In this document: piece by piece, positions 1 to 64,000 of the stretch
Numbering within the stretch: position 1 is the first letter of the stretch
Layout of the letters: each line of letters starts with the position of its first letter
Virus record (IMG/VR): IMGVR_UViG_3300023172_000016
Location: 26,914 to 90,913 of that record
Strand: one strand, 5' to 3'
Source of the DNA: a virus
DNA: 64,000 nt
The notes under the pieces: generated by a model
Seen by the model: only the letters and a program-made list of their open reading frames with translations
Told to the model about the DNA's origin: nothing
The model's database searches: none
Program-made: the position numbers and the translations under genes

Positions 1-174
1 GTAGCATTCAAACTCAATTCTATCAACAGAGTTATCACGAAGACCTACGACATGGTAGTCATCCATCTTCTTTTGTAAATCCTCGAAAGCTATTTCTTCT
101 ATCTTTCTGGAGTCAATAGATCCAATAGGAAATCTAACTACCAGTATCGGCTTTGCTATTTTCTTTTTCGTCAT
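1..174 (-). CDS. hypothetical protein, partial (runs off left edge)
   Basis: Manual translation MTKKKIAKPILVVRFPIGSIDSRKIEEIAF..., open to position 1. Confidence 0.6.
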   Translation of the reverse strand, partial: MTKKKIAKPILVVRFPIGSIDSRKIEEIAFEDLQKKMDDYHVVGLRDNSVDRIEFECY

Positions 175-184
175 GCGGTTCTTT

Positions 185-349
185 TTAATCCATGTCTTCC
201 TTCGAAGGGTGGTTATTTGGTCTTCCTAGAAAGTCAGTTCTTTCACCCTTCTCCTCCTTATCATAACCCCATTTAAAGATTCTAAAAACCATAACTAATC
301 CGGCCAAGCCGAACATTAGGATAAGGGAAAGTAGTGGAAAATCAATCAT
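185..349 (-). CDS. small membrane protein (54 aa)
   Basis: Manual translation MIDFPLLSLILMFGLAGLVMVFRIFKWGY...; hydrophobic N-terminus. Confidence 0.55.
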   Translation of the reverse strand: MIDFPLLSLILMFGLAGLVMVFRIFKWGYDKEEKGERTDFLGRPNNHPSKEDMD

Positions 350-368
350 AGTTTTTAATTTTTGTTAG

Positions 369-440
369 TAGCCCCGCCAGGAATCGAACCTGGATCAAAA
401 GTTTAGGAAACCCCCATTCTATCCGTTGAACTACGGGGCC
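369..440 (-). tRNA. tRNA-Arg(CCT)
   Basis: GGCCCCG acceptor stem, anticodon loop TT-CCT-AA, T-arm CCAGG-TTCGATT-CCTGG. Confidence 0.9.
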
Positions 441-456
441 AGCATTTATTTGTTAA

Positions 457-1134
457 TTAAATATAAGATTTTCTAAACAATGCTATAACATCCTTTGCGT
501 CATCAACAGCATCGTGTGTGACAACTTTATCCAAACCTGCTCTTTCCTTGCAAAGGCTTAGACCTGGAAGAGATTCATCATTTTTCCAATCCGTAAATAA
601 TACACTTGGATCTAAAACCCTTTGTCTAATCCTCACTAGTTGTTTCCATCTAGGAAGTCTAACTAAGAACTTCATATCGAAAGTAGCAAAGTTTTTCCCA
701 GCTGCTGATATGGTAATTGGTCTGGTTTTGTTTGTAATTGCTGGTAGCATTTTGCCATTTTTCCTCGTGACATAACCATCAGACACTGGATCGTTTAGTT
801 TAACGAAACCATTCTCTGCTAACCAATAATAGAACTCTTCTGCAACATCATCCTCATTCATGAATTTCATGCCTGTGAGTCTTTCAAGATCAAATATTTC
901 ACTATCGTCCTCGGCTGTTTGGTAATGAACAATGGATTCGATGATTTCCTTGTTCATGTTAATTGCATAAGGAGATCCCTCGATTCTTTTGTGTAAGATA
1001 GCTGCATGGAAGGTCGGAAGATCCTCCATGGGTTTAATGTTGTTGGTGTCTTCAATGACTGCACCAATTGTTAGGATCTGACAATTTTCTGGGTCAAGTC
1101 CTGTGGTTTCTAAATCTATGCTTATGTACTTCAT
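457..1134 (-). CDS. DEDDh 3'-5' exonuclease (DnaQ/oligoribonuclease-like)
   Basis: IDLETTG ExoI, NFATFD ExoII, HDAVDD ExoIII motifs. Confidence 0.85.
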   Translation of the reverse strand: MKYISIDLETTGLDPENCQILTIGAVIEDTNNIKPMEDLPTFHAAILHKRIEGSPYAINMNKEIIESIVHYQTAEDDSEIFDLERLTGMKFMNEDDVAEEFYYWLAENGFVKLNDPVSDGYVTRKNGKMLPAITNKTRPITISAAGKNFATFDMKFLVRLPRWKQLVRIRQRVLDPSVLFTDWKNDESLPGLSLCKERAGLDKVVTHDAVDDAKDVIALFRKSYI

Positions 1135-1144
1135 TTATCTCCTA

Positions 1145-1477
1145 TTATGATCCTACTTTCCTTGAATTTTTGTGATTTGTCCTTATGATTATCTCAACCT
1201 CACGGTCGTCTAAAATTCCAAAATTAACTTCTTCCTGTTCTTTCCAAGCTTTATACTGTACTACATAGTTTCCTTGTATAACTATTTCGTACTTGGAAGG
1301 CTCGTTTATAACCTCATATCTAATGAGGATACAATATGCGCTTGGGAAAGAAACCGATTTAACATCTACGACACGGTCCTCAGTTTTTTTGATTTTCTTC
1401 TGTGAGAACTTATTTACCCATTTCCAGAATCTATTTTTTCCTGGATTGCCCAATATTTTAAATTGCATAACTTTCAA
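1145..1477 (-). CDS. hypothetical protein
   Basis: 110-aa ORF in the gene string. Confidence 0.55.
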   Translation of the reverse strand: MKVMQFKILGNPGKNRFWKWVNKFSQKKIKKTEDRVVDVKSVSFPSAYCILIRYEVINEPSKYEIVIQGNYVVQYKAWKEQEEVNFGILDDREVEIIIRTNHKNSRKVGS

Positions 1478-1538
1478 TGACTGGTGTATCTTTCTATCCT
1501 CAATAATAGCATTGTTTCCCGTAATAAAAAAACGAGCA

Positions 1539-1565
1539 CAAAAAAGGCCTCAATATTTGAGACCC
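1539..1565 (-). terminator. intrinsic terminator
   Basis: GGGTCTCAA-ATA-TTGAGGCC hairpin followed by a T run on the minus strand. Confidence 0.6.
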
Positions 1566-1590
1566 TTAATTTTCTGTGAGTTTATAACTC

Positions 1591-1782
1591 TTAGATGAAT
1601 AGAATCAAATCACCAAACGAATCCCAATCACCATTGTCCTTTTCAGATTCTTTATCCGAATCATCATGTTCGTTCTCGGTTATTTCAGAATAGTAATCCC
1701 CGTAGGAATCATAGTGTGGAAGGAAAAAAGGATGGTCGGCTGCAGATTTTTCTGGGTTGTTAGGGGAAGGTGGCTGGTTCAT
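1591..1782 (-). CDS. small acidic hypothetical protein
   Basis: 63-aa ORF preceded by a GATAAATA motif and followed by a terminator. Confidence 0.5.
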   Translation of the reverse strand: MNQPPSPNNPEKSAADHPFFLPHYDSYGDYYSEITENEHDDSDKESEKDNGDWDSFGDLILFI

Positions 1783-1835
1783 TTTGTGGATTGGATTTTC
1801 TTGTATTTATCTTAGAATTTATTTTTTTTAAACTG

Positions 1836-1908
1836 AGGCACAGACTGGATTCGAACCAGTGAATAACGGATTTGCAGTCCGCTCCCTTAGCCACTTGGGT
1901 ACTGTGCC
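1836..1908 (-). tRNA. tRNA-Cys(GCA)
   Basis: GGCACAG/CTGTGCC acceptor, GCGGA-CTGCAAA-TCCGT anticodon arm, canonical T-arm. Confidence 0.95.
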
Positions 1909-2052
1909 TTATGCAGGTACAGGAGTTTGTATTTTAGACCCGGTTGGAAGTTGAGCGCTTGCTAATTCTTTTGCAATTATAGAATTTGGTGCTTCGATAT
2001 AAAGTCTTAGTGTTCCTCCCCTTTGTAAAATATAATCAACCCTGTATTTCAT
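1909..2052 (-). CDS. small hypothetical protein (47 aa) between tRNAs
   Basis: Manual translation MKYRVDYILQRGGTLRLYIEAPNSIIAKELASAQLPTGSKIQTPVPA*. Confidence 0.55.
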   Translation of the reverse strand: MKYRVDYILQRGGTLRLYIEAPNSIIAKELASAQLPTGSKIQTPVPA

Positions 2053-2071
2053 CTCTTAATTAATTAGTTAG

Positions 2072-2157
2072 TAGTCCGGGCGGGACTCGAACCCGCACGA
2101 GCATTACTGCTCAAAAGATTTTAAGTCTTTCATGTCTACCGATTCCATCACCGGACC
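2072..2157 (-). tRNA. tRNA-Leu(TAA)
   Basis: AAAGA-CTTAAAA-TCTTT anticodon arm, long variable arm, GCGGG-TTCGAGT-CCCGC T-arm. Confidence 0.95.
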
Positions 2158-2191
2158 AACTCCACAAATCTAAGATATGGCTGGAAAATGT

Positions 2192-3061
2192 CTACGATCT
2201 TTTTTGGTAAACTTTCAAGTTTTTAACAATCATGCTTCCCTCTGTGGGTGAATTACCATCTTTGGGCTCTTTTAATCCATTATTTAAGATAATAAATTGT
2301 TCAGCAGAATTGCACTTTAGCATTGCATGAATTTTACAAACTTGAACCAGTTGTCCGTCGAAGTAGATCTTTATAAACTTATCAGTCCAGTGAATTGCAT
2401 ACTGAACAAATCTATCCTGCGGATCTTTGACAAATATTCTAGGCGCTCCGTAATCCTTCTTACCTTCTTGCCAAGTATTCCCTGTTCCCCAATGGATGTT
2501 TGGTTTTAATGAAATATCATTTACATCCTGATCTGTATAAGCCTCAAAAATATCAATCTCTGGTGGCCAGGAGTTAGTACCACTGGTCCAAAATGCTGAC
2601 CATTGCATTTCCTCTTTTGGGAGCTGAATCTCAGCTTCTATCCAGCCATACTTAAAAGATCTTTTTGAACTTATCAAACCAGAAGCCCAAGGAAGCGTAA
2701 ACTCATCAGGAAGTTCGGGTTTTTGTTGCCATTGGGGTAGATCCTTTTTGTATATGGTTTTTGGTAAATATTTGTTTTCTAAAACCAAACCCTCCTTCGT
2801 GTTTTTAGTAGCTTCACCCGTCCAATACCACCAAAGTTGATCTGTGTGGAAAAATCCCCAGGGCTGGCCATATCTCCATTCATCCATGTTGAGTGAAGTG
2901 GAGGTGAAATCATCTTCGAAGGCTAATACATATCCCTCGGGCGGAAGAACCTTTCTTTCGCCAGTAACCTCTTTTTTAGAAAGCCTCCAAGCTTTGTATT
3001 GTAACCAAAAATTATAAAGGTTACCCAAGGGGATTCTTTGTAGATAGTGTTTAAGTACCAT
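2192..3061 (-). CDS. glycoside hydrolase family 16
   Basis: WSAFW and catalytic EIDIFE (ExDxxE) motif. Confidence 0.9.
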   Translation of the reverse strand: MVLKHYLQRIPLGNLYNFWLQYKAWRLSKKEVTGERKVLPPEGYVLAFEDDFTSTSLNMDEWRYGQPWGFFHTDQLWWYWTGEATKNTKEGLVLENKYLPKTIYKKDLPQWQQKPELPDEFTLPWASGLISSKRSFKYGWIEAEIQLPKEEMQWSAFWTSGTNSWPPEIDIFEAYTDQDVNDISLKPNIHWGTGNTWQEGKKDYGAPRIFVKDPQDRFVQYAIHWTDKFIKIYFDGQLVQVCKIHAMLKCNSAEQFIILNNGLKEPKDGNSPTEGSMIVKNLKVYQKRS

Positions 3062-3075
3062 AGATATATTTTTAT

Positions 3076-3651
3076 CTATATAACCACATTAAGAGACCTG
3101 TTGAAAATATATCCCCATATTCTTTCCATCACACAGGGAAAATCATCGTACTCCTCATGCATTTCCATAAGTCTTTCGTAAAATTCCTTAGACCTAGATT
3201 TTATTGAAGATGCAGGAACAACAAACTGAGCTCCAGCAAAAAAGGAATAAAAACCCAATCTAAAACCAAAGATTCTTTTGAAGTATTCGTCGAGTCTCAG
3301 ACCTACGTGATCCGGCCATCCATTCCCGGCAGAACCGAAAAAATATCTACCGAAGGGATTGAAATATATAAAATCCTTTCCAGAATTTTCTTGCTGAACT
3401 ATCTCTTCAAAGATTGTGTCATGGTTTGCGTGATCGAACGGATTTCCTTGAAGAAAACAATAATTTCCATCTAACCTTTCATAATTTTCGACTATAAAGG
3501 AAATGTATGTATAGGACTCTCTTCCTATATTTGGCATGAATTTGTTGTTTAGGAACTCTGAATTTTCTTCTTTCTTTATAACAAAAACTTCCCCAGGCAG
3601 GTCTCTTGACCAACTCACATCTTCCAAATATTGGGCTATTACATATTTCAT
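3076..3651 (-). CDS. DUF3431-like glycan-associated protein
   Basis: VIAQYLEDVSW, PNIGRESYTY, FLQGNPFDH, GAQFVV, MERIW motifs. Confidence 0.7.
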   Translation of the reverse strand: MKYVIAQYLEDVSWSRDLPGEVFVIKKEENSEFLNNKFMPNIGRESYTYISFIVENYERLDGNYCFLQGNPFDHANHDTIFEEIVQQENSGKDFIYFNPFGRYFFGSAGNGWPDHVGLRLDEYFKRIFGFRLGFYSFFAGAQFVVPASSIKSRSKEFYERLMEMHEEYDDFPCVMERIWGYIFNRSLNVVI

Positions 3652-3673
3652 ATTGTATTTATTTATTTATTTG

Positions 3674-3746
3674 CACGCCAGGTAGGATTCGAACCGGCGA
3701 ATAGCGGTTTTGCAGACAGATCCATTAACCACTTGGGTACCTCGCC
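3674..3746 (-). pseudogene. degenerate/chimeric tRNA-Cys(GCA) carrying the tRNA-Trp 3' end
   Basis: D-arm and GCA anticodon resemble the tRNA-Cys at 1836, but acceptor, anticodon and T stems are mismatched; last 14 nt identical to the tRNA-Trp 3' end. Confidence 0.7.
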
Positions 3747-3747
3747 A

Positions 3748-4377
3748 TTATTTTATCCATCTATGATAATCCATATTTTGCATTTGGATATCACTAAACC
3801 CAACTCTCTGAAATGCAATTGATGGAGAAAAGCAATATGCCTTACATCCCTTTTGTAAATCAGTAAGCATCACATCCAATGGTGCATTCTTTTTAGATAT
3901 CCGATCCAGAAAATTTCTAAAGAATTTACTGTTAATGCCAACAGCGTGAGTTGAGAATGTGTGATGCACTTGAACTAAATTCTCAGATACCTGGATTGGA
4001 GCCTTAGCCCCTTTATGAGAGTTGTGATTACCACCAAAATATAAAAGGTCCCAGTCACCCGGAATTTGTTGACTCAATTCACTGAAAGACTCAATCTCTG
4101 GTGTAAAGTAGCAGTCATCCTCAAGGATTAATAGATTACCAGAGTTTCCTTCTATACATTTTTCGACTATATCAATGTTGGAAAGGACCAGACCCAGCTC
4201 GGATGTTTTAATCGAGGTTTCTTTTGGATTTAGTTTCTTTCCGTCATAAGCAGAAAACCGCTGGACATTTTCTATATCCCATTTTTCGAACTCCAAAAGA
4301 GATTCTTCCCACTTGTCCATCCTCCTATCTAAATTGACACAAAATATGGATTCAAAGAAACTATTAATACCGGACAT
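3748..4377 (-). CDS. glycosyltransferase family 25-like
   Basis: CVNLDRRMDKW, RFSAYDG, LILEDD, WDLLYFGG, STHA motifs. Confidence 0.85.
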   Translation of the reverse strand: MSGINSFFESIFCVNLDRRMDKWEESLLEFEKWDIENVQRFSAYDGKKLNPKETSIKTSELGLVLSNIDIVEKCIEGNSGNLLILEDDCYFTPEIESFSELSQQIPGDWDLLYFGGNHNSHKGAKAPIQVSENLVQVHHTFSTHAVGINSKFFRNFLDRISKKNAPLDVMLTDLQKGCKAYCFSPSIAFQRVGFSDIQMQNMDYHRWIK

Positions 4378-4393
4378 ATGTTATTTATCTTAG

Positions 4394-4466
4394 CACGCCA
4401 GGTAGGGCTCGAACCCACGGCCCTCGGTTTTGGAGACCGATGCTCTACCAACTGAGCTACTGGCGT
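4394..4466 (-). tRNA. tRNA-Trp(CCA)
   Basis: TCGGT-CTCCAAA-ACCGA anticodon arm; canonical D and T arms. Confidence 0.95.
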
Positions 4467-4472
4467 AAATTG

Positions 4473-4555
4473 TTGGCAGGGACGGATTCGAACCGCCGTA
4501 CTCCGAAGAGAGCAGATTTACAGTCTGCCGCCTTTAACCACTCGGCCACCTACCA
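4473..4555 (-). tRNA. tRNA-Tyr(GTA)
   Basis: GCAGA-CTGTAAA-TCTGC anticodon arm, long variable arm. Confidence 0.95.
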
Positions 4556-4566
4556 ATTTTGTACCC

Positions 4567-5247
4567 CTATTTCTTTCTAATTACCAGTTTAATATTCGGA
4601 CCAGCGACGTAATGATCACCTAATATCTCCCATTCAGATTCTGGAAATTTACAATAGTGATAAATCATAGAACCCTTTCCCAATATTTCCTGACTTACTG
4701 TGTATTCATCAGTTTTAACAAATTCACCGTTGGAAAAGATGTTCCAGTAAATAATGGTGCCCTGCATGAAATTATCATCTACTGCAATATAGGATCCGCT
4801 TTTCATTTTATCCTTAATTGCCAAAAACTCTAAAAATCCATGGAGCATTGAAGGTTCAGGGTTATAGATGTCCAGATCCCACGAATCAAGATGTACAAGA
4901 TCTGGGGAACCTTCAAATTCCCTTAAAAACTTAACAGAATCCATCTTATAATGGTGAGAATTGTTAAATTCCGGTAAGGTCTCTTTTAAAAGCGATTCAC
5001 TTCTTTCTGAGATCTCCTGATCTATATCAACTGAGTGGAATTCCCCTCCGTTCTCAAATGCCAAATGAGCAAAAAGAAAACCGAAGCATCCATCTTCTAA
5101 ATTCTGACTAGCTCCAGTTTCTATTACACGAAGATTATCTACCGTATGTAGATCAATCAGGTTAGAAATAACTTGAGCCTGACCTATCCTATAGGAAGGT
5201 GGTGAAATGGAATTAAAGAATTCCAAAGATTTTTCCCAATTTTTCAT
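4567..5247 (-). CDS. class I SAM-dependent methyltransferase (Methyltransf_24-like)
   Basis: VIETG, SVDID, DSVKFL, DLVHLDS, IAVDD motifs. Confidence 0.75.
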   Translation of the reverse strand: MKNWEKSLEFFNSISPPSYRIGQAQVISNLIDLHTVDNLRVIETGASQNLEDGCFGFLFAHLAFENGGEFHSVDIDQEISERSESLLKETLPEFNNSHHYKMDSVKFLREFEGSPDLVHLDSWDLDIYNPEPSMLHGFLEFLAIKDKMKSGSYIAVDDNFMQGTIIYWNIFSNGEFVKTDEYTVSQEILGKGSMIYHYCKFPESEWEILGDHYVAGPNIKLVIRKK

Positions 5248-5261
5248 AATATCCGTATTTG

Positions 5262-5362
5262 TAATCGCGATTGGATTCGAACCAATTCCAGCTTTTCCAT
5301 TCAGAGTCAGCCTTACTGTTACTCAACCTTGGGAGGTGCTTCCAACCAATGGACTCGCGATT
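5262..5362 (-). ncRNA. tRNA-like RNA with non-canonical core (~100 nt)
   Basis: AATCGCG/CGCGATT acceptor-like stem and ATTGG-TTCGAAT-CCAAT T-arm; no canonical D or anticodon arm. Confidence 0.6.
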
Positions 5363-5419
5363 GTTTTTTATTACTTAGCAAAGTTAAGCGAATGTGCCGC
5401 TAAATAAAAATAGCTTTCC

Positions 5420-5608
5420 TTATTTCTTAAGGACTTTCTTAGATCTCTCTGCTAACCAGACAGCTCCACTTTTTTTGAATTCCTTCCAGTTATCAAAATC
5501 CCGTAGATCCTGTATAACCTCATCTGGAATAAGTGTGAATCCCTCAGGTGCTATGCCCTGATATTTGTAATACACAGAATTCTCGATTTTTTCTTGTATG
5601 TCTGACAA
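5420..5608 (-). CDS. hypothetical protein
   Basis: 62-aa ORF with TTG start, within the tRNA array. Confidence 0.5.
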   Translation of the reverse strand: MSDIQEKIENSVYYKYQGIAPEGFTLIPDEVIQDLRDFDNWKEFKKSGAVWLAERSKKVLKK

Positions 5609-5629
5609 TGTATCGTGGGTTATTTTTAG

Positions 5630-5705
5630 AGCCGAAGGCAGGAATCGAACCTATCGCGTCAAGACCAGTTTTGGCTGGCTTGCTCTGCCACTGAGCTACT
5701 CCGAC
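5630..5705 (-). pseudogene. tRNA-like gene with aberrant anticodon loop
   Basis: Intact acceptor and D-arm (GCTC-AGTGGCA-GAGC); GCCAG-CCAAAA-CTGGT gives a 6-nt loop; imperfect T stem. Confidence 0.6.
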
Positions 5706-5707
5706 TT

Positions 5708-5783
<76 letters not shown>

Positions 5784-5788
5784 TTTTG

Positions 5789-5862
5789 CTCCCCCACCTG
5801 GGCTCGAACCAGGGACCTATTGATTAACAGTCAACCGCTCTAACCAACTGAGCTATGGAGGA
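5789..5862 (-). tRNA. tRNA-Asn(GTT)
   Basis: GTTGA-CTGTTAA-TCAAT anticodon arm. Confidence 0.95.
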
Positions 5863-5906
5863 ATAGAAAGGTCCGGGCCCAAAAATAGCCCTTTTGAAGA
5901 CCTTAG

Positions 5907-5979
5907 TTGCGGGAGAAGGATTCGAACCTCCGACCTCCAGGTTATGAGCCTGGCGAGCTACCTCTGCTACCATCCCGCG
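5907..5979 (-). tRNA. tRNA-Met(CAT), initiator-like
   Basis: C1:A72 mismatch (CGCGGGA...TCCCGCA); CCAGG-CTCATAA-CCTGG anticodon arm. Confidence 0.9.
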
Positions 5980-5988
5980 ATATAATTA

Positions 5989-6093
5989 AAGGAAGGGGAA
6001 TCTGGCGAGTACTTGTATTTGCCCGTTTCACACCGGTACCAAGCCTCCCGTCTTTTTCCAAATCCTTGCCTCTGTGAATAAGCACCCTTCCTT
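5989..6093 (-). ncRNA. candidate structured ncRNA
   Basis: GC-richer ~105-nt spacer closed by a 9-bp terminal inverted repeat AAGGAAGGG/CCCTTCCTT, between two tRNAs. Confidence 0.4.
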
Positions 6094-6095
6094 AG

Positions 6096-6167
6096 TTGCC
6101 CCTGCTGGACTCGAACCAACACTGACGGAACCAAAATCCGCTGTCCTGCCAATTAGACGAAAGGGCA
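6096..6167 (-). tRNA. tRNA-Gln(TTG)
   Basis: GCGGA-TTTTGGT-TCCGT anticodon arm; TGCCCTT/AGGGGCA acceptor. Confidence 0.9.
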
Positions 6168-6173
6168 AGATTG

Positions 6174-6247
6174 TGGGCCCAGCAGGGCTCGAACCTGCGA
6201 CCTACTGATTATGAGTCAGTTGCTCTAACCAACTGAGCTATGAGCCC
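6174..6247 (-). tRNA. tRNA(CAT), probably Ile2 (lysidine type)
   Basis: GGGCTCA acceptor and ACTGA-CTCATAA-TCAGT arm, resembling bacterial tRNA-Ile2. Confidence 0.85.
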
Positions 6248-6253
6248 AGAAAA

Positions 6254-6306
6254 CAGGATGCTTTTTTTGAATATTTGCTGTATCAAAAAGTTGCTGTATG
6301 CATCCT
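6254..6306 (-). ncRNA. TACAGCAA stem RNA, copy A
   Basis: AGGATGC-A-TACAGCAA...GCATCCT-G; same architecture as 8875-9058 and 9063-9120. Confidence 0.6.
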
Positions 6307-6311
6307 TTTAG

Positions 6312-6393
6312 TACCGAGGGTCGGACTCGAACCGACACACCGTAAGGCGCTAGATCCTAAGTCTAGTGCGTCTACCAATTTCGCCACCCCGGC
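6312..6393 (-). tRNA. tRNA-Leu(TAG)
   Basis: CTAGA-CTTAGGA-TCTAG anticodon arm, long variable arm. Confidence 0.95.
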
Positions 6394-6465
6394 ATTTGCA
6401 GGATATCGCTTAACCTGCGGTGAGTGTTCCTTTCACCTTGTTCCCTTTCGGTACTACGATTTTTT

Positions 6466-6553
6466 TGGCGGAGAGGGAGGGATTCGAACCCCCGGTACGT
6501 TGCCGTACGCCAGTTTTCAAGACTGGAGCATTCGACCACTCTGCCACCTCTCC
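6466..6553 (-). tRNA. tRNA-Ser(TGA)
   Basis: CCAGT-CTTGAAA-ACTGG anticodon arm, long variable arm, CCA encoded. Confidence 0.95.
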
Positions 6554-6652
6554 ATGTTCGGTTTTGTTCCACATTAGCCCTACCACACAGTGGACATGGG
6601 TAGGATTTTGACTAAGGTGCTCCTAAGAGCTTTACACCGAAAACCTGATCAG

Positions 6653-6725
6653 AGCCACTGGAGGGACTTGAACCCCCGACAGGCTGATTACAAATCAGCT
6701 ACTCTACCAGCTGAGTTACAACGGC
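6653..6725 (-). tRNA. tRNA-Thr(TGT)
   Basis: GCTGA-TTTGTAA-TCAGC anticodon arm. Confidence 0.95.
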
Positions 6726-6744
6726 TTTTAGGCATTTTCCAACA

Positions 6745-6755
6745 TGTCAAAGAAC
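6745..6755 (-). promoter_or_regulatory. boxA-like antitermination site
   Basis: GTTCTTTGACA immediately upstream of the first tRNA; resembles rrn boxA. Confidence 0.45.
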
Positions 6756-6847
6756 TGTTTGATTATTTGTCTTTTTTACATCCTGTAGGATATTATGTTT
6801 CCATACAAAAACACAAATAATTACATTTTTTCTCCTCTCAGAGTTTG

Positions 6848-7284
6848 TGGAGCTGGTGGGATTCGAACCCACGTCCAGCTAGGCACACCCAGAGAATCTC
6901 ATTCACAGGCTTATCTAGTTTTTATAAACTAGCAAATCTTTGTCACTTATTTTTTTGGACTGAGATGAGTGACGATACTCAGCGGAAGACGCTAACAGCG
7001 ATCTTAAGGGTATTGGACAGTAGTCCTCAGGGTTACTGATCGACTTCCTATTGTGGGTACTTCTAACCCTTATTCCCCGATGTAACTTTCTGTTCCTAGG
7101 CAGTTACCGCCCAATGCTTAGGCTGCAAGAGCAACTTCAGCTGTTTCAACAGAACCTAGTCCTGCCAAAACGAAAAATGGATTTTCGCCATTTGAAGTGT
7201 TACATAGGTTATTAAAGAGTTTCCAATGCTAACTCTGCCTGCAATTCAAAGAACGTTCGCCTCCTGTCGATTCCATTCAGCCCC
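6848..7284 (-). ncRNA. ssrA: tmRNA
   Basis: 5' GGGGCTGAATGGAATCGAC; 3' GTGGG-TTCGAAT-CCCAC-CAGCTCCA; internal tag ORF 7189-7118 ending ALAA*. Confidence 0.95.
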
Positions 7285-7336
7285 ATTTCTGTTCAGCAAA
7301 TTTAATCTTTGTAAGGGATTAAAAAAACTGAGATAT

Positions 7337-7370
7337 AAAAAAACCCAAATCTTTTGAGAGATTTGGGTTT
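7337..7370 (-). terminator. intrinsic terminator (attenuator candidate)
   Basis: 12-bp stem AAACCCAAATCT/AGATTTGGGTTT, 6-nt loop, followed by TTTT. Confidence 0.8.
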
Positions 7371-7397
7371 AGATATATCTAGACTTCTTCTAAGTGA

Positions 7398-7478
7398 TCA
7401 CCTAAACCCAAAGTGATCCTTGCCTGTTGGGTAAAATCCCAGCGTCCAGATGCACGATATTTGATTTAAATGTTTCAT
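7398..7478 (-). CDS. putative leader peptide MKHLNQISCIWTLGFYPTGKDHFGFR (26 aa)
   Basis: Manual translation; last codons contain TTTGGGTTTAG, complementary to the terminator 5' arm; promoter motifs at 7501-7508 and 7537-7544. Confidence 0.65.
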   Translation of the reverse strand: MKHLNQISCIWTLGFYPTGKDHFGFR

Positions 7479-7573
7479 TATAGATGAAGATTACGGTTAT
7501 TATATATCAAATCAACAAAAAGTTTCTTTTGCAATGCAAATGTAATATCTTTTTCCACCATAAAAAATGAGCT

Positions 7574-8656
7574 CTAAGATTTAACAAAATTCCTAATCCT
7601 CGAAAGGTACTCTAATTGATTACCCTTAACTACATAAGAATCTCCAACTGAAATGTCTTCAGAGGATATTGTATAATCGATAATATAATCCTCAGCTTCA
7701 TCTAATACTACTCTTTCCCAAGACCATTCACCCCTATTTAATATATAATTTGAATGTAGATCCAATCCAGATCCCTTAATACTTATCCTAAATTCAGCTT
7801 TTTGGAAAGGTGAGGTTGTCTTTAAATTTACAAACAATCTTACCGAACTAAGATCTTGCTGGTCAACAAAAAGAGAGCAAGTTGAATTTGTATATAACAT
7901 AAAATCACTCTTACTCCACTGCCACTTGTGAGTATCCCAATTTAATTTAACTTCTCCACCGAAAAATTGGTTTAGATCATTTCTTGTCTTTACAATAGAT
8001 TTAGTTCTCGACTCAATCTCGCACAGGAAATCTTCAAAGACGTAGTTTGGGAATTTTTCTATGAAGTCCCTATTAGTATCATATCTTCCAAAAGGAAGAG
8101 TTAAGTATGTACCCAGATCCAATCTTATAATGAACAAATGTCCGTGGAGCCAGGGTGAATTCGGAACACGGTAGAAAAGCGATGACCTTCCAAGGGAGTT
8201 AAGTTCGGTGCAAAGTGAATTAATTTTTATGTCAAACTCTTTAGGGAATATAAAGTCCGCCTCCATATAAACCACAAAATCATGCTTTCTAGAGAATGCA
8301 GAACCTATTGCTGGCATTAAAAGGTTCACAATGGCCGGAGTATAGCCTATCCATCCCTTATAATCCCGGTAAGCTATATCTCCTGTGTTTATCCAATTAA
8401 AATTTGGTAAAGAATTCACATTTTTCAATATAGCTGGATCTAATATATCGGAATCCTTATACGAAATCTCATTCTTAGAATTGTAAAGATAGAGGTCTAC
8501 AATATCCTTAATTTCTTGGGAACAATCTAAATGACTGATGAGCGTAACATACCCGCCTAATGACTTTATAGATCCAATGATTTCTAGAAGATCCTTCTTC
8601 TTTTCTGGAGAATCCGGGAATGCTGAGATTATAAAATTGCAATCAAAGTCTATCAT
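7574..8656 (-). CDS. hypothetical protein, possibly glycosyltransferase-related
   Basis: 360-aa ORF; VTLISH and YMEAD (DxD-like) segments. Confidence 0.55.
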   Translation of the reverse strand: MIDFDCNFIISAFPDSPEKKKDLLEIIGSIKSLGGYVTLISHLDCSQEIKDIVDLYLYNSKNEISYKDSDILDPAILKNVNSLPNFNWINTGDIAYRDYKGWIGYTPAIVNLLMPAIGSAFSRKHDFVVYMEADFIFPKEFDIKINSLCTELNSLGRSSLFYRVPNSPWLHGHLFIIRLDLGTYLTLPFGRYDTNRDFIEKFPNYVFEDFLCEIESRTKSIVKTRNDLNQFFGGEVKLNWDTHKWQWSKSDFMLYTNSTCSLFVDQQDLSSVRLFVNLKTTSPFQKAEFRISIKGSGLDLHSNYILNRGEWSWERVVLDEAEDYIIDYTISSEDISVGDSYVVKGNQLEYLSRIRNFVKS

Positions 8657-8835
8657 GATCTAAATCATTTCTTTGGGATATTTCTGGGAATGCTTGTCGA
8701 AGATTTCAACCCTAGGTCCTTCTATGAAATTAACCTCGACTTTTATATTTTCAAAATCCTCCATTTATTTTTCTAACATCATCTTTTGTAAGTTGCTCAG
8801 CAATCTTTTTAGTCTAATAGTCAAGGTTGTTTCCA

Positions 8836-8869
8836 AAAAAAATCCCCAAATCATAAGAAATGGGGATTT
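8836..8869 (-). terminator. intrinsic terminator
   Basis: AAATCCCCA...TGGGGATTT stem plus T run, downstream of the stem RNAs. Confidence 0.55.
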
Positions 8870-8874
8870 AAAAA

Positions 8875-9058
8875 CAGGATCGTGATTAGTATTATTCGGC
8901 TCTGCAGCTATATCTCTCTTTACGCCAATGAGAAGTTGACGTCGTGATTTTAGTTTTGAACCAGGTCACTGATCTCCGGGTCTCGTTAGAGAGTAAGCTT
9001 GCGCTGTACTACAACTAACTCTTCATCTAGTATAGAATAGGTTTGCTGTACCGATCCT
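8875..9058 (-). ncRNA. TACAGCAA stem RNA, copy B (long insert)
   Basis: AGGATCG-G-TACAGCAA...CGATCCT-G. Confidence 0.55.
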
Positions 9059-9062
9059 TTCA

Positions 9063-9120
9063 CAGGTTTCTTTTTATATAACACTTATTGGATAGTATAA
9101 AAAATTGCTGTAAGAAACCT
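9063..9120 (-). ncRNA. TACAGCAA stem RNA, copy C
   Basis: AGGTTTCT-TACAGCAA...AGAAACCT-G. Confidence 0.6.
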
Positions 9121-9127
9121 AATATTT

Positions 9128-9403
9128 TCAAAGAACTCTTTGCTCCCTCAAGCTTTTGAATATTTCGTCAATGTGCTTTTGCTCGATAAATCTTTTACTG
9201 TCCCAAATGGCATTAAATAACCTTACAATTTCTTGCTCAGTGTAAGTTTCAGGTTGAAACAATGAGGTTCCACCCTTTTTAACCATCTCAAGAAGTAGGT
9301 CTGAAATATATCCTTCCTGAACTACCGTTTTTGCTAACTCATCCCTTTCTGATTCGGAGCATGAATACCAATAATCTTCTGGGTCAATATCTATATCTGC
9401 CAC
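9128..9403 (-). CDS. hypothetical protein
   Basis: 91-aa ORF starting 7 nt after the upstream stop. Confidence 0.65.
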   Translation of the reverse strand: MADIDIDPEDYWYSCSESERDELAKTVVQEGYISDLLLEMVKKGGTSLFQPETYTEQEIVRLFNAIWDSKRFIEQKHIDEIFKSLREQRVL

Positions 9404-9409
9404 CTTGAA

Positions 9410-10852
9410 TTAAATTATAATGTCTTTATACCTTTCAGAAAGAATAGTTTCGTTCATCACCTGAAGTGGCGATATAATTTCACCTTTGCAAATGCTTTTA
9501 AGAATTGCCGGCGAGAAACCGCTTACCAAAGCTGTACCAGATTCGGTGAAAGAAACCGGCACATTACCACCTCGGGATTGGATATTCCAGTAGATGATGG
9601 AAGGCATTGAGTATCCAGCTTCAGCATACATCCCTCTGACCATTTCCTGTGCAGTAGGATTCCATTCTACCTGATCAGTTTTATTCCAATAAGAGTAAGA
9701 CATAAATGTCGCACTGTCGAATTCCATGTCAGAGAGGATCAATATCTTCGTTGGCATTTCAGATGCAGGTACAGAGTTTTTAACTGCCTGATCCAATATA
9801 TGCGAAAAGGTCTTTTGGAGATCCGTGTTCATACCCCAAGCAGCTCTAGATAATTGCGAAAACCTCGACTTTAAATCACCCTTCAGTATTTGAATCTCTG
9901 GGTTAGCAGAGAAAGTTACAAAAGAGTCCTTAAACGCTCCCTCGTTTCTTTCAGAAATGTACATCCCTAAAGAGATTGCAACATCCAAGCAAGTAACATT
10001 AGAATTTCCACCAGCGGGTGTCATCATTGAACCCGAGGTGTCAACGACTGGAAGAATTCTTTCCTCGCTCCCCTCCATGTAATCAGGAAGTGCTTTCCAT
10101 TGCTCAGAGGCAAAGTCTGCATCTCCGTGTTTGAGAGTTTTGGTCACATCATAAGGATAGACTGCAGAAGCATTTACTTTTTCCTCGCCAGACCTTAATT
10201 TCTCAAGATATAAATTATATCTCTCCGAATCGTTTTTGTGAAATGCCTTAGTGTATCTTGCTGCTGCTACTGAAGGAAGCTTACCATACTCAATAGACTC
10301 CCAATCTTTAGCACACATAGCCTGCTCGACAACATTTGTGAGGCCAACCAGTGTCTTTCTATATTGCTTAGGTGTGAATCCTAAGAAGTTTCTTAGTCTG
10401 TTTGCTACCGGTCCCTTTCTAGGCATCCATTTAGCACAAAGTCCATTTTCGCTTTCGAGACCACTCTTTATTAGATCTAATGCAGGTGCTTCGAGCTTGG
10501 TGCCAATCAAAGTAAGCAAATCGTCCCATCTTCCATATTCTGGGATGAGATGTAGGTTTTTTCCTAGTATCTCTGGGTTGTCGCTTGCTAAATATGTAAT
10601 AATGTCCTTGAAGATCTGTCTTTCTCCTGCTCCACCTCTGATGTCTCTTACCCAAAAAAGAATTCTCATGGCTGTAAGTGGATCCTCGTGAAACGCAAGT
10701 GAGAAGTTTGCAATAAGTCTTTGCTTATCCTGTCCCCTCATAGCACCAATCATGAAGAATAAATCTACACAAGCATTCAAAGAAGATGAGTTGGTTGTCA
10801 TCCCATTTTCCGTGGTGATGTTCTTGGTTCTAAGTGCGTCTGCGAGCTTCAT
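9410..10852 (-). CDS. DUF2828 family protein (TROVE/Ro60-like helical domain + vWA)
   Basis: TENG, RDIRGGAGER, PEYGRWDDL, AKWMPR; vWA MIDAS DTSGSM and LSDMEFD. Confidence 0.85.
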   Translation of the reverse strand: MKLADALRTKNITTENGMTTNSSSLNACVDLFFMIGAMRGQDKQRLIANFSLAFHEDPLTAMRILFWVRDIRGGAGERQIFKDIITYLASDNPEILGKNLHLIPEYGRWDDLLTLIGTKLEAPALDLIKSGLESENGLCAKWMPRKGPVANRLRNFLGFTPKQYRKTLVGLTNVVEQAMCAKDWESIEYGKLPSVAAARYTKAFHKNDSERYNLYLEKLRSGEEKVNASAVYPYDVTKTLKHGDADFASEQWKALPDYMEGSEERILPVVDTSGSMMTPAGGNSNVTCLDVAISLGMYISERNEGAFKDSFVTFSANPEIQILKGDLKSRFSQLSRAAWGMNTDLQKTFSHILDQAVKNSVPASEMPTKILILSDMEFDSATFMSYSYWNKTDQVEWNPTAQEMVRGMYAEAGYSMPSIIYWNIQSRGGNVPVSFTESGTALVSGFSPAILKSICKGEIISPLQVMNETILSERYKDIII

Positions 10853-10954
10853 AATAAACGTATTTGGAATCTATATAACTAGTGCAATGTTTTGTTTCCG
10901 TCTTTTAAAGACAAGTGCAAAACTAATAATCCAAATCGAGCTAAAAAAATAAAT

Positions 10955-12364
10955 TTAGAATTTCTTCAGCACGTACAACTTTTTACTTGCCCTTGTATAT
11001 GCTGTGTACTTAATCCTATTTCTCTCAATCACGTCCCAGTTCATATCTATGTCGTCCTCCATAACAAAAGATACTTCATAAGTGCTGCCTTGGGATTTAT
11101 GTGCTGTAATACAATATGCGTATGACACGTCCGCGAATTCTCTAAGGAAATCGTAGTATTCTATCCAAGACTTGTCCTTTCCTTTTTTCTGGATCGCGAT
11201 ATTCTTTAGGATATTAGCAATCTTCCTAAATTCATATTCACTATCCTCATGCAATATTTCTAGAACTTCCTGGTGTTTAGTGTTGTTGTCATCCAAAAAC
11301 CAAACCTTTGTCTCATAGTACTTTATATAAAGCTCAAGGTCCTCCGCTTTAAACCTTTTGTGCTTTATCTTGAAGGACTTAACTGTAAATTCATCATTGG
11401 TGTTAAATAGCACCATCCCCATTACTATATAAGGACTATTTACAATAAGCTTTTCTCCTGGGAGTATCTTATCACCAACATTATCTTCCCCGTAAATTAC
11501 CCTTCGAACCAGGTTGTTCATTGTGGCGACTGTTTTATTTCTCCAGGCAACTATCTTAGCATATTCTGAATCCTCCTGGAAATCAACACTCTTAAAATAA
11601 TTGCCGATAATATTGGGTATTGATTTTCTAGTGTCTGGGTCACCAAGATTTAAAAAATCTATGCCCTCCCCAGTATCATTTAAGATCGTTTCAGCAGGTA
11701 TGCCTACACTAAGATTCCTCACGTTCTCTCTTATCTTCACAGAAGAGCTAATTATAGGGTTATCCAACTTCTGCCTCATGATGGTTTTAAGATCTATTGT
11801 TACAATCCCATACTCTTCAGCCAGCTCTTCAGTAAAGGGGATACAGTCAGGTTTTCCTACCGGTGGGATTTGTGCAGGATCACCCATGCATATTATCTTT
11901 ATATTTTCCCTGTGCTTAATTATTTTTTCGAAGAGATCATCATTAAGCATAGATACCTCATCTATTATTAGAAGCTTAATTTTGGATATCTTAGGTTGAA
12001 ATCCAGGGTCATTTACAAACTCTTGCTTTCCCTCCTTTGTTATCTTTTCTTTTAATCCAAGAAGTTTGTGAATAGTTTGGAAAGAAACTCGTGGATCACT
12101 TATATCCGAGGATCTTCTAATAACCCTTACAGATTTATTTGTTGGCCCAGTAACCGCTATTCTATACCAATTTCTATTGTAATGAAGCTCTGACAGTAGG
12201 TAGTTGACAAGAAGACTGACACAAAAGGTTTTACCTGTTCCTGCCCACCCTCTTAAAACATAAACAGACCTGTCTTTAGGGTTGTTCAGATATTTAACAA
12301 GTTTTCCGAAAGCAGCCCTTTGGTCGCCGTTTAGTACACTAGTATCTACAATGCTTTTTTTCAA
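10955..12364 (-). CDS. dda: Dda-like SF1B DNA helicase
   Basis: GWAGTGKT, IIDEVSM, GDPAQIPPV, TAHKSQGST, YTAYTRA. Confidence 0.85.
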   Translation of the reverse strand: MKKSIVDTSVLNGDQRAAFGKLVKYLNNPKDRSVYVLRGWAGTGKTFCVSLLVNYLLSELHYNRNWYRIAVTGPTNKSVRVIRRSSDISDPRVSFQTIHKLLGLKEKITKEGKQEFVNDPGFQPKISKIKLLIIDEVSMLNDDLFEKIIKHRENIKIICMGDPAQIPPVGKPDCIPFTEELAEEYGIVTIDLKTIMRQKLDNPIISSSVKIRENVRNLSVGIPAETILNDTGEGIDFLNLGDPDTRKSIPNIIGNYFKSVDFQEDSEYAKIVAWRNKTVATMNNLVRRVIYGEDNVGDKILPGEKLIVNSPYIVMGMVLFNTNDEFTVKSFKIKHKRFKAEDLELYIKYYETKVWFLDDNNTKHQEVLEILHEDSEYEFRKIANILKNIAIQKKGKDKSWIEYYDFLREFADVSYAYCITAHKSQGSTYEVSFVMEDDIDMNWDVIERNRIKYTAYTRASKKLYVLKKF

Positions 12365-12373
12365 ATGACCTTA

Positions 12374-12868
12374 TTATGAGAATTCTGTTGATGATGAAAC
12401 TCTCAATTCATCAATTATCTTATCGTAATGTTTAGGGTCGTTGAAAAGCGAGGACCTTTCATTGTTTTTATAATATTCAGCATCCCCTATAAAACCATCA
12501 GGTTCACCCCATGTAAGAGCCATTTTGATGAACTCTTCAACCTCAATTTGAGTACCATATTCATCAACAACTCTTCCTTTACGAATAAACTCAAGTAATT
12601 CTTGTTTATTACTGTAAAACTTTCCGTCATGGAAGTTCCAACAGAATTTCCAACCCATACTTCGTTTACCCAGATGTACAACTGTATCTGCTGTAAATTC
12701 ATCCCAAGGAGAAAGACCATCCCAAGAATGCTCGTTATTTTTAATATACCTAAAACCCCTTTCGATAAGATCCGGGGTAAGCTTTAAGCCAATTAGTCTT
12801 ACCTGGAGTCTCTCTTTTCGGTCTTCCATTTCCTGTTCACAAGGTATCCTATAGTAATTTGTTCCCAT
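12374..12868 (-). CDS. hypothetical phage protein
   Basis: 164-aa ORF (MGTNYY..., HLGKRSMGWKF, DEYG). Confidence 0.7.
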   Translation of the reverse strand: MGTNYYRIPCEQEMEDRKERLQVRLIGLKLTPDLIERGFRYIKNNEHSWDGLSPWDEFTADTVVHLGKRSMGWKFCWNFHDGKFYSNKQELLEFIRKGRVVDEYGTQIEVEEFIKMALTWGEPDGFIGDAEYYKNNERSSLFNDPKHYDKIIDELRVSSSTEFS

Positions 12869-12874
12869 TCGGGT

Positions 12875-13543
12875 TTATGTTTTCTTGGAAGATATAATCT
12901 CGTCAATAATACCATACTTAACAGCCTCGTCAGCATCCATCCAAAAATCACGGCTGGCGTCTTCTTTTACTTGTTCGGGATCCTTATCACAATATCCACC
13001 AAGAAGTTCAAAAAGAATTTTGTTATACTTTTCCCATTCCTGGAAATCAATCTTAGCATCCTGTATGTTCCCAGAGAATCCTCCAGATGATTGGTGAAGC
13101 ATTACTTTAGAGAATCTTAATGAATATCTTTTCCCTCTTGTACCCGCTCCTAAAAGAATAGATCCCATTGAGGCTGCCATCCCGGTATTAACCGTTATAA
13201 TGTCGGATTTTACATAATCCATTACATCCACCATAGAAAGGCCGGATTTAACGGATCCACCGGGTGAATCGATATGCATTGTAATGTCTTTTTCTTGAAC
13301 TGAATCTAAGAACATCAGCTGTGCTTGAACTATCGTGGACATTTTATCATTAACCGGACCAGCTACCCAAAGTAATCTATCCATCATCAATCTTGAGAAA
13401 ATGTCCATCTGTGTAACTCTCAATTCCCTCTCTTCCAAAATGTAAGGTGTTAGCGAACTTTCAATTAAGTTGGTGTAGTTGTGAACGTCAAGCGATCCAA
13501 TATTATGCTCACTCAATGCATATTTTTCGAATTCTTTCTTCAT
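12875..13543 (-). CDS. clpP: ATP-dependent Clp protease proteolytic subunit
   Basis: DIFSRL, IDSPGGSV, GMAASMG (catalytic Ser), MLHQ, RDFWM. Confidence 0.95.
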   Translation of the reverse strand: MKKEFEKYALSEHNIGSLDVHNYTNLIESSLTPYILEERELRVTQMDIFSRLMMDRLLWVAGPVNDKMSTIVQAQLMFLDSVQEKDITMHIDSPGGSVKSGLSMVDVMDYVKSDIITVNTGMAASMGSILLGAGTRGKRYSLRFSKVMLHQSSGGFSGNIQDAKIDFQEWEKYNKILFELLGGYCDKDPEQVKEDASRDFWMDADEAVKYGIIDEIISSKKT

Positions 13544-13554
13544 ATTTGTTTCTA

Positions 13555-13821
13555 TTAGAATTTCATATCAAAAGGTTCCTTCATTCCAGTTTCCCTATTA
13601 ACGAAGTCTCTCTCTGTGTTGCTATTAATATTACCCTGTAAATGGTAAATTATTTCCCTAGCTGCTTTTAATTCCTCAAGGACATCCAGAATATTTACCC
13701 TGTGATTCTTTGATATTGTCAAATCTTCAATATCCCCAATAGCTGAATTTACTTTTGCTCCTGCTTCTTGGAGCATATATTTTGTGTTTTCCATTTTATA
13801 CAATTTTGGATTATACCACAA
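13555..13821 (-). CDS. hypothetical protein
   Basis: ORF in the gene string; true start may be the internal MENTKY. Confidence 0.55.
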   Translation of the reverse strand: MWYNPKLYKMENTKYMLQEAGAKVNSAIGDIEDLTISKNHRVNILDVLEELKAAREIIYHLQGNINSNTERDFVNRETGMKEPFDMKF

Positions 13822-13850
13822 AACTACCAGGAAGCAACGAATAAAAAAAA

Positions 13851-14174
13851 TTAAATAAGAGAATTATTAACAGTTCTGTGAGCTACACCACCGACTCCTG
13901 CTATTCCACTATATAGAGAATGGACGCTCTTTATGGTACTGTCCCACGGAAATTGGGACTCTGAAAGCCTTACCATTGGCTTAACCGAAATTAGTTTTGT
14001 CTCACCCATTACTTGGTTAAATTTACACCTTAATGTTCCTCTTCCGTGAACAGGACAATTACAAACAACGTAAACTACAGCTTCGCCGGAGGGCTTCTGT
14101 GAAAAATCAGAGAAGTGGGTTTGGAAACCCTCCTTCTCTTTAAGATATTTTTCAAGCTCTTGCAAAAATTGCAT
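13851..14174 (-). CDS. hypothetical protein
   Basis: 107-aa ORF overlapping the trx stop codon. Confidence 0.6.
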   Translation of the reverse strand: MQFLQELEKYLKEKEGFQTHFSDFSQKPSGEAVVYVVCNCPVHGRGTLRCKFNQVMGETKLISVKPMVRLSESQFPWDSTIKSVHSLYSGIAGVGGVAHRTVNNSLI

Positions 14175-14482
14175 TAGGATTTAACGATATTTTCATCGAC
14201 CCATTCCTGCACTTTTACCTTAGGCAATGCTCCTGTTTTCGTAGCAATTCCTTCTTTGCTTTTAAAGATCATCATAGTTGGTATACTTCTTATCCCGTAT
14301 TTTGAAGCAAGCTCCATAGATTCGTCTACGTTTATTTTTATAACTTTCAATAGTGGATTTTCTTCCTCTATTTGGTTAATTATGGGTCCTAGCATTTTAC
14401 ATGGGCCACACCAAGGTGCCCAAAAATCCGCAAGTATGTTTTCGCTGTTTTCTAGTTCTAGATCAAATTCTTCTATTGTCAT
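14174..14482 (-). CDS. trxA: thioredoxin
   Basis: DFWAPWCGPCK, SIPT. Confidence 0.95.
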   Translation of the reverse strand: MTIEEFDLELENSENILADFWAPWCGPCKMLGPIINQIEEENPLLKVIKINVDESMELASKYGIRSIPTMMIFKSKEGIATKTGALPKVKVQEWVDENIVKS

Positions 14483-14528
14483 AATTTGAGTTTTGTTTTA
14501 TTATAGATTTATTTTTCTAATTATTCCG

Positions 14529-14849
14529 CTATATCAATATAGTTTGTACCATATCAGGCTGGGTTCTATATATGAGTTGTGGGTCTGGAGACATTATTAC
14601 TGAAATTCCGTCCGACATATCGTGGAGTCCAGTTATGTAATTTTCTACATCTTGCCTTTTTTCAGGGGGAAAGGAATACTGACTCATTACGTCGTCCACA
14701 ATCTTTTGTAGTGAGCTTTCAAATTCACTGGGGTCGTGGAATTTAAAGTACTTCTCATACTTTTTAACAAAATTCCTTATCATAGCCTGCTCAGGCTGAG
14801 TTAGCGAGAGATCTGACATAAAGTCGTCAAATTCCTGTATAAGATCCAT
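14529..14849 (-). CDS. hypothetical protein
   Basis: 106-aa ORF. Confidence 0.6.
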   Translation of the reverse strand: MDLIQEFDDFMSDLSLTQPEQAMIRNFVKKYEKYFKFHDPSEFESSLQKIVDDVMSQYSFPPEKRQDVENYITGLHDMSDGISVIMSPDPQLIYRTQPDMVQTILI

Positions 14850-14908
14850 AATCGAAACAGTTTTTATTTTAGATGATATATATTCAATAACTTTAAAACA
14901 TAATTGAA

Positions 14909-15238
14909 ATGTCCACAGAAGAAAAAGATATCAAGGTCGAAGATCAGGTCGATTTTGAAACACAGGAAGAAACAAACACAGACGAACTTACCCCCGAGGT
15001 AAGCGATTTTGAGAACAGCGAAGAAAGCGATTCAGAAGTTGCTGATATCAGCACAGAAACGCCATCCATTGAAACATCAAGTCCAGAAGCAACTGGAGAT
15101 GTTATGGATACACCAGAACCCGCTGCTGAAATTACTAGCCATCAGGAGGATATTTCTTCAGAAACACCGCAACCACAAGAAACCTCATCACCTGGTAGAG
15201 TAATGAGGTTTGAAGATTTTGTAAATAACAGGGATTAA
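14909..15238 (+). CDS. acidic low-complexity protein
   Basis: E/S/T/P-rich; GATATATA motif at 14875; C-terminal VMRFEDFVN. Confidence 0.65.
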   Translation: MSTEEKDIKVEDQVDFETQEETNTDELTPEVSDFENSEESDSEVADISTETPSIETSSPEATGDVMDTPEPAAEITSHQEDISSETPQPQETSSPGRVMRFEDFVNNRD

Positions 15239-15411
15239 TCCTTATCTGCAGATCTTCCCAGGTCCCTTCTAATCAACCCTCTCACATAGTGAGATATTGA
15301 AACTGGGGGTTCTCCTGTGGTTAAAGCTTTCTTAGAAATCTTTTTGCTAAGCTCTTCCAGGTCTTCCGTTGATAGTAAGACCTGGATTTTTTCTGTTTTA
15401 TCTTCTGCCAT
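15235..15411 (-). CDS. small ribbon-helix-helix-like DNA-binding protein (58 aa)
   Basis: Manual translation MAEDKTEKIQVLLSTEDLEELSKK...SISHYVRGLIRRDL. Confidence 0.6.
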   Translation of the reverse strand: MAEDKTEKIQVLLSTEDLEELSKKISKKALTTGEPPVSISHYVRGLIRRDLGRSADKD

Positions 15412-15438
15412 AATTGGTTTTATTTCTATTCTATATAT

Positions 15439-16929
15439 TTAATCCTTTTTGTATAAAATTTCCATAAATTCTATTCCACCATATGGATCTCCTTTTGCTT
15501 GCATTGGTGAATAGCCATCAACTTGGTCAGAAACCACGAAAGCTTTGTGAGGGTTAACCATAACACCAAGCTTTTTCATTAATGGCCGGTTGGCTAAAAA
15601 CGGGGTGCTTTTAGATATCCTGTCTGTTGGTGCAACTTTTACTTTAGGAATCTTGACGCCATTGAAAACTATATCCATTTCTATAATGGGTCTTTCGTCT
15701 GTATCCCTACCTATTTCAGTTTTGGTTCTGCCAACAATTTTTCCTTCAATCTCATTTTCACCAATCTTGAATTTGAGAGTGTCTCCATTTTCTTCAATTT
15801 CATCAGCATGGATAGAAGATGCTGTGGAACCGTTTCCTGTATCAAATTTAGCTACCATTTTTCCGATGGATGGAATTTCTAAAGTTTCAAGATATCCTAC
15901 CTCCAACTTAGTCTGAGACCAATTCTTCTTGTCTACAATATAATCCAAGACATCTCCTACGATCGGTTTTCCGATAGCTTCAGATATTCCTTCCGTTCCT
16001 GGTGATGAATTTACCTCAAGTATAAATGGCTTGCCAGTTTTAGAGTCAATCATAATATCAACGCCACACCAGTTACAAGATACACTGTTTGCTGCTTCAC
16101 AAGCTATTTTTTCAATCTCCTCATTAGTTTCATAAGCTGAAACCTCTCCACCTAAGGTATAATTAGTCCTAAAGTCTTTCTCTACTGCTTGCCTTTTCAT
16201 TGCTCCTAGGACTGTGCAGTTTTCTACACCCGGGTTTAAAGGATCGAATTTTTTAACTATTACCTGAATCCTTACATCGAAATCAGAATCGATCTTTTCC
16301 TGCAAAAGTATTTCACCATCAGGATCAAGTTTTTGAATTGTTTGGTAGACTGACTTAAGAGATGCATAAGAGTCTACAATTGAAACTCCAATACCTTGTG
16401 AACCAGACAACAGCTTCATCACTACCGGAAATTCTCCCCCAACTTCTTCAAGAGCTCTATCCAATCCCTTTGTGCTATTAACTAAAGCATATTTTGGTGT
16501 TGGAAGCCCTTCCTCATCAAGGACTTTTGATGTGAGGTATTTACTTTCACATATTTCTATAGATTCCAAAGAATTAACACAGAAATATCTAGATGCTTCA
16601 AGATCTCTCATAATTTGCTTTGTGTAGGAGTTAGTAGTGACTCCTCCCCTTGGAACAATAGCTGTAGTCTCTGGTCTTATTAAGATCTCTTTAGCCTCTT
16701 CTCCGTCAGTGTACTTAACCACGTGTCCATTATAGACCTTCTCTAGTACCACATTATTGACGTTAACAACATTAAATGTTAAACCTCTTTTCTCACACTC
16801 CTCTGCGAAAGACTTAGCAGTTTTGCTGGGTTTTGATTCCCCACTAAGCATAAGAATATCTACGGATTCGTTATTCTCGGCTTCATTTAGAAAAGATTGA
16901 AAATTAAGTGCAGGGGAAATCCTTTGCAT
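15439..16929 (-). CDS. RimK-family ATP-grasp ligase fused to a retropepsin-like protease domain
   Basis: VMKLLSGSQGIGV, LLQEKI, FRTNYTLGG, GVDI, LEVNSSPG; C-terminal AKFDTGN...ERPII. Confidence 0.85.
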   Translation of the reverse strand: MQRISPALNFQSFLNEAENNESVDILMLSGESKPSKTAKSFAEECEKRGLTFNVVNVNNVVLEKVYNGHVVKYTDGEEAKEILIRPETTAIVPRGGVTTNSYTKQIMRDLEASRYFCVNSLESIEICESKYLTSKVLDEEGLPTPKYALVNSTKGLDRALEEVGGEFPVVMKLLSGSQGIGVSIVDSYASLKSVYQTIQKLDPDGEILLQEKIDSDFDVRIQVIVKKFDPLNPGVENCTVLGAMKRQAVEKDFRTNYTLGGEVSAYETNEEIEKIACEAANSVSCNWCGVDIMIDSKTGKPFILEVNSSPGTEGISEAIGKPIVGDVLDYIVDKKNWSQTKLEVGYLETLEIPSIGKMVAKFDTGNGSTASSIHADEIEENGDTLKFKIGENEIEGKIVGRTKTEIGRDTDERPIIEMDIVFNGVKIPKVKVAPTDRISKSTPFLANRPLMKKLGVMVNPHKAFVVSDQVDGYSPMQAKGDPYGGIEFMEILYKKD

Positions 16930-16957
16930 GTGTAAAATTTACTTTGATGTATATATC

Positions 16958-18070
16958 CTACTTGGTGACGCTTATTTCCCTCTTGGATCTGGCAAGAGCA
17001 CTTCCGATTACGTGGTGCATATCGTAATATTTGTACTCAGCTAATCTTCCACCAAATATATACTTATCAGAAATTTGTTCAGCCAATTTCTTGTAGGCTG
17101 AATAAATGTTTTTATTCTTTTCGTCAGATACTGGATAAAACCTCTCTTTGCCTAATTTCCACTCGGAGGGAAACTCTTTGGTAATGACTGTCTTATCTGA
17201 TTTTACCCAATCAAAATGCTTGTGTTCACATATCCTTGTCCAAGGTATATCGGCTTCAGTGTAGTTTATTAAAGCATTTCCCTGAAAGTCTTCAATATCT
17301 AAAATTTGTGAATTGAAGTCTAGACTTCGATATTCTAAGATACCCTCTGAATAATCAAAGAATTCGTCGATAGGACCGGTGAAAACTATTTTTTTGGCTT
17401 GAGATTCCCAATATTTTCTGTCCTCTAAGAAATCAACATTAAACTTTACCGGGACATCACCTTGGATATTCTCTATCATTTTGGTGTAACCACCAATAGG
17501 TATTCCTTGGTACTTATCGAAATAATAATTATCGTCGTATGTTAACCTTATCGGTAGTCTCCTTATGATGAAAGAAGGCAATTCTTTAGGGTCTCTTCCC
17601 CATTGCTTAGTAGTGTATCCCCTTACAAACTTTTCGTAAATCTCTTCTCCAACCTCATTAAGAACCCACTCTTCGAGGTTTGAGGGTTTCTTAATTTTTA
17701 TCCTAACCTCGTCTAATTTTTTCTTTGCCTCTTCGGGAGTATTAACACCAAAAAGCTGATATAATGTCATGAGGTTAATCGGGAATGAAAATATTTTTTC
17801 CCCGTACTTAACTTTGGGTCTATTCACATAATTATTAAACTTAGCAAATCTGTTTACATAGTTCCAAATGCCATCATCAGATGTGTGGAATATATGGGGT
17901 CCATATTTATGAACCTCTATACCATGCACATTTTCGGTATAGCAATTTCCACCGCTATGATTCCTCCTCTCGAGGATAAGGCAACTCTTACCGGACTCTG
18001 TAAGTTGTTGTGCAAATACACTACCAAAAAGACCGGAGCCAACTACGATATAGTCATAAGTATCATTCAT
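16958..18070 (-). CDS. glf: UDP-galactopyranose mutase
   Basis: VGSGLFG, HKYGPHIFHT, YQGIP, TRICEHKHF, GRLAEYKYYDM. Confidence 0.95.
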   Translation of the reverse strand: MNDTYDYIVVGSGLFGSVFAQQLTESGKSCLILERRNHSGGNCYTENVHGIEVHKYGPHIFHTSDDGIWNYVNRFAKFNNYVNRPKVKYGEKIFSFPINLMTLYQLFGVNTPEEAKKKLDEVRIKIKKPSNLEEWVLNEVGEEIYEKFVRGYTTKQWGRDPKELPSFIIRRLPIRLTYDDNYYFDKYQGIPIGGYTKMIENIQGDVPVKFNVDFLEDRKYWESQAKKIVFTGPIDEFFDYSEGILEYRSLDFNSQILDIEDFQGNALINYTEADIPWTRICEHKHFDWVKSDKTVITKEFPSEWKLGKERFYPVSDEKNKNIYSAYKKLAEQISDKYIFGGRLAEYKYYDMHHVIGSALARSKREISVTK

Positions 18071-18072
18071 TA

Positions 18073-18915
18073 TTAAATTTCAAAGGTCGTTTTATTTTTC
18101 ATCCATTCAACTAAACTATCCAGATCTTTTCCGGGTTTAAATCCATGGTAGAATAAAATCCGACTACTATCATCACAGGTCTCGTACAAACGAGTATCTA
18201 AATTATCCAACGAATATTCTCTGAACTTATCTATAACAACGTTTTCTTCTGTCTCTATATTTAAAAAAGAATCAAAAGATGTGGTATTAAAAAATACAAG
18301 GTCAAAAAAATCTGTACAGCCTCCTTTCCAGAGGGTAATATTATAAGCGGTCTCCTCTCTAAAAGGGAAATATATCTCTTTTTTCTTAAGAAGATACGGA
18401 TTAAGTAGGATCGATTTCCACTCCTCCAGGAAATCTAGACAATTGTCGTTATATGAAATCATGCTGGCCCATAAATATTTACAAGATCTTTCAGCAATAC
18501 CGAAATATTCCATGAGCTTAGTTTCATCATAAACAATAGTCTCCTCACCAAAAGATTTCCATATCCAAACGTGGTCTTGTGGTCCCGAGGATGATATTGG
18601 TAATTCAGAGCTTTCGTTGATCAACTTCTCTGGATCAAACCTCTTACTTAATATGATATCACAATCCATATAGAGGATATGACTGTCATAATTTAGCCCA
18701 TCGATGAGAATATCTGGTTTATAGTAAGTAAGGTCCGGTTTTTCCGGATCTAATTCATATCTGATCTTGGTGAAATTTGGATATTCTAGAGTAGAATCAA
18801 AACCAACTGTGTAGTATAGGACATGAACATCCCCAACACTAGCATATTTTCTGGAAACCATAAAAGCATTAACCATGCTTTCGTACACAGAATCAGAATA
18901 AACCAAAATCCTCAT
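18073..18915 (-). CDS. putative GT-A glycosyltransferase
   Basis: YYKP..., YMDCD (DxD), EETAYN, FYHG; adjacent to glf. Confidence 0.6.
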   Translation of the reverse strand: MRILVYSDSVYESMVNAFMVSRKYASVGDVHVLYYTVGFDSTLEYPNFTKIRYELDPEKPDLTYYKPDILIDGLNYDSHILYMDCDIILSKRFDPEKLINESSELPISSSGPQDHVWIWKSFGEETIVYDETKLMEYFGIAERSCKYLWASMISYNDNCLDFLEEWKSILLNPYLLKKKEIYFPFREETAYNITLWKGGCTDFFDLVFFNTTSFDSFLNIETEENVVIDKFREYSLDNLDTRLYETCDDSSRILFYHGFKPGKDLDSLVEWMKNKTTFEI

Positions 18916-18926
18916 TACTCGTTTAT

Positions 18927-19196
18927 CTACATCCTTGTTACAACCTCACTGAAAAGATGTTCTACCTCCATTGCAGCGTGCAATTTTTGGAGTTCAGAAC
19001 ATTTTTGGAAATCCTCCTCCAATTCAAAAAAATCTAGCAGCTCTTTCACCCTTTCACATTTAAATAAGGTTGAAAAATATTTATCCGTAATGAAATCTTT
19101 ACGGTACTTCATAATCATGGAGTAATTATCATACATGAAATTTCTATATTCCTCAAACCCGTCATCAAACAGGTATTCTAAAAATGGGTCTGCCAT
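18927..19196 (-). CDS. hypothetical protein
   Basis: 89 aa; EEDFQKCSEL UVR-like motif. Confidence 0.6.
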   Translation of the reverse strand: MADPFLEYLFDDGFEEYRNFMYDNYSMIMKYRKDFITDKYFSTLFKCERVKELLDFFELEEDFQKCSELQKLHAAMEVEHLFSEVVTRM

Positions 19197-19576
19197 TACT
19201 TATCCTGATTTCTAAGTCTAAGCCAGTTCTTGATGCTCAATATAGCGGTAGTCAAAATAACCATGCCACCAATAAAGAACAGTCCGTCAAACTCGTCGTA
19301 TCCGGATTGCAAAATTGTTAACTGCACCAGCCCAAACATATAACCAAACCACATTATCACCCAAACTAAGTCGGGTACCCTTTTTGTCCTTTTGGTTATT
19401 TTTTCAACTTTCTCATCATGTACTACTCTACTTAGAGCATCTTGCAGATCCTTTCCATATGCAGGAACATTTTCTGTCGTTCCATCCTCATTTAATACAG
19501 TGACTTCATACTTAAGCCATTCAGGAAAGGATTCAGATTCCTTTCTATATTCAACTCTAATTGCTTTCTTTCTCAT
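19196..19576 (-). CDS. membrane protein
   Basis: Two C-terminal hydrophobic helices. Confidence 0.65.
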   Translation of the reverse strand: MRKKAIRVEYRKESESFPEWLKYEVTVLNEDGTTENVPAYGKDLQDALSRVVHDEKVEKITKRTKRVPDLVWVIMWFGYMFGLVQLTILQSGYDEFDGLFFIGGMVILTTAILSIKNWLRLRNQDK

Positions 19577-19748
19577 TTTGGTTATAGGTTTTTTCTATTG
19601 ATTTAAGGTACTCCATAGAACTGACTGGACCTAAGATCGCATCAGGGGAGTACAGATAAATGTGTAGGAACATTCTATCATCATTATATCTCTCTCTTAT
19701 TAATTTTAGGGAGGAGATGTCAGGTAAAAATCTTTTATTAAATCCCAT
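19557..19748 (-). CDS. hypothetical protein
   Basis: 63-aa ORF abutting the polymerase stop codon. Confidence 0.5.
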   Translation of the reverse strand: MGFNKRFLPDISSLKLIRERYNDDRMFLHIYLYSPDAILGPVSSMEYLKSIEKTYNQNEKESN

Positions 19749-20894
19749 TTAAAATAAAGTGTTAATCATGAACAGATTAGGTGATATAGGAGTGTGACCC
19801 ATTACCTCTATGAATCTGTTAATTGGATCCAGAATAGTCTTTGTAAACTGCTGATCAAAATCTATCGGGGGAGCAAATTCATATGGAAAAGTTCCTTGAG
19901 AATACGCAAACACATTGTTATCCCCGGGGTTCTTAACCTTAACAAAATAGAATCTTACCTTTTCTCCACCCCCGATCAAAGGATATTTGTCCTTGTATTT
20001 TGTTGAATTTAATAAGTAATTGTGGTAAGCTGAAGCTCTCACGTGGATGGGACATCCCTTTGCTACCTCTAATGCTGTTGTATCATTAAGAACGAACTTC
20101 TCATAATTATTGAGATTTACAGCAACAGCTATATTCTCAGGCTCTTGAGCTTTAAAATCTGTTTTAATGGATTTTAGCTCCCTGACAAACTCTCTTAGTT
20201 CAAACGACCTACCGCGTTCAAAAATAAACTTAGTTAGGTAGATCAGCTTTTCTCTTACAAAGGAAGGAGTGCCACCCTTAACCATCTCAACTCCGGTAGT
20301 CTTAATTGATGTTAGTGGGTCTGAGTGAACCCCATCGGAGTAAACAATATTTGTTACATACTTTTTTTTACCAAGGAAAATTCCATTGATGGATAGAGTT
20401 TCCATCTCAAAATCTTGGTAATTATCAGTACCCCATTTTTCTGCATAGATATCAAAACATTTCTTAAGATACCCAACAAGCCTGTTTTCGTTTATAGACA
20501 GGATAAGATCTTTATCCGTTCCTTTCCAACCATCGCAAGATGAAACAACCTCCTGGAAGGTAACGTAGTTAGAATCAGTATCTCCATACACAACCATTGG
20601 TTTGCGAATCCTCTTAACATTCGTAAGACCAAGTTTTTCGTGCAGCTCTTTATCTTTATGCCAAAACTCGTGGAAGTACTTGTGAAGTATCTTCTCGGAG
20701 TGCTTGATCAAGTCTTGTCCTTGCAGTGTCACAGCTTCAGCAACCTCAGGATTGAAACAAACAAACCAGCTGTTACCAATCGCTCCGTAGATTGAGTTCA
20801 TGGTAAGTTTAACTGCTTGCTCCTCGTTCTTCAGCTCATTCTTTAATGCAGTGAGCTTTTCAATTTTTTCCCTTAGCGCTGGTACTTCAGACAT
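19749..20894 (-). CDS. DNA polymerase family B, C-terminal half (gp43B-like)
   Basis: KLTMNSIYGA (motif B), YGDTDS (motif C), KKKY. Confidence 0.9.
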   Translation of the reverse strand: MSEVPALREKIEKLTALKNELKNEEQAVKLTMNSIYGAIGNSWFVCFNPEVAEAVTLQGQDLIKHSEKILHKYFHEFWHKDKELHEKLGLTNVKRIRKPMVVYGDTDSNYVTFQEVVSSCDGWKGTDKDLILSINENRLVGYLKKCFDIYAEKWGTDNYQDFEMETLSINGIFLGKKKYVTNIVYSDGVHSDPLTSIKTTGVEMVKGGTPSFVREKLIYLTKFIFERGRSFELREFVRELKSIKTDFKAQEPENIAVAVNLNNYEKFVLNDTTALEVAKGCPIHVRASAYHNYLLNSTKYKDKYPLIGGGEKVRFYFVKVKNPGDNNVFAYSQGTFPYEFAPPIDFDQQFTKTILDPINRFIEVMGHTPISPNLFMINTLF

Positions 20895-20898
20895 GCTA

Positions 20899-21660
20899 TT
20901 ATTTTTCTATGATTCCAACTGCTGTTGATGTTTCTGTTTGTTCAGAGAAAAACACTATACGATTTTCGTGAACGTAGCATTCAGAGGATTCAGCATCAAC
21001 GTAGTTTAAGTGGGATTTATAAATGGAAGATTCTAGAGGATCTTCAACCTCTATTTCAGAGGTTCCAATATTTAGCTTATAATCAAAGGAGTCACCAGTA
21101 ATCTTTACTTGCTCTTTGTTTACCCTATATACAAGAAGTTCTTCCGAGTTGGACTCTAAACCACAAAGAGACATTACAGATGAAAAATCTGAATTATAGA
21201 TTTTGAATTTAGACATGGCATCTTCCTTTGAATGAACCATTCCTAAGATAGTGTCTTCAACATATGAAAGGAGGGAAAGATCAGCACATCTAATCTTGAT
21301 CTTCAAAGACGGGGATACCACTTGCATTTCAGAGGCAACACATTCTCCATCAACTTCAGAGATTGTTAGATCCAGGTGTATATCCTCTTCTGGACGGAAG
21401 TGCTTAAAGCAATCCATTAAACGTGTAACATCAATCAATCCAATCTTAACTCGATCACACCCAAGATCATCAAACCCAGGTACCTCTTCGAACACCTGGT
21501 TGATATCAACGGATGAGTATTTCATAACAGCCTTATCTGGCGTGTGTACTTTACAAAACAATTTTTCAGCGTTCAATTCCAAAAGAACACTTTTATCAAC
21601 GACCTTAAGCTTCTTTAGAAAAGCAATCAGATTGCTTGTGCTTGTTACCCTAATCTTCAT
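20899..21660 (-). CDS. probable sliding clamp (gp45/PCNA-like)
   Basis: 253-aa acidic alpha/beta protein adjacent to the polymerase; inferred from size and context. Confidence 0.5.
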   Translation of the reverse strand: MKIRVTSTSNLIAFLKKLKVVDKSVLLELNAEKLFCKVHTPDKAVMKYSSVDINQVFEEVPGFDDLGCDRVKIGLIDVTRLMDCFKHFRPEEDIHLDLTISEVDGECVASEMQVVSPSLKIKIRCADLSLLSYVEDTILGMVHSKEDAMSKFKIYNSDFSSVMSLCGLESNSEELLVYRVNKEQVKITGDSFDYKLNIGTSEIEVEDPLESSIYKSHLNYVDAESSECYVHENRIVFFSEQTETSTAVGIIEK

Positions 21661-21720
21661 TTCTTGTGATTTAACTTTAATCTTCTATAGTACCTACAGG
21701 AATTAATTTCGTCTCTACAC

Positions 21721-21747
21721 AAAAAATCCCGACTATTGCCGGGATTT
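21721..21747 (-). terminator. intrinsic terminator
   Basis: AAATCCCGGC-AATA-GTCGGGATTT plus T run. Confidence 0.7.
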
Positions 21748-21767
21748 AAATTTGATTGTGGTGATGT

Positions 21768-22745
21768 CTATTGCATACCGGTAGATCTAATAGTGTCGAT
21801 AATAACTCTCTTATCTACAGGATTGAGTGTTTCTGCCCATTTTCTCACAGATTGAACATCAGTTGGTATTGATGCATAGCTATTAGTAGACGAGCTTTCC
21901 TTTCCTTTATCACCAGATTCTTCCTTTGGAGATTCTTTAGCTGCAGTAGCATCAAAAGCCTTTTTAGAAAAATCCTCTATATTCTTTACAATCGTGTCGA
22001 ATTCTTTCTTTGATTGTGCTGGAAGATCCTTAGTTTCAACGTCGTCGATCTTGCCTTCAACTTCCTCTTTTCTTGCTACACCAAAGTCTATCTTAGATCC
22101 CTTAATTTTTGAGTTCAGATCGTTTGCGATTTCAATTATAAGATCGTTGCTAAGATTTACTTTCTCATTATTAAACATTTCAGAAAAAGTCTTACCTAAC
22201 ATATCGTAGAATAATCTCATTTGGTTAGCAATTTCACTTTTATAAGATGCATATGGACTTCCATCGGAAAGAGTTTCACCAAGACCTTTCATAATCTCAT
22301 CATAAGTAGTATCCTTCCCTAGAATTGTGAACTTCTCTATTAAACCTCTCTCAATAGCACTGAACTCTTGCCATACCTGAGGCCAAGCTTCCTTCCAAAA
22401 AGATCCTGCATTTGATTTCTTATTTTCTATAATATCCTTACCGTCAAATTCTACAGTTGGGATTATATAGCTAATAAGCGTTGGGAAAATTTTCTTAGAT
22501 ATTCTATTAAATGCTGCATTAAATATAGCTCTATCAGAAGACTTCTCAATATTATTGGCGGAAACTTCTTTTACATTCTCCAACCAAGCATCGACCACTC
22601 TTGTAGCAACATCATAGGGCTTGATAGATTCACCGTTTATATCGATCTCCTTGTCTAGAGGTAAACCGGATCCACCCCAATTTATTTTCAGATCCTCGTT
22701 TAGTGAGAGGTAGTATCTCTTAGAAAAACTTTGTATGTTATCCAT
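21768..22745 (-). CDS. hypothetical protein (possible internal virion protein)
   Basis: 325 aa; GATATATA upstream; N-terminal IQSFSKR...LNE. Confidence 0.65.
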   Translation of the reverse strand: MDNIQSFSKRYYLSLNEDLKINWGGSGLPLDKEIDINGESIKPYDVATRVVDAWLENVKEVSANNIEKSSDRAIFNAAFNRISKKIFPTLISYIIPTVEFDGKDIIENKKSNAGSFWKEAWPQVWQEFSAIERGLIEKFTILGKDTTYDEIMKGLGETLSDGSPYASYKSEIANQMRLFYDMLGKTFSEMFNNEKVNLSNDLIIEIANDLNSKIKGSKIDFGVARKEEVEGKIDDVETKDLPAQSKKEFDTIVKNIEDFSKKAFDATAAKESPKEESGDKGKESSSTNSYASIPTDVQSVRKWAETLNPVDKRVIIDTIRSTGMQ

Positions 22746-22761
22746 ACCTAAGATTTTTCAT

Positions 22762-24144
22762 TTATATATCCTCAGAATCCTCGCCTTCCTCAAGATCAAA
22801 CACCTCTATCTCTGGATCAACAGAAATGCTCTTGGCGGCTACGGCTTTAGGTATAAGAGATGCTGGTTTAGTTTTCTTGAGTTCTCCAGTAATCTTCTTA
22901 ACCACAGCCCTTTGTTTAGTGATAGCTTTTTTGGTCTCTCTGATCTTGGATTTGATCCCTTTGATTAAATCCTCGGTCTCTTTAATATGGTCTGATGATA
23001 GCTTTACTATTTGAATCTGGGAAAGCTTTTGTGATATCCACTTTACAAACTTGTTGAGAAATTCGACAATTTCACTATTCTGTCTCTTCTTTTGGCTCAT
23101 GAATATCAAGAACTTTAGCTTAGCCTCCAAAAAATCGAGATCCATATTCAGATCAACCTCATCCTTCATAAGTCTTTTCAGCCTCACATTCTCTAAATGG
23201 ACCCGGAAAGAATCTAAATATGATTTGACAGAATCAAACTGAGCAACAGCTCCATCTTTGATAAACACAACGTTTTCCCTTACTACTATTTTTGTTTGCT
23301 TCTTGATAACCTCAACAGCTTGTTTAAATTCTGCTGGCGATACTTTCTTTAAAGAAATACCAACATCACATTTACTCTGAGAATTGTTCTGCATGTAGTA
23401 TTCATACCCGTAATAATCGAGCTTGAATAGAAGCTTCTTCATGAAAGAGTCATACCTCATAATAGGAGGCAGATCAAATATCCTTATGGTCTTTTTTCTT
23501 TCATTGACTTCAAAACCACTCTCAAGTATCCAAGAATCGTCTGAATCAAGTTTATATATTTTTCCACTGAAGTCCTTAAAGTATGGTTTCAGAAGTTTGT
23601 TTTTACCTTCCAGATATTCCACAATATCTTCCATCTTTCTTGGCAGAATATTGCTTCTATATCCAACAGCAATACCAACTATATGTGTAAGCAACCCAAC
23701 CGGAATTTCTAGATGGAGCCAGTCGTGTCCACCCTCCTCATTTTTTTCGTTTAGGTCCTTATGTTTCTCAACAATGTCCTTGACATTTCTGTTTATTTTA
23801 ACAGCAGTATATCTTGGGGCTGACGGGTTAGGATTAACTGGGGATCCAAAAAATCCATCTCCCTCAAGTATTTCAAACGAACACCCAAAAGGTCTAGCAA
23901 GTTTTGAAATAGCACCAGCAAGGGAAGAATCCCCATGGTGATATAGTCCGGTTCTAATCACCTCACCCACAAGCCCAATGGTTTTATTAAATGAGTTTGG
24001 ACTATTCTCTATAATTATTCTCTGTACTGGGGTTAAGGAATCATAGAAATTAGGAATTCCCCTTGATTGCAAAACATACAGAGCATAATCTCTGTACTTT
24101 TGATTTATTTGATCCGCGATCGATAATGTACTAACAGCCACCAA
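22762..24144 (-). CDS. type IIA topoisomerase subunit A (gp52/GyrA/ParC-like)
   Basis: RGIPNFYDSLTPVQR, YHHGDSS, SAPRYT catalytic Tyr. Confidence 0.9.
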   Translation of the reverse strand: MVAVSTLSIADQINQKYRDYALYVLQSRGIPNFYDSLTPVQRIIIENSPNSFNKTIGLVGEVIRTGLYHHGDSSLAGAISKLARPFGCSFEILEGDGFFGSPVNPNPSAPRYTAVKINRNVKDIVEKHKDLNEKNEEGGHDWLHLEIPVGLLTHIVGIAVGYRSNILPRKMEDIVEYLEGKNKLLKPYFKDFSGKIYKLDSDDSWILESGFEVNERKKTIRIFDLPPIMRYDSFMKKLLFKLDYYGYEYYMQNNSQSKCDVGISLKKVSPAEFKQAVEVIKKQTKIVVRENVVFIKDGAVAQFDSVKSYLDSFRVHLENVRLKRLMKDEVDLNMDLDFLEAKLKFLIFMSQKKRQNSEIVEFLNKFVKWISQKLSQIQIVKLSSDHIKETEDLIKGIKSKIRETKKAITKQRAVVKKITGELKKTKPASLIPKAVAAKSISVDPEIEVFDLEEGEDSEDI

Positions 24145-24194
24145 TTATTTCTTTTAACGGTAGTTGTATAAATCTTAAAAGGATTTGTTTCTAA

Positions 24195-25337
24195 TTAAGA
24201 AAGCTTTGATCCAACATCATCCATTTGGATAAGGGCAACATCTATTTTTCTTTGTCTTGCTGATTTTAGCTTACCAAGAACCCTATTCAGATCCGATGCT
24301 TTGGCAAAAACCAAACATCCAGCAGACCAAGTATTTACATTTTTAGAAGTTCCTCTAGATCTGGCTCTGTGAATGTTTATGCTGAATTTACCACTTTGTG
24401 AATTACCAGGGGAGAATGTTTTGAAAGTTGCATCTTTGGGATTAGCAACAGGTACATATCTATCAACGTTTACTTTACCGTCCTGTACAAAGGCACTATA
24501 ACCTCTATGAGTACCTATTTTATAGTCATATACTCCGGGTTGAACAATAGCAAGCCCTTTGGGGTTAATGGTATCTTTTAGACCTGTTGAAAGGTACCAG
24601 TTTCTAAAAGGCCTTACCATAAACATAGGCCCAGGAACAGTAGTTGCCTCGTATGTCCACACCTTCTTTTCGTCCTCTGGAGACATTAATATAATAAGAT
24701 CAATGAAGTGATTTCCTGATTTTTTCTTCTCCGAAAGGTAGTTTCTTAGAGCAACCAAGTTGTATTTGCTCTTGTCCATCTCTCTCCAATAATTTTGGCT
24801 CTCAAGAGCTGATTTAAGGGAATCCCAAGTAATCTTGTTCTTATTTCTAAATTTATATGAAGAGCTTCTAGGTAATAAAGATGCATCAGGCTCAAGCACC
24901 GCATTAACGTCATCCTCTGCCGCTCTTATTGCATCACCAACTTCCTCGACTTCTCTCCGGACATTAGGATTCTTGTTTAAAACATTTATTAGTTCATTAT
25001 GTGGTGCTGGTGCATCAGTTGGGGTTCCAAGGTTACTGGAGTTCAGCAACCATTGTTCAAGGGATGATCCAACCTTAGTTGCCATAAGTAAATCAAGGCC
25101 CGTCATTTTTTTAGGATCCATGAAAGAATCAAAATCTACCGGCTCTTGTGTAGGCGGTGCAGTATTGGAAGCAGGTTTATTGGTTGTTATAGAAACATGA
25201 GATTCAGGATCTTTTAAGATATCCATCAGTTTGTTTCTAGTTACTCCTGCAGTCCTACCTAAAAGGGATGAGCTCTCGTAAATGGAATCTTCCCTTTCGT
25301 TTATAAATTCTTCAAATCCCTTTAAATTCTTTCCCAT
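24195..25337 (-). CDS. hypothetical protein with C-terminal YkuD-like (H...WSAGC) domain
   Basis: ATTVPG...INIHRA...WSAGCLVF. Confidence 0.55.
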   Translation of the reverse strand: MGKNLKGFEEFINEREDSIYESSSLLGRTAGVTRNKLMDILKDPESHVSITTNKPASNTAPPTQEPVDFDSFMDPKKMTGLDLLMATKVGSSLEQWLLNSSNLGTPTDAPAPHNELINVLNKNPNVRREVEEVGDAIRAAEDDVNAVLEPDASLLPRSSSYKFRNKNKITWDSLKSALESQNYWREMDKSKYNLVALRNYLSEKKKSGNHFIDLIILMSPEDEKKVWTYEATTVPGPMFMVRPFRNWYLSTGLKDTINPKGLAIVQPGVYDYKIGTHRGYSAFVQDGKVNVDRYVPVANPKDATFKTFSPGNSQSGKFSINIHRARSRGTSKNVNTWSAGCLVFAKASDLNRVLGKLKSARQRKIDVALIQMDDVGSKLS

Positions 25338-25369
25338 TCAAGCGAGGATATTTATACTATTTATCCCAT

Positions 25370-25720
25370 CTAACGGGAATTTCTTTCAAAGGAAAAGAAA
25401 AACACTACTAAGCTATTTAAAAGAACGCTAATTCCACTTATTAAAAATCCTATTGCTAGAATATTAAGTGCGTTTACAAATATCGAGTCCCTATATGCCC
25501 AGTTAATCATGAAAGAAAGAGGGTTGTAAATAGTTCCAGAGATGGACAGAAATCCAAGTATAATACCAACCCAAAATCCACTACATTGAATACATGAAAA
25601 CAACTTATGTAAAGTTGGTGCTTTTACCAATAGGTAAATTCTCAATGGGTCAAATATAGTTCCATTAACAAGGATGGAAGTTATTGACCACCCGATTAGA
25701 AGATAAATTAGCTCTTTCAT
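25370..25720 (-). CDS. DUF1360-like membrane protein
   Basis: IFDPLR...LFSCIQCSGFWVG and several hydrophobic helices. Confidence 0.6.
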   Translation of the reverse strand: MKELIYLLIGWSITSILVNGTIFDPLRIYLLVKAPTLHKLFSCIQCSGFWVGIILGFLSISGTIYNPLSFMINWAYRDSIFVNALNILAIGFLISGISVLLNSLVVFFFSFERNSR

Positions 25721-25721
25721 A

Positions 25722-26741
25722 TTAAAATTTTTCTTGGTAAGATTCTATAAATTCTTGTTGATCTGGGGTTAGGTTCTTTGGCACTTTAATTCCCATCTTA
25801 ACTAGTATATCACCACGATAACTTGAGTTAAATTCAGGAACCCCCTTACCAGCCAATCTGAATATTTTTCCGGGAGGAGTACCACCAGGAATTGTTATTT
25901 TATATTCACCACTAGATACAAGATTCGGGATGTGTACTTCCTTACCTAAGCAAGCCTCAGGAAAAGTAAGATCAACATCACAGATGAGATTATATCCATC
26001 CCTTCGATAGAAATCGTGTTTCTTATCATAAACACTTACAATTAAATCCCCCGGGTCAGATGGTGATTTTGCATGGTCTCCCTTTTCAGGAACTCTAAAT
26101 GTAATACCAGTAACAGAACCCTTGGGTATTTTGATTTCTATTCGGTCAGACTTTCTAACTACACCAGATCCGCCACAGGAATTACAGGATGATTTTGGTA
26201 ATTTGCCAATACCTTCACAAGCATAACAGGTTTCATCCATAGCCATCTGTCCGAAGTTAGTATTTACTACCCTTCTCTTAACACCCATACCAGCACAAAC
26301 ATGACACGTATCAAGGTCACCATCCTTTGCTCCAGTTCCTTTACATTCGGAACATTGCATATTCCTGAACAGGTTTGCATTTTTTGTAGATCCACTAAGT
26401 ACCTCCTCTAAAGTAATCTCAACCCTGGCATTGATATTCTTGCCTTTCTTGATTACCTCACTCTCATAAAAGTTACTGTTGTGAAATCCACCACCGAATG
26501 GATTGAACCCACCACCAAAGGAGCCACCAAATGGATTTGGATTGTCGTACTCCGATTTCTTCTTTGGATTACTTAAAGTCTCGTATGCTTCAGCAATCTC
26601 CTTAAATTTTTTCTCTGATTCTGGATCCCCACCGGATTTATCCGGGTGATACTTTAAAGCTAGTTTTCGATATGCTTTCTTAATCTCATCCGCTGAGGAG
26701 TTCCGATTAACTCCCAGTATTTTATAATAGTCCGGCTTCAT
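25722..26741 (-). CDS. dnaJ: DnaJ chaperone
   Basis: J-domain HPD, G/F region, four CxxCxGxG repeats. Confidence 0.95.
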
Positions 26742-26751
26742 TTAACATCCT

Positions 26752-27099
26752 TTAGAAAGAGGATTTAAGCCATTCCCTGATTACCACTTCTTTTCCTCTA
26801 TCAATCTGAGGAACCTTATTCCATTTAGATTTTAGGGATTTTTTTAACCCAACGATTTCACCACAGATCTCATAATTCTCTTCAGCTTCCCAATATGAAA
26901 CCATTCTAAAACAAAAATCATCTATCCTTTCCTCAGAATCGAAAATATAGACGAAGTCTTCCGATTGTAATCTTAAAGCATTGAGAAAAAGATCCTGTAC
27001 TGCTCTTTCGACGTGGCATTTCAAAATGGCATATTGAGGATGTTCGTCAAAGGACGAACTCCAGTCAGAAAAATGATAATTGCCAGATCCTATATCCAT
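26752..27099 (-). CDS. hypothetical protein
   Basis: 115 aa; EENYEICGEI UVR-like motif. Confidence 0.6.
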   Translation of the reverse strand: MDIGSGNYHFSDWSSSFDEHPQYAILKCHVERAVQDLFLNALRLQSEDFVYIFDSEERIDDFCFRMVSYWEAEENYEICGEIVGLKKSLKSKWNKVPQIDRGKEVVIREWLKSSF

Positions 27100-27103
27100 C
27101 GTT

Positions 27104-27358
27104 TTATTTAGTGTCTAAAAATTTATATATCTGTATATAAATTTTTTGGTCAACCAAATCCCGAAAATCAACTTTAAGTTTTTCCAAAACTGTACTTACT
27201 CTTTCATTACCAAAGTGTGAAAATAGGACTTGTTTTTTAATTTCCGCCTCCATCTCGTCATCTCTTTTATATTTAACATTGGAATCTTTAAGATCCAGGA
27301 TGGATTTTTCAAATTCTTGGAATCGTTGTAGATCTTCTTTACTTAATTGTTCAGGCAT
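27104..27358 (-). CDS. hypothetical protein
   Basis: 84-aa ORF. Confidence 0.55.
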   Translation of the reverse strand: MPEQLSKEDLQRFQEFEKSILDLKDSNVKYKRDDEMEAEIKKQVLFSHFGNERVSTVLEKLKVDFRDLVDQKIYIQIYKFLDTK

Positions 27359-28290
27359 AGGATTTGTTCGATGTTTTGGTGGTAATCTAAAAGGGCTTTG
27401 TCTTTCTTTTTTACCTCAAGTTCTATATCGAAGTCAAATCCATATGTTTCGATTTTTTCGTGGATCCAATCTGAATGTGCAAGATCCTTTGCACTGGCAT
27501 CTTCAAAGAGAGCCCTGGATTCTGAAAAGTGTGTCAGTGGTGTTATTCCAGAAGGCCAAGTGTCTAAGCACACTTTAAGGGATTCAGCCTCAGTTAATCC
27601 CTCTGGAGGATTACATATGTTATGTAGATAATCAAAAGTAATTGGCACTCCAATCACATCATAAACCATCCTCTTCAGATCTACCGAAGTGTATTGAGAT
27701 TTTTTGTCATCCACTTCAACGACAAGTCTTTTCTTGACAGAATCCTCAAGTGAATGAAAATTCTCACAAAATCTTGCTGCTGCTTCTTCCTTGGTTGGTT
27801 GTGCTGTGTTAACGTGGATGTTTATTGGATAGTAATGGGTTTGTGGTAGTCCCATGAGATCCATTATCTCAGCATGCTGTCTTAATTCTTTGCTTGCATT
27901 CTGAACCACATCTTCCCTAAGTGATGCAAGAACAGAGTATGGAGACGGATGGAAAGTTAGCCTTTGGTTATTTTTAATTGCTATATGGCCTGCCTCCTTT
28001 AAGTGAAATGCAATCTGTTTAAAGTCTGGAAGTTCAACAATTTCATATTCTGAGCACCAGGGGAACATATCAGAGCTCATCCTATACATGGTGATGTTAT
28101 TATCTACGTTCCATTGTATAATCTTCTTTAGGTCTTTTACATTTTGGAGAGCAAGTTCGGAAACATATTCTAAACCTCTGTCAAGGAATGTTCTTTTTAC
28201 CATTGACCTATTAGTTGTAACCCTATCTTTCTTACTAACACCCTCACTAAGTGATAGATTTATACAACAGTATCCGAATTTTCTTGGCAT
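27343..28290 (-). CDS. uvsE: UV damage endonuclease
   Basis: FGYCC, YRMSSDMFP, RLTFHP, FDYLH, HFSES, AHSD, ELEVK. Confidence 0.9.
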   Translation of the reverse strand: MPRKFGYCCINLSLSEGVSKKDRVTTNRSMVKRTFLDRGLEYVSELALQNVKDLKKIIQWNVDNNITMYRMSSDMFPWCSEYEIVELPDFKQIAFHLKEAGHIAIKNNQRLTFHPSPYSVLASLREDVVQNASKELRQHAEIMDLMGLPQTHYYPINIHVNTAQPTKEEAAARFCENFHSLEDSVKKRLVVEVDDKKSQYTSVDLKRMVYDVIGVPITFDYLHNICNPPEGLTEAESLKVCLDTWPSGITPLTHFSESRALFEDASAKDLAHSDWIHEKIETYGFDFDIELEVKKKDKALLDYHQNIEQILCLNN

Positions 28291-28330
28291 GTGGTAAAAT
28301 TAAGTCAATGTTGTGCTTTGAAAAAATAAA

Positions 28331-30109
28331 TCAGGATAAAGTTGATAACCAAACTTTCCTAGCATCCGAAGATTTACCAAAAGCCATCTCTAGCATTGCA
28401 CTAGATTTTCTATCCTTAACTATCTTGGTTATTCTCTTGTTCTTCATTACATGATCCCAATCCTCCAGAGACAAAGACCCAAGACCTTTAAGATACCTTA
28501 CATTAGAAATTCTTTTCCCCTGCCCCTTATCCTTAAACTCCTCCAAAGAGTAGTAGTACGTTTTAGTTCTATCCCCAACGGAAACCAAAGGTGTTTCTAG
28601 AAAGCTAAGTTTCTTGTTTTCCACTATCCATGGGAACCACTTAAAGAAAAGATTGATAAGTAATGAAGTGATGTGAGCACCATCTGGATCCTGATCAGTA
28701 GCAATAACTATGTTATCATAAGGACATTTTAAATCCGGTTTTTCTGGGTCAAGATTTAATATCTGCATAAGTTCAAGGATTTCCTTATTATCGGCTAAAT
28801 CAGAAAGGCTCCTTGCATTCTTTATTTTTCCCTTAAGAGCATAGACACCATCTCTGGAAGGATTTCTTTTTTGTAGAATTGAACCCATGGCACTTAGGCC
28901 CTCAACTATAAAAAGGTTTTCTGCATTTCTAGATGTTGGTGGGAAATACTTGTGGGAGAATTTGACCCTCACGTTTTTCTTCTCCTTCCTTATCTTCTTT
29001 AAGTTAGCATCACGCTTTCTTGCTTCAACCTCTTTTTTGATCTTTTTAAATAGAGGGGTGGTGTAAAACTTTTTAAGGGACCCCGAGAATGCATTGAGAA
29101 TTATTTGTTCGACATCTTCTCTCCTCGTAACAAATTTGGTTTTATTCTGGTCCCCAAACTTAACCAAAGCTGGGGGTAAGTTTAATATTAAGCAAAAGTC
29201 GTAAAAGTGGTGTGCTAGTGAATCATCCAGGGTATCATTTATCTGGTCCATGATGATCTTCTGGTGTATCCCTGTACAAATTGCAGAGTTCATAAAAGAG
29301 AAAGATCCAGACCCTTCCGAGTTTTCCCAGATAAGAAGTTCTCCAATTTTGGTCTTGTAGGAAATTTGTTTAAATATTGAAGTGTTCACTGGAATTTCTT
29401 TTCCATCCCAAATGAACTTAATTTTAATACCCCTAGTATTAGGCTCAGTTTCTAGCACTCTCTTTTTTAGCAAAAGTTGTGAGAGGAGTATGTCCTTATT
29501 CCACTTGCAATTATCGAAGATGTTAGAAAGTGGTGTGAAACTTACCGAGGTGCCAAGTTTTTTTCTGCCCCTCTTTAGAACTTTAGCCTTTGCAGGTTTA
29601 AATTTATTCCACTCTTGGTAATAATACTCTTTGGGGCTTGTTGTCTCAATAGAAAAGAAGCTAGACATAGCATTAACAAGGCTCACACCCATGCCGTTTG
29701 TACCAATAAGCGTCTCTTCAACATTATCGTTGTCAAAGTTTGATCCTGCTCTGAGCATAGAAACTGCTGTGGCAATGTTACTAAGTCCACTTTTCTTGTT
29801 AATTGTGGACCCGTTTACGAAACCCTCCCCAGAATCTGTTATCTTTATGTTGTTTGTTTTAGAGTCAACCTCAACAGTAATAGAATCCATAGATTTCTTC
29901 ATCCTCTTCGCTTCGTCAACAGAGTTTGAAAATACCTCATCAAAAAGTTTGTACATACCTACTGAAATCTGGTATGTTGAGCTAAGGATCTTATCACGCT
30001 TAACTATTGGTAACTGCTCTTCGCTTAGCTTAACAGATCCAACATATATGGTTGGCCTTTTAAGAATGTGTTCAAAATCTGAGAGTACCTGTATGCTTTT
30101 AGTTGCCAT
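28331..30109 (-). CDS. type IIA topoisomerase subunit B (gp39+60/GyrB-like)
   Basis: EHILKRPTIYVGS, GTNGMG, VEGLSA, ATDQDPDG, RYLKGLG. Confidence 0.92.
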   Translation of the reverse strand: MATKSIQVLSDFEHILKRPTIYVGSVKLSEEQLPIVKRDKILSSTYQISVGMYKLFDEVFSNSVDEAKRMKKSMDSITVEVDSKTNNIKITDSGEGFVNGSTINKKSGLSNIATAVSMLRAGSNFDNDNVEETLIGTNGMGVSLVNAMSSFFSIETTSPKEYYYQEWNKFKPAKAKVLKRGRKKLGTSVSFTPLSNIFDNCKWNKDILLSQLLLKKRVLETEPNTRGIKIKFIWDGKEIPVNTSIFKQISYKTKIGELLIWENSEGSGSFSFMNSAICTGIHQKIIMDQINDTLDDSLAHHFYDFCLILNLPPALVKFGDQNKTKFVTRREDVEQIILNAFSGSLKKFYTTPLFKKIKKEVEARKRDANLKKIRKEKKNVRVKFSHKYFPPTSRNAENLFIVEGLSAMGSILQKRNPSRDGVYALKGKIKNARSLSDLADNKEILELMQILNLDPEKPDLKCPYDNIVIATDQDPDGAHITSLLINLFFKWFPWIVENKKLSFLETPLVSVGDRTKTYYYSLEEFKDKGQGKRISNVRYLKGLGSLSLEDWDHVMKNKRITKIVKDRKSSAMLEMAFGKSSDARKVWLSTLS

Positions 30110-30159
30110 AAAAAGAATATGATTTGAGTTTATATGGAACTTCCAAAATATAATTTCAC

Positions 30160-30184
30160 AAAAAAAGCGGGATGTACCCGCTTT
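30160..30184 (-). terminator. intrinsic terminator
   Basis: AAAGCGGG-TACAT-CCCGCTTT plus T run. Confidence 0.7.
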
Positions 30185-30204
30185 AAGATTTTTCTGTTAA
30201 TTGT

Positions 30205-30735
30205 TTATTCGCCTGCCGGCTCGTAATAAATTTCTTCTACCTTAATTGGGAGAATTTTAGCTTCATAGCCTTTGTCCTTCAAGGAAACTGGGATTCCAAT
30301 AACATAATCCTTTCCTTCAATGTTTTCAACACGGTCTACAAGAAACTCTGAATCAAAGAATATCGTTCTTTTATCACCAAATCTATTTAGGTCGAAATCA
30401 AACTCATCAGCATCAGTATCCTTTTCGATCTCCTTTCCTATGGTTGATTTATACTGTCTGGCAAGTCTTTCCCTTTCCTTAGCTATGATATCTTTAACAT
30501 AATCAGGAGCTCCTTTACCTTGTGTTGGAACTTCCGCAATGACAGTAATGCTTTCAACCTGGCCAGCATCCTTTTGTGCTAACATATCCCTCAATTGTGG
30601 AATAACTTCAGAATATTTAAGCTCCTTCTCTGGTCTTACATTCACATTCTTTCTGAATTTAGACTCGTCGTAAACTGGTGTTACCCCCTCATATAGGGAT
30701 TTGCTAAATTCTTCATATAATTTTAGATTGTTCAT
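30205..30735 (-). CDS. hypothetical protein (possible internal virion protein)
   Basis: MNNLKLYEEFSK N-terminus; GATATATA upstream. Confidence 0.65.
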   Translation of the reverse strand: MNNLKLYEEFSKSLYEGVTPVYDESKFRKNVNVRPEKELKYSEVIPQLRDMLAQKDAGQVESITVIAEVPTQGKGAPDYVKDIIAKERERLARQYKSTIGKEIEKDTDADEFDFDLNRFGDKRTIFFDSEFLVDRVENIEGKDYVIGIPVSLKDKGYEAKILPIKVEEIYYEPAGE

Positions 30736-30753
30736 TTCCAAAAATTTGTTTCT

Positions 30754-31035
30754 TTATATATCGCCTGATTCCGGATGTTTAGTAATCTTTACCTCCAAAT
30801 TATTTGTTCCTTTTATCAAACGATGCCACACCTTAGCCTTTATAAAAAACGTCCCATGACACCTTTGAGGAAGTTCATTGTCTATCTGGATTTTCCAGTC
30901 ATTTTCATTTAGGAATTCAACATTACGATCCTCCCAATCTTGATGCCATTTCAGCTCATCGTCGGGTACATCGTGTCTAAAAACCCTTAGGAATTGGTTC
31001 TTACCTAAGCGAGCTTCAGAATATGGATTTACCAC
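30754..31035 (-). CDS. small cupin-like phage protein
   Basis: LKWHQD...WKIQ...WHRLIKG. Confidence 0.55.
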   Translation of the reverse strand: MVNPYSEARLGKNQFLRVFRHDVPDDELKWHQDWEDRNVEFLNENDWKIQIDNELPQRCHGTFFIKAKVWHRLIKGTNNLEVKITKHPESGDI

Positions 31036-31586
31036 GGATTATTGGATTTAAGACCCAGGAGTTTGTGGTATCTGTGGACATTGCAAGACCAGTATCTCGG
31101 TTTCCATTTAGGTCCAGGATCTGTACATCTGTGTCTTGCTCTAAACGATTTAGAAGCCTTTGGATCATCGTTCTTTATTCTTTGGCCTGGTTGTCCAAAC
31201 CTAACCTTGACAACCTTACCCTCGCCGTTTTTTGTATAAACAGCAAACTTCCTTGTCTCACCAGGAGTTCTAAAAGGCTTGTTGATTTTTACCTTTCTAC
31301 CTTGGTATTTTTCCTCGTTAATTTCGAACGGGACGTCAAGTAAAACTTCTTCTCCCCGATATTTAGCTTTTTGTCCAGCTTCTGTACTAATAAGGAAAAT
31401 GTCATCAAGGTCAAGATCTATCTGCTCATTAATCCAAAGGTTTCTAGATTCATTTATTAAATCCAGCCAAGAATCAGATTCTATTCTATAAACACTCTCC
31501 ATTAGGGAAAGGCCCTCTTCTATATGATACCTTAGGGATTCGCTAATATTTTCAGATGTGAATGATGTAAAGCTTCTTAATTTCAT
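31029..31586 (-). CDS. hypothetical phage protein
   Basis: KFAVY...VRFG...SFRARHRC...YWSC. Confidence 0.65.
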   Translation of the reverse strand: MKLRSFTSFTSENISESLRYHIEEGLSLMESVYRIESDSWLDLINESRNLWINEQIDLDLDDIFLISTEAGQKAKYRGEEVLLDVPFEINEEKYQGRKVKINKPFRTPGETRKFAVYTKNGEGKVVKVRFGQPGQRIKNDDPKASKSFRARHRCTDPGPKWKPRYWSCNVHRYHKLLGLKSNNPW

Positions 31587-31651
31587 ATCTTATATATCGG
31601 TTTGGTATCCAACGATAGAAGCTTTTTTGGTAGGGTGTTTAATACCTTTTA

Positions 31652-32938
31652 TTATTGATTTGCAGATTCCTTTTGTTTAATCATTTCAGCTTTTTGTACA
31701 GCGGATTTCCTGAAGTAGTCTAAATTTTTTAAAATCCTGTCCTTTTCTTGGTTTGGCAGTGACGGGAAAAAGTCCATTTTTACTACCGCTTCAGTCTTTT
31801 CAAAAGCTACTTCCGGATTCCCAGTATGAAAAGCTGCAAGTGAGTATTCATCTAAAAGTCTCCATTGCCATATATCGGGCTCAACAAAAAGTATATCAGA
31901 GGTCCCCGGGTTCTTCACTGCCATATTACCGTATGTGAATGACATCACCCACCTTCCACGCTCTCTTAACTTTCTCATTGCATGGAAAACAGCCTCTAAC
32001 CTCTCCGGTCTATATTCCCAAGCTCTAGAATATGCTTGGATAACCTCATCCGGATGTCTCCCCAGCTGCTCTTTAATTTTACCAATCATGTACATTGAAT
32101 AGTATACCTCTTCTTCCCATCCACCGGCTTCAATTCTTCTTTCATAAGCGTCAATGGCTTTTAACTTTTGTCCGGAGTCACGGTAGCTTTGTGCAAGATA
32201 GAACATGTACCTTGCGTTATCTGGTTCATCTTCCAATGCTTTCTCAAGAATCTCTGCATCATTAGAGTATTTTTCTTCAAGTGAATTTGCTCTTTTTAAA
32301 GGACTAATATCAGCATCCACATGACATCTATCTGAGGGGATTTGATATTGAACCAGTTGCTCTTTTCCGGGAAGATCTAAATACTCGTGAAGAACCCCCT
32401 TATAAACCCAGTCCTGATCAGATCTCACAATCTGAGCACGGTGGTACTGAAGGTTATTTAACTTATAAAGAATTTGGTAGCAATCCACATCTTTAGTAAG
32501 TCCGTGAAATGGATTAATCGAGCTATCTGTTGCTTGAAAGGTATCATCAGCATCTATGATCCATCGATAGTCACACTTACCCTTTGCTAATTCCAAGCTC
32601 TCTGTGCGGTTTACTTCAAAGTTTACCCAGGGTCTTTCGTGTAATTCGCCCTCGATTCCGAGCTCTTCCATTGTGGAATTGATTTCATCTATTGTATTAT
32701 CAGAAGAACCTGTATCAACTATAACATAATATGAAATATAAGGAGCAACCTGGGTTAAGCACTTTCTAATAGTATCACCTTCGTCCTTGACAATCATTAC
32801 CAAACACATACTAATGCCTTGCAATGAGGTATCTACTGGTTTATTTTCCAAAGTAGGATTGGGTACTGCTTTTAGTTTAGGTGTTTTCTTTTTACTAGAA
32901 AGCTTGTTGGATTTTTTCCTCTTAGTTTTAGGTGCCAT
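31652..32938 (-). CDS. GT2 glycosyltransferase with TPR repeats
   Basis: LVMIVKDE, VDTGSSD, IDADD, GVLHE, FYLAQSYRD. Confidence 0.88.
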   Translation of the reverse strand: MAPKTKRKKSNKLSSKKKTPKLKAVPNPTLENKPVDTSLQGISMCLVMIVKDEGDTIRKCLTQVAPYISYYVIVDTGSSDNTIDEINSTMEELGIEGELHERPWVNFEVNRTESLELAKGKCDYRWIIDADDTFQATDSSINPFHGLTKDVDCYQILYKLNNLQYHRAQIVRSDQDWVYKGVLHEYLDLPGKEQLVQYQIPSDRCHVDADISPLKRANSLEEKYSNDAEILEKALEDEPDNARYMFYLAQSYRDSGQKLKAIDAYERRIEAGGWEEEVYYSMYMIGKIKEQLGRHPDEVIQAYSRAWEYRPERLEAVFHAMRKLRERGRWVMSFTYGNMAVKNPGTSDILFVEPDIWQWRLLDEYSLAAFHTGNPEVAFEKTEAVVKMDFFPSLPNQEKDRILKNLDYFRKSAVQKAEMIKQKESANQ

Positions 32939-32994
32939 AGAAACTTTTATAATGTAGTTTCTATTTATACTAGATAAACTAGAAAAATTTCACC

Positions 32995-33699
32995 TTATCC
33001 CCGGGCTAGAGAGGTTATTCTTTCTAGAATTAGCTCGTCGTTTAATGTTAACGAAAAATCACCAACAGCCTTTATGTTCTTCCCACTTTTTCTAGCAACT
33101 AGGTCTATGGTTACATAACCAGTTTCATCATCAGGAAATTCCATAGCTTTTTTTGTCTCTTTGTCACAAATTGGATCAAACGAATTTCTGCTCATTCCAG
33201 AACCATTCCAATAAACTAAGGTAAGGTTGTCAAGCTTTCCGTCTAGCACCTTCACTACCTGATTCTCCCTTAGACATTCTATCTTTAGCGTAGATCCCTT
33301 CTTTTTAAATCTTGTAGAGAAGGTTATTAAGAAATATCCCCTTCCGTGTAGTAATCCAGGAATTGTGTTATTCTTAGCAGAAAATAGGGGAAGAGAACCC
33401 TGGAATCTGTGTCTTTTAAATCTGACTCCCAACTCCATTAATGATTTCTCCATTACTGATATAAGCTTATCAACATCAGTATTTGGCAGATCAAATACAA
33501 TATGTGGTTGTTTACCACCTATAATTTTAGGGGACTTTATATTAATATCAGAGAAGTACTTCAAGTAATTTAAAAGAACTTCCCAAATGGTATCTAACTG
33601 TTCCCTTTCAGACAGGTCTACCTTTTTCCTGTGATCCAATTCAGATTGTAGCTTTGAAAGAAAATCTTCAACTACTTTTTCGTTGTGGTGGGTACTCAT
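32995..33699 (-). CDS. hypothetical protein
   Basis: 234-aa ORF. Confidence 0.65.
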   Translation of the reverse strand: MSTHHNEKVVEDFLSKLQSELDHRKKVDLSEREQLDTIWEVLLNYLKYFSDINIKSPKIIGGKQPHIVFDLPNTDVDKLISVMEKSLMELGVRFKRHRFQGSLPLFSAKNNTIPGLLHGRGYFLITFSTRFKKKGSTLKIECLRENQVVKVLDGKLDNLTLVYWNGSGMSRNSFDPICDKETKKAMEFPDDETGYVTIDLVARKSGKNIKAVGDFSLTLNDELILERITSLARG

Positions 33700-33700
33700 T

Positions 33701-34144
33701 TTAATTCTTAATTCTTTTCCAGGAGTAATCTGTATCTAACTTAAAGTGCCCGTAGCATGGGAACTTATTTCCCCACTCTTTGGGTGAGACCAAACTAGCA
33801 AAAGTTTCTCCCTTCTTATTTTCATAGAGATATATCTCAGTTCCGATATGAGCCTCAAAGGACATAGAACAATTCCATACAAGTTCATTATCCTCAAACT
33901 CTCTCAATAGATCAGAGATTTGTTCTTTTATCTCCTCAGCTCTTTTACCAAATTTATGATTGGAATGGATGGCAGCTCTTTGTTTAAAAAGAGCTAGACC
34001 AGAAACATCTATTTTTGGAGACGATACAGAAGTAGCATAAGGTTTTAGGAAAGCATCATACTTTTCAGTACTTTCATCATAAACAATGCTATCAGGAAGC
34101 TTTTTCTTTCTTTCCTCCATCTTTAGGCTTATAAGGCAAACCAA
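33701..34144 (-). CDS. DUF2452-like protein
   Basis: PYATSVSSPKI...YLYE...LVSPKEW; true start probably MEERKK. Confidence 0.6.
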   Translation of the reverse strand: MVCLISLKMEERKKKLPDSIVYDESTEKYDAFLKPYATSVSSPKIDVSGLALFKQRAAIHSNHKFGKRAEEIKEQISDLLREFEDNELVWNCSMSFEAHIGTEIYLYENKKGETFASLVSPKEWGNKFPCYGHFKLDTDYSWKRIKN

Positions 34145-34745
34145 CTTTTTTTACTAACTGCTTATATACGGTTTCAATTTTCTTAGATGCGTTTACTTCA
34201 ACGAGCTTTCTGCTTTTCTTGTATTTCTTTACCAAAGGAAGCGTTTTTTTCCTATAGTCCATAAACCTTTTGGAAATGATCTCTTCGTCCTGGTCGTCTT
34301 TTCTGCCGCTATCCTTGGATCTTTTTATGATCCTCTCCTTTGACTTAGACTCGTCAACGTCCAAGTAAATAACATGATTTAAACCCAATCCCATTTTTCC
34401 CAAAAGAGAATCAAGAAGCTTAGCTTGTTTTAAATTTCTTGGAAACCCGTCTATAACAATACCCTTTTCTAAGTCAACATTACTTAATGCTTTTCTTAAC
34501 ATCCTAGCCATTATGCGATCGGGTATGAAATCTCCTCCCTCTACTATTTTCTTAAGTTCTTTGTCATCAGAATTCCTGATAAGGGCTCCAGTAGAAATGT
34601 GGCTAAAATCATTGCGGTCAACAAGTCTTTTAGATATGGTTCCTTTGCCCGATCCAGGTGGACCCAGAATCACAAGGATTTCCCCTTGCTTATCTGGTAT
34701 TTCCCTTTCGTTTATAAAATTTTCGAAGCTTTCAACTCTTTCCAT
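34092..34745 (-). CDS. adk: adenylate kinase
   Basis: GPPGSGKGT, HISTG, DGFPRN, GRKDD. Confidence 0.9.
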   Translation of the reverse strand: MERVESFENFINEREIPDKQGEILVILGPPGSGKGTISKRLVDRNDFSHISTGALIRNSDDKELKKIVEGGDFIPDRIMARMLRKALSNVDLEKGIVIDGFPRNLKQAKLLDSLLGKMGLGLNHVIYLDVDESKSKERIIKRSKDSGRKDDQDEEIISKRFMDYRKKTLPLVKKYKKSRKLVEVNASKKIETVYKQLVKKVGLPYKPKDGGKKEKAS

Positions 34746-34762
34746 TTTAATTGTTGATTTTT

Positions 34763-37237
34763 TTAAGATCCACAAGACAAGCAGTCATCAGGATTATCCA
34801 AGCTACATGATAAATCATCCATAGTTTGATCGGCTAATGCTTTTAATTCCTCGCTAGCTTGCTTGACTGGTTGCTCGACTACTTTAGGTTGTATCAATTG
34901 GACTTGTTCTGGTTTTTCCTTATACTTGCTTGTATCTATACCAAGACCGGAAAGAGCATCTACTGCAGCTTTAGTCCTTAAGTAATACATACCAGTTTTA
35001 AGACCCATCTTCCAAGAATGGAAGTGAGCAGCAGTTAGCTTGGCAGCATTTACACCTTCAATAAATAAATTGAGAGACTGAGATTGACAAATAAACTTAC
35101 CCCTATCTGCAGACATCTCAATTAAATCCTTCTGCTTGATCTCCCAAACAGTTTTGTAAATCTCCTTAATATCATCAGGTATGTTTGGTATATTTTGGAT
35201 TGATCCTTTATGGATAATAATCATGTTCTTCATGTCCTCATCCCAAAGTTCTAGGGAGATAAGATCTTTCACAAGATGCTTATTAATAATGACAAACTCA
35301 CCGCTTAGAGTTCTCCTAGTATAGATGTTGGAAGTAAACGGTTCAAACGCCTCGTTGTTGCCCATTATCTGTGCGGTAGATGCGGTAGGCATAGGAGCTA
35401 AAAGCAACGAGTTTCTAACACCATGCTTCATTACTTCTTTTCTTAGCTTTTTCCAATCCCATCTTCCAGAAAGATCCTCGTCATTAACCTGCCATAGATT
35501 AAACTGGAATTTACCTTCACTTAAAGGAGATCCCTCAAATGTTTCATAAGCACCAAATTTCTTAGCAAGATCCTTAGATGCAGTCATAGCTGCAAAATAG
35601 ATAGTTTCAAATATTTCAGAATTTGTTTTCCTAGCCTCCTCCGAAGTAAAAGGAATCCCCATAGATGCAAAAAGATCAGCAAGACCCTGGATACCTATAC
35701 CAATGGGTCTGTGCCTCATGTTGGATCTCTTTGTTTCTGGTGTAGGGTAGAAGTTAACGTCTATCACTTTATTCAAATTGATAGCTGTTTGGTAAGATAC
35801 ATCGTAAAGATAGTCATGGTCAACATCACATTTACCCCTCATGATCTTATTGGTCCTTGCGTCAGTTGATTTCAGGAACTTATTTACAGGGATTGAAGCA
35901 AGGTTACAAACTGCTTGTTCATCCTTATCTGTATATTCTATAATCTCACAACAAAGATTAGATGATTTAATAGTACCTAAATTTTGCTGGTTTGATTTTC
36001 TATTAGCAGAATCTTTGTAAAGAATGTAAGGTGTTCCAGTTTCAATTTGGGATTCTATAATCTTTCCCCAAAGTTCTCTAGCTTTAATTGTTTTCCTGGC
36101 CTTACCAGCTTTTTCCGCTGCAATATATTGCTCGTTAAATTCGTTCCCATAAACTTCATGTAGTCCAGGTACCTCTGAAGGAGAGAACAAAGACCACATT
36201 TCGTCTTTTTCCACCCTTTCCATGAATAGATCAGAAACCCACAAGGCTAAGAATAAATCTCTGGCTCTTCTTTCTTCCTTACCTGTATTTTTCCTTAGGT
36301 CCAGGAAATCTTCAACATCTGCATGCCATGGCTCTAGGTAGATAGCGAAAGATCCTTTTCTCTTACCACCACCTTGATCCACGTACCTGGCAGTCTCATT
36401 GTACACCTTAAGCATCGGAACAATACCGTTTGACTTACCGTTTGTTCCCCTGATGTAGGATCCTGTAGATCTAACATTATGAATTGCTAACCCAATACCA
36501 CCAGCATTTTGTGAGATCATGGCAACATCGGAAAGCGTTTTATAAATACCAGGAATTGAATCTTCCTGAACAGTCAAAAGGAAGCAAGAGGAAAGCTGTG
36601 GCTTCTTGGTCCCAGAATTGAAAAGCGTTGGTGTTGCATGTGTCATCATATGTGTAGAGAGAAGCTCATATGTTTTGAGGGCGTTCTTAATATCGTATCC
36701 CCAAATACCAACTGCAACACGCATGTACATGTGTTGTGGTGTTTCAGAAGGAATGCCATGCATTTTTAAGAGATAACTCTTTTCAAGGGTTTTGAATCCA
36801 AAGTATTCGAAGTTAAAATCACGGTCATGAATAATAGCGGAATCCAGCTTGGTCTTATTTTTCATTACCGCTTGATAGGTATCCTCGCCTATTAGACCAG
36901 CTGGTTTCCCAGTTTCTGGATCTACATAGGAATATAGATCCTCGATGGTCTCTGAGAATTTCTTCTTGGTAGATTTATGCAATCTTGAGATTGCGATCCT
37001 TGCAGCAAGAATTGAATAGTCAGGATGGCTTGGTATCATAGATGCAGCAGTCTCTGCAGCTAGATTATCGAGCTCCCCAGTTGAAATCCCATCATAAATA
37101 CCCGCGATGACCTTTTGAGAAATTCCCATCCAATCAACAAAATCGTTGTTCAGTCCATAGGTCATCTTTTTAACACGGTTGGAGATCTTGTCAAATCTAA
37201 CCGCTTCTTTGGTTCCGTCTCTCTTAGTTACGTACAT
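34763..37237 (-). CDS. nrdA: ribonucleotide reductase class Ia, alpha subunit
   Basis: ATP cone [21 protein letters not shown]-terminal CxxC. Confidence 0.97.
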
Positions 37238-37254
37238 GTCTTAGTGTTGTTTTT

Positions 37255-38238
37255 TTAGAAGTCTACGTCCATATCGAACGTGTTTTCGGAGGAATTCATC
37301 ACTCCAGCTTTTTGGTATTCACCAACCCTCTTCTCAAAGAAGTTTGTCTTTCCCTGTAATGAAATGTTTGCCATGAAATCGAATGGATTTTCTACGTTGA
37401 AAACTTTAGAACATCCTAGATCGACAAGCAATCTGTCTGCTACAAATTCAAGGTACTGCTTCATTAGATCAGCATTCATTCCAATCAGCTTAACTGGAAG
37501 TGACTCTGTAATGAATTCCTTTTCAATCTCAAGAGCACTAAGGATAATTTCCTTAATCCTTTCCTCTGAAACCTTGTTAGCAAGGTAATTGTTATGCAAA
37601 AGAACTGCAAAATCACAGTGCATTCCCTCATCCCTAGAAATCAATTCGTTTGAGAAGCTTAATCCGGGCATAAGACCTCTCTTCTTTAGCCAGAATATAG
37701 AACAGAATGATCCGGAAAAGAAGATACCCTCAACAGCAGCAAAAGCAACTAATCTTTCCTGAAAATGTTCAGACTCTACCCATTTCAAAGCCCAATCTGC
37801 TTTCTTCTTAACGGCAGGAATGGTATCGATTGCATTGAAAAGCTTTTTCTTTTCCTGTGGATCTGTGATATAGGTGTCAATCAGAAGTGAATATGTTTCA
37901 GAATGGATGTTTTCCATCATAATCTGAAACCCGTAGAAAAATTTTGCCTCAGAATATTGTACCTCTCTTACAAAATTCTCAGCCAGATTCTCATTTACGA
38001 TACCATCAGATGCAGCAAAGAAAGCAAGAACGTGCTTAATAAAATGTCTTTCGTTATCATTAAGTTTGTTCCTCCAGTCGTCAATATCTGCAGACAAATC
38101 AATTTCTTCTGCTGTCCAGATACACGCTTGTTGCTTTTTGTACATCTCCCAAATCTCCTGCTGTTCAATCGGGAAAATAACAAACCTGTTTGGGTTCTCT
38201 TGCAAAATCGGTTCCGGTAGCGAATAGTTCTCCTTCAT
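37255..38238 (-). CDS. nrdB: ribonucleotide reductase class Ia, beta subunit
   Basis: [32 protein letters not shown]. Confidence 0.97.
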
Positions 38239-38263
38239 AATTTAATACTTTCTTTTTTTTAGT

Positions 38264-38731
38264 TTAGTAATTGTTTGCCTGTCTTCGGCGGTTTTCCTCG
38301 TTCTTACTCATGTACATATTGTACATTTCCTCGGCTGTCATCCCTATTGAGGCGGCGTAGTTCATGAAAAAATGTAGCATATCTATAATCTCAAATTTGC
38401 ATTCTACCTTATCAGATTCCGAAAGGTCAGAAAATTTCAAATCGGAATATGTTGAGTACGCACTCTTCCATTTTTTCCATATTGCATTTCCACTACCATC
38501 TTTAATTCCACCTAAAGCATCAGTAGCTTCGTGGATCTCATCAATGAGAGCGTGATTGTTCATGTGCCAGAATTCCATGAGTTCTCTCAAAGACATTTCT
38601 TTGAAGTTGTACCCATACACATTTTCTTGCGTTTCTGCCTGGAGATTTAAGATGTCGCCTAGAGTATCTTTAGATTCGGGATAAAGATTTTCAATCTGTA
38701 GGTCCGAACATTGATTGTCGATATTTGCCAT
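38264..38731 (-). CDS. dimeric all-alpha dUTPase/dCTPase (gp56-like)
   Basis: DEIHE, WKKWK, FEIIDMLHF, KNEENRRRQ. Confidence 0.8.
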   Translation of the reverse strand: MANIDNQCSDLQIENLYPESKDTLGDILNLQAETQENVYGYNFKEMSLRELMEFWHMNNHALIDEIHEATDALGGIKDGSGNAIWKKWKSAYSTYSDLKFSDLSESDKVECKFEIIDMLHFFMNYAASIGMTAEEMYNMYMSKNEENRRRQANNY

Positions 38732-38828
38732 ATTTCTTTGTTAGAATAGTTTTTTAAAAGTCCCTTCCCGATTCTAGGTTTTTTATATATCAAGTGGGTC
38801 CCTAGAGTGCGGTAATTTTAGGAAAATT

Positions 38829-40241
38829 CTATGTTAATTTTTTCAATTGTTTCTCCAACCCATCAATTTCTATCTGTAACTCAAGCATTCTCTTTTTGGT
38901 TGCTTTTCGTTTTGAGTATAAATCCTTAATTATTGTCTTGAGGATTGGACTTTCTTCATCGCCTCCAAAGAGAGCAGTGGAAGATGTTTTAACCCAGCCT
39001 TCCTTAGCTTCTCCAACATCCTTACCTAGTTTCCCTTTGTAAACCTCAGGGGAAATTCCCCATTGTACAATTGTGTTAGGATATAGCGAGGCAAAGTCAT
39101 AACAAGCAACCCATTCGTGAAGTCCCTTAATAGGTTCTTTAACATATCCACCAATGAACTTAACATGACTTTCTTCCTTCCTCTCATTTACAAACACTTG
39201 GTTTCTTTCAAGAAACTTCTTCAGCATCATAACTTCAGTAGCCCAAACGGGGGAAAGTGCCCTGCTGATCTCAACCCTATTTAAATTTGCGATTTTAAAA
39301 TAGGTTAGAAGAGTTTTAAGCTTGACATCTATATAATGGACTAGAGCACAGTCAATAACGTTGTAGAGTATGAATTTTGGAAAGTCAGACTGGTAAAGGT
39401 CCCTTAAAGAACCATCATATACAATCTTCTTTAATCCTGTAGCCTTCTCTGCTACATAGTCCAATCTATTGCTCTCCTTGATCTTAATTACGCGGTCCCA
39501 TTTTTTATAAATCTCCAGGTAATCGACCATTAATAGGTGCATTGGTAAATTATTTTTTCCAATAAGCCAATTGGCAGGAGATATAATCTTAGGGTCAATA
39601 CCTAGTCTCTTAGCACGATTGACAAGATAAGGCCAGTCATATCCAAACCAGTTCCATCCGGTAATCAATGGCATTTTAGGGGCCAACTTCTTAAAGAATG
39701 TGTAAAGCATGTCATATTCAGACTCGAATTGGTGGTATTTGAAAGACCACTCATCACCCATTGGTTCTAGGTATTCATTGGTTTTCTTATGAATGTCCGC
39801 TTGTTCTTTAGCACTTAATGGATCAAGACCTAGAATTATAGACTTACACTTATCTGTAGCAATACCAATTGATAGTACTTTATTCTTTGCATTTGCAGTA
39901 TCGAGAGAATCTCCCATTTCGTCGGTCATCTCAACCTCAATATCCACGAAGTACTTTTTAGGGATTTGGAAATCCCAAAGAGACTTGGTTAATTCTGGGT
40001 CTGCTTCTTCCAGAATTTGTACCATACGATATTTGTCATACTTCTGGGTCTTTACCTTTCTCACTGACATTCCATCCCACGATTCCCAGTCTTGCTCCCT
40101 CCTTCGGTCATTTGGAGAGCATTTTTCCCATATAAATCTTTCACTTTCGGGTACCGGAACATCGACAAAAATCAAATCACCGTCTTCAGAATATGATGAT
40201 ACCTTTAAGTAAGTTCCTTTATTTTCTATGTCTACTATCAT
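38829..40241 (-). CDS. DNA polymerase family B, N-terminal half (exonuclease + motif A; gp43A-like)
   Basis: VDIEV, GWNWFGYDW, YNVID, YDFASLYP; start reassigned to MIVDIENK. Confidence 0.9.
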   Translation of the reverse strand: MIVDIENKGTYLKVSSYSEDGDLIFVDVPVPESERFIWEKCSPNDRRREQDWESWDGMSVRKVKTQKYDKYRMVQILEEADPELTKSLWDFQIPKKYFVDIEVEMTDEMGDSLDTANAKNKVLSIGIATDKCKSIILGLDPLSAKEQADIHKKTNEYLEPMGDEWSFKYHQFESEYDMLYTFFKKLAPKMPLITGWNWFGYDWPYLVNRAKRLGIDPKIISPANWLIGKNNLPMHLLMVDYLEIYKKWDRVIKIKESNRLDYVAEKATGLKKIVYDGSLRDLYQSDFPKFILYNVIDCALVHYIDVKLKTLLTYFKIANLNRVEISRALSPVWATEVMMLKKFLERNQVFVNERKEESHVKFIGGYVKEPIKGLHEWVACYDFASLYPNTIVQWGISPEVYKGKLGKDVGEAKEGWVKTSSTALFGGDEESPILKTIIKDLYSKRKATKKRMLELQIEIDGLEKQLKKLT

Positions 40242-40301
40242 GGAATAAAATTTGAGAGATATCAATGTGGTGGATACCAGGAAGATATATACAACATACT
40301 T

Positions 40302-40622
40302 ATGGAAGGCAGAGTCAAAAGTTTCGAGAATTTCCTTAATGAATATTACATTTCCGCAGCCCCTGGAAGTGTGGTTGTACCTGGCGAATGGTACAAGGAT
40401 AATGTTAATTCTAGAAACTACAGACCAGCATATACACAAACCCCACAAGTAGTGGATGCTATGTTCCAAAGTACAGATCTTTACAACTACCTAGACACCC
40501 TGGCGGAAGAGGATGAATTCAACGAAATGGTTAAAAGAGGGGAAGCTCCAAAAGAGGTGATTAAGTATGTTAAAAAAAGAATTCACGAGGAGCTTTCAGC
40601 TAACGCTAAAACCTCCGAATAG
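40302..40622 (+). CDS. hypothetical protein (possible internal virion protein)
   Basis: MEGRVKSFENFLNE; GATATATA at 40284. Confidence 0.7.
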   Translation: MEGRVKSFENFLNEYYISAAPGSVVVPGEWYKDNVNSRNYRPAYTQTPQVVDAMFQSTDLYNYLDTLAEEDEFNEMVKRGEAPKEVIKYVKKRIHEELSANAKTSE

Positions 40623-40642
40623 AAAAATATCTGTGGACTATT

Positions 40643-41338
40643 TTGGATATAGTAAAACATCAACTCTTAGAAGGGGCTTATTACCAACAGCAGCATCCTA
40701 AGGATTCTATCTTCCTTCATGACTCCGGTGGACACTTTAGACCCGATTGGCTTATAGAATCTTGGGGAAGAGATAGGAAAAATTCAACTAACAAGATAAG
40801 AGCAGCCTCCGCATATGTAATAGGAGGTTTGGATCCAAGTGGAAGGGGCGACAAACAATATGATGGTGTTGTTTATAAAGCCTTTGAAGACGATATGTGG
40901 TCACACCATCTTTTTGTCAAGTCCAAGAGCAACACCTTTATGAATCAAAAAAGCATTGGTATAGAAATTTGCAACTACGGTCCTTTAATTAAAACGGATA
41001 GTGGGGATTTTTATACACACACAAACATAAAGGTTGATAAAAACCAGACTATTGAATTAGAATCCCCATTCAGAGGAAATCGATACTATCACGCATATAC
41101 ACCAGCACAAATAGATTCACTTAAGAATCTGCTTCTTAAACTTGCAAAGTATTATGAGATTAACCTTAAAAGAGGCTTACAAAAAGAGATTTCTAAATTT
41201 GGTGTTTATGGTGGGTTTGAGCTTTCAGATGATGCATTAAAAGGTGGACAAGGAGTTTGGTCTCACACTAATGTCAGAGTGGATAAATCCGGTAGTTTTC
41301 CACATCCAGATTTAGTTAGAATTATCCAATCCTTCTAA
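40643..41338 (+). CDS. N-acetylmuramoyl-L-alanine amidase (Amidase_2-like)
   Basis: IFLHDS, SIGIEICN, YTPAQI, SHTNVRVDK. Confidence 0.8.
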   Translation: MDIVKHQLLEGAYYQQQHPKDSIFLHDSGGHFRPDWLIESWGRDRKNSTNKIRAASAYVIGGLDPSGRGDKQYDGVVYKAFEDDMWSHHLFVKSKSNTFMNQKSIGIEICNYGPLIKTDSGDFYTHTNIKVDKNQTIELESPFRGNRYYHAYTPAQIDSLKNLLLKLAKYYEINLKRGLQKEISKFGVYGGFELSDDALKGGQGVWSHTNVRVDKSGSFPHPDLVRIIQSF

Positions 41339-41701
41339 ATACATTCTTAATTTTTTATCCGATGGGGTGAAGTTAGTTTTTCCATCCACAAATATGTCCC
41401 AAGATTCCTTTCCATATTTTCCAATCCCCGGAAGATCTTCGACTTTTTCAAACCCCTCTACCCACTTTTGACTCATAGCTATTATTCTTTTGGATTTTAT
41501 GTTACCAAACCCTGTGGATCTAATGATCGGATAGATCTCTGAAGGATCCATTGATGAGCAAAACTCCGGGGATTTTATTTTGGAAAACACATTAGGTAGG
41601 ATTGCTCTTACTTGCTGATTAGTAGTCTGGTTTAATAGAATACAGGAAACAGACATTTTCCAAGGGCTGTCTAGATAATCTTCCTGTATAAGCCTCTCCA
41701 T
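41312..41701 (-). CDS. MBD4-like HhH-GPD DNA glycosylase
   Basis: LIQE...PWK...CILLNQT, LPGIGKYG, DKKL. Confidence 0.8.
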   Translation of the reverse strand: MERLIQEDYLDSPWKMSVSCILLNQTTNQQVRAILPNVFSKIKSPEFCSSMDPSEIYPIIRSTGFGNIKSKRIIAMSQKWVEGFEKVEDLPGIGKYGKESWDIFVDGKTNFTPSDKKLRMYLEGLDNSN

Positions 41702-41934
41702 TAGCTTCTTCTTAAGGTAGCAAGGTAGCTGTTAATCTTCTTATCAAATTTGGTTGCTGTTTCACCATAGCCCTCTCCCATTATCGAGGAGAGTTTTGCA
41801 ACAACAGATCTTCTATCGAGAATCATTTGATATTCCGGATCCTTTTCTTTTTTCAGAATCTCGGAAGCAATCTCTTTTGCAAATCGGTCAAACATTTCTT
41901 TTTCTCTGGACATAGCGTAAATAATAAAGCTCAA
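41701..41934 (-). CDS. hypothetical protein
   Basis: 77-aa ORF; true start probably MSREKE. Confidence 0.55.
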   Translation of the reverse strand: MSFIIYAMSREKEMFDRFAKEIASEILKKEKDPEYQMILDRRSVVAKLSSIMGEGYGETATKFDKKINSYLATLRRS

Positions 41935-41985
41935 TCTTTTTGTGATCGAGCTTTATTACTGTTAAATCTAAGGAAAATTTCGGAA

Positions 41986-42342
41986 TTAAGAGATCTTAAT
42001 TTTCTTAGGGAGAGATTCTTTCTTCTTTTGGAGGGAAATCGATAATACTCCCTCCTTAATTTTGGCCTTAATGGAATTGCTATCGATGTATGCTGGGAGG
42101 TTAAACTTCTTAGTAAAGTCATCAGTCCAATAAGACTCGTTATCTTCCCCTTTAATGACAAGGTGATTTCCCTCTACCTCAACAGAAATATCATTTAGGG
42201 TAAATCCGGGTACTGGGATCTCTAAGAATAGGTTACCATCTTTTTCATCTACAAAATAATTTCTGCTTTGTACAACGGGATTTGTATTGCGAAAAATTCT
42301 TTCCATCATTTCTAGTGGGCTGTAAAAAGTTGTTCCGTTCAT
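41986..42342 (-). CDS. small heat shock protein (Hsp20)
   Basis: VPGF..., FTKKFNLP, IKAKIKEGVL, PKKIKI. Confidence 0.9.
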   Translation of the reverse strand: MNGTTFYSPLEMMERIFRNTNPVVQSRNYFVDEKDGNLFLEIPVPGFTLNDISVEVEGNHLVIKGEDNESYWTDDFTKKFNLPAYIDSNSIKAKIKEGVLSISLQKKKESLPKKIKIS

Positions 42343-42397
42343 GATTTTGTTTTTTCAGCATACAGTTCAAATCCTATTCCAATACTAAAAAACAAAG

Positions 42398-42422
42398 AAA
42401 AAGGTGCCTTTTCGGCACCTTT
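42398..42422 (-). terminator. intrinsic terminator
   Basis: AAAGGTGCC-GAAA-AGGCACCTTT plus T run. Confidence 0.7.
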
Positions 42423-42447
42423 CAGTATTAACTTATGTCGTTTTGTC

Positions 42448-42939
42448 TTATTTCTGCAAAGACTTCATCATTGCTTTGAAATCGTCAAATGTTTTTACGA
42501 GTCTTTCCTTCTTCTTTTTCTTCTTATTACCCTTTCTAGCTGCTTGGGTCCCAACAGTTAAAGATGGGAATTTGTCGCCAGATCCAACTGCACCATCGTA
42601 AAAGTCGGCATTAGTACCGCCTGCTGCAGGTGCTGTAACGTTACCCATACCTTGAGTAGTTCCCAGAGTTGCAAATGCTCCTCCTCCCATATCTCCTGCA
42701 GGGGCACCACCATCCATCTCTTGGAGATCATATCCTTCGCAGCCGCAGCTTTTCATTTTTTCATCCATTTGCCATTTCTCAACACAGTAGTCGTTTTCGT
42801 CCAGCCACTCCTTGATTTTTACCTCGATAGCATCAGGGGTTTCTTGTTCCTCCATGATAGGTACACCGGTTTCACAACACATGCAAACCAAGGTTCTACC
42901 TTTTGTTGAATTTCCAGTTGGATAATACATTGAATCCAT
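42448..42939 (-). CDS. hypothetical protein
   Basis: Gly-rich; C-terminal LVKTFDDFK. Confidence 0.65.
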   Translation of the reverse strand: MDSMYYPTGNSTKGRTLVCMCCETGVPIMEEQETPDAIEVKIKEWLDENDYCVEKWQMDEKMKSCGCEGYDLQEMDGGAPAGDMGGGAFATLGTTQGMGNVTAPAAGGTNADFYDGAVGSGDKFPSLTVGTQAARKGNKKKKKKERLVKTFDDFKAMMKSLQK

Positions 42940-42941
42940 TA

Positions 42942-43172
42942 TTATTCTAATATTTTTTGAACATTCTTAGCAAATATGCGCAAAGAGTTGCCATCTTCGT
43001 TCTTAACCGTGTAGCCAACAACGTCCTTATATGCATCATAAATTGGTGAGGTAACTAAAAGCTTATTGTCACTTGTGTCAAGAATAAACTTTCCAGTTAG
43101 ATCGTCATATTGTTTTTTTGTTTGAGCATCTTTTTGTGATACTCCTGCCTTTTTATTACATCCACATCCCAT
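42942..43172 (-). CDS. hypothetical protein
   Basis: MGCGCNKK N-terminus. Confidence 0.6.
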   Translation of the reverse strand: MGCGCNKKAGVSQKDAQTKKQYDDLTGKFILDTSDNKLLVTSPIYDAYKDVVGYTVKNEDGNSLRIFAKNVQKILE

Positions 43173-43202
43173 TTGTTTGCTGTTTTGCTGTTCTTATTCT
43201 AT

Positions 43203-43634
43203 TTATCTGTAGTCATCTTTTAATTCCTTTCTTCTTAGATAGTTGAAAAGGTATCTTAAGGCTTTTTTGTATTCCTTGCTGTTTCTAAAGGGATTTGGAT
43301 AAGTTCTGATAGTATTGCCTTGCCCCTCTGGGGTTTCAGAGGATTCTACTGGATTATATCTTCTTACCACACCGGTTGGGTGAATAGTATAAAAGACGTC
43401 TGCATATCCCTTAACTTCCGGCTGTTTTTTTCTTCTAAACTTGAGAGTATTGTTAAGTTCCTGTTGATCTGATGTTTCTTCAGCAAATCCCAGATCAATG
43501 ATATCCCTATAGGCATCAGACTTTCTAATGCTATCTAGATCAATGTTCCTTCTCTCATCTTCGAGATATTCGGATCTAGGATCATACCTACCAAACTCAA
43601 ACAGGTTTATCATTTCTTCTGTTCCTTTATCCAA
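43203..43634 (-). CDS. hypothetical protein
   Basis: 143-aa ORF. Confidence 0.6.
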   Translation of the reverse strand: MDKGTEEMINLFEFGRYDPRSEYLEDERRNIDLDSIRKSDAYRDIIDLGFAEETSDQQELNNTLKFRRKKQPEVKGYADVFYTIHPTGVVRRYNPVESSETPEGQGNTIRTYPNPFRNSKEYKKALRYLFNYLRRKELKDDYR

Positions 43635-44068
43635 TCCCTGTAATCCTTTAGATTTTCAAGGTTCTTTTTACCAGCCTTTGATTTTTTAGAATCTGGGTTA
43701 AGGTATGGTATGATTGGCTTGATGTCTCCACCAAAACTCATCCTTGGGGAAATTGATGGAAGACCCTTAGAGTCAACAACACCAGTGTTAACTGCAATTT
43801 CTCCCTGGATAGCGCCTCCATCTTCGTTTATTGGTTTGCCATCTTTAACAATCTCAGGTAAATCCTTTGATTTGGTTTTTGCAAATTTCTTAAGTTCCTT
43901 ATCCGACATAGGGGGAACAAATTTTCCATCCTTATCCTTATATCCAAAAGCTATCTTTTCGATCTCCTCACGATACTTAGGATCAATATCAGAAGCTTTT
44001 AACTCGTCTTGTCTAAGAGCCCAAGCTTGACCCATTATTGCTTGCTGTGCTTTACTTACTGAAGGCAT
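43610..44068 (-). CDS. hypothetical protein (DUF3008-like)
   Basis: MPSVSKAQQ...MSDKELKKFAKTKSKDLPE. Confidence 0.6.
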   Translation of the reverse strand: MPSVSKAQQAIMGQAWALRQDELKASDIDPKYREEIEKIAFGYKDKDGKFVPPMSDKELKKFAKTKSKDLPEIVKDGKPINEDGGAIQGEIAVNTGVVDSKGLPSISPRMSFGGDIKPIIPYLNPDSKKSKAGKKNLENLKDYRDWIKEQKK

Positions 44069-44070
44069 GA

Positions 44071-44418
44071 TTACAAATTATATTTTTCAAAGGGAATAAT
44101 GATCTTCATACCTTCCTCAATCTTCTTAAGTTTGGTATCCTTAATATTCTTACCTGAAGAAACACCACCCTCCATTTTCTCAGAATCCTCCTGCAAATAG
44201 AGACCTTTCATTTTCTTCTTGATCTCCTCGGGAGACATTGGCTTGGCATTTAATTCCCAGTTAGCAGCAGGATTAATTATTTTCTTCTTTTTCTTTTTCC
44301 AATCTGGATAAGTCCAAAGCCATCTATTATAACCCTTCCCAACTATTTCAAACCCCTTATCGCCAGGTTGTATGGCTATGGGTGACTGCGGGGGAATATA
44401 ACTGCCAGTTTTTGCCAT
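44071..44418 (-). CDS. hypothetical protein
   Basis: 115-aa ORF. Confidence 0.55.
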   Translation of the reverse strand: MAKTGSYIPPQSPIAIQPGDKGFEIVGKGYNRWLWTYPDWKKKKKKIINPAANWELNAKPMSPEEIKKKMKGLYLQEDSEKMEGGVSSGKNIKDTKLKKIEEGMKIIIPFEKYNL

Positions 44419-44624
44419 TAGTCTATAACTGCTTCTATTTTGGATTTTGAAATTTGAGTGGTCTCAAAAAATCCAGTGGTTCCTTCTAAGAACTCTGCTA
44501 CTTTAGTCTCAACTTCCAAAACAGATTCTGCTGCTACTAGAAATTCAGACTTGTGAATTACTGGGTCACCGTTTCTTTTTGTTTCGGTTGACTCAAAGTT
44601 TACTTTTGCTACGTAGTATCCCAT
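44418..44624 (-). CDS. hypothetical protein (DUF4494-like)
   Basis: YYVAKV...EFLVAAESVLEVE...SKIEAVI. Confidence 0.6.
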   Translation of the reverse strand: MGYYVAKVNFESTETKRNGDPVIHKSEFLVAAESVLEVETKVAEFLEGTTGFFETTQISKSKIEAVID

Positions 44625-44686
44625 TGTATATAAATTTACTGTTTATATATCACCTTTTGTAAATTATTCCATCCCACAAGAAACAG

Positions 44687-44710
44687 AAAAGGCAGCCGGG
44701 AGGGCTGCCT
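44687..44710 (-). terminator. intrinsic terminator
   Basis: AGGCAGCC-CTCCC-GGCTGCCT-TTT. Confidence 0.7.
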
Positions 44711-44735
44711 AATATCTGTTTGTAATTGGGTTCTC

Positions 44736-44912
44736 TTAAGAGTTGTTCTTCATCTCTTGAACATCCAACCTTACTTGCTGAGCTAGTTTTTTAACTTCTT
44801 GCATAGCTTGACGAACTCTAGTTCCTGCAGCTTTATTGCCTTTCTCAACAAACTTTGCTACGTCAGCTTCTGCAGCTTCCATAACGGCTTTAATCTGGTC
44901 AAAATTTTCCAT
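44736..44912 (-). CDS. histone H1-like protein, Hc1 family (58 aa)
   Basis: Manual translation MENFDQIKAVMEAAEADVAKFVEKGNKAAGTRVRQAMQEVKKLAQQVRLDVQEMKNNS; KGNKAAGTR signature. Confidence 0.85.
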   Translation of the reverse strand: MENFDQIKAVMEAAEADVAKFVEKGNKAAGTRVRQAMQEVKKLAQQVRLDVQEMKNNS

Positions 44913-44969
44913 AATTGATTTAATTTTCCTTATTTATACTTGGGTTAGAAATAAATGTTTCGATCTACA

Positions 44970-45509
44970 TTATCTACTGATGATGAAAGTCCCTTTATGA
45001 GATCCCTCTTGCATTGACCATTCAGGTCCGAGGAATGAAAGTAAAACGGATTTTAGCATTTCCTCATAGTTTTCAATCTCGATATTATCTTGCATTTCGT
45101 CAAATATACGAATTACTTTAGAATTCTTCTCGAGATAATTTAAAAGGGCCTTAGATATTTGCTCCAAAAATCTACTGAGATCATTATCCCTCAGGGTAAA
45201 CTTTTGGTCATTTAAATCTGGGACCTCCGACTTCTTTATAGCTATATCTTCTATGATCTCAGGAGCAATCTCGTTTATGTTTAGGACTGCATAAGAGTTT
45301 TTTGGACCCTCCATAGATTCATATTTGGAATACTTACCAACTACCAACATAAATCCTTTTTGAGCTCCATTTTCCAATTCAAGCTGAAATAGGTAATTGT
45401 AGATATCACCATCTTTTATCAGGAGAAATGGGAAAGTACCAAACCCGTCACCCTCATTAACCGGATTGGATTTTAAAAAGTCTGAGAAATTCTGTATTCT
45501 TTTTTCCAC
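44970..45509 (-). CDS. hypothetical protein (possible internal virion protein)
   Basis: IQNFSDFLKS...VNE; GATATATA upstream. Confidence 0.65.
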   Translation of the reverse strand: MEKRIQNFSDFLKSNPVNEGDGFGTFPFLLIKDGDIYNYLFQLELENGAQKGFMLVVGKYSKYESMEGPKNSYAVLNINEIAPEIIEDIAIKKSEVPDLNDQKFTLRDNDLSRFLEQISKALLNYLEKNSKVIRIFDEMQDNIEIENYEEMLKSVLLSFLGPEWSMQEGSHKGTFIISR

Positions 45510-45534
45510 CTTACAAATTGTATTTTTTTATATA

Positions 45535-47451
45535 TCAGTCCCGTACCTTCGTAATAAGGTCGTTGTAGAGATTTGATACCTCTTGTGGAACCATCTTTTT
45601 AAACTTTGAAAAGTCTTGGTCTTTAATGGCTTGTCTTACATCAGTACCACTTGTTACCCTTGGTGTTTCCACAATTTCTAGCTCGTCGCTAATCTTGTCT
45701 TTTATATCAGACATCTTGATATAGTCAATCTGCTTGGTATAGTCATCTTTTCTGTCTGGACCAGCACCAATTAGCCTTGGGTCATATCCCATATCGATTA
45801 GCTTTGATATAGCAGATCCTAAAAGACCCCTGTTTACCATCATATATCCCTCTATCTCCTCGTTGTTTGATACGATGGAATCCATATACATTTTTATGGA
45901 ATCGTTGTCAAATGGGGATTTTCCTGACTTATTGTGGCCTGGATAAACCACAACTACATAAGAAGGTAGATCGTTCTTTTCCTTAAGGGCTTTAGCCATT
46001 TTCAGATGCCCATGATGGAAAGGCTGGAATCTACCCATAATAACATTAACCGGCTTTCTTTCGTCAGAGACATCTTCTTGCAGTATATCTACTTCCTCTG
46101 GAATTTCCTCATTATCAATTGTCTCTAATTTGGAGATAAATTCTTGGTAAGAAACTAGTGGATCATCAGAAGTTTCAAATTCTTCATCCTCCTCCTGAAT
46201 ATAATCTACAGATGGAGACATTTCCCTTCTAAAGTCACCAAAGCTTATGAACTTTGATTCGTTCACATTTTTAGCAGGACGCTTAATGTAATCCTTAATG
46301 TCCTTGATCAGCAAATTAATTTGATCCTTCATACCAGAAGTTATAATACCGCCAGCTCTTGTCTTGATTTTTCTAAAAGAGTTAAGTATCAACTTGAATA
46401 AAGATTCAAACGAATCGTCTTTCTCAATGTATTTAAGAACCCTCCTGTCCTTAATCTTATCACGATTTAGTCTGAACTCGTCTCTCTTTAGATATTCAGG
46501 TTCGTCAAAATCAGTTCCTCTATATTTCTCTGCATATTCATCAAGGAATTTCACAAATACATCGCTCATAAACGAAATATATCTCTCATCCTCTGAATCT
46601 CCGTTAACTTCAAACTCAGATAATCCTTTTTCTAAAATGAAGTTCATAACGTCCATCACAGTTATACCAAGAAAGTCTGAAGGCTTTTTACTCTTCCTAT
46701 CAGCAAACTTTTGTTTTGCAATCTCAGTAAAGATAGGGTCGACCATTTTTGCAAGGACAGTATCGCTATCACCCTCAAGATCACCAAATCTGAAAACTAT
46801 ACCCTCTACATCTTTATCAAGATCATCATTCAGAGCAGTTTTCTTTAGGTCTGGGTTAAGAGTCTTTATGATAAACCTAACAAAGGATTGTGTTTTAAAT
46901 CTTTCAACAAGCTCTTTAAATGGAGTATTCAAAAAATCCAAAAGCTCGGATTTTTGGTCCTCACTTAATACCCCTTGAAATACAATAGGTGGTTTTTCAA
47001 CACCCAGAAGATCTGCCCAGTTATCTAGCTCCTCCTTATCTTGGATAGTACTAATAATCTTACCGTCATCACCCATTTTGTGGATATAAGAAAGAATAAG
47101 ATTATTCTTAGGAAGTCTATCATAAACAATCTCAACAGGCTTGTTGTTAGCAAAATACTCTAATCCAAATCTCCACCCTCTCGGAACCTTTTCAAGTATG
47201 TGGGGTGGCAAAGACTCTACATATTGAATTGGTTTTTCATAGTACTTCATCAAAGTCCTATCAACCAATGTAATTGGGTTCCTTTGATCTCTTCTATAAA
47301 ACTTAAAGTTTCCGGTTTCCTTGTCTCTCTCAAAAGAGAAAGCAGACCCGTCCATCTTCTCGTTTATTGTTACGAACTGATTGAAAAGCTGACCAACAAA
47401 GTCAGACCCTTTCTTGTTATAAATGTCGTATAAATGATTGATTCCTGCCAT
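45535..47451 (-). CDS. ligase-like (EKxDG) domain fused to a HIGH-family nucleotidyltransferase
   Basis: NEKMDGS and VEGIVF in the N-terminal half; GRFQPFHHGH...SGTDVR in the C-terminal domain. Confidence 0.7.
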   Translation of the reverse strand: MAGINHLYDIYNKKGSDFVGQLFNQFVTINEKMDGSAFSFERDKETGNFKFYRRDQRNPITLVDRTLMKYYEKPIQYVESLPPHILEKVPRGWRFGLEYFANNKPVEIVYDRLPKNNLILSYIHKMGDDGKIISTIQDKEELDNWADLLGVEKPPIVFQGVLSEDQKSELLDFLNTPFKELVERFKTQSFVRFIIKTLNPDLKKTALNDDLDKDVEGIVFRFGDLEGDSDTVLAKMVDPIFTEIAKQKFADRKSKKPSDFLGITVMDVMNFILEKGLSEFEVNGDSEDERYISFMSDVFVKFLDEYAEKYRGTDFDEPEYLKRDEFRLNRDKIKDRRVLKYIEKDDSFESLFKLILNSFRKIKTRAGGIITSGMKDQINLLIKDIKDYIKRPAKNVNESKFISFGDFRREMSPSVDYIQEEDEEFETSDDPLVSYQEFISKLETIDNEEIPEEVDILQEDVSDERKPVNVIMGRFQPFHHGHLKMAKALKEKNDLPSYVVVVYPGHNKSGKSPFDNDSIKMYMDSIVSNNEEIEGYMMVNRGLLGSAISKLIDMGYDPRLIGAGPDRKDDYTKQIDYIKMSDIKDKISDELEIVETPRVTSGTDVRQAIKDQDFSKFKKMVPQEVSNLYNDLITKVRD

Positions 47452-47453
47452 CC

Positions 47454-47906
47454 TTAATTCAATAGAATTTTTATGTTCCCAATATCATCCGTCTTCTTAA
47501 TCAAAACAGGGCCCAACTGGACATCAACACCAACTGAAACCTTCTGATCAACAATAAGTTTTGCTAATCCTCTTATGATAGTTTCTATAAGAATTTTCGA
47601 TTTATCTTGTAATTCCATTTGATGTATTATAGCCAAATTTTCTAAAAGAGATTCGACCTCTGGGACATCATCCTGGTAATCTATAAGTTCGTAAACCTCC
47701 TTTTCTATTGTGTAATATGGCTCACCTTCTAGAAAAACTGTAGCACTACCATTTTCCTCTTGGGATATAGCCCCATTTATTCCAAGTACAGTAATAAATG
47801 AGATATTCCCGTCATCCTCCCTAGCAACAACAGAAGGCGAATCTTTATCTAAAAAAACCTCCAATGCTCCGTAAACTAGGTCGTTATGTTTTTTTGTAAA
47901 TTCCAT
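47454..47906 (-). CDS. hypothetical protein
   Basis: 150-aa ORF. Confidence 0.6.
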   Translation of the reverse strand: MEFTKKHNDLVYGALEVFLDKDSPSVVAREDDGNISFITVLGINGAISQEENGSATVFLEGEPYYTIEKEVYELIDYQDDVPEVESLLENLAIIHQMELQDKSKILIETIIRGLAKLIVDQKVSVGVDVQLGPVLIKKTDDIGNIKILLN

Positions 47907-48821
47907 TTATTTAATCTCTGTAGGAATTTCAAATCCACCATTAACAAGGTATCTTTCTAAGTCATCCCTAATTTCTTGCTTTTTATCAGCGTGTACAAAA
48001 GAAGGAGACGAAACTATTTTCCAAGCGTCCTCGAACGATTTCAAATCATCCTTGTTTACACCACTCCCGAACATCATCTCAACAAATTCATCCGGATCCC
48101 TAGTAATAAAGGATGTTTCTCCCTTAACTGTCTTTGGACTTTTTAGCCTCTTTGTAGCACCTTTAAATGATTTCTTATTCTTATAAATACCATCGCTTAA
48201 CCTTAAGGCGTAGGAGTAAAAGTCTTCTATCTCATTATTTTCGTCCTTGGATATTACCTCTTTTAACGCGGAGAGTATTGCTTGGAACAACCAATTTCTG
48301 TGGGCTGACTTATACTTACTTTCTCCCTTTCTATAATCGGGGGAATAGAATATGAATTTAGCCCAATCCATATCCGAAATTGGAATAAGATCCAACTGAA
48401 CTATCCCATTAGAAGCATCACCCTCTATTGGCCATCCAATCGAAATGACGTTTATTCCCCTCATTAGTTTAAGGTCTGGCACAAAACCGAGTTTATCCTG
48501 TAGAGTTTCAGAAAGAATTTTATAAAGGGACCCTAATACATCATCTTCAGAAACACCCAAGCTTTTTGAAAGGAATGCTTTATCAATTCCAAGATCTATA
48601 TCACCAGAGGTATCATTTTGACTTTTTTTCTTTCCTATACTACCGATTATAAGGTATTCCTTATCTACCTTCCCGCCACCCAAAAGTGGGAAAAGAATTT
48701 TCTCAATAGATTCTAAAGTTTTCGGTACCTCGGACTCCTTAATCCTCCTTGACTCCTTAATTGCAGCACCACCTTCAAAAAGTGATACGAAATCTCCAAA
48801 TTTTAATAAGTTATTTGCCAT
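47907..48821 (-). CDS. Pol-beta-superfamily nucleotidyltransferase-like protein
   Basis: IGSIGKK...SGDIDL...VQLDL (GS, DxD, third Asp). Confidence 0.65.
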   Translation of the reverse strand: MANNLLKFGDFVSLFEGGAAIKESRRIKESEVPKTLESIEKILFPLLGGGKVDKEYLIIGSIGKKKSQNDTSGDIDLGIDKAFLSKSLGVSEDDVLGSLYKILSETLQDKLGFVPDLKLMRGINVISIGWPIEGDASNGIVQLDLIPISDMDWAKFIFYSPDYRKGESKYKSAHRNWLFQAILSALKEVISKDENNEIEDFYSYALRLSDGIYKNKKSFKGATKRLKSPKTVKGETSFITRDPDEFVEMMFGSGVNKDDLKSFEDAWKIVSSPSFVHADKKQEIRDDLERYLVNGGFEIPTEIK

Positions 48822-49314
48822 CTACATCAAAATAATTTGAAGCGGAGTAAACATAGTCTTGGTAAAGCTTCTGATCTCTGCCCTCTGGATTTCTAATATC
48901 AAACTTCTTCCCGAAGGTCGATCTGCCTTTTAGAATGGCATTTCTATAGAATTCTTCGTAATTTTTTTCCTTGTTTTTACCAGAAGCCCTAATTGAATCT
49001 CCCCATCTAGAAAGAACCTGTTCTTTGTTTTTTTCCAAACCATCAGCATCCATACTTGCTGCTTTTCCAGAATCGAATAAATCTGCTATCCCCTTTCCGA
49101 CTTTTTGTATTCCCTCAACAGCTCCCTTCACAAGCCTCTGTAAAGCTCCGCCTTCATCATAAGCCATTTGATATAGCTTTTCCTCGCCGGTTTCAGCTTC
49201 TATCCTCCTTCTGATTTCTTTGATTCTGTCACTGGCTCCGGGATAAATCTTATCTCCCCTGCTTTCAGAAAGAAATTGTCCGAAATTTTTAAGGTTCTGC
49301 ATATTTTTCCTCAT
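48811..49314 (-). CDS. hypothetical protein (possible internal virion protein)
   Basis: LKNFGQFLSE; GATATATA upstream. Confidence 0.65.
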   Translation of the reverse strand: MRKNMQNLKNFGQFLSESRGDKIYPGASDRIKEIRRRIEAETGEEKLYQMAYDEGGALQRLVKGAVEGIQKVGKGIADLFDSGKAASMDADGLEKNKEQVLSRWGDSIRASGKNKEKNYEEFYRNAILKGRSTFGKKFDIRNPEGRDQKLYQDYVYSASNYFDVDGK

Positions 49315-49339
49315 TTATCCTATATATCGGACTCCAGGA

Positions 49340-50863
49340 TCAAAGCTTTACTTTAAAAATCTTGTACTTGAATTTTTCGTTCTTGTAGATCTCTATCCTA
49401 GCGTCACTATGTTTCAGCAGATAGTTCTTGTATTTAGGAGATGAAAAATCGTCAACAAAGTCAATTACATTCACCTTATCCTTACCTTCCATTTTCCTCA
49501 TCCCCCTTCCGAGGCTTTGTTTAATTAATACCTCGCTCTTGTAAGATTCTACTAGGAAAATGTTGTGTAAGTTGTTAATCGAGATACCAGTAGAAAATGT
49601 ACCATAGGTAGCAACAAGAATCTTATTCTCCCCATTAGCCATCCTAGATTTATACTCCTCTCTAAGTGATTCATCGGTATCACCATCTACATAGAATACT
49701 TCCTTGTCATTTGTTATTTCCCTTAACCTATTCCATATCTGCTTACCATATTCATCTTTTACAGACTGGAAAAGCACTAGCGAATTCTTGGAAGTCTTGG
49801 AAATAAAGTCAACTACGTAATTTAGTCTTTTATCGCTTTCAATTACAAGTTTTCTCTCCAGGTTATAAAGTTCGTTTCCCTCCAGGTTTTGTGAGTTAGC
49901 TTTGAGATCAGCAAGCTTTTGTTTAATCTCCGTATCTAGCCAATCAAGCCTTACTACCTTAATGTGTACTGGAGTAGCGTGTTTATTTTTAAACAAGAAG
50001 TCTGGAGAAATTTCTACCACAACAGGTCCCAGAAATTGCTGGATAGTAAGGTGGTCTGCAGATCCTCTTTTGGTAAGAGTACCAGTAAGGCCGAATCTCC
50101 ATTTGCTATGCATACACTTAGCAACAATCTTCTTGATCGACATGGAGTTTGTGTGATGAGCTTCATCGACAAAAACAGCATCTATCTCATCAAAGAAATC
50201 ATCATCTTTTTTTACAAGCGATTGGAACGTCCCTATAATTAGGTCACATCCCTCTCTGAGTTTACTTCCGCCACCTATCTGTTGAATACGAACCCCCAGT
50301 TCTCCTACACCATAGTCAATAAAATCGTCATTCCCCTGGAATACCAGGTTAGTATTAGGCACAATCATTAGGAACTTTCTAATAAGACCCCTCTGCTTTA
50401 AAAAAGCAAATATCATGAAGGATATTAGGGTCTTTCCAGATGAAGTAGCTATCTCAGAAACAGAGTATCTATACTTAACAATTTTCCATGCAGCTTCAAC
50501 TTGATAATCCCTTGGGGTTATCTCCTTATCCCCAAAAAATTCATCCACCCATCCCTGGAATTCCTCAAGGGTGAGGTCATTTAAAATTAGATTTTCTAAA
50601 CCATCTATGTTTATCTCAATACCAAACTCCTCACCAATCTCAAGAACTTCTCTCCAAAGACCAATTGGAACTTTCCAAAAAGGCCCTCTCTTTTCTATGA
50701 AACAAATGTTGCCGTCCCATATTTTCTTTTTCACAAGCGGATGGAAATACCAATTGTGTATTTTTTTGGTTAGCGAGATCTCAATTTGTCTTTTTTCTAC
50801 CTCGTCATTTGCCTGTGCAAGTATAAGCCATTGTTGATCTTCTGATACGTTAAACCTCAGCAT
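49340..50863 (-). CDS. uvsW: UvsW-like SF2 helicase
   Basis: PRDYQ, ATSSGKT, DEAH, GLTGT, QSLGRGMR. Confidence 0.9.
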   Translation of the reverse strand: MLRFNVSEDQQWLILAQANDEVEKRQIEISLTKKIHNWYFHPLVKKKIWDGNICFIEKRGPFWKVPIGLWREVLEIGEEFGIEINIDGLENLILNDLTLEEFQGWVDEFFGDKEITPRDYQVEAAWKIVKYRYSVSEIATSSGKTLISFMIFAFLKQRGLIRKFLMIVPNTNLVFQGNDDFIDYGVGELGVRIQQIGGGSKLREGCDLIIGTFQSLVKKDDDFFDEIDAVFVDEAHHTNSMSIKKIVAKCMHSKWRFGLTGTLTKRGSADHLTIQQFLGPVVVEISPDFLFKNKHATPVHIKVVRLDWLDTEIKQKLADLKANSQNLEGNELYNLERKLVIESDKRLNYVVDFISKTSKNSLVLFQSVKDEYGKQIWNRLREITNDKEVFYVDGDTDESLREEYKSRMANGENKILVATYGTFSTGISINNLHNIFLVESYKSEVLIKQSLGRGMRKMEGKDKVNVIDFVDDFSSPKYKNYLLKHSDARIEIYKNEKFKYKIFKVKL

Positions 50864-50870
50864 TATTTCA

Positions 50871-51368
50871 CTATTTTATTGTACTCGCTCTGAGGTATTC
50901 TTCTAGAGCAATACGAGACTTTATCCCATAAAGCATATGATCTACAGTTTGTATAGTTTGGTCGATGAATTTTCTGTGTCCCTCTACAAGTTGTATTTTT
51001 TCAACGATGTCTGATACATCTCCCTCTATTAGGAGCTTAGTTTCATTAGACCCATATCTTACATCGCTATTAACCGTATAATCCTTTAATTTTGCAGCCC
51101 TCATTTTTCTCTCCTTTGTTGCAAGCTTACTTACAATTTGTGCAAGTTTATAACTATACTCTAGGAGTATTTGTCTAGTAGAAAAAAGTTCCACCTGGGC
51201 CTCAGCAACCGTCTTTATGTTTTTCAGACTAAGAGAAATGACCTGAATTTTTTCCTTCCATTCCGCTCTTTCTCTCTCGAACAGTTTACTGTAATCTGTT
51301 TTCTGTTGTTCTTGTTGTTCTGACATATTAGAATAGTTCATTGCCCTTTTTATTAGGCTTTTTTCCAA
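50871..51368 (-). CDS. UvsY-like recombination mediator
   Basis: Helical ~150-aa protein adjacent to uvsW, as in T4 gene order. Confidence 0.5.
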   Translation of the reverse strand: MEKSLIKRAMNYSNMSEQQEQQKTDYSKLFERERAEWKEKIQVISLSLKNIKTVAEAQVELFSTRQILLEYSYKLAQIVSKLATKERKMRAAKLKDYTVNSDVRYGSNETKLLIEGDVSDIVEKIQLVEGHRKFIDQTIQTVDHMLYGIKSRIALEEYLRASTIK

Positions 51369-51555
51369 GTTTTATTTCTTTTACCGATAACTCTACAAGT
51401 CTAGGTTTTCCAATATCTATATTAACTTCCTTGATCTCCAGAGACTCAGTTTCCAGTCTATCCAAAAATGAGACAGGGAATTTCAAATCTCCATCGTCAT
51501 TTTTTAAGCTTTCCTCCCACTCTTGGGTTTGATCTACAGTTGACATCTCAAGCAT
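51328..51555 (-). CDS. hypothetical protein
   Basis: 75-aa ORF. Confidence 0.5.
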   Translation of the reverse strand: MLEMSTVDQTQEWEESLKNDDGDLKFPVSFLDRLETESLEIKEVNIDIGKPRLVELSVKEIKLGKKPNKKGNELF

Positions 51556-52618
51556 ATATGAAATCGGATAAGTCCAATATTTCTTCAGTAAAGTAGTTAT
51601 CTAATCTCCTTATTTTTATCCTCTTCGCCCGAAGGTAATTTACGAGATCGTTTAAATCCCATTTCTTATTTATCGGTAGATCGTGGTCAAGCAAAAACTT
51701 TTTCCAATTAAACACCTTTTTGCCCTGCGATAGCAATTCCGAGTGCTTTTGTCGTCCAGCATTATCCCAATCGTACCAATATTGTACATTCTCTACATCA
51801 AATGGAAACTTATTCTCTATAGAGCAAAGTGCTACTGAGTTTTTCCAAAGCCAAGAATCCATCGGTCCTTCAAAAATTGTAATGGTTTGTTCGAACGAAA
51901 TCCTCCCTACATTGAAAACAAAAGAGACAGGATCTATCTTTTTAGCCTCCTCCACAATGTTTTGATCTTGGGTTTTTAGAAGCTTTTCCCAAATACCGCT
52001 AAGCTTATATGTGTAGTACTTGGAACCATATGAAGAATTCATATTCCTAAATTGAAGACCTAGTATCTCATTGTCTTTGGTTAGATTTAAAAGGTACAAT
52101 TTACCAGTTTCTGGATCCCAAGCAAACTTTTCATCAGTGGATTGATTCCTTCTGATAAGATATTTTTCTATCTTTGACCCTTTGACCTCCTGAAGGTTCA
52201 TAGCACTCATAAAGTCAGATCTTGGAATTACAAGGGATTTGAAATCAGCATCAAAAAACAAAGAAATATCAACGTCACCGTAAGTTGTTTGTCTCTTCTC
52301 CTTTCCTTTTTTTATAAGCTCAATGATGTCCCTCTTCTCTTCGCCATCAAGCTTAGTAGCGACACTGAAGTCTCTGAACAAACTATAAGCATCCTTATAA
52401 ATACCACAACCCCCGTTGTAACATTTATATGTAAGGGTGTCAAGATAGAAATTGCCCCTCTTTTTTCTAGGATTAGAGCTATCACCACAATAAGGACAAG
52501 AAATGTTAAGCCTATTTACAGCTTCATACATTTTTTGCTTTCCTACGTTACCAGCAAATTCCTTTCTTAAAATATCCCCTATAAGTTCCTTAATTCTCCC
52601 AAGATCCATAAAACACAA
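51548..52618 (-). CDS. DNA primase (gp61-like)
   Basis: CPYCGDS...KRG...CYNGGC Zn finger; FEGPMDS and YDWD TOPRIM. Confidence 0.9.
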   Translation of the reverse strand: MCFMDLGRIKELIGDILRKEFAGNVGKQKMYEAVNRLNISCPYCGDSSNPRKKRGNFYLDTLTYKCYNGGCGIYKDAYSLFRDFSVATKLDGEEKRDIIELIKKGKEKRQTTYGDVDISLFFDADFKSLVIPRSDFMSAMNLQEVKGSKIEKYLIRRNQSTDEKFAWDPETGKLYLLNLTKDNEILGLQFRNMNSSYGSKYYTYKLSGIWEKLLKTQDQNIVEEAKKIDPVSFVFNVGRISFEQTITIFEGPMDSWLWKNSVALCSIENKFPFDVENVQYWYDWDNAGRQKHSELLSQGKKVFNWKKFLLDHDLPINKKWDLNDLVNYLRAKRIKIRRLDNYFTEEILDLSDFIYA

Positions 52619-52649
52619 TTATAATTTATTACCAACCAGACAAAAAAAG

Positions 52650-52683
52650 AAAAGGGGGCAGCAATTCTAATTGCCAGCCCCCA
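52650..52683 (-). terminator. intrinsic terminator
   Basis: GGGGCTGGCAATT...AATTGCTGCCCCC hairpin plus T run after the SSB gene. Confidence 0.55.
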
Positions 52684-52696
52684 ATTCAAGGTAGAT

Positions 52697-53653
52697 TTAG
52701 AGATCTGCGTATAGGTCGTCTAAAGACGAAGATGTTTCTGGTGCTGATGGTTGTTGAATACCTGCACTCGGTGCTGGGGTAGAATCAGATCCAACTTTCG
52801 TTGAAGAAGCCTCTTTGTAAATTTCATTAGACGAAGAAGATGAAGTTGAAGGAGATGTTGTTTTATTAGCGCCTCCCAAAACTTCATTTACCAACCTGCC
52901 ATCAGGTACCGTGTTTTGGATAATATTCATAACACGATCGGTAGTTTTTTCGTCCCAATCTTTGTACTCAAACTGTGTAAGATTGTCTGGCCCAGTTTTG
53001 AGGTATTCCATGATGGTGTTCATATCATCCTGGTTTTTCTCCATCTTTTTACCGTTGATCTCGACTGGTGTTCTGTCACCAACAAAAGAACAAAGATCGT
53101 AGTTGTTCCATTCTCCAACTTTTCTTGTATGAACTGAGAAAAGCTTTCCTTCAAATAGATCGTACGGGTTGCAAGCATCCCCATATTCTGGTTTTAGCTG
53201 TGCTTCAAGCATATCATTTAGTTTTCTACCAAACTTAAAAACCATAATATTACCCTCCAATTCAGGATTGTGCTTGTCTTGCACAATTTGAATTAGTGAA
53301 TAGTAGTCTTCCTTTCTGGAGAAGCTTTTAGACAATTCCTGATCTGCAGCAGAATGAGAATTCTTTAGCTTCCAGAACATGTCTTTCAAAACAGATTTTT
53401 TACCAACTGTCGAAGGACAGTCTACTGGGAATCCATCTCCAGTGCTTGGATCGTTTAGGTAAACGTAATACTTGTGAATTTTTGACTTTGTAGGGTCAAC
53501 GTGATTAGGAAGAAAGCGGATCAGCGACTTGTAAATTCCATCCTTTCCGTTCTCCGGATATGGTTTGTAAAATTCTGTTCCCTCTGAATTCTCCTTTTTT
53601 GTTTTCGTTACGAACGCTTCTGCGTCCAGGTTGAAAATGTCTAAATTACTCAT
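52697..53653 (-). CDS. single-stranded DNA-binding protein (gp32-like)
   Basis: LIRFLP, FKFGRK, PYDLFEG, NYD; acidic tail LDDLYADL. Confidence 0.85.
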   Translation of the reverse strand: MSNLDIFNLDAEAFVTKTKKENSEGTEFYKPYPENGKDGIYKSLIRFLPNHVDPTKSKIHKYYVYLNDPSTGDGFPVDCPSTVGKKSVLKDMFWKLKNSHSAADQELSKSFSRKEDYYSLIQIVQDKHNPELEGNIMVFKFGRKLNDMLEAQLKPEYGDACNPYDLFEGKLFSVHTRKVGEWNNYDLCSFVGDRTPVEINGKKMEKNQDDMNTIMEYLKTGPDNLTQFEYKDWDEKTTDRVMNIIQNTVPDGRLVNEVLGGANKTTSPSTSSSSSNEIYKEASSTKVGSDSTPAPSAGIQQPSAPETSSSLDDLYADL

Positions 53654-53692
53654 GATTCTCTTAATTATTTTTTTAAATCCTTTATTTAATCT

Positions 53693-54475
53693 CTAAGTGT
53701 CCCAAAAGTTTCCCTTAGATTGTATATATGCATAATTTTTTTTATCTATTCGTTCACCTGTGGATTCAATTTCCCACACTCTCTTACCTCTTAAGGATAC
53801 CTTTACCATAGGGCGGGAAAGGTTAAATTCAGAATTAAGTATATGATGCTTTAAAAGTGTCTCTGGGTGAAAGTAAACACCAGAGAGAATGTATTCTTCC
53901 ATCATCTCGTAGAGTTTTGAGTAGTGTTCCATTGCTTCCCTACCTCCCCATGCAAAAATATCATTAACCCCGCCCTTCCAATCAAAACCGGGAGGAATAC
54001 ATATAGTTTTTAGATTTGGATCCAAAGGGATGTCGTTGTGGATTTTTATGTCCATTCTTCCTTTTATAATATAATCATATCTCTCACCAGTTAGGTTTTC
54101 ATACTCCTCTAAAAGGAGAAAGGACTGTCTTATCTTATACCACATCAAGAAAACCGAAACTGGATTTATCTCACCAGTTTGTGGGCCATAGCTTTCAAAC
54201 GACCACGCTTTATCTATTATCCTTGATATACCCGGGGATTCAAACTTGTCCATCTTTATGGTTACTGGAGAATAAAGACTTGCTAAAGTGTCGGTGCTTA
54301 GGGTGTCAGTAAGGTGGTGTGTTTCTGCATGAAGGGAATTTTTTATAGTTTCAGATGGGCTCCAGGTAGATATAAAAACATCTGGCTTAAACCTATCCAA
54401 AATTCTGCCTTTTAAGTAGGGAAAGGTTTCTTTTGCCTCCCTAATCTGGCCAGGAAGTAAAAGAGCTACTTTCAT
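53693..54475 (-). CDS. hypothetical glycan-biosynthesis protein
   Basis: KVALLLPGQIR, DVFISTW, YDYIIKGRMD, NDIFAWG, HPETLL. Confidence 0.6.
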   Translation of the reverse strand: MKVALLLPGQIREAKETFPYLKGRILDRFKPDVFISTWSPSETIKNSLHAETHHLTDTLSTDTLASLYSPVTIKMDKFESPGISRIIDKAWSFESYGPQTGEINPVSVFLMWYKIRQSFLLLEEYENLTGERYDYIIKGRMDIKIHNDIPLDPNLKTICIPPGFDWKGGVNDIFAWGGREAMEHYSKLYEMMEEYILSGVYFHPETLLKHHILNSEFNLSRPMVKVSLRGKRVWEIESTGERIDKKNYAYIQSKGNFWDT

Positions 54476-54920
54476 TTGTACTTAAAAATTTGTACTTCTC
54501 TATATAATCTGAGCAAATTCCACAACATCCGTTAACAGGATCATCATAGATCTCAGGAAGAACTGCGATACTTTTATTTATGGGCTGATTTCCAGGGAAA
54601 GCCCAAATGAAAGACTTAGAAGTAAGAGTTATTCTGTCTTGTTCATGCCAAAATACATTGAATTCAACATACTCCTTTAGATACACAAGGGCAGAGATGT
54701 TTTTGCAGTGGATCCAAAGGTTGTCTGATCTCTCCATAAGCCAATCTAAGGAGACCTTAGAATTTGGGGAATCGTGTCCTAAATAAAGTGAAGATCCAGA
54801 TATCCAAACATCTATCTCCACATCATAACCAAGATCAAGAGCTTCTTGTATGTAGTCAAGGTTGTTCTCTCTTGATGGTATTGGCCCCTTTATATTTCCC
54901 CGGTGTGATATTAGTCTCAT
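54441..54920 (-). CDS. GDPD/PLC-like phosphodiesterase
   Basis: ISHRGN, EN, VEIDVW, LGHD, ICSD. Confidence 0.75.
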   Translation of the reverse strand: MRLISHRGNIKGPIPSRENNLDYIQEALDLGYDVEIDVWISGSSLYLGHDSPNSKVSLDWLMERSDNLWIHCKNISALVYLKEYVEFNVFWHEQDRITLTSKSFIWAFPGNQPINKSIAVLPEIYDDPVNGCCGICSDYIEKYKFLSTNESSSFTSWPD

Positions 54921-54921
54921 C

Positions 54922-56157
54922 CTAAAATATCCTGTAATCTAGGTCTTTAGAAAATGTTCTTTTTCCCCATTTCTTTATGGCACAAACATATTCCTCTTCT
55001 TGGAAATCATTATTGATGGCTTGCTTCATTGCCAAGCCACCAGCTCTAGTTCCCATTGGATGTCCATGCATAGCTCCTCCAACATTAGCCATCCAATCCA
55101 CACTATGTATAGATTCATTGATATAATCAACCAGACCAGGATGCATTCCACAACTGAGAGCTGGAACTATATTGTAATGCCAGAGGACTTTTAGAGTATC
55201 CCGTATCTCATCATCATCCTGGTTCATATAACCTCCAATCATTCCAGCATGTATAGAATCCACACCAGACCATCCAGCAATTTTACAAATCACAGGCCAG
55301 TAGATGTGGAATGGTGCCCTTTTGTCAGTAAAGAATTTATCACCACTTTTTTGAAAATGTATCCATAGGTTAGGGTTTTGCTTCCTTATAGCACGATATA
55401 CCCCAAGACCGCTCCAGACATTTATGTGGATTCCGTTCCCGCCATTATTTGCAACAAAATTTGCTCTCTCCAAAGCATATGGGCTATCACCATTTATACA
55501 AAAGCAATAAATAACATCTGGTGCATTCTCTTTCAACCAGGAAGAAATAAGTGGAACCCTTTCCTCAAAAGGACAATGACTAGGATTCCCTAAGAGCTCG
55601 TCTTCTTTTATGAAATTAACTCCTCCGTAGACCATCTCCTTTACTGCCTCTAGAAGAACCTCCGGACTCATACCAACTTTAGGCTTAATAATACCCCCAA
55701 AGAATGGCTTATCTATAACATTATTGAATCTTCTAAACCCATCTATACCATAAGCAGGGGCAAGAGAAAAATCAGATTCTACCTTATCAGGAAGGCTAAT
55801 ATCTAAAATATGACATTTTACAATTTCTTCGATGTCCACCTGTCCACCAGCTATATGACAAAGAATTTGGGATATTCCATCCTCCTCAAGGTTAATATTG
55901 TCAAGAGGGAATGCAATGGAAACTTCCCCAGATTTTTTTTGGGATAACTTCTTCTCGTCATCCAAAACGAAGCAGCTGTGATCCAAAAACATCTGATCGG
56001 TTTCCCAAATGCTCCTATTATTAGGATTGCCAATACTTTGACCTATTGCAAGATTCCAGGAAGCATCCCTTAATGATGTTTTAGCCTCTAGAAAATATCT
56101 TACTACAAAGTACTTTTGAACATCCAACGATTCTTCTTTTGTGAATATACTTATCAT
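54922..56157 (-). CDS. RuBisCO-like protein (form IV)
   Basis: GIIKPKVG, FIKEDE, DSIHAG, LSCGMHPG, GGAMHGHP. Confidence 0.9.
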   Translation of the reverse strand: MISIFTKEESLDVQKYFVVRYFLEAKTSLRDASWNLAIGQSIGNPNNRSIWETDQMFLDHSCFVLDDEKKLSQKKSGEVSIAFPLDNINLEEDGISQILCHIAGGQVDIEEIVKCHILDISLPDKVESDFSLAPAYGIDGFRRFNNVIDKPFFGGIIKPKVGMSPEVLLEAVKEMVYGGVNFIKEDELLGNPSHCPFEERVPLISSWLKENAPDVIYCFCINGDSPYALERANFVANNGGNGIHINVWSGLGVYRAIRKQNPNLWIHFQKSGDKFFTDKRAPFHIYWPVICKIAGWSGVDSIHAGMIGGYMNQDDDEIRDTLKVLWHYNIVPALSCGMHPGLVDYINESIHSVDWMANVGGAMHGHPMGTRAGGLAMKQAINNDFQEEEYVCAIKKWGKRTFSKDLDYRIF

Positions 56158-56480
56158 TTTACAATAAATTTATCTCCTGGTACTGATGGAGTTTTTACTA
56201 TAAAGACCTCGCAATCTTCAAGAAAAACTGGGTCCGCAACTTCACCTTTCCTAAGTATGAATATGTCGCCTGCTACTAATTCAGTTCCTTGTATAATCAT
56301 TTTACCACTTCTCAGGAAATTTATTTCATCCGCCTCCTTGTGATAATGCTTAGGCCAATCTTCACCTTGGATATGCTTCTTGTAGCAAACCTCAAAATCA
56401 CTTGTAGGAAAAGCAACAGGAGAGAAATTACCTGCGTACCAACCTCCTTGCATATTATCAATCTTAAATACTTCCATCAA
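56154..56480 (-). CDS. cupin-domain protein
   Basis: GWYAGNF, HYHKEADEIN, KTPSVPGDK. Confidence 0.75.
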   Translation of the reverse strand: MMEVFKIDNMQGGWYAGNFSPVAFPTSDFEVCYKKHIQGEDWPKHYHKEADEINFLRSGKMIIQGTELVAGDIFILRKGEVADPVFLEDCEVFIVKTPSVPGDKFIVK

Positions 56481-57199
56481 TTTACAATTCCTAAATATCT
56501 TTTTAAATCCTCGGGTGTACCGATCGGAAAGTGAAGGTTATAGAAGAATGGAAGTATTTTCTTTCCCTTTTTTATAAGATAATTATATGTAGGGGCAACA
56601 TAGAATTCGTTGTTGTAGCGATCGTTCAGTAAAATCATCTCCTCCGCAGAATGAACGAAATCTGATCCTTTGCTCCAAAAGTGTAATCCATTGGTAGCAA
56701 TGTTTGATATTACTATTTTTTCTTTGACATCACAAACCTCGCCGTTGGGATCCAATTTTACATAACTGTTCTTCTTAGAAGATGAAAGAAAACATCCAAG
56801 CAATCCGTCACATCCAGTAACCCCGACAAAGTCAATAATGTTATCGAGATCATAATCCAATATAACCTGGTCACAGTTGATGACCATCAAAGGATCTTCG
56901 TTGTTTATTAAATCCTTTGCAACCAAAACAGTAGAAGCGGGTCCTTCAGTTAGCTTACTAACAGATCTTGTTTCATAAGTAATATTAAGATCACTTATGT
57001 GTTTCTCAAAATCTGACACGGACACGAATTCCTCGTTGATAACGAAAATGAAATTAGCAGAGGGATGATTTAGGTTCCTCACCACTGCTTTAATCATAGG
57101 TTCTCCGTTAACATCTATAAAAGGCTTCGGAGTTGCATAGCCTGCATCAGAAAACCTTTTTCCTGCACCTCCGAGAGGTATAAGTATATTAATCTTCAC
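56477..57199 (-). CDS. sugar-phosphate nucleotidyltransferase (NTP_transferase)
   Basis: IPLGGAGKRF...PKPFI, NCDQ, EK, NNEFYVAP, GTPEDL. Confidence 0.85.
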   Translation of the reverse strand: MKINILIPLGGAGKRFSDAGYATPKPFIDVNGEPMIKAVVRNLNHPSANFIFVINEEFVSVSDFEKHISDLNITYETRSVSKLTEGPASTVLVAKDLINNEDPLMVINCDQVILDYDLDNIIDFVGVTGCDGLLGCFLSSSKKNSYVKLDPNGEVCDVKEKIVISNIATNGLHFWSKGSDFVHSAEEMILLNDRYNNEFYVAPTYNYLIKKGKKILPFFYNLHFPIGTPEDLKRYLGIVN

Positions 57200-57869
57200 T
57201 TTTTTCTTTTATAGAGTCATATAAATAGAGACAAGTCCAAGTAGCATCTATAATGTCATCGAGTGGCTTGTTCACATTACCCGAAGGTGTAATCCATTCG
57301 TCCTTATTGTCATCTAATATGTTAGTAAAAGATTTTAGATTAGTTTCCAGGAATTCCTTTTCAACAAGAGCGTTATAGAGTTCGTGCTTTTTAGCATTGC
57401 CCTTGAACGCAAACTTTTTTATTGAGGTTGGAGAATAGACATAAAAGTTGTCGCTACCTGTGTGATCTACAATCTTTTTCCTAAGCAAAGCAGTAGCCAT
57501 AGAAATGTCAATGAGAGCGTTACCGTTGGAAGCAAAGCTTAATCCCTCCATAGCAACTATAACGTCATCACCACCACAAATATCTTCTATCTCCAACCAA
57601 AATTTATCCACGAGATCTTGGAAATAATCGATCTTGATTCTTTCCCTCTCTGAATAATCCTTTGGCATTTTATCTTTGCCCATGAAAAGGAGTACATAAT
57701 CCTCAGACTTATCCTCAGATAAAATGTGATAAGGCTTTTTGGTATTCTTCTTTAGAGATTCTGGTGTCCTTTCACTTCTTGTTAAGGATCCCCATGTAAA
57801 CTCGTTATCTCTAAAAACACAAAATGCTGGGGAGTTAAGTGAAAAGTCTATTCCGACTAACGTTTTCAA
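57189..57869 (-). CDS. RuvC-like Holliday junction resolvase
   Basis: VGIDFS, AMEG, PTSIKKFA...GNAKK, DDIIDA. Confidence 0.8.
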   Translation of the reverse strand: MKTLVGIDFSLNSPAFCVFRDNEFTWGSLTRSERTPESLKKNTKKPYHILSEDKSEDYVLLFMGKDKMPKDYSERERIKIDYFQDLVDKFWLEIEDICGGDDVIVAMEGLSFASNGNALIDISMATALLRKKIVDHTGSDNFYVYSPTSIKKFAFKGNAKKHELYNALVEKEFLETNLKSFTNILDDNKDEWITPSGNVNKPLDDIIDATWTCLYLYDSIKEKSED

Positions 57870-57907
57870 AATGAAATTATTTAAAAGTGCAACTTATATA
57901 TCGACAC

Positions 57908-57936
57908 AAAAAAGCCCTCCACATTGGAAGGGCTTT
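57908..57936 (-). terminator. intrinsic terminator
   Basis: AAAGCCCTTCCA...TGGAGGGCTTT plus T run. Confidence 0.6.
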
Positions 57937-57980
57937 GGTCCTCGGATAAACATCTGAGAAGGGGCGTACTTAAAGATCTA

Positions 57981-58226
57981 TTACATAGAAGGCTTTACAA
58001 CCTCACCTTTTTTACCGGTATAGTTGTAATCATTGATAAGCTTATCGTAGCACTTCTTCATCTGATCATCAGTCAAACAATCAACGATGTCATTTAAAAC
58101 TCTTTGATCGTTTCCTGAAGCAGCTACCAAAAGGTCCTTCATATGTTGTTTCAAATCGTCCTCACCATACATTGGTTGGCCGTATTTCATTTCATTAATC
58201 TTGGTTAAATCTGAGAACTTTTTCAT
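57981..58226 (-). CDS. hypothetical protein (possible internal virion protein)
   Basis: MKKFSDLTKINE; GATATATA upstream. Confidence 0.65.
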   Translation of the reverse strand: MKKFSDLTKINEMKYGQPMYGEDDLKQHMKDLLVAASGNDQRVLNDIVDCLTDDQMKKCYDKLINDYNYTGKKGEVVKPSM

Positions 58227-58255
58227 GTCTTAGTATTTTTTGTATTCTATATATC

Positions 58256-58816
58256 TTATCTTTCCTTGCCAATTTCAAGATTGAGTCCCAAATAGTTACA
58301 TTTGAATCCAACGTTGAAAGTGTAAACCGATGGGGTGTTCTGGGTGTAATTTAAATTTAGCTCAGAGAATGAAGTTAGTGTTACTTCCTTAAACATTACA
58401 GTGGAAATAATGTTACCCTCATTATCCAGAGTTCTAAGAGGTAAATTCTGAATATAGGTTCCAGGATTCTTAAAATCCAAATAGCTTAATACTGTCTCAA
58501 GCATTATAAAATAGTTTATAAACCCTTCCGCTATTCTAAACGATATCTGAAACTCTCTATTGAAAAGATCTTGAACCGGAGTAGCACTTTGGTAATTGAT
58601 CCTTTTACCCAAGGTTCTTACCTGCTCAGACTGATCCATACTCATTGAAGGAAAAGTAACACTCTGTATAGTACTGTTCATGTATGAGGTCAGCGTATCA
58701 TATGGAGTAGGCTGTTTCTTTAGATAGTCGATATATTTTTGATGCACGACATCTGGAAAGAATCCCTTGGGAAAAACAAAATAAAAGCTGTTAGCCCTTG
58801 CGTTTAATATGCTCAT
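58256..58816 (-). CDS. probable tail tube/terminator-type structural protein
   Basis: 186 aa, beta-rich (IQSVTFPS...FQISF...FNVGF), within the structural region. Confidence 0.45.
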   Translation of the reverse strand: MSILNARANSFYFVFPKGFFPDVVHQKYIDYLKKQPTPYDTLTSYMNSTIQSVTFPSMSMDQSEQVRTLGKRINYQSATPVQDLFNREFQISFRIAEGFINYFIMLETVLSYLDFKNPGTYIQNLPLRTLDNEGNIISTVMFKEVTLTSFSELNLNYTQNTPSVYTFNVGFKCNYLGLNLEIGKER

Positions 58817-58982
58817 CTACAGTATTTTTTAAAGGGGACCGAGTATCTTCTTTCCTTAGACTTTCCTATTGCTTTACTTAGGTCATAGTCTCTAAAGTGA
58901 TATAGGCCTTCGCTAAGTTGAGTTACTGTCCCTTCCATAGTATATACCCGACCTTCTCCTGTGTCCATGATATCCTCCACAT

Positions 58983-61457
58983 CTAGATTACAGGAGGGAA
59001 TTGTGGTCCTCGGTTTGGATTTCCGCTGTCCCCTCCGGTTTGATTCGAAGAGGATCCTTTATTAGCTGCGGATCCACCATTAGTTCTTCCCGCAGATGTG
59101 TCTCCATAGCTTAAAATCAAAGCTAAGTCATCCCTGCCAAATATTCCAGCTACCGCATTTGTAAATTCTTCTTTTGTAATACCACTGTAAAGCTTATATC
59201 CCACCGAGGATGGATCAAGGAAATACGAAAGAATTTCTGGAGTAGACCAACCAAGTTCTACCTTTCCTTGCACATCCGAAGCAATAGCTTGTCTACGTTG
59301 AACAGGATTCAAATTGCCATAATCTTGGCTAGATACGCTATTCGTAGAAGTGGTAGCTGGCGTATTAGCCTGTCCACTTCCTGAAGCTGATCCATAAACT
59401 TGCCAAGAACTCTTTGATGTTGTTTTAGTTGTTTGTGTTTGTGTTGGGAATAAATCTAGTATAGTTGGAGTTTCCGTAGTAGCTGTGGATGTAAGGACAC
59501 CAGTATCCCCGGTACTAGGAATAGAGTCACCTTCAGCAACCCAATTACCCCAATATAAAACCGAAGAAGATTTAGCAGATATCCTCGAGGTTCCAACTTT
59601 TAAGGCAGACTCCTGTTCGGATATTATTGCCTCTTGTGCTCTTATCTCAGTTATAGAATCATTCAAAGAGAAAGATCTAGCTGCAAGCTTTCTAGCCGCT
59701 CCTCTTATCCTAGAAAATCCAGTCTTTTCTGTGTTTGAGTTAGCCTCAATTGGACGATTGGAAATATAGAATTTCTTATTGTTAAATTGAAGTATTTTTG
59801 TTGCAAGTGTCTCATCAACTTTAAATGCAATTTCTCCTTTTGCAGGCTTAGCAATATTGTTATCCACTATCGAAGGTGCACTGACCTTTTTGTTTTGATT
59901 GTCTACAAAAACCATAGAATATTCTCCAGATGAAGATAGGTCTATATTCCTAGTTGTTCCGTCAGTAGCTTTTTGGAAAAATGTAAACTTGAAATAATTA
60001 TCAAAAGGACTTATCTCTATATAGGCCTTACCCATTCCATAAGAAAGAGAAGCTGTAGCAGTTGTTTGGTTTCCAGTATCCTCTCTCAGGGTGGTTCCAC
60101 TAACTACAAGATTAGTGAGGGATGTATTTACTAGGGTTCTTTCAATAAAGACATTTGAAAATTTAGTTATTTCCTTCGGACTAATTTGATTAGAAGGTAT
60201 TGTTAGGTTAGTTGATCCAGCTACCTTATTGTATATTTTCTGTTGCTGAGGAAGTACCTGGAGTTGCAATGGCTGAATTTGAGCTCCATACCTACTCACA
60301 TCGCTTGAAGTGTACGTAGCAATTCTTATCAGTCTAGATTGATCTTTGTTATTTACTAAGGTCATAGTGTACCTTAAAGTAAATGAGGAAGCTACAGAGG
60401 GATATCTAACTATAGGTCTTAGCAAATTAGGTACATCATAAGCAGTAGTTTGGATATTACTAAAGTTAGATGTATTTAGCAAAGCTCCACCAACCTGTTC
60501 AAGGGTTTCTATTGTGTGCTGGAGGTAATAGCTATTTCCTATCGAATTTTGGAAGAGGATAAAATCTTCAGGGAATCCACCATCGTCAGTTGCGAAATAC
60601 TCAAAGTAGTCTCCTTGATCGGAAGGAGCTATATAAGCACCAATGTTTTTAAAAGGATCCGTTGATTCAAGCGAAAGAGCTGCCAACAGATCAGAACCAT
60701 AAGTATCATATCCATTAGTGGTTGTAGTACTTAAAATCTGGTATGCTTTAATTCTTATCGGAGATGCAGTTTGATAACCCCTTCCACTTTTGGAGGTCAA
60801 AGCTGCAAGGGTATTACTTTTATTTGAACCAGATGCTGCACCATACTTATTGTTCATATCAACAAGACTTGGAATTTTCACTTCATAGTACTTGTCGTAT
60901 ATGTTAGATCCTATGGTTACCGGATTAGGATTGAGTGTATAAGTTTGTGATGATCCTTTTGATAACTTAATTTGGGAAAATGTAACATAAGAACCATTAA
61001 CATCCAAATACTGTACTTGGAGTATTAGTCCATCAATATTGTCCAGGTTATATCCAGCAAGAATGTGATATCTAATTGAATCATAAATTACACTGATGTT
61101 GGATGGGAATGCTATCCCCAATTCCGATGTTGGGGTAAGATCAGAATTAAAGTCATTATAAGGAACTATCAAACCAGGATCCAGTGTAACGAACGTATTC
61201 TGGTTTGTTTGTACAACGCTGTTGTTTCTTGTATTCTGAGTTGTAGATTGATCCTGATCCAAATTCATTATTTGGATGTCATCAGAAGGTTGTCCGTTAT
61301 CATCTTCAAGAACACCATTTACCAATTTGTTAAACCCAACAGCAGGAGATCCAGTATTCACAAAGTATGACTCCGGATTAGGTTGGTCAGCATATAGGTA
61401 CTCCATTACCAAATATGGAGCTAACTGTACAAATTTTGATGTCGTTGAAAATGCCAT
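58983..61457 (-). CDS. large virion structural protein
   Basis: 824 aa, S/T/N-rich, within the structural region. Confidence 0.6.
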   Translation of the reverse strand: MAFSTTSKFVQLAPYLVMEYLYADQPNPESYFVNTGSPAVGFNKLVNGVLEDDNGQPSDDIQIMNLDQDQSTTQNTRNNSVVQTNQNTFVTLDPGLIVPYNDFNSDLTPTSELGIAFPSNISVIYDSIRYHILAGYNLDNIDGLILQVQYLDVNGSYVTFSQIKLSKGSSQTYTLNPNPVTIGSNIYDKYYEVKIPSLVDMNNKYGAASGSNKSNTLAALTSKSGRGYQTASPIRIKAYQILSTTTTNGYDTYGSDLLAALSLESTDPFKNIGAYIAPSDQGDYFEYFATDDGGFPEDFILFQNSIGNSYYLQHTIETLEQVGGALLNTSNFSNIQTTAYDVPNLLRPIVRYPSVASSFTLRYTMTLVNNKDQSRLIRIATYTSSDVSRYGAQIQPLQLQVLPQQQKIYNKVAGSTNLTIPSNQISPKEITKFSNVFIERTLVNTSLTNLVVSGTTLREDTGNQTTATASLSYGMGKAYIEISPFDNYFKFTFFQKATDGTTRNIDLSSSGEYSMVFVDNQNKKVSAPSIVDNNIAKPAKGEIAFKVDETLATKILQFNNKKFYISNRPIEANSNTEKTGFSRIRGAARKLAARSFSLNDSITEIRAQEAIISEQESALKVGTSRISAKSSSVLYWGNWVAEGDSIPSTGDTGVLTSTATTETPTILDLFPTQTQTTKTTSKSSWQVYGSASGSGQANTPATTSTNSVSSQDYGNLNPVQRRQAIASDVQGKVELGWSTPEILSYFLDPSSVGYKLYSGITKEEFTNAVAGIFGRDDLALILSYGDTSAGRTNGGSAANKGSSSNQTGGDSGNPNRGPQFPPVI

Positions 61458-61469
61458 TTTTATATTTCT

Positions 61470-62285
61470 TTATTTACCAAATTGCAAGAATTTTGGGGAA
61501 TAGTAAAGGCCAACTCCAATGATTGGGCCAGCTTGATATCCGTCAGTAGCCAAAGACATACCATAACCTACACCTACCCCTATTCCAAAGGGTTTCCTTG
61601 CACCCCTCAAAGCCTTACGTGTACCTGGATCGTCAACCATATCTAAAGCCTGTATATCATTAAATGAAATACCTGGAAAGGATGTGGAAGCTCTCACAAA
61701 AAGTCTACCAGTTTTGGGATCTCTGTATAATCCGGCTACTAAGTCTATCTTCTGTTCAACTGTCATATTCACCGACCCAGGATTTATTAGGGTTATTCCT
61801 TGTCCGTCAAGTACAGTATCAATCATTGTATAAGGGAGCCTTCCTCTTACCCACAATCGGTTAGTTCCGGGCAACGTTGGATTATACGTGAAACCTAAAT
61901 AACTAGTGTCAATACCTATTTCATTTTCAACGGGGATAATGATTGTTGTATCCCTATAAACAACCTGAGTCTCAATTACAATCCCCGGCTTTTTATTCTT
62001 AGCTAATTCTAGTTGCTTAATAAGAAATTCCTGTTCCTCAGAAAGCTCATTATACTTAAGCTGGAAAGCAGATTTTTCAGCAAGAGCGTTTCCAAGTTTG
62101 GACTTTACAGTTCTTACGCTGTCTTGCTGAACCAAAAGATTGTTCATACTTCTCTCAGCTTCTCTTTTGGCATCCTTAGATATACCACATTGTCTTAAAA
62201 GCAAAAAAGCCAGTGCTGCGATCACAGCAACTGGTGTAATTTTGTTGTTCAGCAGGGAGGTTATCTTCGATAGGGTAGCTATCAT
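61470..62285 (-). CDS. membrane-anchored coiled-coil protein (spanin-like?)
   Basis: N-terminal hydrophobic helix, coiled coil, C-terminal GIGVGVGYG beta segment. Confidence 0.5.
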   Translation of the reverse strand: MIATLSKITSLLNNKITPVAVIAALAFLLLRQCGISKDAKREAERSMNNLLVQQDSVRTVKSKLGNALAEKSAFQLKYNELSEEQEFLIKQLELAKNKKPGIVIETQVVYRDTTIIIPVENEIGIDTSYLGFTYNPTLPGTNRLWVRGRLPYTMIDTVLDGQGITLINPGSVNMTVEQKIDLVAGLYRDPKTGRLFVRASTSFPGISFNDIQALDMVDDPGTRKALRGARKPFGIGVGVGYGMSLATDGYQAGPIIGVGLYYSPKFLQFGK

Positions 62286-62518
62286 TTCATATAAATTAAT
62301 TTAAATGGATCGAGCTTACCCTCTCCATATTTTTCTTTTAGCTTTTGAACGAAGGCATGTTCTTCATCCCTAAGTCTTTCAAGCTCCTTCACTAAAGACC
62401 CAGCTTTTATATTTAGAGATTCCATTTCCTCCTGCACAGTTTCTATTTCGGCTCTTACAACAGAAAACCTATCTTTCAAAAAATTAGCTTGATCTTTTTC
62501 TTTTTTCGTTAAATCCAT
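62282..62518 (-). CDS. small coiled-coil protein
   Basis: 78 aa; ...LKEKYGEGKLDP. Confidence 0.6.
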   Translation of the reverse strand: MDLTKKEKDQANFLKDRFSVVRAEIETVQEEMESLNIKAGSLVKELERLRDEEHAFVQKLKEKYGEGKLDPFKLIYMK

Positions 62519-62564
62519 GGTAACTATATTTATCTAAGTTGCAAAATGCTATCTAAATTAAATG

Positions 62565-64000
62565 CTATGGAGATAAACCTCCTCCCCCAAGTCCATCATC
62601 TAAGCCAGATGCAGCCTGATCAACTGAAATGGTATATGTAATCCATCCACACTTATAGTTATCGTCAGAGAACGCCTGGTAGTGCAACTTTGCGCTTACT
62701 ACTGATGGGAAAAACGTTATTCTAATATGTTGGCAACCAGATGTTCCAGCCCCATTATCATTGATATAAACTTTCTGTGGTGATCCAAGGAAACTTGATT
62801 GTTGAACAACCCTAATTCCGCCAAAAGAATAATTTGAGCTATTTAGGAAAAAGTCAAAAGTTCTTGACTCTACACCAGAGCTAAAAAGTCCAGAAGCCCA
62901 CGAATAATTACTTCCAAAGGACAACAAAACTCTATTAGCTTTACCGTTGGCTGAAGGACTTCCGGATGGTGGAGGAGTAATAACACAAACATCATTTGTC
63001 GGATTACCACAAAGTATGTAGCTATCAGACCCATCAGATAAGAAATTCTGAGATGTTGTAGTAATGCCCTTAACAATCTTTAATCCAGTAGCACCAACAG
63101 AGCCAAAAGTAAATTTATTCTGTCTGGAGGAAGTTACAAAACTTTGACCTGTTGTGTTTAGCACCTGTAGCAAATTATTGCTTGTTTCAGACGTAGCTTG
63201 AACACTTACACCATCACCAGATCCAGAAAGGCTTGCTAAAGGAACATAAGGGTTAACTGGTGCAGCAATATATCCAGTACCACCCGGTACAGATAGAACA
63301 ACACTAAAATTGGATGAACTTAAATTTACCTGACTAGAAGTAAAACTAAGCGTGGACGGAGTTGAAAATCCAAATGCTCCACTTGTTCCAGTAGCAGCTG
63401 TAAAATTAGCAGTACTTTGGGAGGATCCAACAATATTTTGACCAGATGTTTGTAAAGTCATAGTTCCACCTGTAGCAGAATATGTTGACGAAAGACCGCT
63501 TTGTAGTCTTATCTCATTTGGAAAATACCATCCATGATTATAAGAAGAACCTGTTTGAGTCCATTTAAAAGATGCAATTCCACCAGGAGTTTGTGTCAAA
63601 AACGTTTTAGCAAATCCAACAATAGGTAAATCTGCTGTTTGCGAAGTATCAGTTGAAACCATAACTTTAGAAAAGTTTGGATTCATGGATGATGTTGCAC
63701 CAACCGCATCAGAAAGCACAAGATCCTTAGTATTCTGACTTCCGTTTATATAGATTGCATTATTTGAGGTAGAATTACCAGGACCAGAAATACCAGTTAT
63801 GGTAGAAAAAACACCGGATGAAAGAAGAGTCTGTCCACTATTGACCCAAGATCCCGAGGTATAAACGTAAACCTGCTGACCTCCAGTAACCCCTATGTTA
63901 ATCCAAATATCACCATTTTGAGATTCAGAATCACTTGGTTCGGTAGAGGAGAAAAACCAATCAGCAGCTCTTTCGCCAGTTGCACCTGCTTCACCATCTC
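62565..64000 (-). CDS. tail fibre-like structural protein, partial (begins beyond right edge)
   Basis: Frame stays open from 63719 to the edge (DGEAGATGERAADW...NGDIWIN); G/S/T-rich. Confidence 0.65.
   Translation of the reverse strand, partial: DGEAGATGERAADWFFSSTEPSDSESQNGDIWINIGVTGGQQVYVYTSGSWVNSGQTLLSSGVFSTITGISGPGNSTSNNAIYINGSQNTKDLVLSDAVGATSSMNPNFSKVMVSTDTSQTADLPIVGFAKTFLTQTPGGIASFKWTQTGSSYNHGWYFPNEIRLQSGLSSTYSATGGTMTLQTSGQNIVGSSQSTANFTAATGTSGAFGFSTPSTLSFTSSQVNLSSSNFSVVLSVPGGTGYIAAPVNPYVPLASLSGSGDGVSVQATSETSNNLLQVLNTTGQSFVTSSRQNKFTFGSVGATGLKIVKGITTTSQNFLSDGSDSYILCGNPTNDVCVITPPPSGSPSANGKANRVLLSFGSNYSWASGLFSSGVESRTFDFFLNSSNYSFGGIRVVQQSSFLGSPQKVYINDNGAGTSGCQHIRITFFPSVVSAKLHYQAFSDDNYKCGWITYTISVDQAASGLDDGLGGGGLSP

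Follow-up and report, generated by a model that had tools for sequence, protein, structure and literature searches.

Leader-peptide attenuators are known from amino-acid operons of E. coli and Salmonella, among them trpL, hisL, leuL, pheL and the multivalent leaders thrL and that of ilvGMEDA. The phage locus described here has much of the same layout: a short ORF close to the promoter, an intrinsic terminator ahead of the genes that would be regulated, an antiterminator strand within the last codons, where a ribosome at the stop codon would mask it, and codons that name the supply under control. As in the multivalent thr and ilv leaders, several kinds of codon are involved.

Other leaders respond to stalled ribosomes, including those of hflXr (PMC6310831), toiL-topAI (PMC12121999), and the macrolide-induced erm, msrD and yxjB (PMC6851288, PMC10314930). 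The element studied here resembles hflXr/toiL/erm-type leaders in that stalling on an upstream ORF would relieve termination ahead of genes for the repair or protection of translation. In Anabaena, the trn operon, an accessory array of 26 tRNAs, is induced by translational stress (PMC8421152); its repressor is TrcR, a ribbon-helix-helix protein acting on repeats that overlap the promoter (PMC10272220). Phage tRNAs counter tRNA-targeting defences, and this form of immunity is now tied to the unsettled question of when phages express tRNAs of their own, and for what reason (PMC10264068, PMC11464382). No account of attenuation at phage tRNA genes turned up in literature searches, and an earlier note on this DNA likewise knew of no described phage tRNA array under such control.

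In this study, an element lying between a phage ORF and a tmRNA gene followed by tRNA genes was analysed. The element is real and conserved. Judged from its sequence and that of its relatives, it is probably a ribosome-mediated (leader-peptide) transcription attenuator heading a tmRNA-tRNA operon. All the evidence is comparative; leader translation, promoter activity, conditional termination and the physiological signal are inferred.

The leader region and the RNA genes behind it

The window, that is, the whole stretch of 64,000 nt analysed, corresponds to bases 26914-90913 of the 90.9-kb IMG/VR record IMGVR_UViG_3300023172_000016. The completeness of this record is estimated at 32%, which implies a jumbo phage as its source. 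All relevant elements lie on the minus strand: a 360-aa ORF, a 289-nt intergenic region, the tmRNA gene, and then 14 tRNA genes. The 360-aa ORF (8656-7574), the upstream neighbour of the attenuator region, could not be assigned to a known family and had no relatives among viral contigs. The tmRNA gene (6845-7284), the first gene past the attenuator, was identified by the Rfam model RF00023 (85.4 bits, E 2e-32) and was not detected by ARAGORN. The tRNA array (368-6725) is the full tRNA complement of the phage record, in the order Thr, Ser, Leu-TAG, Met, Gln, Met, Asn, Gly, Phe, Tyr, Trp, Leu-TAA, Cys and Arg-CCT. On the minus strand between the attenuator and tRNA-Cys, no strong terminator-like hairpin was found, and the next strong one lies at 1567-1543; a weak 6-pair hairpin match at 4064-4049 separates the Tyr/Trp from the Leu/Cys tRNA blocks. 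A search upstream of the other tRNA blocks of the window revealed no further leader/terminator cassettes. A DUF2828/DUF7788 gene, which encodes an RNA-binding protein, is located 2 kb upstream of the attenuator.

A host among the Bacteroidota is suggested by four features: the TAnnTTTG boxes, the lack of a Shine-Dalgarno sequence, the tmRNA tag, which reads GEN...ALAA in the relatives, and a contig assigned to a Saprospirales MAG on which one copy of the element lies.

The earlier note, made from this sequence alone, had listed a series of motifs ahead of the tmRNA gene, and every one of them was found on the minus strand at the position it gave. A TACATTTG box of the Bacteroidota -7 type (7537-7544) and a GATATATA motif (7508-7501) precede the leader ORF (7398-7478), which begins with ATG, appears in the ORF listing, and comprises 26 codons and a TGA stop; its peptide would be MKHLNQISCIWTLGFYPTGKDHFGFR. 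No Shine-Dalgarno sequence is present, and the nucleotide at position -3 is A. In Bacteroidetes, initiation without a Shine-Dalgarno sequence is normal and is favoured by A at -3 (PMC6847099). A bipartite, promoter-like element, GAAAC-N13-GATATATAA(T) (7499-7526), is conserved, its TATAAT end lying 20 nt before the ATG.

The paired regions follow the attenuator scheme. Region 2, the 5' strand of the putative antiterminator (TTTGGGTTTAGGTG, 7399-7412), was delimited by the register table and by folding with a ribosome placed mid-ORF; it covers the four codons at the leader's end and runs two nucleotides into the stop codon. Its partner, region 3 (TATCTAAACCCAAA, 7362-7375), consists of the 5' flank of the terminator and most of the terminator's 5' arm. 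Regions 3 and 4 form the predicted intrinsic terminator, found by both hairpin scan and folding: the stem AAACCCAAATCT/AGATTTGGGTTT and a T run (7334-7370 in all), with 12 bp in the stem (7370-7341), a 6-nt loop (CTCAAA) and a fold energy of about -15 kcal/mol. It is the sole terminator-like site within 6700-7700. The 11-nt complementarity that the earlier note had reported between the last leader codons and this arm is exact, TTTGGGTTTAG (7412-7402) being the reverse complement of CTAAACCCAAA (7372-7362); when G-U pairs are included, the 2:3 helix lengthens to 14 bp (7412-7399 with 7375-7362). A competing local hairpin enclosing region 2, GATCACTT/AGGTGATC (7396-7418; 7418-7411 with 7403-7396), had also been proposed. 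It does appear in the minimum-free-energy (MFE) fold of the window without a ribosome, but this GATCAC/GTGATC hairpin was not found in the relatives and is confined to the window.

In the mechanism proposed here, transcription would start at GAAAC-N13-GATATATAA, and the 26-codon leader would be translated behind the advancing RNA polymerase. A ribosome that quickly reached the stop codon would cover region 2, allowing the 12-bp terminator to form and ending the transcript before the tmRNA. If the ribosome stalled earlier, region 2 would remain free to pair over 14 bp with the 5' flank and arm of the terminator, and polymerase would read through into the tmRNA and tRNA genes.

Relatives, paired regions and leader codons

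A blastn search of 6800-8700 against 50,697 GenBank phages gave no match. The DUF2828/DUF7788 gene, which has 260 relatives among viral contigs, was used as a route to related phages; one of the relatives, L003, carries a homologous leader with 85% identity. A scan of metagenomes with the terminator pattern returned 97 loci. Of these, 32 (26 unique) have a tmRNA or a tRNA array directly downstream on the same strand, as do L106, L123 and L173, and also L208. The tmRNA of L106, L123 and L173 is of the GGGGCTGCTTGGATTTGAC type, and these loci were scored as linked to RNA genes, not as controls. L085 was added by the pattern of the tmRNA 5' end and L087 by the terminator pattern. When prokaryote genomes were scanned for the spacing from promoter motif to terminator, 49 matches were obtained, and the full terminator hairpin was present only in L208; the other 48 were taken as chance matches of a 20-base pattern.

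The order of short ORF, terminator, tmRNA and tRNAs that the earlier note had described is thus not peculiar to the window. About 28 distinct metagenomic relatives, falling into five sequence-divergent groups, have a short ORF, an in-ORF complement and a strong terminator. In every relative except L145, the leader ORF has 24-46 codons (start codon uncounted) and ends 20-33 nt before the terminator stem; the distance from the terminator to the tmRNA, or to the array's first tRNA, is 14-94 nt. L145, with its hairpin inside a tRNA array, a 5-nt complement and a doubtful 19-codon ORF, was excluded as a member. Group A is the window type, with peptides of the form MK[HL]..QIS...GFR, while groups B and B2 have MIHSQTYSYF...RVCVS and MLSQINISL...RVCE, respectively. 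Group C has a 43-aa leader, and its tRNA-Phe starts 14-16 nt past the terminator. Group D is represented by L087, in which a 46-aa leader containing all 20 residue types precedes 17 tRNAs, a tmRNA being absent. Group E (L048 and L062) has a different terminator (AAAAACCCTGAACC...) and a 31-codon ORF in which GGTTCGGGT, in the 3' part, pairs with the 5' arm of that terminator. This last group was reached through a neighbouring protein and is free of ascertainment by terminator sequence; the other relatives were recovered by that sequence, and a conserved terminator is built into their selection. In other related phages that share the DUF2828 gene, no terminator was detectable upstream of the tRNA arrays, indicating that the device is not universal.

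Within the ORF, a GGGTTT core is invariant, yet its reading frame differs: group A reads it as GGG-TTT and group B as xGG-GTT-T, and the leader peptides of the two groups are unrelated. The unrelated peptides and the shift of frame indicate that what is constrained is the RNA and its being translated, and not the peptide sequence. The leaders of the window and L003 differ by an in-frame 3-nt indel that leaves the ORF intact, and the stop codon keeps its position while changing from TGA to TAG.

Covariation of the leader ORF's 3' end with the terminator arm, which the earlier note had suggested looking for in related phages, was found. Pairs were counted in an ungapped register anchored on GGGTTT/AAACCC, since the MAFFT columns placed the GGGTTT of groups A and B one column out of register. 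Next to the core, group A has AG(G/A)T(G/A) paired with TCTAT, and group B has GTG paired with CAC. On the 3' side of the core, three pairs thereby change in both partners, from A-T, G-C and G.T/A-T in A to G-C, T-A and G-C in B. Changes within groups are one-sided, from G.U to A-U, and L177 adds one further compensated pair to the helix.

The matched control consisted of 84 distinct metagenomic places with the same hairpin and no tRNA or tmRNA downstream. At these places, the longest upstream complement to the 5' arm had a median of 5 nt. None of the 84 had a complement of at least 7 nt at 35-45 nt upstream; one has 9 nt, at 47 nt. In the copies linked to RNA genes, the complement is 7-12 nt long and always lies 35-45 nt upstream, within the last codons of the ORF.

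Simulated ribosome footprints were added to ViennaRNA folds, a check named in the earlier note, for 11 representatives of the window family and for L062. With the ribosome mid-ORF and the nascent RNA lacking the terminator 3' arm, the 2:3 antiterminator formed in all 11 and in L062; with the ribosome at the stop codon, the terminator alone formed in all 11 window-family representatives (L062 was not part of this set). The antiterminator structure of the window (-19.8 kcal/mol) is predicted to be at least as stable as the terminator (-15.0 kcal/mol). The earlier note's central inference, that a ribosome finishing the leader masks the antiterminator and a stalled one permits readthrough, is supported by the conservation, the covariation, the control and the folds, all of them comparative.

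Full-length MFE folds without a ribosome paired the early ORF with region 2 in several relatives. The duplex energies of this region 1:2 pairing were no better than those of shuffled sequences (P 0.06-0.8), and a 1:2 anti-antiterminator remains unproven. If no such pairing exists, readthrough would be the default for untranslated transcripts, and the terminator would act only once a ribosome had finished the leader.

The two alternative structures, 2:3 and 3:4, would fit any effector, and what switches the helices might be an RNA-binding protein, of phage or host origin, or a tRNA bound directly in the manner of a T-box. A gene for an RNA-binding protein, DUF2828/DUF7788, is indeed nearby. Such factor-dependent antitermination would, however, require neither an ORF, nor a stop codon fixed over region 2, nor a match between codons and tRNAs, and 7285-7573 matched no T-box or other cis-regulatory family of Rfam at E up to 1. 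Of the explanations considered here, it is the one to which we give the least credence.

Under attenuation by a translated leader, the codons of the leader may be informative, and these were compared with the tRNA genes of each phage; the two tRNAs with a CAT anticodon were left out of the scoring. The 25 non-start codons of the window leader include cognates for 12 of the 12 non-Met phage tRNA classes, and 11 of these classes have codons within leader codons 4-16. In that stretch, only ATC and ATA are not cognate to any scored class, and ATA could be read only if a CAT tRNA is tRNA-Ile2. Under the codon usage of the phage, 5.9 classes would be expected, and the probability of full coverage is 1e-5 to 4e-5. 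Among 19,691 real 25-codon windows from phage genes, not one covered all 12 classes; of 215 short ORFs in the genome, one did.

Seven other lineages were scored: coverage is 11/13 in L003/L083, 11/12 in L113, 8/8 in L177, 9/10 in L106, 14/14 in L153, 15/17 in L087 and 5/5 in L062. Taken alone, it is not significant in the long leader of L087 (P 0.05-0.18) or in L062 (P 0.12). The combined P value by Fisher's method is 1e-10, or about 3e-7 (2.8e-7) without the window; the lineages are related, and their independence is overstated in these values. The match is better between a leader and its own array than across groups. In group B, for instance, Leu codons are missing from the leader, and the array of L113 has no tRNA-Leu but does have Lys, Asp, Glu, Ala and Pro tRNAs; in B2, tRNA-Leu(TAG) is present in the array and CTA in the leader. 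The leaders of the window and L003 differ at 16 codons while coverage stays at 11/12 (P 0.01), the codons for Asn, Tyr, Leu-TAA, Leu-TAG and Cys being lost at one leader position and regained elsewhere.

This turnover also bears on whether the ORF is a stand-alone small gene, encoding a micro-protein or giving a small RNA from a terminated leader, that merely neighbours the RNA genes. Such a gene would account for an ORF with its own conserved promoter-like element and strong terminator, the ORF is covered by RNA contigs, and members of a group have fairly similar peptides, several of the codon changes being synonymous. It would not account for peptides that are unrelated between groups, for conserved nucleotides that fall in different frames, or for codon classes that shift position while coverage is retained; moreover, the ORF always stands directly before a tmRNA or a tRNA array. 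We consider a stand-alone gene very unlikely.

Within the attenuator reading, the leader may act as a feedback sensor of those decoding capacities that the phage can replenish, for instance after loss of host tRNAs. This version is favoured because the leader holds a cognate codon for every non-Met tRNA class of the phage. In its strongest form, the leader would probe the tRNA pool with many codons at once: shortage of any one phage-supplied tRNA would stall the ribosome and switch on the tmRNA and tRNAs, and the leader codon set would co-evolve with the tRNA repertoire of each phage lineage. Possible triggers would be an anticodon nuclease of the host that cleaves the tRNA, or breakdown of the host's own tRNAs. 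We regard the case for this form as evenly balanced. In broader terms, the phage probably makes its tmRNA and tRNAs when ribosomes run short of them.

Promoter-like elements and transcripts

The earlier note had assigned promoter function to TACATTTG, and this assignment was not borne out: the homology of L003 begins downstream of this box, and only some relatives have a TAnnTTTG box at that place. The conserved element is GAAAC-N13-GATATATAA, which stands 20-22 nt before the ATG in 17 of 17 group A and B sequences examined. The window has a single full copy, with no further copies beyond chance. From this pattern the element is inferred to be a promoter.

A second host-type -7 box, TAAATTTG (7297-7304), lies 12 nt before the tmRNA 5' end and could be an independent tmRNA promoter. 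The earlier note had cautioned that this TAnnTTTG might drive expression by itself, and the caution is well founded: a similar box 12-20 nt before the tmRNA is kept or nearly kept in most A and B relatives and degenerate in some. In L142, L143, L171 and L174, the box between terminator and tmRNA is deleted, and the tmRNA starts 15-17 nt past the T run of the terminator; in group C, tRNA-Phe follows the terminator too closely for a box to fit between them. In L142, a weak overlapping box, TATCTATG, cannot be excluded.

Parts of the window are contained in 20 metatranscriptomic runs, four of which were examined in detail; the element occurs in studies of salt marsh, estuary and freshwater. In these four, contigs of the tmRNA cover 6890-7276, and no assembled contig joins leader and tmRNA. 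One 151-nt contig, identical to the window, spans 7320-7470 and includes the leader, the terminator and at least 14 nt past the T run; a metatranscriptome contig of a relative covers 7338-7476. Only contigs were available, and DNA carry-over is possible; their ends, and the uncovered intervals 7277-7319 and 7524-7800, are uninformative on where transcripts start or end. The contig that extends past the T run is weakly compatible with some readthrough.

These observations leave room for an arrangement in which the hairpin is an unconditional terminator of upstream transcription, TAAATTTG drives the tmRNA and tRNAs, and the ORF and its complement are by-products. The retention of the box in most A and B relatives fits this arrangement, and so do RNA libraries in which tmRNA contigs are far deeper than leader contigs, although contig depth is a poor measure. 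It leaves unexplained why five divergent groups keep the ORF, the complement inside it and a promoter-like motif at a fixed distance, and it accounts neither for the negative result of the matched control nor for the match between codons and tRNAs; relatives in which the RNA gene begins 14-17 nt past the terminator also speak against it. On balance, a fixed terminator with a separate promoter is unlikely, though not negligible.

The attenuator reading does not require the second box to be silent. The box probably gives the window phage a basal, attenuator-independent expression, its promoter activity being inferred, and the window is read as combining two inputs, this host-type promoter for basal expression and a leader promoter that the attenuator gates. 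Given the second host-type box before the tmRNA in most relatives, the attenuator probably modulates tmRNA/tRNA expression and is not its sole control.

Comparison with known systems

If the leader is such a sensor of the phage's own codon set, expression of phage tRNAs and tmRNA would be driven by demand, and the element would form a counter-defence and homeostasis circuit without published precedent for tRNA or tmRNA genes. Attenuation of the trp/his type would extend to RNA genes and to Bacteroidota that initiate without a Shine-Dalgarno sequence, and a compact, portable sensor of "any of many tRNAs" would be at hand. The codon list of a leader could also serve in annotation as a clue to which tRNAs matter to the phage.

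The work on tRNA-targeting defences gives a reason for tying tRNA expression to tRNA loss and describes no sensing or attenuation mechanism (PMC10264068, PMC11464382). The Anabaena trn operon is close in physiology, being likewise an accessory array whose tRNAs are expressed little, if at all, until translation is impaired. It is carried, however, on a cellular megaplasmid and controlled by a repressor, and the terms attenuator, leader and terminator are absent from the text of the paper.

T-box riboswitches, like the proposed element, couple tRNA status to the choice between terminator and antiterminator for genes of decoding supply. They bind tRNA directly and have no ORF, whereas the phage element has a conserved one; the lack of an Rfam match further indicates that the element is not a T-box. 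In hflXr/toiL/erm-type leaders, the signal is an antibiotic-bound ribosome at peptide motifs, whereas the composition of the phage leader points to codon and tRNA supply, and its output, tmRNA and tRNAs, is also different.

From the amino-acid attenuators, the phage element differs in regulating a tmRNA and tRNAs instead of enzymes, and in carrying about one codon for each of 11-14 tRNA classes where those leaders have a run of codons for one or two amino acids. It also lacks a demonstrable 1:2 hairpin, has a second promoter box after the terminator, is found in a Bacteroidota setting without Shine-Dalgarno sequences, and shows no similarity to the leader families of Rfam. With these differences, the element most probably represents a known regulatory logic, leader-peptide attenuation, in a new use: the control of phage RNA genes.

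Extent of the probable attenuator-controlled unit

On the minus strand, the next strong terminator-like hairpin after the attenuator (11 pairs, 1543-1567) lies between tRNA-Cys and tRNA-Arg(CCT). Since this hairpin precedes tRNA-Arg(CCT), that tRNA may fall outside the attenuator-controlled unit. The AGG codon of the leader, which is cognate to tRNA-Arg(CCT), falls within region 2, the 5' strand of the antiterminator formed by the last leader codons (7412-7399); leaders of the type found in the relative L003 carry AGA at this place.

Unusual RNAs and a variable spacer in the array

The tRNA-Phe of the window (5630-5705, minus strand) was assigned an AAA anticodon by ARAGORN and reached an Rfam score of only 28.3 bits, slightly below the threshold, and its counterpart in relatives was reported as '???(aa)' (for example, L003:14521-14595). 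Either the anticodon loop of this tRNA is aberrant or the tRNA itself is of a non-standard type; it is conserved within the array. Weak sub-threshold Rfam matches to YrlA (Y-RNA-like, 27 bits), Yfr10/NsiR1 (28-30 bits) and the Dictyostelium class I RNA (29.5 bits) fall at 5680-5741, 8827-8900 and 9063-9119 on the minus strand; these sites are among the tRNAs or upstream of them and may mark structured small RNAs. In the spacer between tRNA-Ser and tRNA-Leu (6448-6466), 17 letters of the window are replaced by 228 additional ones in one metatranscriptome contig (run X4), which represents a strain variant whose spacer contains an insertion.

Relatives, neighboring gene and host

In group C, a sequence-divergent set of relatives (L103, L153, L168, and L184), two near-identical terminator hairpins (AACCCAAATC...GATTTGGGTT) bracket the leader cassette, one ahead of the leader's promoter region and the other behind the ORF. 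The same hairpin is common to the otherwise unrelated phage groups A-D, and is also found at about 84 other metagenomic places. The window further encodes a 480-aa protein (9410-10852, minus strand) with Pfam DUF2828 and DUF7788 domains that belongs to PHROG 850 ('RNA-binding protein'); its gene has 260 relatives among viral contigs, where tRNA or tmRNA arrays are often only a few kb away. Among 185,579 prokaryote species genomes, the sole full copy of the element was found in L208 (contig CALAZP010000032.1, 47.5 kb), part of a MAG of an uncultured Saprospirales. L208 is probably a phage contig binned together with its host, and thus gives a weak hint that the host belongs to Bacteroidota, Saprospirales.

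The tmRNA and its tag

The tmRNA of the window (6845-7284, minus strand) was missed by ARAGORN; those of relatives were called, with a long predicted tag, GENPFFVLAGLGSVETAEVALAA. This tag is about twice the usual length, and retains the GEN start and ALAA end of the Bacteroidota type.

Follow-up and report, generated by a model that had tools for sequence, protein, structure and literature searches.

Leader-peptide attenuators are known from trpL, hisL, leuL, and pheL, from the multivalent leaders thrL and ilvL (ilvGMEDA), and from pheM of the pheST synthetase operon. The locus described here lies in a 64,000-nucleotide stretch of an IMG/VR virus contig (the window), and it resembled these attenuators in its basic layout. 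Specifically, a short ORF was located in the 5′ leader, a terminator and an antiterminator were mutually exclusive, the ORF ended in the 5′ strand of the antiterminator, the structure that forms was predicted to depend on where the ribosome is, and the regulatory codons corresponded to the product of the operon. The locus also differed from the amino acid attenuators in several ways. The genes under its putative control were phage tRNA and tmRNA genes, as opposed to biosynthetic or synthetase genes, and in its leader each of about 14 tRNAs was represented by about one codon, as opposed to runs of one to three amino acids. In addition, the antiterminator was the default fold, which needs no 1:2 hairpin and points to a transit-time race, and some relatives of the locus carried tandem attenuators. 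The first-pass annotation of this DNA had called the leader the opposite of the classical leaders that repeat one amino acid, and this description was apt, as single codons for many tRNAs were found.

T-boxes are a second point of comparison. Like a T-box, the leader would sense tRNA status, and it placed a terminator and an antiterminator upstream of translation-related genes. Unlike the leader, a T-box binds one uncharged tRNA via a specifier codon and the T-box sequence, and it does so without translation. No T-box fold was found in the window, and an Rfam scan of the whole window at the gathering score returned only the tmRNA and tRNAs. In the relatives of the window, the conserved element was an ORF and not an RNA fold.

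The role of phage tRNAs has been debated for decades, chiefly as codon compensation, as a means to replace degraded host tRNAs, or as a way around anticodon nucleases. We found no published account of how a phage tRNA array is regulated, and full-text searches of papers that need no subscription returned none in which leader-peptide attenuation acts on tRNA genes or phage tRNA arrays. Among published cases of regulated accessory tRNA arrays, the nearest is found in Anabaena sp. PCC 7120, whose trn operon is a long tRNA array that is induced by translational stress (PMC8421152) and is under promoter control via direct repeats bound by the ribbon-helix-helix repressor TrcR (PMC10272220). Leader peptides, attenuation, and terminators are not mentioned in the 2021 Anabaena paper (PMC8421152). 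The window would share with the trn operon an accessory tRNA array that is kept low and induced on impaired translation. In contrast to trn, which is a cellular element under promoter control, the window locus belongs to a phage and carries a putative attenuator.

The features of the locus are shown in Table 1. Based on the sequence comparisons and the folding models presented below, we consider it likely that the short ORF encodes the leader peptide of a ribosome-mediated transcription attenuator, which gauges the decoding time of the array's own tRNAs and places the tRNA and tmRNA genes under negative feedback.

Table 1. Features of the window locus and leader ORFs of phage LR756501.1
Feature	Position	Strand	Description
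Promoter-like box	7499..7526	(-)	GAAAC, spacer, then TTTGATATATAAT; ends 20 nt upstream of the leader ATG
Leader ORF	7398..7478	(-)	26 sense codons plus TGA; peptide MKHLNQISCIWTLGFYPTGKDHFGFR
Sensing-competent part, codons 1-20	7419..7478	(-)	Codons for 13/14 array tRNAs; delimited by masked-ribosome folds
Segment 2, antiterminator 5′ strand	7400..7412	(-)	TTTGGGTTTAGGT; codons 23-26 plus first base of the stop codon
Segment 3	7362..7374	(-)	ATCTAAACCCAAA; upstream flank plus terminator 5′ arm, common to antiterminator and terminator
Intrinsic terminator	7337..7370	(-)	12-bp stem AAACCCAAATCT / AGATTTGGGTTT, 6-nt loop, T run
tmRNA	6845..7284	(-)	Rfam RF00023, 85.4 bits; first gene behind the attenuator
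tRNA array	368..6725	(-)	14 genes plus a few intervening ORFs; ARAGORN and Rfam tRNA matches
LR756501.1 leader, Leu			MNNILHINLLNSLCLLGIKLIG (all six Leu codons); precedes four Leu tRNA species
LR756501.1 leader, Met/Gln/Ile/Glu			MNFRIINMIQEQMQQIQNLIGGTISY; precedes Met, Gln, Ile-TAT, Glu tRNAs
LR756501.1 leader, Arg/Thr/Val/Ala/Gly/Pro			MLFNSNISVKFTPAPAVAFRRGTGTGTGTCVPAGCGFEGMNG; precedes Arg, Thr, Val, Ala, Gly, Pro tRNAs
LR756501.1 leader, Trp/His/Phe/Lys/Ser			Rich in Ser/Lys/His/Phe/Trp; precedes Trp, His, Phe, Lys, Ser tRNAs

The leader ORF is read as ATG AAA CAT TTA AAT CAA ATA TCG TGC ATC TGG ACG CTG (codons 1 to 13) and GGA TTT TAC CCA ACA GGC AAG GAT CAC TTT GGG TTT AGG TGA (codons 14 to 26 and the stop). 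The reverse complement of 7398-7478 was identical to the sequence quoted in the first-pass annotation, and the counts given there were correct: 24 of the 26 codons are distinct, 17 amino acids are represented, and TTT is the sole repeated codon. The annotation had also presented this diversity as a distinguishing property. Diversity did exceed that of random 26-codon windows, but only modestly (P of 0.01 to 0.04). Specifically, when windows of the phage's own genes and iid codon-usage draws were used as nulls, P was 0.010 to 0.013 for at least 24 distinct codons in 26 and 0.036 to 0.04 for at least 17 amino acids. No Shine-Dalgarno sequence was found before the leader ATG. This is normal for the phage because its genes generally lack one (16%, versus a background of 23%) and have A-rich upstream regions. 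The upstream neighbor of the leader is a 360-aa ORF (8656-7574) with no clear family. In the promoter-like box, GATATATAA was invariant in 19 of 19 aligned relatives and TTTGATATATAAT was kept in most; the box is thus a putative promoter with a predicted transcription start nearby.

The array tRNAs, in order, are Thr-TGT, Ser-TGA, Leu-TAG, CAT, Gln-TTG, CAT, and Asn-GTT (1 to 7), followed by Gly-TCC, a Phe-like AAA, Tyr-GTA, Trp-CCA, Leu-TAA, Cys-GCA, and Arg-CCT (8 to 14). These 14 correspond to the 13 tRNAs of the first-pass annotation plus the irregular Phe-like tRNA(AAA). The annotation had claimed a readable codon for each of its 13 tRNAs. All of them were matched when strict wobble rules were applied, and the leader contained readable codons for all 14 of the ARAGORN decoding sets when the Phe-like tRNA(AAA), which is matched by TTT, was included. 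The part of the claim that concerned Ile2 is the annotation's own inference: both CAT tRNAs were called Met by ARAGORN, one of them carries the C1xA72 initiator mark, and the second may be Ile2.

Full 14/14 coverage was observed in 0 of 23,305 windows of the phage's genes and in about 2e-5 to 1e-4 of simulated leaders (four null models). None of the other small ATG ORFs of the contig (n=350) reached it, with a maximum of 12/14. The first 20 leader codons alone matched 13 of the 14 tRNAs (P ~2e-5), and the sole match inside the pairing segment was that of Arg-CCT via AGG, the last codon. Thus, the gene-window, simulated-leader, and small-ORF nulls ruled out a chance match. Composition or diversity alone was also ruled out, since uniform and mononucleotide nulls likewise gave values of about 1e-4, and in most lineages the other small ORFs of the same loci fell below the coverage of the leaders. 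By eye, the order of the leader codons was not colinear with the order of the tRNA genes.

Eight of the 26 leader codons (AAA, AAG, CAT, CAC, ATC, CCA, GGC, and GAT) have no cognate tRNA on the contig. The first-pass annotation had raised the question of whether tRNAs for the unmatched codons occur elsewhere in the genome; ARAGORN found no further tRNAs in the remaining 27 kb of the 90.9-kb contig, and none of these tRNAs is present within the 90.9 kb. Relatives do have cognate tRNAs for CCA, GAT, and AAA/AAG. Since a close relative of 118 kb was rated 43% complete, the contig probably represents about a third of the genome, and the tRNA set may therefore be incomplete.

The Phe(AAA) tRNA-like gene called by ARAGORN (5629-5705, minus strand) has a mismatched anticodon stem. 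The same element was located at the corresponding place in many relatives, where the ARAGORN reading was '???(aa)', and its conservation suggests a role other than ordinary decoding.

The leader ORF is followed by the terminator and then by tmRNA, an order typical of a leader-peptide attenuator. The terminator is strong, lies 29 nt past the leader stop, and forms a hairpin at 7370-7341. Four of its 12 stem pairs are G-C, its stability was calculated as -13.7 to -16.5 kcal/mol, and it was nearly invariant in the relatives. Segments 2 and 3 formed a 13-bp duplex of -17.2 kcal/mol, which ranked in the top 0.2% of all 33-nt windows. To model the effect of a ribosome, nascent transcripts of the window and nine other lineages were folded with a 31-nt ribosome mask placed at each codon. 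In these folds, a ribosome stalled at codons 1 to ~20 allowed the antiterminator to form, with the terminator 5′ arm paired at a probability of about 0.6 to 0.8. A ribosome in the last 5 to 7 codons or at the stop blocked the antiterminator and freed the terminator in the 10 lineages, and across these lineages stalls as late as about the sixth-last codon still permitted the antiterminator. These folds agreed with the annotation's view that codons at the very 3′ end are unable to sense.

In the window leader, the antiterminator was the default fold without a ribosome. Segment 3 was paired at 0.70 to 0.84 without a ribosome in the window, L157, L136, and L081, and no 1:2 hairpin was predicted there. 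A 1:2 anti-antiterminator was predicted in L093, L113, L196, and L092, where segment 3 was paired at 0.04 to 0.35 without a ribosome. Because the antiterminator is the default fold, the window switch looks like a race that RNA polymerase runs against the lead ribosome, and in such a race the decoding times of all upstream codons would add up.

Relatives of the locus were recovered in two ways. Eighty IMG/VR loci were retrieved via the neighboring DUF2828 gene, and two of them, L001 and L003, retain the TTTGATATATAAT box, the terminator, and an ORF that starts at the same ATG. No close relatives were found in IMG/VR via the 360-aa upstream gene or with an exact-terminator search; a looser terminator pattern succeeded. 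Specifically, metagenome contigs were scanned with a terminator-only pattern, and a tRNA or tmRNA was required within 900 nt downstream. The scan yielded 38 oriented matches, including some loci with two tandem terminators, and all 38 had an ATG ORF of 20 to 46 codons that ended 24 to 37 nt before the terminator. The layout of promoter-like box, ORF, in-ORF antiterminator, terminator, and array was kept in the relatives. The leader peptides themselves were of at least 10 unrelated types with no conservation between clades. Arrays located behind different terminators (L040, L047-L060, L059-L064, and L075) had the same kind of leader.

Pairing between the ORF tail and the terminator was kept as well. 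Among the 12 tested lineages that carry a AAACCCAAATC-type terminator, the duplex between the leader tail and the terminator arm had a calculated energy of -14 to -18.6 kcal/mol and ranked in the top 0.2 to 1% of windows in 10; it was weaker in L081 and in the second tandem leader of L110. No clear antiterminator was found in the ORF tails of L059 and L040. The terminator flank varied by lineage (CTAAACCC, CACAAACCC, AACTAACCC), and the leader tails varied with it (GGGTTTAG, GGGTTTGTG, GGGTTAGTT). An anchored alignment (20 sequences) showed the antiterminator helix to be 100% paired in the 19 distinct sequences. Both antiterminator pairs that lie outside the search pattern covaried (UA/AU and AU/GC), and 0 of 500 shuffles reached the score. 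A single column-wise structure for the whole antiterminator was rejected since the register beyond the core differs between clades, and covariation was counted on the seven shared pairs only.

These comparisons bear on two readings in which the leader is not decoded as a sensor. In the first, the ORF encodes a functional small peptide or arose by chance, the hairpin ends the upstream unit, and the array has its own promoter. In its favor, the 360-aa gene (7574-8656) is followed after about 200 nt by the terminator, at which its transcript could end, a TTACAA...CAGAAT stretch is located between the terminator and tmRNA, and no RNA contig spans the leader, a finding that carries the proviso that contigs cannot show absence. 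We regard this reading as very improbable. The ORF is directly preceded by a conserved promoter-like box, and the peptides are unrelated between clades while the position of the ORF, its length, and the stop-to-terminator distance were kept in 38 of 38 matches. Moreover, it leaves both the covariation between ORF tail and terminator and the covariation between codons and tRNAs unexplained.

In the second, the leader RNA is a nontranslated switch that, like a T-box, makes direct contact with tRNAs or with some factor, and the frame is a by-product. Alternative terminator and antiterminator structures are likewise a hallmark of riboswitches and of T-boxes, the latter of which sense tRNA. However, no Rfam family matched the leader at the gathering score, and between clades the reading frame is conserved while the sequence from the start to the antiterminator is not. 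The leaders of the window and L001 are separated by an insertion and a deletion, eight bases apart, that together restore the frame, and specifier sites for 14 tRNAs are impossible in 60 nt of RNA. We consider this the least probable of the readings.

If the leader gauges tRNA decoding, its codons should follow the tRNA set located downstream. Coverage of the leader's own array exceeded that of random leaders drawn from the codon usage of the locus, with 13/13, 14/16, 11/13, 14/16, 16/16, 11/12, and 11/11 tRNAs covered in example lineages. For nine near-independent leader types, the combined Fisher P was 3e-13, and it was 2e-18 when the last six codons were left out; the lineages are partly related, which inflates both pooled values. 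A cognate codon was present in the leader for 105 of the 115 tRNAs that were present (91%) versus 57 of the 109 that were absent (52%), as counted over eight lineages and 28 species, and permutation within tRNA species gave P < 5e-5. The codon for Ala-TGC tracked its tRNA in eight of eight cases, and Leu-TAA, Leu-TAG, Trp, Tyr, Glu, and Ile-GAT did so nearly as well. Readable codons made up 71% of the sensing part versus 43% of the last six codons, which are constrained by pairing. Close relatives in which 13 to 18 of 27 leader codons had been exchanged still covered their own tRNA sets, with P values of 0.04, 0.004, 0.0003, 0.014, and 0.16. Thus, the covariation between leader codons and tRNA repertoires that the first-pass annotation had envisaged was seen across relatives (3e-13; 105/115 versus 57/109). 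The within-genome and between-clade tests are cleaner than the pooled P values.

One tRNA did not follow this pattern. tRNA-Arg(ACG) was missed by the leader in five of the six lineages that carry it (L081, L179, L040, L050, and L058). Possible explanations are that this tRNA is transcribed as part of another unit or that its decoding is not limiting. The sixth lineage, L059, has the rare CGT codon in its leader.

A within-genome case was provided by LR756501.1, a published 735-kb phage in which 66 tRNA matches are arranged in blocks by amino acid class. The loci concerned are 335000-384999 (L202) and 165000-212000 (L203) of this genome. Of its five sub-arrays, four are each preceded by a separate mini-ORF and terminator, with an antiterminator inside each ORF, and the leaders are listed with their tRNAs in Table 1. 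Each leader was most enriched for codons of its own sub-array (4.3-, 2.8-, 2.3-, and 1.6-fold, with P = 8e-4, 7e-4, 9e-6, and 0.1), a comparison that controls for genome composition. No leader was found upstream of sub-array 3 (Ile, Cys, Asp, Asn, and Tyr); a frame that resembles the bL12 C-terminal domain by eye ends upstream of this block. The two designs differ in that LR756501.1 has its array in amino acid class blocks, mostly with a leader rich in a few amino acids before each, whereas the window has a single mixed array whose only leader contains about one codon for nearly every tRNA, and tmRNA would also be gated.

The cultured phage phiCbK (NC_019405, 46500-53500) appears to have a similar arrangement. 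Its gp335, which is annotated as a 'hypothetical protein', is 45 aa long and rich in Ser, Leu, Pro, and Lys. An annotated terminator comes next (gp335 and terminator at 49540-49769), and tRNAs for Pro, Lys, Leu, and Ser are located behind it. Cultured systems for experiments, such as phiCbK on Caulobacter, appear to exist. Three annotated rho-independent terminators are located directly before tRNA blocks in this region, and a second mini-ORF, which ends in ...MSKTYRQFVRQIQVVRNIRAGRSRMADEGFRD, precedes a block of Phe, Val, Ile, Gln, and Gly tRNAs.

The tRNA comparisons also bear on the idea that the locus is a ribosome-dependent attenuator that responds to general translation capacity, as set by ribosomes, host shut-off, or amino acid starvation, and that the codon match is incidental. 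The folding models agree with this idea as far as they go: the window switch behaves as a simple race in which any delay before the last codons would open the terminator, and because the antiterminator is the default without a ribosome, any codons would serve. We nevertheless think it unlikely, since leader codons follow their own tRNA set far beyond composition, the match persists through codon turnover, and leaders of one genome match different sub-arrays, none of which would be expected of a general sensor.

The anatomy of the locus, its conservation, the codon-tRNA match, and the covariation are established by computation. The proposed mechanism that builds on them, the tRNA-gauging attenuator, would work as follows. 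Transcription would begin at the conserved promoter-like box, and a ribosome would translate the 26-codon ORF while RNA polymerase heads for the terminator about 30 to 60 nt past the stop. If all codons were read fast, the ribosome would cover segment 2 (7412-7400), the terminator hairpin would form, and transcription would end. If the ribosome were delayed within codons 1 to ~20, segment 2 would be free to pair with the terminator 5′ arm, and the polymerase would continue into the tmRNA and tRNA genes. Because codons 1 to ~20 sample nearly every array tRNA, a shortage of any of them would raise transcription of the array. Such a shortage could concern host- or phage-supplied tRNAs and their charging or intactness, and sufficiency would shut the array off. 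Thus, the sequence patterns suggest that slow decoding of the leader codons is probably the only condition under which the phage increases its tRNA production.

The first-pass annotation had proposed a general sensor of the phage tRNAs. The codon sampling on which that proposal was built is now backed by the conserved layout, the covariation, the position of the codons, their turnover, and the LR756501.1 leaders; the step from stalling to readthrough stays at the level of a prediction. We likewise infer that the ORF is translated, that its translation is coupled to transcription, and in which direction and to which physiological trigger the switch responds. As for the trigger, anticodon-nuclease defense and RNA decay were both suggested in the annotation; they are speculation, although the link to anticodon nucleases is plausible.

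More tentatively, large phages might run their tRNA arrays, here together with tmRNA, under a codon-sampling homeostat in which the loss of any single tRNA re-induces the whole set and the rescue RNA. The same device might also act as a counter-defense trigger, and huge phages might use one leader per amino acid class. Under such a homeostat, replacement tRNAs and the ribosome-rescue RNA would be re-induced within one transcription round, whether tRNAs were lost to anticodon nucleases, to other tRNA-targeting defenses, to phage-driven decay of host RNA, or through codon-usage mismatch.

A leader that mirrors its array implies that the phage measures the decoding of those codons and adjusts its tRNA output. 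If this is true, the function of phage tRNAs becomes directly testable, and leader-peptide attenuation is extended from amino acid supply to tRNA supply, with a new design in the form of a multicodon transit-time integrator, sometimes two in tandem. Leaders could also reveal which tRNAs share one transcription unit, and synthetic sensors of tRNA availability could be built on this design.

The host of the phage is likely a member of the Bacteroidota, as judged from the A-rich upstream regions without Shine-Dalgarno sequences, the tmRNA tag, and the kinship of the DNA polymerase. The tag in relatives begins with GEN and ends with ALAA, and the polymerase was closest to those of metagenomic huge phages and Prevotella Lak phages. 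Searches for cultured phages with similar DNA returned tRNA matches only.

Contigs of four metatranscriptome runs covered the tmRNA and tRNAs and not 7353-7514; such contigs cannot show absence, starts, or ends. Metatranscriptome assemblies from salt marsh and freshwater contained near-identical tmRNA pieces (window 6849-7289). Among these, one contig ends at 7289, near the mature tmRNA 5′ end at 7284, another spans 6849-7193, and one record skips 6913-7115.

Several additional arrangements were observed among the relatives. Tandem attenuators precede one array in L110, L164, L179, L181, L183, and L200 (e.g., L164:1-420), with a 31- to 36-codon leader and terminator followed by a 43-codon leader and terminator. 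The tRNAs located after them are Phe, Trp, Ala, Asn, Tyr, Glu, Lys, His, Gln, and Asp, and in L164 the two tandem leaders jointly cover 16 of 16 tRNAs. On the reverse strand of L156, a 20-codon ORF, MKKIFKIKRFKKFNRKLEMG, with 8 Lys and 3 Phe codons was located within a tRNA array, about 100 nt before a terminator of the same type (oriented 4639) and directly ahead of tRNA-Lys and tRNA-Phe; its antiterminator is weak, and the contig stops 240 nt later. Hairpins with a conserved loop, TTCAGCAA(A/C)(C/T)TAAA, were located between the DUF2828 gene and the tRNA leader in L047-L060, about 200 to 400 nt upstream of the leader, and in L069 and L070. These hairpins resemble the UACAGCAA small RNAs that have been described beside the DUF2828 (Ro60-like) gene of the window.

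What the first reader, a model, noticed from the sequence alone, without database searches (positions are those of the whole stretch)
53693..57199. Phage-encoded RuBisCO-like protein in a five-gene sugar-nucleotide cluster
Seen: overlapping or abutting genes for a nucleotidyltransferase, a cupin, an RLP, a GDPD-like phosphodiesterase and a glycan-associated protein, inserted between the resolvase and SSB genes. The RLP keeps KPK and the carbamylation/Mg motif (KEDE). By eye it has HFQKS in place of HxHRA and GMIGGY in place of the loop-6 lysine motif, so CO2 fixation is unlikely. Established: form IV RLPs act as enolases, isomerases or (trans/de)carboxylases on sugar phosphates. Inference: the cluster makes an unusual activated sugar or polyol for the phage's glycosyltransferases, a biosynthetic rather than catabolic RLP role.
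Basis: partly seen in the sequence, partly recalled or inferred. Interest (0 to 1): 0.75.

Follow-up and report, generated by a model that had tools for sequence, protein, structure and literature searches.

The report
Phage RuBisCO-like enzyme in sugar-activation cassette
A jumbo phage carries a RuBisCO relative that has lost the residues needed to fix CO2 and sits in one operon with a sugar-activating enzyme, a small metal enzyme, a miniature phosphodiesterase and a glycosyltransferase-like protein, so it probably helps build an unusual activated sugar, a role never tested for this enzyme family.

Summary
Five tightly packed minus-strand genes (57199-53693) encode a sugar-1-phosphate nucleotidyltransferase, a metal-type mono-cupin, a RuBisCO-like protein (RLP), a 150-residue compact GDPD barrel and a GT-A-fold glycosyltransferase-like protein.

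The RLP keeps the Mg/carbamate enolisation core and the phosphate-site glycines. It has Q, Q, Q and GGY in place of E60, N123, H294 and K334.

It belongs to the phage 'form IV-like' clade published by Jaffe et al. 2019, so a phage RLP is not new. This scan has also followed up the same cassette several times on other DNA.

New here:
- The 3.5-kb module is an accessory insertion. Kin phages have RuvC next to SSB, and five kin genomes that are at least 90% complete have no match to the RLP.
- RLP, NT and cupin occur fused in one chain.
- The linkage is asymmetric. The RLP almost always has NT and cupin beside it, but mini-GDPD/HAD-NT cassettes mostly lack an RLP.
- The same module sits in glycan islands of SAR11 and of CPR bacteria.
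- A 1.8-kb recent recombination tract ends inside the RLP gene.

The substrate and product remain unknown. A biosynthetic role is well supported by context but is unproven.

The parts
56477..57199 (-). Sugar-1-phosphate nucleotidyltransferase (NT), 240 aa, GTG start; N-terminal GGAGKRF loop
   Evidence: Pfam PF00483 4e-12 and phrog_3980 1e-55. NCBIfam weak hits to GlmU-N, AglF, RmlA, HddC and MurU. PDB 4evw 9e-13. Next to the RLP in 96% of 49 dereplicated loci.
56154..56480 (-). Small mono-cupin, 107-108 aa (likely ATG start at 56477), with invariant H45-x-H47-x4-E52-x6-G59
   Evidence: Alignment A3. Profile vs PDB: quercetinase 1.4e-6, Cupin_2, a cupin deposited as 'M6P isomerase' (7zvm) 1.2e-4. 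phrog_24762 1e-29. Fused to the NT in about 12 loci. 85% of the 66 nearest cupin loci carry the RLP.
54922..56157 (-). RuBisCO-like protein, 411 aa, phage 'form IV-like' clade. Signature (window residue = spinach position): Q40 = E60, N44/P45 = T65/W66, Q106 = N123, K158, K160, K184-E-D186-E187, Q269-K270 = H294-R295, H303 = H327, G308-G309-Y310 in place of loop-6 K334, S335-C336-G337, G360-G361
   Evidence: Pfam PF00016 7e-32. Sequence and PDB alignments. 27-sequence alignment with invariants. Tree and signature. No PHROG. No match in 50,697 GenBank phage records.
54441..54920 (-). Mini-GDPD: compact glycerophosphodiester-phosphodiesterase-like barrel, 159 aa. Invariant H6, R7, E35, D37, H49, H71, K73, H92, C136, D138. 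The last ~15 aa are low-confidence and overlap the next gene by 35 nt
   Evidence: Alignment A1. Profile vs PDB GDPD 7e0v 1.5e-4. AF2 pLDDT 94.5. Foldseek top hits are GDPDs. VIA Z 10.5 / rmsd 3.5 / 141 aligned, and about 33 top rows are GDPD or PLD-like.
53693..54475 (-). GT-A-fold glycosyltransferase-like protein ('SGQxR' family), 260 aa. Invariant G9 and R140-x-D142
   Evidence: Alignment A4. AF2 pLDDT 88, pTM 0.87. Foldseek BoGT6a 2.7e-7. VIA Z 10-11.4 to COLGALT1, BoGT6a, mannosylglycerate synthase and hyaluronan synthase. Fused to the mini-GDPD in L064.
57189..57869 (-). Upstream flank: RuvC-like Holliday-junction resolvase. Overlaps the NT start by 11 nt and is probably the first gene of the transcription unit
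   Evidence: phrog_159 4.7e-15. Adjacent to SSB in kin that lack the module.
52697..53653 (-). Downstream flank: gp32-type single-strand DNA-binding protein
   Evidence: Pfam gp32 4e-11 and phrog_224 2e-32.
57911..57936 (-). Terminator-like hairpin (10-bp stem followed by a T run) just upstream of the resolvase gene. No such site lies between the resolvase and SSB
   Evidence: sequence read.
53730..55530 (.). Recent recombination tract. It is 99-100% identical in DNA to contig L082, while the flanks on both sides are about 70-80% identical. The left end lies inside the RLP gene
   Evidence: Sliding identity. Protein identities to L082: P159 99%, P260 97%, RLP 89%, cupin 78%, NT 73%.

Best explanation
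The five genes form an accessory glycan-precursor cassette that a subclade of uncultured jumbo phages inserted between its resolvase and SSB genes.

Shown:
- The RLP is an intact, strongly constrained member of a distinct RuBisCO-superfamily clade.
- It keeps the carbamylated-lysine/Mg site (K184, D186, E187), the enolising lysines (K158, K160) and both phosphate-site elements (K/R270, H303, S335, G337, G360-G361).
- It has lost every residue specific to CO2 addition and C-C cleavage (E60, N123, H294, K334).
- It has gained invariant Q40, Q106, Q269, Y310 and C336.

Inferred:
- The RLP enolises a ketose phosphate or bisphosphate and reprotonates it. That makes it an epimerase or keto-isomerase, like the known RuBP-to-XuBP side reaction or the R. 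rubrum MTRu-1-P isomerase.
- The metal cupin does a further isomerisation.
- The NT couples the resulting sugar phosphate to an NTP.
- The GT-A-like protein transfers the sugar to an unknown acceptor.
- The mini-GDPD belongs to a second sub-module that normally pairs with a beta-PGM-type HAD-NT fusion. It processes a phosphodiester, and its exact step is unresolved.

The RLP is an optional add-on that diversifies the sugar made by an otherwise self-sufficient activation cassette.
For: - Domain identities.
- Active-site pattern: identical in 37 clade representatives, including SAR11, Verrucomicrobiae, CPR and Planctomycetales copies and the fusion proteins.
- Purifying selection: dN 0.06-0.27 with saturated dS.
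- Rosetta-stone fusions: RLP-NT-cupin in P0122 and P0123. NT-cupin in about 12 loci. HAD_2-NT in 6 RLP loci and most mini-GDPD loci. GDPD-GT-A in L064.
- Linkage: NT 96%, cupin 92% and mini-GDPD 82% of 49 dereplicated RLP loci, while the RuvC/SSB flanks are present in only about 19%.
- Neighbours: SDR epimerase/dehydratase, CmcI/FkbM/TylF methyltransferases, DegT and GT2.
- Cellular copies: in the SAR11 HVR2 next to the rRNA operon, with GT9, CTP_transf_3 and HAD-NT. In CPR clusters of GT2s and methyltransferases.
- The HAD partner is nearest to sugar phosphatases, beta-PGM and CbbY.
- Other sugar genes in the same phage fragment: a GT25, a GT2-domain gene and an SDR.
Against: - No substrate, product or acceptor is identified, and nothing here is biochemical.
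- The window's own cassette has no HAD, kinase or mutase to make a sugar-1-phosphate, and none was found in the 90.9-kb fragment, which is only 32% of the genome.
- In one Verrucomicrobiae chromosome the RLP-NT-cupin trio is not in a glycan island.
- NT-cupin and mini-GDPD cassettes work without an RLP in most phages, so the RLP step is dispensable and could lie off the main route.
- The cupin has no specific family assignment.
- The GT-A call rests on fold only, and the protein lacks a canonical DxD motif.
Confidence: 0.55

Rival explanations
1. The RLP acts after activation. The NT first makes an NDP-sugar and an SDR makes an NDP-4-keto sugar. The RLP and cupin then tailor this nucleotide-linked keto sugar by enolisation (epimerisation or keto-isomerisation), as RmlC and FdtA do.
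For: - SDR epimerase/dehydratase, DegT aminotransferase and O-methyltransferases, the usual partners of NDP-4-keto-6-deoxy sugar routes, lie beside the RLP in 12-24% of dereplicated loci.
- NT-cupin and RLP-NT-cupin fusions suggest consecutive steps.
- Loop 6 is remodelled, which could open the site.
Against: - The window's module and most other modules have no SDR next to them. The only SDR in this fragment lies about 60 kb away.
- The cupin keeps a metal-type HxH..E motif and shows no similarity to RmlC or FdtA families at E up to 10.
- Both RuBisCO phosphate sites are kept, which fits a small (bis)phosphate better than a nucleotide.
Confidence: 0.2
2. The cassette makes the donor for glycosylating the phage's own DNA (a hypermodified base) rather than a surface or virion glycan.
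For: - In this lineage the module sits inside the replication/recombination block, probably co-transcribed with the resolvase and SSB.
- An unchecked first-stage note reports a second thymidylate-synthase-like gene next to glycosyltransferases elsewhere in this genome.
Against: - In other phages the module has quite different flanks, and in cells it sits in surface-glycan islands.
- The position between RuvC and SSB is a recent insertion in one subclade.
- No DNA-modifying enzyme is linked to the module in the 49 dereplicated loci.
Confidence: 0.1
3. The RLP serves catabolism or salvage during infection. It could work in a nucleotide-to-pentose-bisphosphate route like the archaeal AMP pathway, or in a methionine-salvage-like RLP / HAD phosphatase / cupin dioxygenase trio. 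On this reading the sugar-activation neighbours are incidental.
For: - The best HMM score is to form III RuBisCO (157 bits).
- The combination of RLP, HAD phosphatase and cupin recalls MtnW-MtnX-MtnD, and RLP plus cupin recalls the R. rubrum MTA route (established knowledge, not tested here).
- CPR bacteria that carry the gene have RuBP-forming nucleotide salvage (PMC6389311).
Against: - E60, N123, H294 and K334 are all replaced, and invariantly so.
- Scores are far below the MtnW, OiaX and form II/III cut-offs, and the clade is separate in the tree.
- Linkage to the NT, including covalent fusion, is near-universal.
- No AMP phosphorylase, R15P isomerase or MtnA/B/K genes appeared among the recurrent neighbour families, although only the families in 9 or more loci were annotated.
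Confidence: 0.05
4. The cassette is a defence or counter-defence device, for example one that destroys or mimics a nucleotide-derived signal, and not a glycan pathway.
For: Accessory, mobile and recombining phage modules between core genes are often of this kind. A nucleotidyltransferase plus a phosphodiesterase could make and break a signal.
Against: - No PADLOC family matches any of the five proteins.
- The neighbours are sugar-tailoring enzymes and glycosyltransferases.
- The NT is of the sugar-1-phosphate type, not a CD-NTase or Pol-beta type.
Confidence: 0.04

Closest known systems
Phage and Beckwithbacteria 'form IV-like' RuBisCO-like proteins (Jaffe, Castelle, Dupont & Banfield 2019, Mol Biol Evol, PMC6389311)
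   Same: - Borne by large uncultured phages recorded in IMG/VR.
- Highly divergent from other RLPs, with only part of the catalytic and binding residues kept.
- Groups with a Beckwithbacteria copy. L091 here is 50% identical and has the same 21-position signature apart from F for H at one site.
   Different: That paper left the function open and, in the passages read, says nothing about the gene neighbourhood. This report adds the NT-cupin-RLP linkage and fusions, the mini-GDPD/GT-A sub-module, the SAR11, Verrucomicrobiae, Saccharibacteria and Planctomycetales copies, and the insertion history.
Rhodospirillum rubrum 'DeepYkr' RLP (5-methylthio-ribulose-1-P isomerase) with its neighbouring cupin (Erb et al. 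2012; from my own knowledge)
   Same: An RLP that only enolises and reprotonates a ketose phosphate, and works next to a small cupin.
   Different: The phage clade is phylogenetically separate and has a different residue set. Its partners are an NT and glycan genes, not MTA-salvage genes.
MtnW/YkrW 2,3-diketo-5-methylthiopentyl-1-phosphate enolase
   Same: RuBisCO fold with the carbamate/Mg enolisation core. In methionine salvage it is followed by a HAD phosphatase and a cupin dioxygenase.
   Different: NCBIfam scores are 112 bits (cut-off 409) and 81 bits (cut-off 513.6). It forms a separate clade. No Mtn genes are nearby.
Type II PMI-GMP (ManC/CpsB) bifunctional mannose-1-phosphate guanylyltransferase / mannose-6-phosphate isomerase
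   Same: An N-terminal NTP_transferase domain followed by a C-terminal metal cupin, as in the roughly 352-aa NT-cupin fusions.
   Different: No match to PF01050 MannoseP_isomer. The cupin is minimal (107 aa) and lacks the motif-2 histidine.
GDP-heptose-type route GmhA-HddA-GmhB-HddC, and the RLP-less cassettes of cultured Synechococcus phages Bellamy and S-SM2
   Same: - An enediol-type sugar-phosphate isomerase, a HAD phosphatase and an HddC-like NT.
- The cyanophage clusters hold homologues of the NT (fused to a phosphatase in Bellamy only), the mini-GDPD and the SGQxR GT-A protein; Bellamy also has a 42%-identical cupin, S-SM2 only a weak cupin match (30% identity over 81 residues, E 7e-7).
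   Different: Those cassettes have a small SIS 'phosphoheptose isomerase', a class II aldolase-family protein and a kinase, but no RLP. Whether the RLP replaces one of these is untested. Class II aldolase was found in 0 of 80 mini-GDPD loci.

Membership tests
RuBisCO large-subunit superfamily (Pfam PF00016 / PF02788) | Scores above the curated cut-off on the catalytic TIM-barrel domain, and has the N-terminal domain | tested here: met
   PF00016 111.3 bits against cut-off 30.1. PF02788 20.5 against 20.7, so borderline. 99 PDB RuBisCO/RLP sequences at E <= 1e-3.
Bona fide RuBisCO (forms I-III) | Full catalytic set: E60, N123, K175, K177, K201, D203, E204, H294, H327, K334 | tested here: not met
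   E60 to Q40, N123 to Q106, H294 to Q269, and K334 absent (GGY). These are invariant across the clade. TIGR03326 scores 157 bits against cut-off 497, and NF010002 92 against 489.
MtnW/YkrW DK-MTP-1-P enolase | Scores over the NCBIfam equivalog cut-off and branches with MtnW | tested here: not met
   NF007095 111.9 against 409. TIGR03332 81.1 against 513.6. The MtnW-like clade (P0185, 391 bits) is separate in the tree.
OiaX 3-oxo-isoapionate-4-phosphate decarboxylase RLPs | Scores over the NCBIfam cut-off and branches with OiaX-like sequences | tested here: not met
   NF042437 122.9 against 700. The OiaX-like clade (P0172) is separate.
Phage/Beckwithbacteria 'form IV-like' RLP clade (Jaffe et al. 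2019) | Phage-borne, clusters with Beckwithbacteria copies, and lies outside all other RLP and RuBisCO forms | tested here: met
   Monophyletic at local support 99-100 against 85 other representatives. The Beckwithbacteria MAG copy L091 is 50% identical and has the same 21-position signature apart from F for H at one site. Their own sequences were not at hand for a direct comparison.
Sugar-1-phosphate nucleotidyltransferases (PF00483) | Pfam score over the cut-off and the N-terminal G-x-G-x-R loop | tested here: met
   46.7 bits against cut-off 21.2. GGAGKRF at residues 10-16. The base and sugar specificity were not testable.
Glycerophosphodiester phosphodiesterase (GDPD) family | HR..E.D..H catalytic and metal residues on a (beta/alpha)8 barrel of about 230-250 aa | tested here: inconclusive
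   The residues are invariant. Profile to GDPD 7e0v 1.5e-4, but over 52 residues only. Fold Z 10.5 to GDPDs. However, there is no Pfam GDPD hit and the protein has only about 150 residues, so the barrel is trimmed.
Cupin superfamily (metal-binding mono-cupins) | Motif 1, G(x)5HxH(x)3-4E(x)6G, and motif 2 with a fourth ligand His | tested here: inconclusive
   Motif 1 is present and invariant, but there is no motif-2 His. Pfam Cupin_7 scores 16.2 against cut-off 27. The profile hits solved cupins at 1.4e-6.
GT-A glycosyltransferases | GT-A Rossmann-like fold with a DxD (or equivalent) nucleotide-sugar/metal motif | tested here: inconclusive
   The fold is met: Foldseek 2.7e-7, Z 10-11.4, 176-202 residues aligned. 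The motif is R140-x-D142, not DxD. No Pfam GT family matches, only a weak DUF7796 hit.
Known anti-phage defence systems (PADLOC-DB 2.0) | Any of the five proteins matches a defence-system model | tested here: not met
   No family at E <= 0.01.

The most novel reading that the evidence does not exclude
This clade is the first RuBisCO-superfamily branch with an anabolic role. It would catalyse a committed enolisation step (epimerisation or keto-isomerisation of a ketose phosphate or bisphosphate) that feeds a dedicated nucleotidyltransferase, giving a so far undescribed NDP-sugar. Aquatic jumbo phages, SAR11, Verrucomicrobiae and CPR bacteria would then put this sugar on surface or virion glycans. 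The RLP would act as a swappable 'diversifier' of a common activation cassette, which could matter for phage-host recognition in the ocean.
Probability: 0.4. Interest if true: 0.8.

Novelty: new variant of a known kind. Interest (0 to 1): 0.6.

Why it matters
Every RuBisCO-like protein with a known function works in catabolism or salvage. These include methionine and MTA salvage and apionate breakdown.

A clade welded to a nucleotidyltransferase, sometimes covalently, points to an untested biosynthetic use of the RuBisCO enolisation machinery. That clade is embedded in glycan gene islands of abundant marine and freshwater bacteria and of their large phages.

The open question left by Jaffe et al. 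2019 was what phage RLPs do. It is now directly testable with a three-protein reconstitution, or with a single natural fusion protein.

If the product decorates cell or virion surfaces, the cassette is also a candidate driver of phage-host specificity. This applies especially to SAR11, where it lies in hypervariable region 2.

For this window in particular the finding is one more member of a cassette that this scan has already met several times.

Tried and rejected
- **True carboxylase or methionine-salvage RLP:** rejected on residues, HMM cut-offs and the tree.
- **Class II aldolase as a non-orthologous substitute for the RLP:** suggested by cyanophages Bellamy and S-SM2. Not supported, because no class II aldolase lies in any of 80 mini-GDPD-centred IMG/VR loci.
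- **Mini-GDPD as a dedicated partner of the RLP:** rejected. Only 10 of 80 mini-GDPD loci have an RLP within 8 kb, most have a HAD-NT fusion instead, and kin phages carry the mini-GDPD alone between RuvC and SSB.
- **Defence system:** no PADLOC match.
- **Cultured phage carrying the RLP:** none found among 50,697 GenBank records by DNA or protein search.
- **Phage promoter box TARYTTTG:** no enrichment. Sigma-70-like sites are at chance level.
- **HAD_2 and RpiB in the phage fragment:** none found, but only 32% of the genome is held.
- **Literature:** searches for RLP with nucleotidyltransferase, polysaccharide, glycosyltransferase, SAR11 HVR or auxiliary metabolic genes found nothing on this cassette.
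- **Labelled reference sequences of RuBisCO forms:** could not be fetched. Control genomes give no loci, so tree clades were labelled by residue signature and by NCBIfam scores of ten representatives.
- **Model coordinates:** not available to scripts, so distances of the new invariant residues to the metal site were not measured.

Full report
**What is there.**
The window is the last 64 kb of a 90.9-kb IMG/VR viral record. CheckV rates that record at 32% complete, which implies a jumbo phage of roughly 280 kb.

Five minus-strand ORFs lie between 57199 and 53693. They overlap or abut one another. A RuvC-like resolvase lies upstream and a gp32-type SSB and a primase lie downstream.

A strong terminator-like hairpin at 57936-57911 precedes the resolvase gene. 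No such site lies between the resolvase and SSB. The module is therefore probably co-transcribed with them.

**The five proteins.**
1. The 240-aa protein is a sugar-1-phosphate nucleotidyltransferase (NT).
   - Pfam PF00483 scores 4e-12.
   - Weak NCBIfam hits go to GlmU-N, AglF, RmlA, HddC and MurU.
   - The best solved relative is the Vibrio NDP-sugar pyrophosphorylase 4evw.
2. The 108-aa protein is a mono-cupin.
   - It has an invariant HxH(x)4E(x)6G metal motif but no motif-2 histidine.
   - Its family profile hits solved cupins at 1.4e-6.
3. The 411-aa protein is a RuBisCO-like protein (RLP), with PF00016 at 7e-32.
4. The 159-aa protein has invariant HR, ExD and HD residues.
   - Its profile hits a GDPD at 1.5e-4.
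   - Its confident AF2 model (pLDDT 94.5) aligns with GDPDs at Z 10.5, rmsd 3.5 A, over 141 residues.
   - It is a trimmed GDPD barrel.
5. The 260-aa protein has no sequence family.
   - Its model (pLDDT 88) has a GT-A glycosyltransferase fold: Foldseek 2.7e-7 and Z 10-11.4.
   - All of the top 50 rows are GT-A transferases.

**The RLP active site.**
Pairwise alignments to solved RuBisCOs and a 27-sequence family alignment give the following picture.

Kept:
- K175 and K177 (KPK).
- K201, D203 and E204 (KEDE).
- H327, S379, G381 and G403/G404.
- R295, as K or R.

Replaced, in every member:
- E60 by Q, T65/W66 by N-P, N123 by Q and H294 by Q.
- The loop-6 lysine, whose place is taken by G-G-Y.
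- G380 by Cys.

The enolisation and phosphate-binding machinery is therefore intact. The residues for CO2 addition, hydration and C-C cleavage are gone. New polar or acid-base residues (Y310, C336) are fixed.

Synonymous sites between close relatives are saturated while dN is 0.06-0.27. All five genes are therefore under strong purifying selection.

**Phylogenetic place.**
A search of 1.84 billion representatives gave 975 hits at E <= 1e-3 and 55 at <= 1e-30.

In a FastTree of 123 full-length rows, the 37 rows with the Q/NP/Q...Q-K/R...GGY...SCG signature form one clade, with local support 99-100. That clade includes the window, other phages, a Pelagibacter copy and a Verrucomicrobiae copy. 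It is apart from three groups:
- rows with the complete carboxylase set (form-III-like by NCBIfam);
- MtnW-like rows;
- OiaX-like rows.

The window protein scores far below every NCBIfam cut-off.

Copies from Beckwithbacteria, Saccharibacteria, other Patescibacteria, SAR11 and Planctomycetales carry essentially the same signature: 18 of the 21 positions are invariant and the rest differ only conservatively (H/F at position 267, Q/H at 106). So do two fusion proteins.

This is the 'form IV-like' phage/Beckwithbacteria clade of Jaffe et al. 2019. They reported about 80 phage sequences and left the function open (PMC6389311). The presence of an RLP in a phage is therefore already known.

**Conservation of the neighbourhood.**
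Eighty IMG/VR loci with RLPs 51-86% identical were fetched. They were dereplicated at 90% identity, and at least 3 kb of flank was required on both sides. That left 49 loci.

| Gene next to the RLP | Share of 49 loci |
|---|---|
| NT | 96% |
| Cupin | 92% |
| Mini-GDPD | 82% |
| GT-A-like protein | 41% |
| RuvC or SSB flank | about 19% |

Recurrent extra neighbours are SDR epimerase/dehydratases, CmcI/FkbM/TylF sugar methyltransferases, DegT aminotransferases and GT2s.

Gene fusions link the parts:
- NT-cupin, about 352 aa, in about 12 loci.
- HAD_2-NT, about 455 aa.
- NT-HAD.
- GDPD-GT-A.
- Two proteins of 813-817 aa that are RLP-NT-cupin in one chain.

**Cellular copies.**
The genome scan found the module in several cellular records.
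- A complete Ca. Pelagibacter chromosome. There the order is mini-GDPD, NT, RLP. A second HAD-NT, a GT9, a 2-hydroxyacid dehydrogenase and a CTP_transf_3 gene lie nearby. The locus sits directly beside the 23S/16S rRNA genes, which is where SAR11 hypervariable region 2 lies. By established knowledge that region is a surface-glycan island.
- SAR11 single-cell genomes, where it lies with an SDR.
- CPR genomes, where it lies among GT2s, SAM methyltransferases and a B12-radical-SAM enzyme.
- A Planctomycetales MAG.
- A Verrucomicrobiae chromosome. There the RLP-NT-cupin trio stands alone among unrelated genes.

**Insertion history.**
Eighty loci were fetched with the SSB as query.
- In about 62 of them the RuvC-SSB spacer is 70-720 bp.
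- In the 13 nearest kin (SSB at least 75% identical) it is 3.5 kb and holds the full five-gene module.
- Four loci hold only the mini-GDPD in that slot.

No match to the RLP was found in ten kin genomes, including five rated at least 90% complete (250-373 kb, one with terminal repeats). The same search does find it in the window's own record. The module is thus an accessory insertion in one subclade.

Compared with contig L082, the window is 99-100% identical in DNA from about 55530 to 53730. L082 is binned, perhaps wrongly, as a Saprospirales MAG. The flanks on both sides are about 70-80% identical. This is a recent recombination tract. Its left end lies inside the RLP gene, and it covers the mini-GDPD and GT-A genes.

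**Two sub-modules and an asymmetry.**
At least 598 mini-GDPD stretches exist in IMG/VR. In the 80 loci nearest to the query, the usual neighbour is a HAD_2-NT fusion. Only 10 have an RLP within 8 kb.

The HAD domain is nearest to sugar phosphatases, beta-phosphoglucomutases and CbbY.

Of the 66 nearest cupin loci, all have an NT and 85% have the RLP.

Cultured Synechococcus myoviruses carry related cassettes. Bellamy holds homologues of the NT (there as an NT-HAD fusion), cupin (42% identical), mini-GDPD and GT-A-like proteins. S-SM2 holds the NT, mini-GDPD and a GT-A-like match, but only a weak cupin hit (30% identity over 81 residues). Both also have a small SIS isomerase, a class II aldolase-family protein and a kinase, but no RLP. 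No GenBank phage record has the RLP.

So the RLP depends on NT and cupin, but the reverse does not hold. The window's operon joins an NT-cupin-RLP unit to a mini-GDPD-GT-A unit.

**Mechanism.**
Shown:
- the domain identities;
- an intact enolisation core and loss of the carboxylation residues;
- covalent and genomic linkage to a sugar-type NT;
- a glycan context.

Inferred:
- The RLP enolises a ketose (bis)phosphate and returns the proton elsewhere, so it acts as an epimerase or keto-isomerase.
- The cupin isomerises further.
- The NT activates the product.
- The GT-A-like protein transfers it.
- The mini-GDPD handles a phosphodiester in the companion sub-module.

I put 0.55 on this general reading. 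I place much less on any particular substrate.

The rivals, with evidence and confidence, are given in their own section:
- tailoring of an NDP-keto sugar;
- a DNA-glycosylation donor;
- salvage or catabolism;
- defence or counter-defence.

**Novelty.**
The RLP clade is published. I found the cassette, its fusions and the biosynthetic reading in no paper. The library searched is limited to open-access papers and preprints.

This scan has already followed up the same cassette on several other genomes with the same verdict.
- the insertion test;
- the asymmetry and the two-sub-module reading;
- the recombination tract;
- the cultured RLP-less cassettes as experimental handles.

Noticed in passing
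window 53730-55530 versus L082:8950-10750 (approx.): A 1.8-kb tract is 99-100% identical in DNA to a contig binned as a Saprospirales MAG, between flanks that are about 70-80% identical. One breakpoint lies inside the RLP gene. This indicates recent exchange of the RLP 3' third plus the mini-GDPD and GT-A genes between diverged phages. The MAG label may point to the host or may be a binning error.
   Followed up: partly
L110-L112 and L115 (kin phages), between the RuvC and SSB genes: These relatives carry only the mini-GDPD gene in the slot where the window has the five-gene module. One of them is 88% complete and showed no match to either the RLP or the NT anywhere in its record. This is either a remnant of the module or a stand-alone use of the mini-GDPD.
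   Followed up: partly
L180 (Synechococcus phage Bellamy 158-174 kb) and L181 (S-SM2 150-165 kb): Cultured cyanophages hold large sugar clusters. Bellamy has homologues of the NT (fused to a phosphatase), cupin, SGQxR GT-A protein and mini-GDPD; S-SM2 has the NT, mini-GDPD and GT-A-like protein but only a weak cupin match. Both also have tandem NT-NT proteins, a class II aldolase-family gene, small 'phosphoheptose isomerase' genes and a kinase, but no RLP. They are usable as laboratory systems for the RLP-less cassette.
   Followed up: partly
window 54441-54485: The window's mini-GDPD is 12-15 residues longer at its C-terminus than most relatives (144-147 aa). The extension has pLDDT below 50 and overlaps the start of the GT-A-like gene by 35 nt.
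   Followed up: no
window 3913-4350 and 32534-32803; G000:C1:22908-23516 (outside the window): Other sugar genes lie in the same phage fragment: a GT25-family glycosyltransferase, a GT2 domain in a 445-aa ORF, and an SDR epimerase/dehydratase about 4 kb before the window start.
   Followed up: partly
proteins P0159 (726 aa) and P0164 (742 aa): These two representatives have the complete carboxylase residue set and carry N-terminal extensions of 330-400 residues of unknown nature. They appear to be RuBisCO form-III-like fusion proteins.
   Followed up: no
L065:2762-5386: An 874-aa ORF joins an unannotated ~520-residue N-terminal part (no Pfam hit) to the NT and cupin domains, directly upstream of a mini-GDPD and an RLP.
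   Followed up: no
L086:11762-13132 and L091:11690-13063 (CPR loci): A B12-binding radical-SAM enzyme and several SAM methyltransferases lie in the same glycan clusters as the RLP module in Patescibacteria. This may indicate C-methylated or otherwise heavily tailored sugars.
   Followed up: no
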